Shown: positions 1 through 11,336, counted from the stretch's first letter. The stretch: 11,336 nucleotides of DNA from Promethearchaeota archaeon (GCA_019057865.1 JAHLWP010000069.1:1-11336), one strand, 5' to 3'. Numbers and translations: made by a program. Notes: a model not told the origin generated them from the letters alone.

Positions 1-105
1 CTTTATACTGAAAAAGTTATACCCTCATTTGTTTCAGAAAAAGATCTGAAAGAATATTATGAAAAAAGAATGGAAGAGGTTAATGATTTTATAGATAAAT
101 TATAA
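1..105 (+). CDS. 3' end of an upstream CDS, truncated by the window edge (unknown function)
   Basis: Frame +1 is open from base 1 (LYTEKVIPSFVSEKDLKEYYEKRMEEVNDFIDKL) to TAA at 103-105, 17 nt before the next ATG, so it is probably co-transcribed with it. Confidence 0.7.
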   Translation, partial: LYTEKVIPSFVSEKDLKEYYEKRMEEVNDFIDKL

Positions 106-108
106 AAA

Positions 109-113
109 GAGGT
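109..113 (+). promoter_or_regulatory. Shine-Dalgarno-like site for the CDS at 123
   Basis: GAGGT ends 9 nt before ATG123. Confidence 0.55.
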
Positions 114-122
114 AATGAAAGA

Positions 123-815
123 ATGGAAGAAAGCATACCAGTTTCAGAAGAAAAGGATAAGTTAGACCCAAAAGCACTTGCGACTGATGCCTTTTACGCA
201 GCGGTTAAAGGTATTGGTGGATTATTCTTAAAAGCTTTTATGAACTTAACTATTGAAGGTGCTGATAATATTCCTATCAGGGAAAAAGCGATATTGACTA
301 CGGTCAGTAAGAATATAATGCGCGATATGCTTGTTATAAGTCAGTTAAGTGGAAGGAAAATTCATTTCATGCTTGATCCAAAATTAATGAGACATGCCAT
401 TGCTGGACCAGTTCTTAAATCACTAGGAATGATTAGGAGTACTGAAAGTAAAGAAGATACGGAGCCTATTGACAAGGTTTTTGAAATTCTTAATGCAAAA
501 GGTGATCTCGTAGCGATGACACCTGAAGCCAAATTGGATCGTGAAGTCCAAATAAAATCTATGGCAGCGATAATTAAATTTGCCGTAGCAGGGGAAGCAC
601 CAATTATCCCGGTTGCGATTTTTACTGAAAAAACAAAAATTTTAAACATGTTCACAGGGGATGGATTGAAAGTTAAGGTTGGAACGCCACTAAAAGTAGA
701 AAAGAGATTAACTCGTGAAAAATATCGTCCAGAAAGATATGAATTAGCAGAAGATATTATTAATATAATTGAATCCCTTGTAGAGCACCCTGAAACAGAA
801 GAAGATGAAAATTAG
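123..815 (+). CDS. PlsC/LPLAT-fold acyltransferase-like protein with a degenerate active site
   Basis: Family pattern: 'LTIEGADNIP..KAILT', 'RKIHFMLDPKLMRH..GPVLKSLGMI', 'LVAMTPEA' (FPEG block), 'APIIPVAI', 'LKVKVGTPL'. The HxxxxD motif reads K63-NIMR-D68. Confidence 0.8.
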   Translation: MEESIPVSEEKDKLDPKALATDAFYAAVKGIGGLFLKAFMNLTIEGADNIPIREKAILTTVSKNIMRDMLVISQLSGRKIHFMLDPKLMRHAIAGPVLKSLGMIRSTESKEDTEPIDKVFEILNAKGDLVAMTPEAKLDREVQIKSMAAIIKFAVAGEAPIIPVAIFTEKTKILNMFTGDGLKVKVGTPLKVEKRLTREKYRPERYELAEDIINIIESLVEHPETEEDEN

Positions 816-840
816 TAATTTTAGTTTTTCTTAATAGTTT

Positions 841-1470
841 TTATTTATTCCAGTGAATATAAATCCACCATTGGAATTTTTTTTCTTTATATATACCATC
901 ACACGTAGCAACAAGTTCAAATCCATTATATTCATGCCAAAGAGCCGATGCTTTATTAGCAAGAGGAATTTCTACTATAAAAGCAACAATTGGAACTCCT
1001 GTATTTGCTAAAATTTGATTTAGGATAGCTATACCAACGCCTTTTCGTTGATAATCTGGTATTATACTTATTTGGTCTAAGTATGCGAATTTTTTTTCTT
1101 TACTAGTGAGGAGTTCTTCTATATTTTTGTCATCAGTATATAAATTATCTAAGGTTGTACGGAAATTCGCGATATTATATTTATTTTTATGAGTACTCGC
1201 AAATCCAATGATATCTCCATTATTATTTTTGGCTACATAAATATCACAATTTGGATCTTCAATAAGTTCCTTATAATACTCTATATCTACTTCTTTTCTT
1301 AAAAATCCACGATTTTCTAAATATTTTCTCTGTTTTTTAGAGATCTTATCGAAATCATGTATTTCAATTAGATTTTCCTTAAGTGCATTATATACCCCTA
1401 AAGCATCTTTTGATTTAGCAATTTCAACTATTACATCAATTTTCTGCGATTCTACATTTTTATCAACCAT
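841..1470 (-). CDS. GNAT-family N-acetyltransferase
   Basis: 'YLDQISIIPDYQRKGVG' (acetyl-CoA motif A, Q/RxxGxG), 'NKASALWHEYNGF' (motif B) and 'IYVAKNNNGDIIGFA'. An SD-like AAGTGA lies 5 nt upstream. Confidence 0.9.
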   Translation of the reverse strand: MVDKNVESQKIDVIVEIAKSKDALGVYNALKENLIEIHDFDKISKKQRKYLENRGFLRKEVDIEYYKELIEDPNCDIYVAKNNNGDIIGFASTHKNKYNIANFRTTLDNLYTDDKNIEELLTSKEKKFAYLDQISIIPDYQRKGVGIAILNQILANTGVPIVAFIVEIPLANKASALWHEYNGFELVATCDGIYKEKKFQWWIYIHWNK

Positions 1471-1644
1471 TTAAATCACTTGTATATATTTAATACCCCC
1501 TAAATCAATTGTATAATAGTCATAATACAATGAATGATTTTTATATATTCTTTTTTTACAAAAAGTTAAAATTCCAATACGAAAAGTAGAATATTTTAAA
1601 TTTATGATATGATTAGAATTAGATAAAACTTTTCAAGATTAAAA

Positions 1645-3042
1645 ATGTCATTTACTACCGAACAAGAATATACATTTAAAACAACTCTTGTGTTCTGGAA
1701 GTTTTTTGAGTTAGGGCTTTATTTTGATCTACCAGATGTAAGAGAATTTTTAGAGAAAGAAGGAACATTAAAGGTATACAAGGATTACCGTTTTAAAATT
1801 GAAAAAGAAGGTAGAGTTAAAATTGATCAACCTTTAAAATGGATATCTAGCCAATCACATAATTACGCTCCGGTTTGCTTTAAAATTGGAGGTTCTAACA
1901 GATTTAAATGTGCTACTAATCCAAATATAATAGGAAAACTCCGGTTAGAGGGTCATATTCATTATGGATCTATACTTGTTATTCATTGTGAACTAATTTT
2001 TGATAATTATCACAAAATTGAAGAATTTATAGAGATTTCTCAACCTCAAAATATAATTATAGAAAGTACGGGAAATCCCATTACAGAAAAGTTCATAGAA
2101 ATTAGAACTAATGTTATAAATACATTGAAAAAAGCTAATTATCCGGATAAAGCAAAATTAGAATCAGCTTTGGAGCCTTGGCACCATACATGGATTATAT
2201 GGGATGCTAAACCAGACTTTAATAGAGCAGATTATCGATTTATTGGAAAGGAAATTGGAAAAAATGCAAAATATTCTATAGGTCTTACTTTAAGAACTGA
2301 TAAATATCGTGAATTAGATCCAATAGCTTATAGGGATCAAATAAATTTAAAGAATTTATCACCGTATAAGGATGAGTTTGTGATGATAACTCATGCTGGA
2401 AATGTTGTGATGCCAGGTCCAGGGCTTTTAGATCCATATACGATGAAGAACTTTTTAATTGATACAATTTTTGCTCCAGAAGTCGGAAATGTACAGAGAT
2501 TTTTGATATTAATGCATATGGAAAACATTCTTACTGTTGCTGAAAGATTTGATAAAGTCATTTCAGAAACTAGAGCATTGGAAGAACAACTAACTTTGAG
2601 GGTAAAAATTGAAAGGCTAGAATCCCTTGAGTCAGAATTAAATCGAATTATTCTTGAGTTAAATAAAGATATTATCATATCAAAAATTACCCGTTTGTTG
2701 TTTACAAGTACATTTAAAACCAATATGTTCAATGAAATGATTGATAAATTGGATGGTTTCACATTTTCAACGCAAACAGATGATGTAATCGCTAGAATTA
2801 GGAAATCATTAAATAGAGAAAGGAATACATTAAATACTAAATCTTCAGCAATAGAAAATAAATTTTTAGCAATCCTTAATTACCTTGCCCTATTTGAATT
2901 AGCTACTTTAGTGATTTCATTAGCTTTAGGGGATATGTTCAAGGAGGATATTCCTGGTATTGGCATAGTTCAGATTGTTGTAGCATTATCTATAGTCATA
3001 ATAGCAATTATATTATTAAGAATGCAAGAGAAGAAGTTATAG
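1645..3042 (+). CDS. Membrane protein with a large soluble domain, long helical stalk and two C-terminal TM helices (RMD1/DUF155- or CorA-like architecture)
   Basis: 465 aa. Alpha/beta N-domain, heptad-like helices ('RALEEQLTLRVKIERLESLESELNRIILELNK') and two terminal hydrophobic segments ('FLAILNYLALFELATLVISLAL', 'IGIVQIVVALSIVIIAIILL'). No GMN motif. The CDS is secure; the family call is tentative. Confidence 0.55.
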   Translation: MSFTTEQEYTFKTTLVFWKFFELGLYFDLPDVREFLEKEGTLKVYKDYRFKIEKEGRVKIDQPLKWISSQSHNYAPVCFKIGGSNRFKCATNPNIIGKLRLEGHIHYGSILVIHCELIFDNYHKIEEFIEISQPQNIIIESTGNPITEKFIEIRTNVINTLKKANYPDKAKLESALEPWHHTWIIWDAKPDFNRADYRFIGKEIGKNAKYSIGLTLRTDKYRELDPIAYRDQINLKNLSPYKDEFVMITHAGNVVMPGPGLLDPYTMKNFLIDTIFAPEVGNVQRFLILMHMENILTVAERFDKVISETRALEEQLTLRVKIERLESLESELNRIILELNKDIIISKITRLLFTSTFKTNMFNEMIDKLDGFTFSTQTDDVIARIRKSLNRERNTLNTKSSAIENKFLAILNYLALFELATLVISLALGDMFKEDIPGIGIVQIVVALSIVIIAIILLRMQEKKL

Positions 3043-3043
3043 T

Positions 3044-3067
3044 AACTAAATTAGTTCCTTTTTTTTT
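3044..3067 (+). terminator. Putative terminator: short inverted repeat followed by T9
   Basis: AACTAA-A-TTAGTT (3044-3056), then a T run at 3059-3067, directly after the stop at 3042. Confidence 0.5.
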
Positions 3068-3108
3068 CTAATTCAAGTAAAATTATAATAAATAGAAATG
3101 GATTAATA

Positions 3109-4257
3109 ATGGTTGATTATATTAAAATAGAGGGAAATCCTGCTGAAAGAGGTTTCCAACAGGGAGAAAAATTGAAGGATAAGATTTATAATATGTTTGA
3201 TGTTGTCTTTCATTCAAAAATGTTTTCGGAAGTGACCTCTAAATTAATACCACTCTCAATAATTAAACTTGCGTTAGGCATTATGGGTAAAAAAAATATA
3301 AAGAAGCCTTTACAACAACTTCTTCCAAATCAGTATGATAAGATGATAGCTCTAAGTAAAGGAGCTGGTATAAAAGGAAAGATCCTTTATGGAAGTCATT
3401 TTATAGAAATAATGTCAGGAAACCCGAAATCTCTTTACAAAAATCCTCCAGTTCAGGCATGTTCAATGGTTTTCGCACTTCCAGAAGCTACCACAGATAA
3501 TTCGATGATATTTGGTCGGAATTATGATTTTCCTAATGTCCTCCAACCATTCCAAGTAGCTCGCGAAGAGGTTCCTGATAATGGCTATAAAAATATAAAC
3601 ATCACCCAGTATCCTCTTACAGGTTGTCATATGGGATTAAATGAAGAGGGTTTATCAATTGGTTATAACTATGGTCGCTCCTGGAAAAAAGAGCCACTTG
3701 ATTTTAGGCTAAGAGGTGTTCCTGGTACTTTCATTGTACAAGAAGTGTTAGAAACTTGTGCAACAACTCAAGAAGCTATTGAGTTTATTACTAATTTCAG
3801 TGCTAGGTCAAATGGATGTCATTATGGCCTAATAGACGCTTCTGGAGACTCTTGTGTTATAGAAACGACAAGTACTCGCCATGCCATTCGACGTCCTGAA
3901 GATGGCATCTTAGCTCATACTAACCACTACCAGACTGAAGAACTCATTGATGCAAATTTACCAGATTATGTACGCTTTAAAATAGACGATATGGATATTT
4001 CTCCTATAGAATCTCCTATTAGACGTTATAAGAGAGAAATTGAGTTATTAACAGAAAAGAAAGGCCAAATTACTATGGATACAATTAAAAAGATTCTAGG
4101 TGATCATGACAATAGAGAACCAGATGATTTTACAGTATGTACACATTCTCATAGATTTGGTACACTTGGCTCTGTAATTATCTTACCATTAAAAAAAGAA
4201 TTCTGGGTTACCGATTATTATCCATGTAATTCTGAATATGAGAAATTTTCATTATAG
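3109..4257 (+). CDS. Peptidase C45 family Ntn-hydrolase (acyl-CoA:6-aminopenicillanic acid acyltransferase-like, autoproteolytic)
   Basis: N-terminal 'IEGNPAERGFQQGE', nucleophile site 'QA-CSMVF', 'GRNYDF', 'GLNEEGL', 'LIDASGD', 'AHTNHY', 'VCTH..FGTLGS'. Confidence 0.9.
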   Translation: MVDYIKIEGNPAERGFQQGEKLKDKIYNMFDVVFHSKMFSEVTSKLIPLSIIKLALGIMGKKNIKKPLQQLLPNQYDKMIALSKGAGIKGKILYGSHFIEIMSGNPKSLYKNPPVQACSMVFALPEATTDNSMIFGRNYDFPNVLQPFQVAREEVPDNGYKNINITQYPLTGCHMGLNEEGLSIGYNYGRSWKKEPLDFRLRGVPGTFIVQEVLETCATTQEAIEFITNFSARSNGCHYGLIDASGDSCVIETTSTRHAIRRPEDGILAHTNHYQTEELIDANLPDYVRFKIDDMDISPIESPIRRYKREIELLTEKKGQITMDTIKKILGDHDNREPDDFTVCTHSHRFGTLGSVIILPLKKEFWVTDYYPCNSEYEKFSL

Positions 4258-4284
4258 GGATACTTTGAAAAATAAAAAAAGGTT

Positions 4285-4293
4285 AAAAAAAAA
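4285..4293 (-). terminator. Oligo-T terminator on the minus strand for the C2-like gene
   Basis: A9 on the plus strand (T9 on minus) about 10 nt after the stop at 4304, with further A tracts at 4268-4280. Confidence 0.45.
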
Positions 4294-4303
4294 TATGGTT
4301 AGT

Positions 4304-4792
4304 TTAATATCTTGTTCTAGTCGCTTGGATTCGCAGTTTTGCTTTAGTTCTTTCTTTTGCATCTTGTAATATAATATATTGTGTTTTTGATGGTAATTTT
4401 ATTTGAAATTCTTGTTCAGCAACAACTTGGTCCTTTTTCAAATGATCTTTTTCTCTTAGAATAACTTTTATTGTTTCTACTGCCGGTTCTTCAGCTCGAA
4501 CTGTTTTGAATTGACTCCAAAGAGACATGTCTGCTCTCGAGACAAATTCTTGATTTTTCTGTAATTTAATCGTCCCTTTATTTGGAAATCTAGCTTTAAA
4601 AACCTTAGGACCGTCCACCTTAAAGTAGAATTCTCCACGCCATCCTAAAATATCATAATCTTTCAAAGTTTTTAGGCTCATCAATTCTATACTGATTAAA
4701 TATCGTTCTTTTTCTTCTCCTACTTGATCTTGAGTAAAAGCCTCACCTTTTGCACGAGTCTTTTTTCCCTTAGCATAATACCTTCGACTAAT
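4304..4792 (-). CDS. C2-domain-like protein, about 162 aa, with a probable ATT start (the ORF track gives only 4304..4684)
   Basis: The frame stays open from 4684 up to 4798, adding (M)SRRYYAKGKKTRAKGEAFTQDQVGEEKERYLISIE. SD AGGTGA lies 6 nt before ATT at 4792-4790. C2-like pattern: 'YLISIELMSLKTLKDYDILGWRGEFYFKV' and 'IKVILREKDHLKKDQVVAEQEFQI'. Confidence 0.65.
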   Translation of the reverse strand: MSRRYYAKGKKTRAKGEAFTQDQVGEEKERYLISIELMSLKTLKDYDILGWRGEFYFKVDGPKVFKARFPNKGTIKLQKNQEFVSRADMSLWSQFKTVRAEEPAVETIKVILREKDHLKKDQVVAEQEFQIKLPSKTQYIILQDAKERTKAKLRIQATRTRY

Positions 4793-4798
4793 AATAAT

Positions 4799-4804
4799 TC
4801 ACCT
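4799..4804 (-). promoter_or_regulatory. Shine-Dalgarno site AGGTGA before ATT-ATT-ATT
   Basis: The minus strand reads TTTAT-AGGTGA-ATT-ATT-ATT-AGT-CGA. The TGA inside the SD is also the in-frame stop that bounds the ORF. Confidence 0.65.
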
Positions 4805-4925
4805 ATAAAATTAGAATTATTTGAAAATTTGTTTTGAATCTAATATAAATTATATCTATAAATGTTTTCTTGTTAAATATTTTGATATTATTTTGTGATT
4901 AATATTAGAATTCAAAAATCAAATT

Positions 4926-5195
4926 TTAACCCCAATCACTTTTATATCCTGTTCCGCCTCTTGGCCAGTTAAATATTAAAGCTCCTTCTATACAAACATA
5001 CCAACATGCACCGCATTCCATACATTTATCAAGGTTTTTAATAGTCGCTTTATTATTAATGATCTCAAAGCAGTCTGCTAAGCATACTTTTACACAATTC
5101 GCACATCCAATGCATATCTCTTCCTCAATCTTGATAAATTCACCTGTACCCTCGATCCACTCAATTCCCGGAATTTCTTCAAAGGTTTTAACCAT
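4926..5195 (-). CDS. 2x[4Fe-4S] ferredoxin, FixX-like
   Basis: Two CxxCxxCxxxC motifs (CIGCANCVKVC, CMECGACWYVC) and a FixX-type C-terminus 'WPRGGTG..WG'. Starts 1 nt after the flavoprotein stop, with a purine-rich SD (GAGGGGGA) in the upstream gene's tail. Confidence 0.9.
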   Translation of the reverse strand: MVKTFEEIPGIEWIEGTGEFIKIEEEICIGCANCVKVCLADCFEIINNKATIKNLDKCMECGACWYVCIEGALIFNWPRGGTGYKSDWG

Positions 5196-5196
5196 T

Positions 5197-6870
5197 TCAT
5201 CCCCCTCTTCTATTTATCGGTTCTTGGAAAATTAATGGATTCGCATGATCAACAAAATTGATTAACTTTTTATTCAAACTCTCAGTTAGGGGATTTAATA
5301 ATTTTAATAAACCTAAATAAAAAGGTTTAATAAATGGTAATGTAATTTTCATAAACTTATTAGCAGCATTAGAAAACGGGTGAATAAACCATTTAAATAA
5401 ACGACTGGAAAATTTTACAAAGGAATTTATCCAATTTAGTATTGACAAGAAAAATGATTCTTTAACCGTTATTTTATTTTGTAATTGAATTTTTAGCTCT
5501 TTCTTTCTTGAATAATCATAACTTTCATGCAACCAGTTTTGGAAATATCTAAAATACATTTTTATCCATTTTGAAATGATCTTCGGGTCTTTTCTTAGAT
5601 ACAAAAGTATAGTTTTAATTAATGGAGTAGTGAAATGAGTAAGTGAGCCTAAACCCCAACCATTATATATAAATTTCTTCAGTTTCCTCCTACTATGTTG
5701 CTCTTGTGCTATTCGTAGATTATACCTATTAGTGCTTGAAATGGACCATTGGATGATAGAATGAGCTTTTATTCGCTCATCATACTTTTTTAAAAATGAT
5801 TTAGAAAAATTATTTACTTTTATGGCATTAATAGCCACATCAGCTGCTATTTCTGCAGAAAACCACGCTGCTGGTACACCATCACAGAGTTCTGTACTTT
5901 CAAGACCAGCAGCATCTCCAATTAAAATCATTCCATTTATATGGTTATGCATATTTCGTAATTTTTTATTAAGTCCAACATAAATTTCAAAACCTTCCCA
6001 CATTCTTGCTCTTAATTTAGCTCGAGGAGCTACCTTATTTTTCCACCATGGTAAGGTTGATGTGATATTAACATGATATTCATCAAATAATTTTTTAAGA
6101 TTAGGAATTGATTTCTGATCTGTTCTTAAACATTGGTCTTGCATAAAATGAAGACTTTTTCTATAAGGCCAAACCATTAATCCGTTACCATACCCAAGAG
6201 GAGGAGCTATTTTTTGCTCGTCCCATCCCCAGCACATTTTTACTGAATATCCAAATATCTTATCAATATCTTCTTTTGACATTTCATAATCGTAGATATC
6301 AGCTAATGAAATTGCTTCAGGAGGATACTTCTCTCTCACACCAGCTTTAATTGCCAATAAACCTTGAGAACCTTCTGCATCAATAACAATCTTTGACCTA
6401 ATTTTCTCTCCTATATCTGTTATGATGCCTTTTACATATCCATCTTCTTTTATTACATCTATTACTGTGGTTGATGTTCTTAATTCTGCTCCAGCTTCAA
6501 TGGCTTTCTTAGCTTCCCATTCACAAAATGGCTTACAATATGTATTATAACCAAATGCGATTATTGGTGAAAAAGGTTTTGGGACCTTTAAAGAGTCGTC
6601 TATATCAATCTCTCCTTTTTCTATATCTTTAATAATATAATTAATTATCCCATCTGCTGGTCTTTCAAAAGGAGGGTTACCATCCCTAATGAATTCTGGT
6701 CCAAATAGAAAACCGTAAAAAGGTATGGTTAATCCAGAAATAACTTTGTCTCCAACATTCTGCGATCTTTCTATCATCAGTGTTTTTAAACCGGCATCTG
6801 CGCACTTTTTAGCAGCAATAGGACCACCAAATCCAGCGCCAACAACAACTATATCATATTTTTCATTCAT
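5197..6870 (-). CDS. FAD-dependent oxidoreductase of the FixC / geranylgeranyl-reductase superfamily with a C-terminal extension
   Basis: Rossmann motif 'YDIVVVGAGFGG', 'IERSQNVGDKVISG', 'VIDAEG' and 'LIGDAAG'. Coupled to a FixX-like ferredoxin. Confidence 0.85.
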   Translation of the reverse strand: MNEKYDIVVVGAGFGGPIAAKKCADAGLKTLMIERSQNVGDKVISGLTIPFYGFLFGPEFIRDGNPPFERPADGIINYIIKDIEKGEIDIDDSLKVPKPFSPIIAFGYNTYCKPFCEWEAKKAIEAGAELRTSTTVIDVIKEDGYVKGIITDIGEKIRSKIVIDAEGSQGLLAIKAGVREKYPPEAISLADIYDYEMSKEDIDKIFGYSVKMCWGWDEQKIAPPLGYGNGLMVWPYRKSLHFMQDQCLRTDQKSIPNLKKLFDEYHVNITSTLPWWKNKVAPRAKLRARMWEGFEIYVGLNKKLRNMHNHINGMILIGDAAGLESTELCDGVPAAWFSAEIAADVAINAIKVNNFSKSFLKKYDERIKAHSIIQWSISSTNRYNLRIAQEQHSRRKLKKFIYNGWGLGSLTHFTTPLIKTILLYLRKDPKIISKWIKMYFRYFQNWLHESYDYSRKKELKIQLQNKITVKESFFLSILNWINSFVKFSSRLFKWFIHPFSNAANKFMKITLPFIKPFYLGLLKLLNPLTESLNKKLINFVDHANPLIFQEPINRRGG

Positions 6871-7041
6871 ATTAATATCATTTATACTAAATATTTTTAA
6901 ATGTTTAACTATTTTAAAATAATTTTTAAATCGAAAATTTGGTAAAAACCTTAATAAATTATAATCAACGTTTTAACAATATTTATTAATAGGAACTTTT
7001 ATGGATTTTTTATAACTAAATAATAATCTTAAATCATTATC

Positions 7042-7797
7042 GTGCTTTTTATGATGTTTGTAGCTTTAGATGATTTCACTCAACTTTCTGGACTACTTGG
7101 GCTTATAACGGTGTGTATAGCTTGGTTTTATGGAATTATTGTACTCTACAAGGCTATAAAGGAAAAACAAAAAATACTTTATTATTTCTTTTTTGCAGTT
7201 ATATTTACAATGTCGCCTTGGTATCCTAGTGGCTTGGGATATTTATATTGGCTATTTACACGAGAAATATTTGAATATTCCTTTTATGTTCTATTAGGCA
7301 CAATTGGCGTTCCTTTTGCTTTATATTCTTGGCTTCAAATATATTTGCCAGCTTTACATCCTAATAAGAAAAAGATAGTTACAATAAGTACAATAATTTT
7401 TTCAATCGTTTTTTACGTGTATCTGATATTTTTCCTATTCAGCGCTCCAGGAGCTCCTGTAGATGAGTTAATTGGTATTAAAAGAAACGCAATGGATATA
7501 GATTATAAAGGTTTTATCTTGGTGTTCTTGGCTTTTTCTTTATTAGTAAGTACAATAACCGGAAATGATTTTTCTATTGCTTCGCTAAAAGTAAAAGATC
7601 CAGTAATTCGCTGGAAAGGTAGGTTTTTGATACTATCATTTAATTTATTTGCAATTGGAGCTATAGGAGATGGATTTATACCACTAACGCCAATAACCTT
7701 GATAATTTTCAGAACCTTCATGCTTCTTGCAAATACTTTTTACTATATAGGTTTTATAATGCCCAAGTGGATGAAGAAAATACTTTCATTAGAATAA
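7042..7797 (+). CDS. Standalone 7-TM membrane protein (HisKA_7TM-like sensor fold; no output domain)
   Basis: Seven hydrophobic segments, a longer TM4-TM5 loop and a basic TM5-TM6 loop 'KVKDPVIRWKGRF'. The true start may be one of the nearby downstream ATGs. Confidence 0.7.
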   Translation: MLFMMFVALDDFTQLSGLLGLITVCIAWFYGIIVLYKAIKEKQKILYYFFFAVIFTMSPWYPSGLGYLYWLFTREIFEYSFYVLLGTIGVPFALYSWLQIYLPALHPNKKKIVTISTIIFSIVFYVYLIFFLFSAPGAPVDELIGIKRNAMDIDYKGFILVFLAFSLLVSTITGNDFSIASLKVKDPVIRWKGRFLILSFNLFAIGAIGDGFIPLTPITLIIFRTFMLLANTFYYIGFIMPKWMKKILSLE

Positions 7798-7821
7798 TCT
7801 TATTTTTAAATTCACTTTTTT

Positions 7822-8748
7822 TTATTTATAATTAATAATAAGGACAGCAATTAATACAATTACTCCACCTATTATATTCCATAGAAGAATGGTTTCGCTT
7901 CTTTGAAGCAAAAATGAGAATATCAGTGTAAGAAAAGGTTCAATATATAAGAATGAGGCAACCTTAGACGATTTTAAAAGTTTTTGCGAATTCTGCCAAA
8001 TATAATAACCTAGTATATAACAACCCAAACCTAGATATAAAGCGCTTAGAAATAATATAAGATTTAAGAAATTAACGATAAAAATTAAGATTTCACCACT
8101 AATCATTAGAAAAATTATTAGTTCAATTGTTCCAAAATAGGCAATATATTTATTCATAATTATACTTGAACTACTTTTTGTTATATTTTTTGTTGATGTA
8201 GAATAAATAGACCATAATAAAGGAGTCATCAACGCAAAAAGATAGCCTAAAAAATTTGGAGATTTAGGAGATAAAGTATTTAGATTCCCTCCAGTAACTA
8301 ATAAAAAACCTCCTACTGTGGCTATTATAAATCCCAAAATTTTCAGTATATTCAATTTTTCTTTAAAGAAAACTAATGCTAATAATGCTATGATTACAGG
8401 AGCTAATAAACAAACAAATAAAGCAGGAAGTGAAGGACCAATTAATTCAATTGCTGAATACTGAGCTAAGAAAAATAATGAAATTCCTGTAAAACTTGCT
8501 ATCAATATTAAAATCCAATCAGTTTTAGAAAATTTGGTATTAGTCTCACTTTCAATTTTCTTACTAGAGCCCCGATACTTGATAATTTTTTTACAAATAT
8601 CAACTATTAAAAATATAAATGAGACAATAATGAACCGATACAAAGCAATAGCTAATGGTGGGATGAAATCAACAGAGATATCTACAATAATAAATGAAAA
8701 ACTCCACACAAAAACCATTAGAATTAATTCTAAGTAAATAACTAGCAT
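7822..8748 (-). CDS. EamA/DMT-family transporter
   Basis: About 10 TM segments in two repeats: 'VWSFSF', 'PPLAIALYRF', 'LAPVIIALLALVFFKEKL', 'SSKVASFLYIEPFLTLIFSFLLQRSE', 'IIGGVIVLIAV'. Confidence 0.93.
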   Translation of the reverse strand: MLVIYLELILMVFVWSFSFIIVDISVDFIPPLAIALYRFIIVSFIFLIVDICKKIIKYRGSSKKIESETNTKFSKTDWILILIASFTGISLFFLAQYSAIELIGPSLPALFVCLLAPVIIALLALVFFKEKLNILKILGFIIATVGGFLLVTGGNLNTLSPKSPNFLGYLFALMTPLLWSIYSTSTKNITKSSSSIIMNKYIAYFGTIELIIFLMISGEILIFIVNFLNLILFLSALYLGLGCYILGYYIWQNSQKLLKSSKVASFLYIEPFLTLIFSFLLQRSETILLWNIIGGVIVLIAVLIINYK

Positions 8749-8855
8749 ATTCTAACTAGATTCTAATATATTTCAAATCAATGATCAATTTAATCAAGAT
8801 TTTATACTAAAATGATTTATAATTATTAATAAATTAAGAACTGTAATTATTATTT

Positions 8856-9458
8856 TTGGAAAGAGAATATTTGAAGAAAATTAGCTATAGTTTGCGTATT
8901 GGGCTCATTGGAAGCAATAATTCTGGAAAGGAACTTTTATTAAATTACTTAGAAGATATTGCGATAGAAAAGAATCATTCTGCTGATAAATTTGAAGTCT
9001 TACTAATTCATAAAGGGATACTTTTTAAGATAAAAGTATTTCCTGCTGAGAATCTTATAGAAGTAATTTCAGAGCAATCTATAAATTTTGGAAAACTTGA
9101 TGTTTTAATTATAATACTAAATCTAAACGATTTGAATTCAATAAAAGAATATGAGAAAGAGATCTTTGAAGAGTTTCGCCAATTTTTTCTCTTTCAAGGA
9201 TTATCAATTCTTGCTGGGATGGATGTAGAACAAATATTAAAAGGCTCCCCTTCTAATAATTTGAGAATTAGTAGGTTTAATTTGATTAAAAAAGCAAAAG
9301 AGTTAAATATATTATATTGTTTTGAAATCCATAATAAAGAAAGAGACATTTCAGAGATTTACAATAAATTATTAAATGATTTTATATTTAAATTCCAATA
9401 TTCTACACCTGAATTGTTTGAGCAAGCAAAAATTTATGGAAGAAAACTTATTAAGTAA
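8856..9458 (+). CDS. Ras/Rab-like small GTPase-fold protein with degenerate G motifs (probable pseudo-GTPase)
   Basis: 200 aa. 'LRIGLIGSNNSGKE' (G1 with E in place of S/T), 'FKIKVFPAE' (G3 position), 'LDVLIIILNLNDLNSIKE', 'ILAGMD' (G4 position), 'AKELNILYCFEI..K..DISEIY' (G5 region). TTG start. Confidence 0.75.
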   Translation: MEREYLKKISYSLRIGLIGSNNSGKELLLNYLEDIAIEKNHSADKFEVLLIHKGILFKIKVFPAENLIEVISEQSINFGKLDVLIIILNLNDLNSIKEYEKEIFEEFRQFFLFQGLSILAGMDVEQILKGSPSNNLRISRFNLIKKAKELNILYCFEIHNKERDISEIYNKLLNDFIFKFQYSTPELFEQAKIYGRKLIK

Positions 9459-9616
9459 ATAAGAGTCTTATAAAAAATCTAAATAAGAGATAAGTTATAA
9501 AAACAATATAAAACATTGTTTATCATAAAAAAATCTAGAATCTTAAAATCTATTAAATAAATTGTATTAAGGTAAAATATAATATTTTAAAAAAGAGATG
9601 AGTTGATAATAAAAAA

Positions 9617-9811
9617 ATGTCAGAAAAACCAAATGATATTTTGACAATTGAGAAGACCGAAGGGCGAAGGAGATGTCCTAGCTGTGCAGAAGAAAATAAG
9701 AATATGATTCATGAATCAACAGATAAGAAAAATATAATTAATGATTATCCTCGTGTTTATGGAAAGAAATATCGCTGTGGTCGATGTGGCCAAGAATGGC
9801 GTGAAAAATAG
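9617..9811 (+). CDS. Small zinc-ribbon protein (64 aa)
   Basis: CPSC-x30-CGRC, ending 'YRCGRCGQEWRE'. Followed by T tracts. Confidence 0.8.
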   Translation: MSEKPNDILTIEKTEGRRRCPSCAEENKNMIHESTDKKNIINDYPRVYGKKYRCGRCGQEWREK

Positions 9812-9816
9812 ATAAG

Positions 9817-9879
9817 TTTATTTTATTTTACTCCTTTTTTTAATCTAGTAAAGTGAGACCATTCTTAGAAAAGAAAAAG
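9817..9879. terminator. Convergent oligo-T terminator region
   Basis: T tracts on plus (9817-9841) after the stop at 9811. CTTTTTCTTTTC on minus (9868-9879) immediately after the pseudogene stop at 9880-9882. Confidence 0.45.
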
Positions 9880-10238
9880 TTAATCTTTTAAGTATGTATT
9901 AGTTAAGTAGTCATCTATTGTCTTAGCCGCTCTTTTTCCTGCACCCATAGCAGATATGACAGTAGCACTTCCAGTAACTTATTTAATCTCAGTTCTGGTA
10001 TAGATTTTGTAAGAATTGGATTTGCTCTTGTGCCAATAGCTATAATGGTTGTATCAGTATCTATTAAAAATTCTGAGTTTTCAATAGGAATTGGTCTTTT
10101 ACGACCTGACTCATCGGGTTCTCCTAATTGCATTTTAATTACTTCTATTTGCTTGACGTTGTCATTTTAATCCCCTATAAATCTCAATGGGTTTGTTAAA
10201 AATTGAAATTCAATACCTTCTTCTATAGCATGATGATA
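9880..10238 (-). pseudogene. C-terminal remnant of a GltD / SudA / NfnB-family NADPH-dependent flavoprotein gene
   Basis: The minus strand reads [73 protein letters not shown]...LNK, with an in-frame TAA at 10167-10169. From 9978 another frame reads VTGSATVISAMGAGKRAAKTIDDYLTNTYLKD*. The N-terminal majority and the 'GVFAGGD' segment are missing. Confidence 0.92.
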
Positions 10239-10269
10239 TATCAAATACTTTAAATATCAAATACATTAA
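10238..10269. repeat. 16-bp tandem direct repeat, 2 copies, 15/16 identical
   Basis: ATATCAAATACTTTAA (10238-10253) and ATATCAAATACATTAA (10254-10269). Confidence 0.75.
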
Positions 10270-10413
10270 ATGATTCTTTATTTTGGGCTAGTATGGTCAA
10301 TCATTCCCCTACTAACTTTATTTTCCTTATATTTTGTCTGTTATAGATTAGTTTCAGGATATAACGGTGTAGATTTGCCTATTCTTAATATGATTATTAT
10401 TGGTAAGTCATGA
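10270..10413 (+). CDS. Possible 47-aa hydrophobic small protein or gene remnant
   Basis: ATG10270 to TGA10413: MILYFGLVWSIIPLLTLFSLYFVCYRLVSGYNGVDLPILNMIIIGKS. One TM-length segment, no clear SD, not in the ORF track. Confidence 0.3.
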   Translation: MILYFGLVWSIIPLLTLFSLYFVCYRLVSGYNGVDLPILNMIIIGKS

Positions 10414-10516
10414 TTTTATCTAAAGATTTAAAAATAACAAACTTAATTATTAAATAATTATATTGAAATAAAACTACCTTATATTAGAAATATTTTTAAA
10501 AATTAATTTCTTTAGA

Positions 10517-11266
10517 GTGGATGAATGGATGGTACTATATCAAGAACCATTAGATAGCCCTATGAGAGTACTAACTATTTACGTAGCACAAGGATTGGCT
10601 TGTGTTTTTCTTATGTTTATAGCATACAAGATTCTTAAGCGAGATCGGAAACGATTAAACCTTATATTCTCAGGAACTTATATATCTGCGGCAATTGGAC
10701 TAATTATCAATATGATATATGCTCCTATTGCAGATGAGGATATTGTTCTTATCCTTAACTACCTTACGAATTTTGGCATTTTTTATTCTCCAATATTTCT
10801 TGTTGTGTTTGATCTAATATTACTTAAATCTGAAAAAGTAATTACTACATTGAAGCAATTTGCAATTTTAATTGGGTATGGAATTGTGATGTTTTGCATG
10901 ATTTTTTTCGTCCTTACCGAGGATTGGGGAGTCTCAATTAATGAAGACACTGAATGGTCGCCTGTGTGGGAGTTGCCCTTTTTCTTGTATTTAGTAATAG
11001 TAGAATCTATTGCAGTTGGCCCATTATTATACTTATCATTTCAGATTTATCAGAAATTTGAAGATGACCAATTGAAGAAAAAATGGAAATATTTTATATT
11101 TGGATTTTGTGCATTTATTATTTTTATGTACGCAATATTTTTCTCAAATTTATTAGGTCAAAAAATACCTGAAATTAGAACATTAATGGGCGGAATAGGT
11201 TTAATATTGGCAATTGCAGGTGGATATTTAATGTATAACGGCGTAGGACGCCAATTAGAGAAATAA
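10517..11266 (+). CDS. Standalone 7-TM membrane protein (HisKA_7TM-like sensor fold; no output domain)
   Basis: Seven hydrophobic segments, 'KILKRDRKRLNLIFS' after TM1, TM4-TM5 loop 'EDTEWSPVW' and TM5-TM6 loop 'KFEDDQLKKKWKYF'. The start may be ATG10529. Confidence 0.75.
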   Translation: MDEWMVLYQEPLDSPMRVLTIYVAQGLACVFLMFIAYKILKRDRKRLNLIFSGTYISAAIGLIINMIYAPIADEDIVLILNYLTNFGIFYSPIFLVVFDLILLKSEKVITTLKQFAILIGYGIVMFCMIFFVLTEDWGVSINEDTEWSPVWELPFFLYLVIVESIAVGPLLYLSFQIYQKFEDDQLKKKWKYFIFGFCAFIIFMYAIFFSNLLGQKIPEIRTLMGGIGLILAIAGGYLMYNGVGRQLEK

Positions 11267-11281
11267 TTTTCTTTTTTTTTT
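11267..11281 (+). terminator. Oligo-T terminator
   Basis: TTTTC followed by T10, directly after the stop at 11266. Confidence 0.55.
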
Positions 11282-11336
11282 ATTTAGTATTTAAGTATTT
11301 ATTTTTTTTTAATGTTTTTCCAATGATCGGCTTACC

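Follow-up and report, generated by a model that had tools for sequence, protein, structure and literature searches.

A small basic protein of Promethearchaeota with a predicted, highly diverged C2 fold

The gene at 4304..4792 on the minus strand of the window (the whole stretch of DNA analysed, 11,336 nucleotides from a Promethearchaeota archaeon, GCA_019057865.1 JAHLWP010000069.1:1-11336) encodes a protein of 162 amino acids which, judging from predicted structures, is most likely a cytoplasmic, stand-alone and highly diverged topology II C2 domain. In eukaryotic trafficking and signalling, few membrane-targeting modules are as common as the C2 domain. The protein represents a conserved, single-copy, unannotated family in the archaeal group closest to eukaryotes, with a predicted C2 fold and an acidic loop pattern; small and soluble, it offers a testable candidate for the archaeal counterpart of the Ca2+-dependent membrane module. 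Overall, an earlier sequence-only reading of the gene as encoding a Ca2+-responsive membrane-targeting protein is partly supported: its structural half holds, while the response to Ca2+ and the targeting to membranes are putative.

The minus-strand frame 4304-4798 is open over 164 codons and its translation (...ISRRYYAKGKKTRAK...LKDYDILGWRGEFYFKV...ILREKDHLKKDQVVA...RTKAKLRIQATRTRY*) is identical to the sequence quoted in that reading. The coding sequence ends with a TAA stop at 4304-4306. Standard ORF calling gives a product of only 126 (TTG 4684) or 125 (ATG 4681) amino acids, because the frame contains no ATG, GTG or TTG upstream of codon 43/44. The codon aligned with Met1 of the homologues is an ATT (4790..4792, minus strand). 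Six nucleotides upstream of it is the Shine-Dalgarno-like sequence AGGTGA (4799..4804, minus strand), a putative ribosome-binding site whose TGA also serves as the in-frame stop bounding the open frame on its upstream side. In a DNA alignment of the start regions of 55 loci, 13 loci besides the window have ATT at the Met1 position (L003-L009, L011, L012, L014, L020, L021 and L056), with mostly ATG elsewhere, apart from GTG in L017 and CTG in L030 and L045. The motif (A)GGTG(A) is found 5 to 8 nt upstream of the start codon in nearly all 55 loci and always precedes ATT.

Homologues of about 162 amino acids start MSRRYYAKGKKT or MPRRYYAKSKKT, indicating that the N-terminal stretch belongs to the protein. 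Among the 14 loci with ATT, 73% of differing codons are synonymous in codons 2-43 and 69% in codons 44-162; this similar share shows that the N-terminal extension is under the same purifying selection as the remainder. From the length of the homologues, the shared ATT and AGGTGA-type motif, this purifying selection and the strand formed by residues 28-42, the 162-residue model with an ATT start is correct, and the gene and frame originally proposed stand. It is highly improbable that the extension is untranslated (giving a 125-residue product from ATG 4681) or that the gene is decaying. The lack of a canonical start before codon 43/44 would suit either, as would an in-frame TAA in one relative (L018), but the shorter product would be without strand β1, purifying selection acts on codons 2-43 across all 14 ATT loci, the ATT and the AGGTGA motif are conserved in position, and in relatives the same place is filled by ATG, GTG or CTG.

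The retention of a weak start codon over many species suggests that translation of the protein is deliberately limited or regulated. A further effect of the recurrent ATT is that gene callers shorten the protein, so that its first strand is lost, which helps to explain the lasting label 'hypothetical'. The sequence-only reading had foreseen annotation as a truncated hypothetical, and this is borne out both by the ORF caller (125-126 amino acids) and by the records of homologues. In the close relative L018 (G193:C58:22443-22925), the in-frame TAA separates the basic tail from the first strand; it could be a sequencing error, a pseudogene mutation or a site of read-through.

An AlphaFold2 model of the window protein, built from a 29-sequence alignment (pLDDT 82.8, pTM 0.74), has residues 1-27 disordered and residues 28-160 all-β. 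The β-sandwich core (residues 28-162; 4307..4711, minus strand) has eight main strands (28-42, 53-60, 66-69, 90-99, 104-115, 121-133, 135-143 and 149-160), and the connection 70-89 holds a small additional hairpin. When the model was compared with the PDB by Foldseek, nearly every match listed was a C2 domain, the best being that of cPLA2 (E 5e-6), with further matches to Trichomonas C2 proteins, otoferlin, myoferlin, Munc13, CEP120, dysferlin, CAR4, Itch and PLC. VIA-align, which is independent of Foldseek and covers 48,161 representative chains, also gave cPLA2 as the best match (1cjy_B, Z 12.2, rmsd 3.3 Å over 120 residues), and all 50 matches listed were C2 domains. A second AlphaFold2 model, of the family member P0148 (27% identical to the window protein; pLDDT 83.4), again had 1cjy_B as its best VIA-align match (Z 12.0), and again all 50 matches listed were C2 domains. 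Across both models the matches to 1cjy_B span 118 to 120 residues at 3.1 to 3.3 Å.

The eight-stranded antiparallel sandwich with C2 connectivity that characterizes the C2 superfamily is present in both predicted structures, and in both models there is no strand ahead of the one preceding the acidic loop, as is typical of topology II. Topology II members include cPLA2, perforin, PLC and ferlin C2A, and in these the first strand runs straight into Ca2+-binding region 1. An acidic loop directly after the first strand, together with best matches to cPLA2, perforin, PLC and ferlin C2A, thus points to topology II. On these models the protein very probably has a C2 fold, in keeping with the eight-stranded sandwich that the sequence-only reading expected. 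A search of a viral structure library found only giant-virus enzymes bearing C2 domains, with no link to phage.

Sequence comparison gave a different result. The window protein has no match to the Pfam C2 model PF00168 even at E 10, and when 23 family members were compared with this model the single match was P0127, with 12.6 bits (E 0.17) against a gathering threshold of 22 bits. A check against PF00168 proposed at the outset was thus negative: by its predicted fold the family belongs to the C2 superfamily, but it falls outside Pfam PF00168. Searches of Pfam, NCBIfam, PADLOC and PHROGs with the window protein and divergent members gave nothing significant, and DUF7161, DUF6501 and LmuB were rejected as identities, being below threshold and matching over short stretches only. 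There was also no match among PDB sequences by phmmer or by profile hmmsearch. Since no sequence match is significant, homology to eukaryotic C2 domains rests solely on the predicted fold.

The motif parallels noted in the sequence-only reading hold in position and register but not in sequence significance. The C2 consensus strings are SDPYVKV, P-x-WNE-x-F and D-x-D-x5-D, and the family has GEFYFKV, LW(S/N)(E/Q)F and E-x-D-x(3-4)-D in a parallel order. Residues 68-117 of P0127 align to positions 30-85 of PF00168, covering LWNEF and ERD...DD in the expected order. The likeness to C2 is therefore real by position and not significant by sequence alone; it is the predicted fold, rather than the motifs, that raises the assignment above chance. 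A language-model atlas gives a weak, independent lead to C2: 15 of 30 named look-alike clusters have one family set in common, of which the listed cluster is bacterial and has PF00168 in 30% of its members, and lower-scoring look-alikes include eukaryotic C2 clusters as well as MNNL, which is annotated as the Notch-ligand C2 domain.

The closest structural parallels are the C2 domain of cPLA2 alpha (1cjy, 1rlw and 6iej) and the topology II C2 domains of PLC, perforin and ferlin C2A, with which the family has in common the eight-stranded antiparallel sandwich and strand order. As in the cPLA2 domain, there are acidic residues in the β1-β2 and β5-β6 loops and hydrophobic residues at the tip of loop 1. 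Unlike cPLA2-type domains, the family is only 8 to 12% identical to them, falls below the PF00168 threshold, has Glu for Asp twice and has a β3-β4 connection of about 20 residues with an invariant R-x-P-x-x-G-x-I. In addition, unlike cPLA2, the protein is unattached to a catalytic domain and has an extra basic N-terminal tail. In size (about 130 to 170 amino acids, essentially one C2 domain) it resembles the single-C2 proteins CAR4 of plants (5a50), OsGAP1 of rice (4rj9), an elicitor-responsive-gene C2 protein (1wfj) and those of Trichomonas vaginalis (9zk0 and 9bky), all of which were among the structural matches. CAR proteins bind membranes in a Ca2+-dependent manner and recruit partners. 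However, these small eukaryotic proteins are recognized by PF00168, whereas the archaeal family has its own insertion and tails and no detectable sequence relationship to them.

Five acidic positions (D, E, E, D, D) had been singled out from the sequence, and these are real and conserved. In a sample of 38 members less than 80% identical to each other, D47 in the β1-β2 loop is acidic in 89% (with Asn in a further 5%), E54, which opens β2, in 100%, E114, which closes β5, in 97%, D116, which opens the β5-β6 loop, in 95% and D121, which opens β6, in 92% (with Asn in a further 5%). D45, also in the β1-β2 loop, is acidic in 79%. By comparison, the rest of the acidic sites in the window protein (E101, E102, E126, E128, D144 and E147) are acidic in 21 to 58%. 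C2 domains that bind Ca2+ (synaptotagmin, PKC and cPLA2 type) typically gather about five acidic or Asn ligands from loops 1 and 3 at one tip; the ligands are D40, D43, N65, D93 and N95 in cPLA2 and D172, D178, D230, D232 and D238 in synaptotagmin. The five positions that are 89 to 100% acidic match C2 Ca2+ ligand positions by strand order, two of the five being Glu.

By strand order and conservation, the β1-β2 loop (residues 43-54; 4631..4666, minus strand), which contains D45, D47 and E54 together with hydrophobic I48, L49 and W51, is the probable equivalent of Ca2+-binding region 1. The putative equivalent of region 3 is formed by residues 114-121 (E-K-D-H-L-K-K-D; 4430..4453, minus strand), spanning the end of β5, the β5-β6 loop and the start of β6; it is marked out by conservation, and the PF00168 alignment of P0127, although weak, shares this register. 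Positions 48 and 118 are hydrophobic within the family and K119 is basic in 84% of the 38 members. In topology II C2 domains, regions 1 and 3 adjoin at one tip, and both termini are at the opposite tip. Thus D47, E54, E114, D116 and D121 are predicted, from strand order and not from coordinates, to cluster at one end of the sandwich, as the sequence-only reading proposed. Neither of the two outcomes which that reading named as refuting, a fold other than the C2 sandwich or acidic residues spread over both ends, emerged from the models and the strand order.

From this arrangement a mechanism can be proposed. One tip would bring together the side-chain carboxylates of loop 1 (D47 and E54) and loop 3 (E114, D116 and D121), which could hold at least one divalent cation, in all likelihood Ca2+. 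Bound cation would cancel the negative charge of the tip and form a bridge to anionic lipid head groups in the archaeal membrane, while hydrophobic I48, L49, W51 and L118 and basic K119 and K120 may add to membrane contact. At the opposite tip, the N-terminal tail and the basic C-terminus might make a second, electrostatic contact with the membrane or with a partner.

Taken as a whole, this proposal of a stand-alone C2 domain working as a cation-mediated peripheral membrane-binding module is about as likely as not; cation binding, lipid binding and a cellular role of this kind are inferences from the fold and the acidic positions. Asgard archaea have been reported to possess gelsolins regulated by Ca2+ (PMC9433394), which makes Ca2+ control plausible in these organisms. 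Counting against a Ca2+ site is the Glu that replaces the Asp of classical C2 domains at two of the five positions. C2 domains with no binding of either Ca2+ or lipid are numerous, and this too counts against both the cation and the lipid part of the proposal, while the pI of 9.9, which would also suit nucleic-acid binding, counts against the membrane.

A C2 fold could also be used independently of Ca2+, by a protein-protein adaptor or structural subunit comparable with Munc13 C2A, whose acidic patch and N-terminal tail dock a conserved partner. Such an adaptor is somewhat unlikely, although several features would fit it. The structural matches include Munc13 C2A and Notch-ligand C2 domains, which have protein-protein roles according to their entry titles, and the disordered tail, with its nearly invariant A14 and KKTxAKG, resembles a short linear binding motif. 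Moreover, the enlarged β3-β4 connection, equivalent to Ca2+-binding region 2, carries the conserved signature R-x-P-x-x-G-x-I-x-L-x-x-N-x-x-F (residues 68-83; 4544..4591, minus strand), and its R68-P70-G73-I75-N80 block is unmatched among classical Ca2+ ligands. R68, P70, G73 and I75 are invariant in alignment A2 and conserved in 97 to 100% of the 38 non-redundant members, in which N80 and F83 are conserved in 92% and 87%, respectively. Against an adaptor, five conserved acidic residues exactly at loop 1 and loop 3 are the hallmark of a cation-binding C2 domain, and no conserved co-directional neighbour or fusion indicates a partner.

The strongly basic termini described in the sequence-only reading were confirmed, with seven K/R and no D/E in residues 1-16 and seven K/R to one D/E in residues 145-162; the whole protein has 36 K/R to 22 D/E. 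The N-terminal tail (residues 2-27; 4712..4789, minus strand), with the consensus RRxYxKGKKTxAKG, is predicted to be disordered (pLDDT 52-64). Within it A14 hardly varies, and basic residues occupy positions K8, K10 and K15 in 74 to 79%. At the other end, the last strand and basic C-terminus (TKAKLRIQATRTRY; residues 149-162; 4307..4348, minus strand) are also conserved. Among the 38 members, basic residues are found at K150 in 89%, K152 in 95%, R/K154 in 89%, R159 in 87% and R161 in 87%, with T160 in 92% and Y/F162 in 92%. The chain ends R-T-R-Y, and K150 and K152 are outward-facing.

This composition raises the possibility of a small nucleic-acid- or ribosome-associated protein, in which the sandwich serves only as a scaffold while RNA or DNA is bound by the tail and C-terminus, both rich in Arg and Lys. 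The high pI, the excess of K/R over D/E, the conserved basic disordered tail and the presence of a single copy, widely retained within lineages, would all agree with it. Nevertheless, it is improbable: there is no nucleic-acid-binding fold among the matches listed (50 of 50 are C2 domains in both VIA-align searches), a conserved acidic cluster would be unexpected, and genes for translation or replication never adjoin the gene in the 32 loci examined. Nor does it show extra conservation, since the identity of the protein is 77 to 81% compared with 54 to 80% for its metabolic neighbours. Being about as conserved as its neighbours, the protein gives no argument from unusual conservation, which was dropped.

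A first protein search found 322 proteins. Almost all of the 120 matches listed are 162 to 168 amino acids long and 73 to 87% identical, with coverage of 93 to 100% (nearly all 99 to 100%). The same proteins, about 325 of them, were recovered by a profile search of a 5.8-billion-protein set, and HMMER against 1.84 billion cluster representatives found 36 proteins, all family members, of which the full-length ones have 152 to 167 amino acids. A search for related loci from alignment A3 found close relatives only. No fused or longer forms were found, in a search that is weak evidence on this point.

The gene is present once in the genome of the window. In a profile search of 400 Asgard genomes it was found in 182, usually once per genome. 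The families that are mostly positive are f1-f7 and f12-f17, and in about 190 genomes of 16 further Asgard families it was not found. Named records with the gene are Promethearchaeota or Promethearchaeia (Loki), together with one divergent cluster labelled Thorarchaeota, and one genome with the gene is a single contig of 6,035,313 bp. Metagenome-assembled genomes labelled Hod-, Hermod-, Thor- and Odinarchaeota (L061, L065, L073, L081 and others) have copies 67 to 96% identical to the Loki-type protein, and their labels look inconsistent. A 76%-identical copy is found on L120 (DATKTW010000084.1), labelled 'Candidatus Nanopelagicaceae bacterium', which is probably a mis-binned Asgard contig. Applied to the same 400 Asgard genomes, PF00168 exceeded its cut-off only once, and the frame matched there contains two stop codons. 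A 148-residue ORF in genome G302 with a weak C2 match proved to be a winged-helix protein, unrelated to the family.

According to a 2012 survey of the superfamily, C2 domains were not known outside eukaryotes and their origin was unclear (Zhang and Aravind 2012, PMC3495828). Prokaryotic C2-like domains have been found since, for example the syNOS C2 domain (9q05), which matches the window protein in VIA-align at Z 8.8. A C2-like domain has been reported or suspected in phage and bacteria, in the Bacillus subtilis prophage protein XepA (PMC6834076). Like the family, these are prokaryotic β-sandwiches of the C2 type. Bacterial atlas clusters of 137 to 162 amino acids, one of them partly PF00168-positive, are the nearest language-model neighbours of the family outside its own cluster, and on this lead eukaryotes and Asgard archaea may not be the only holders of C2-like proteins. 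Neither HMMER against the 1.84 billion representatives nor the PDB profile search gave a sequence link to bacterial or phage C2-like domains.

A eukaryotic signature protein would show homology to a family typical of eukaryotes and absent or rare in other prokaryotes. As to the suggestion that the protein is a candidate for this label, its similarity is at the level of fold only, and its failure to reach the PF00168 threshold, its absence from the roughly 190 genomes searched in 16 Asgard families and the bacterial look-alikes call for caution. It is doubtful, though conceivable, that the family shares true homology with eukaryotic C2 domains, as sister or precursor, rather than being a convergent sandwich, and works as a Ca2+-switched membrane binder in Loki- and Thor-type Asgard archaea. 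If it did, then taken with the Asgard gelsolins it would mean that archaea already had Ca2+-controlled recruitment of proteins to membranes ahead of the origin of eukaryotes, and the C2 domain would gain a prokaryotic origin, an open question in 2012 (PMC3495828). A literature search found no publication on this family or linking C2 domains to Asgard genomes, and structure-based surveys of Asgard and archaeal proteomes (including PMC12962969) make no mention of C2 domains in their main text.

Among otherwise varying loci, the recurrent neighbour is a gene of the geranylgeranyl reductase (GGR) family (TIGR02032, 182 to 189 bits). In the Thor-labelled family it lies 9 to 55 nt away and is convergent in all seven loci (L032, L036 and L046-L050). 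In the family of the 6.04-Mb single-contig genome it is 28 to 381 nt away in three of four scorable loci, being divergent in L030 and convergent in L029 and L044. Gene order is thus shared between two distant lineages. A GGR-type neighbour is missing from most of the Loki-type loci examined and from those examined in f14, f16 and f17. Since most of these reductase genes run convergently to the C2-like gene, co-transcription with it does not apply to them. The genome of the window has about nine genes of the GGR superfamily, from which chance adjacency is estimated at roughly 1% per locus.

The neighbourhood gives a hint, and no more, of a link to isoprenoid membrane lipids; this would speak for the membrane-binding module proposed above, while the mostly convergent orientation and the many loci lacking the neighbour count against it. 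One form of such a link would be a lipid-handling accessory of GGR-type flavoenzymes, in which a membrane-seated C2 domain recruits the reductase or presents an isoprenoid lipid. Adjacency in two distant lineages, at the low chance rate estimated, would speak for such an accessory, as would a different GGR/FixC-like flavoprotein with its ferredoxin upstream of the gene in both the window and L055. It is quite unlikely, however, as most of the gene pairs are convergent, many of the loci examined have no such neighbour, and synteny inherited within a lineage leaves only two or three independent events. A C2 domain that contacts the membrane through a cation is the reading preferred for the protein.

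In the window, the flavoprotein (557 amino acids; 5197-6870, minus strand) is upstream of the C2-like gene on the same strand and is followed directly by an 89-residue 2x[4Fe-4S] ferredoxin (4926-5195, minus strand), for which the best NCBIfam match is HgcB-like. The similar flavoprotein in L055 has 552 amino acids. Together, the window pair (4926-6870) resembles a reductase with its own electron donor. On the other side of the C2-like gene and convergent with it, 3109-4257 on the plus strand encodes a protein of the peptidase C45/acyl-CoA:6-APA acyltransferase family (PF03417, E 3e-26), a type of neighbour that is shared by L027.
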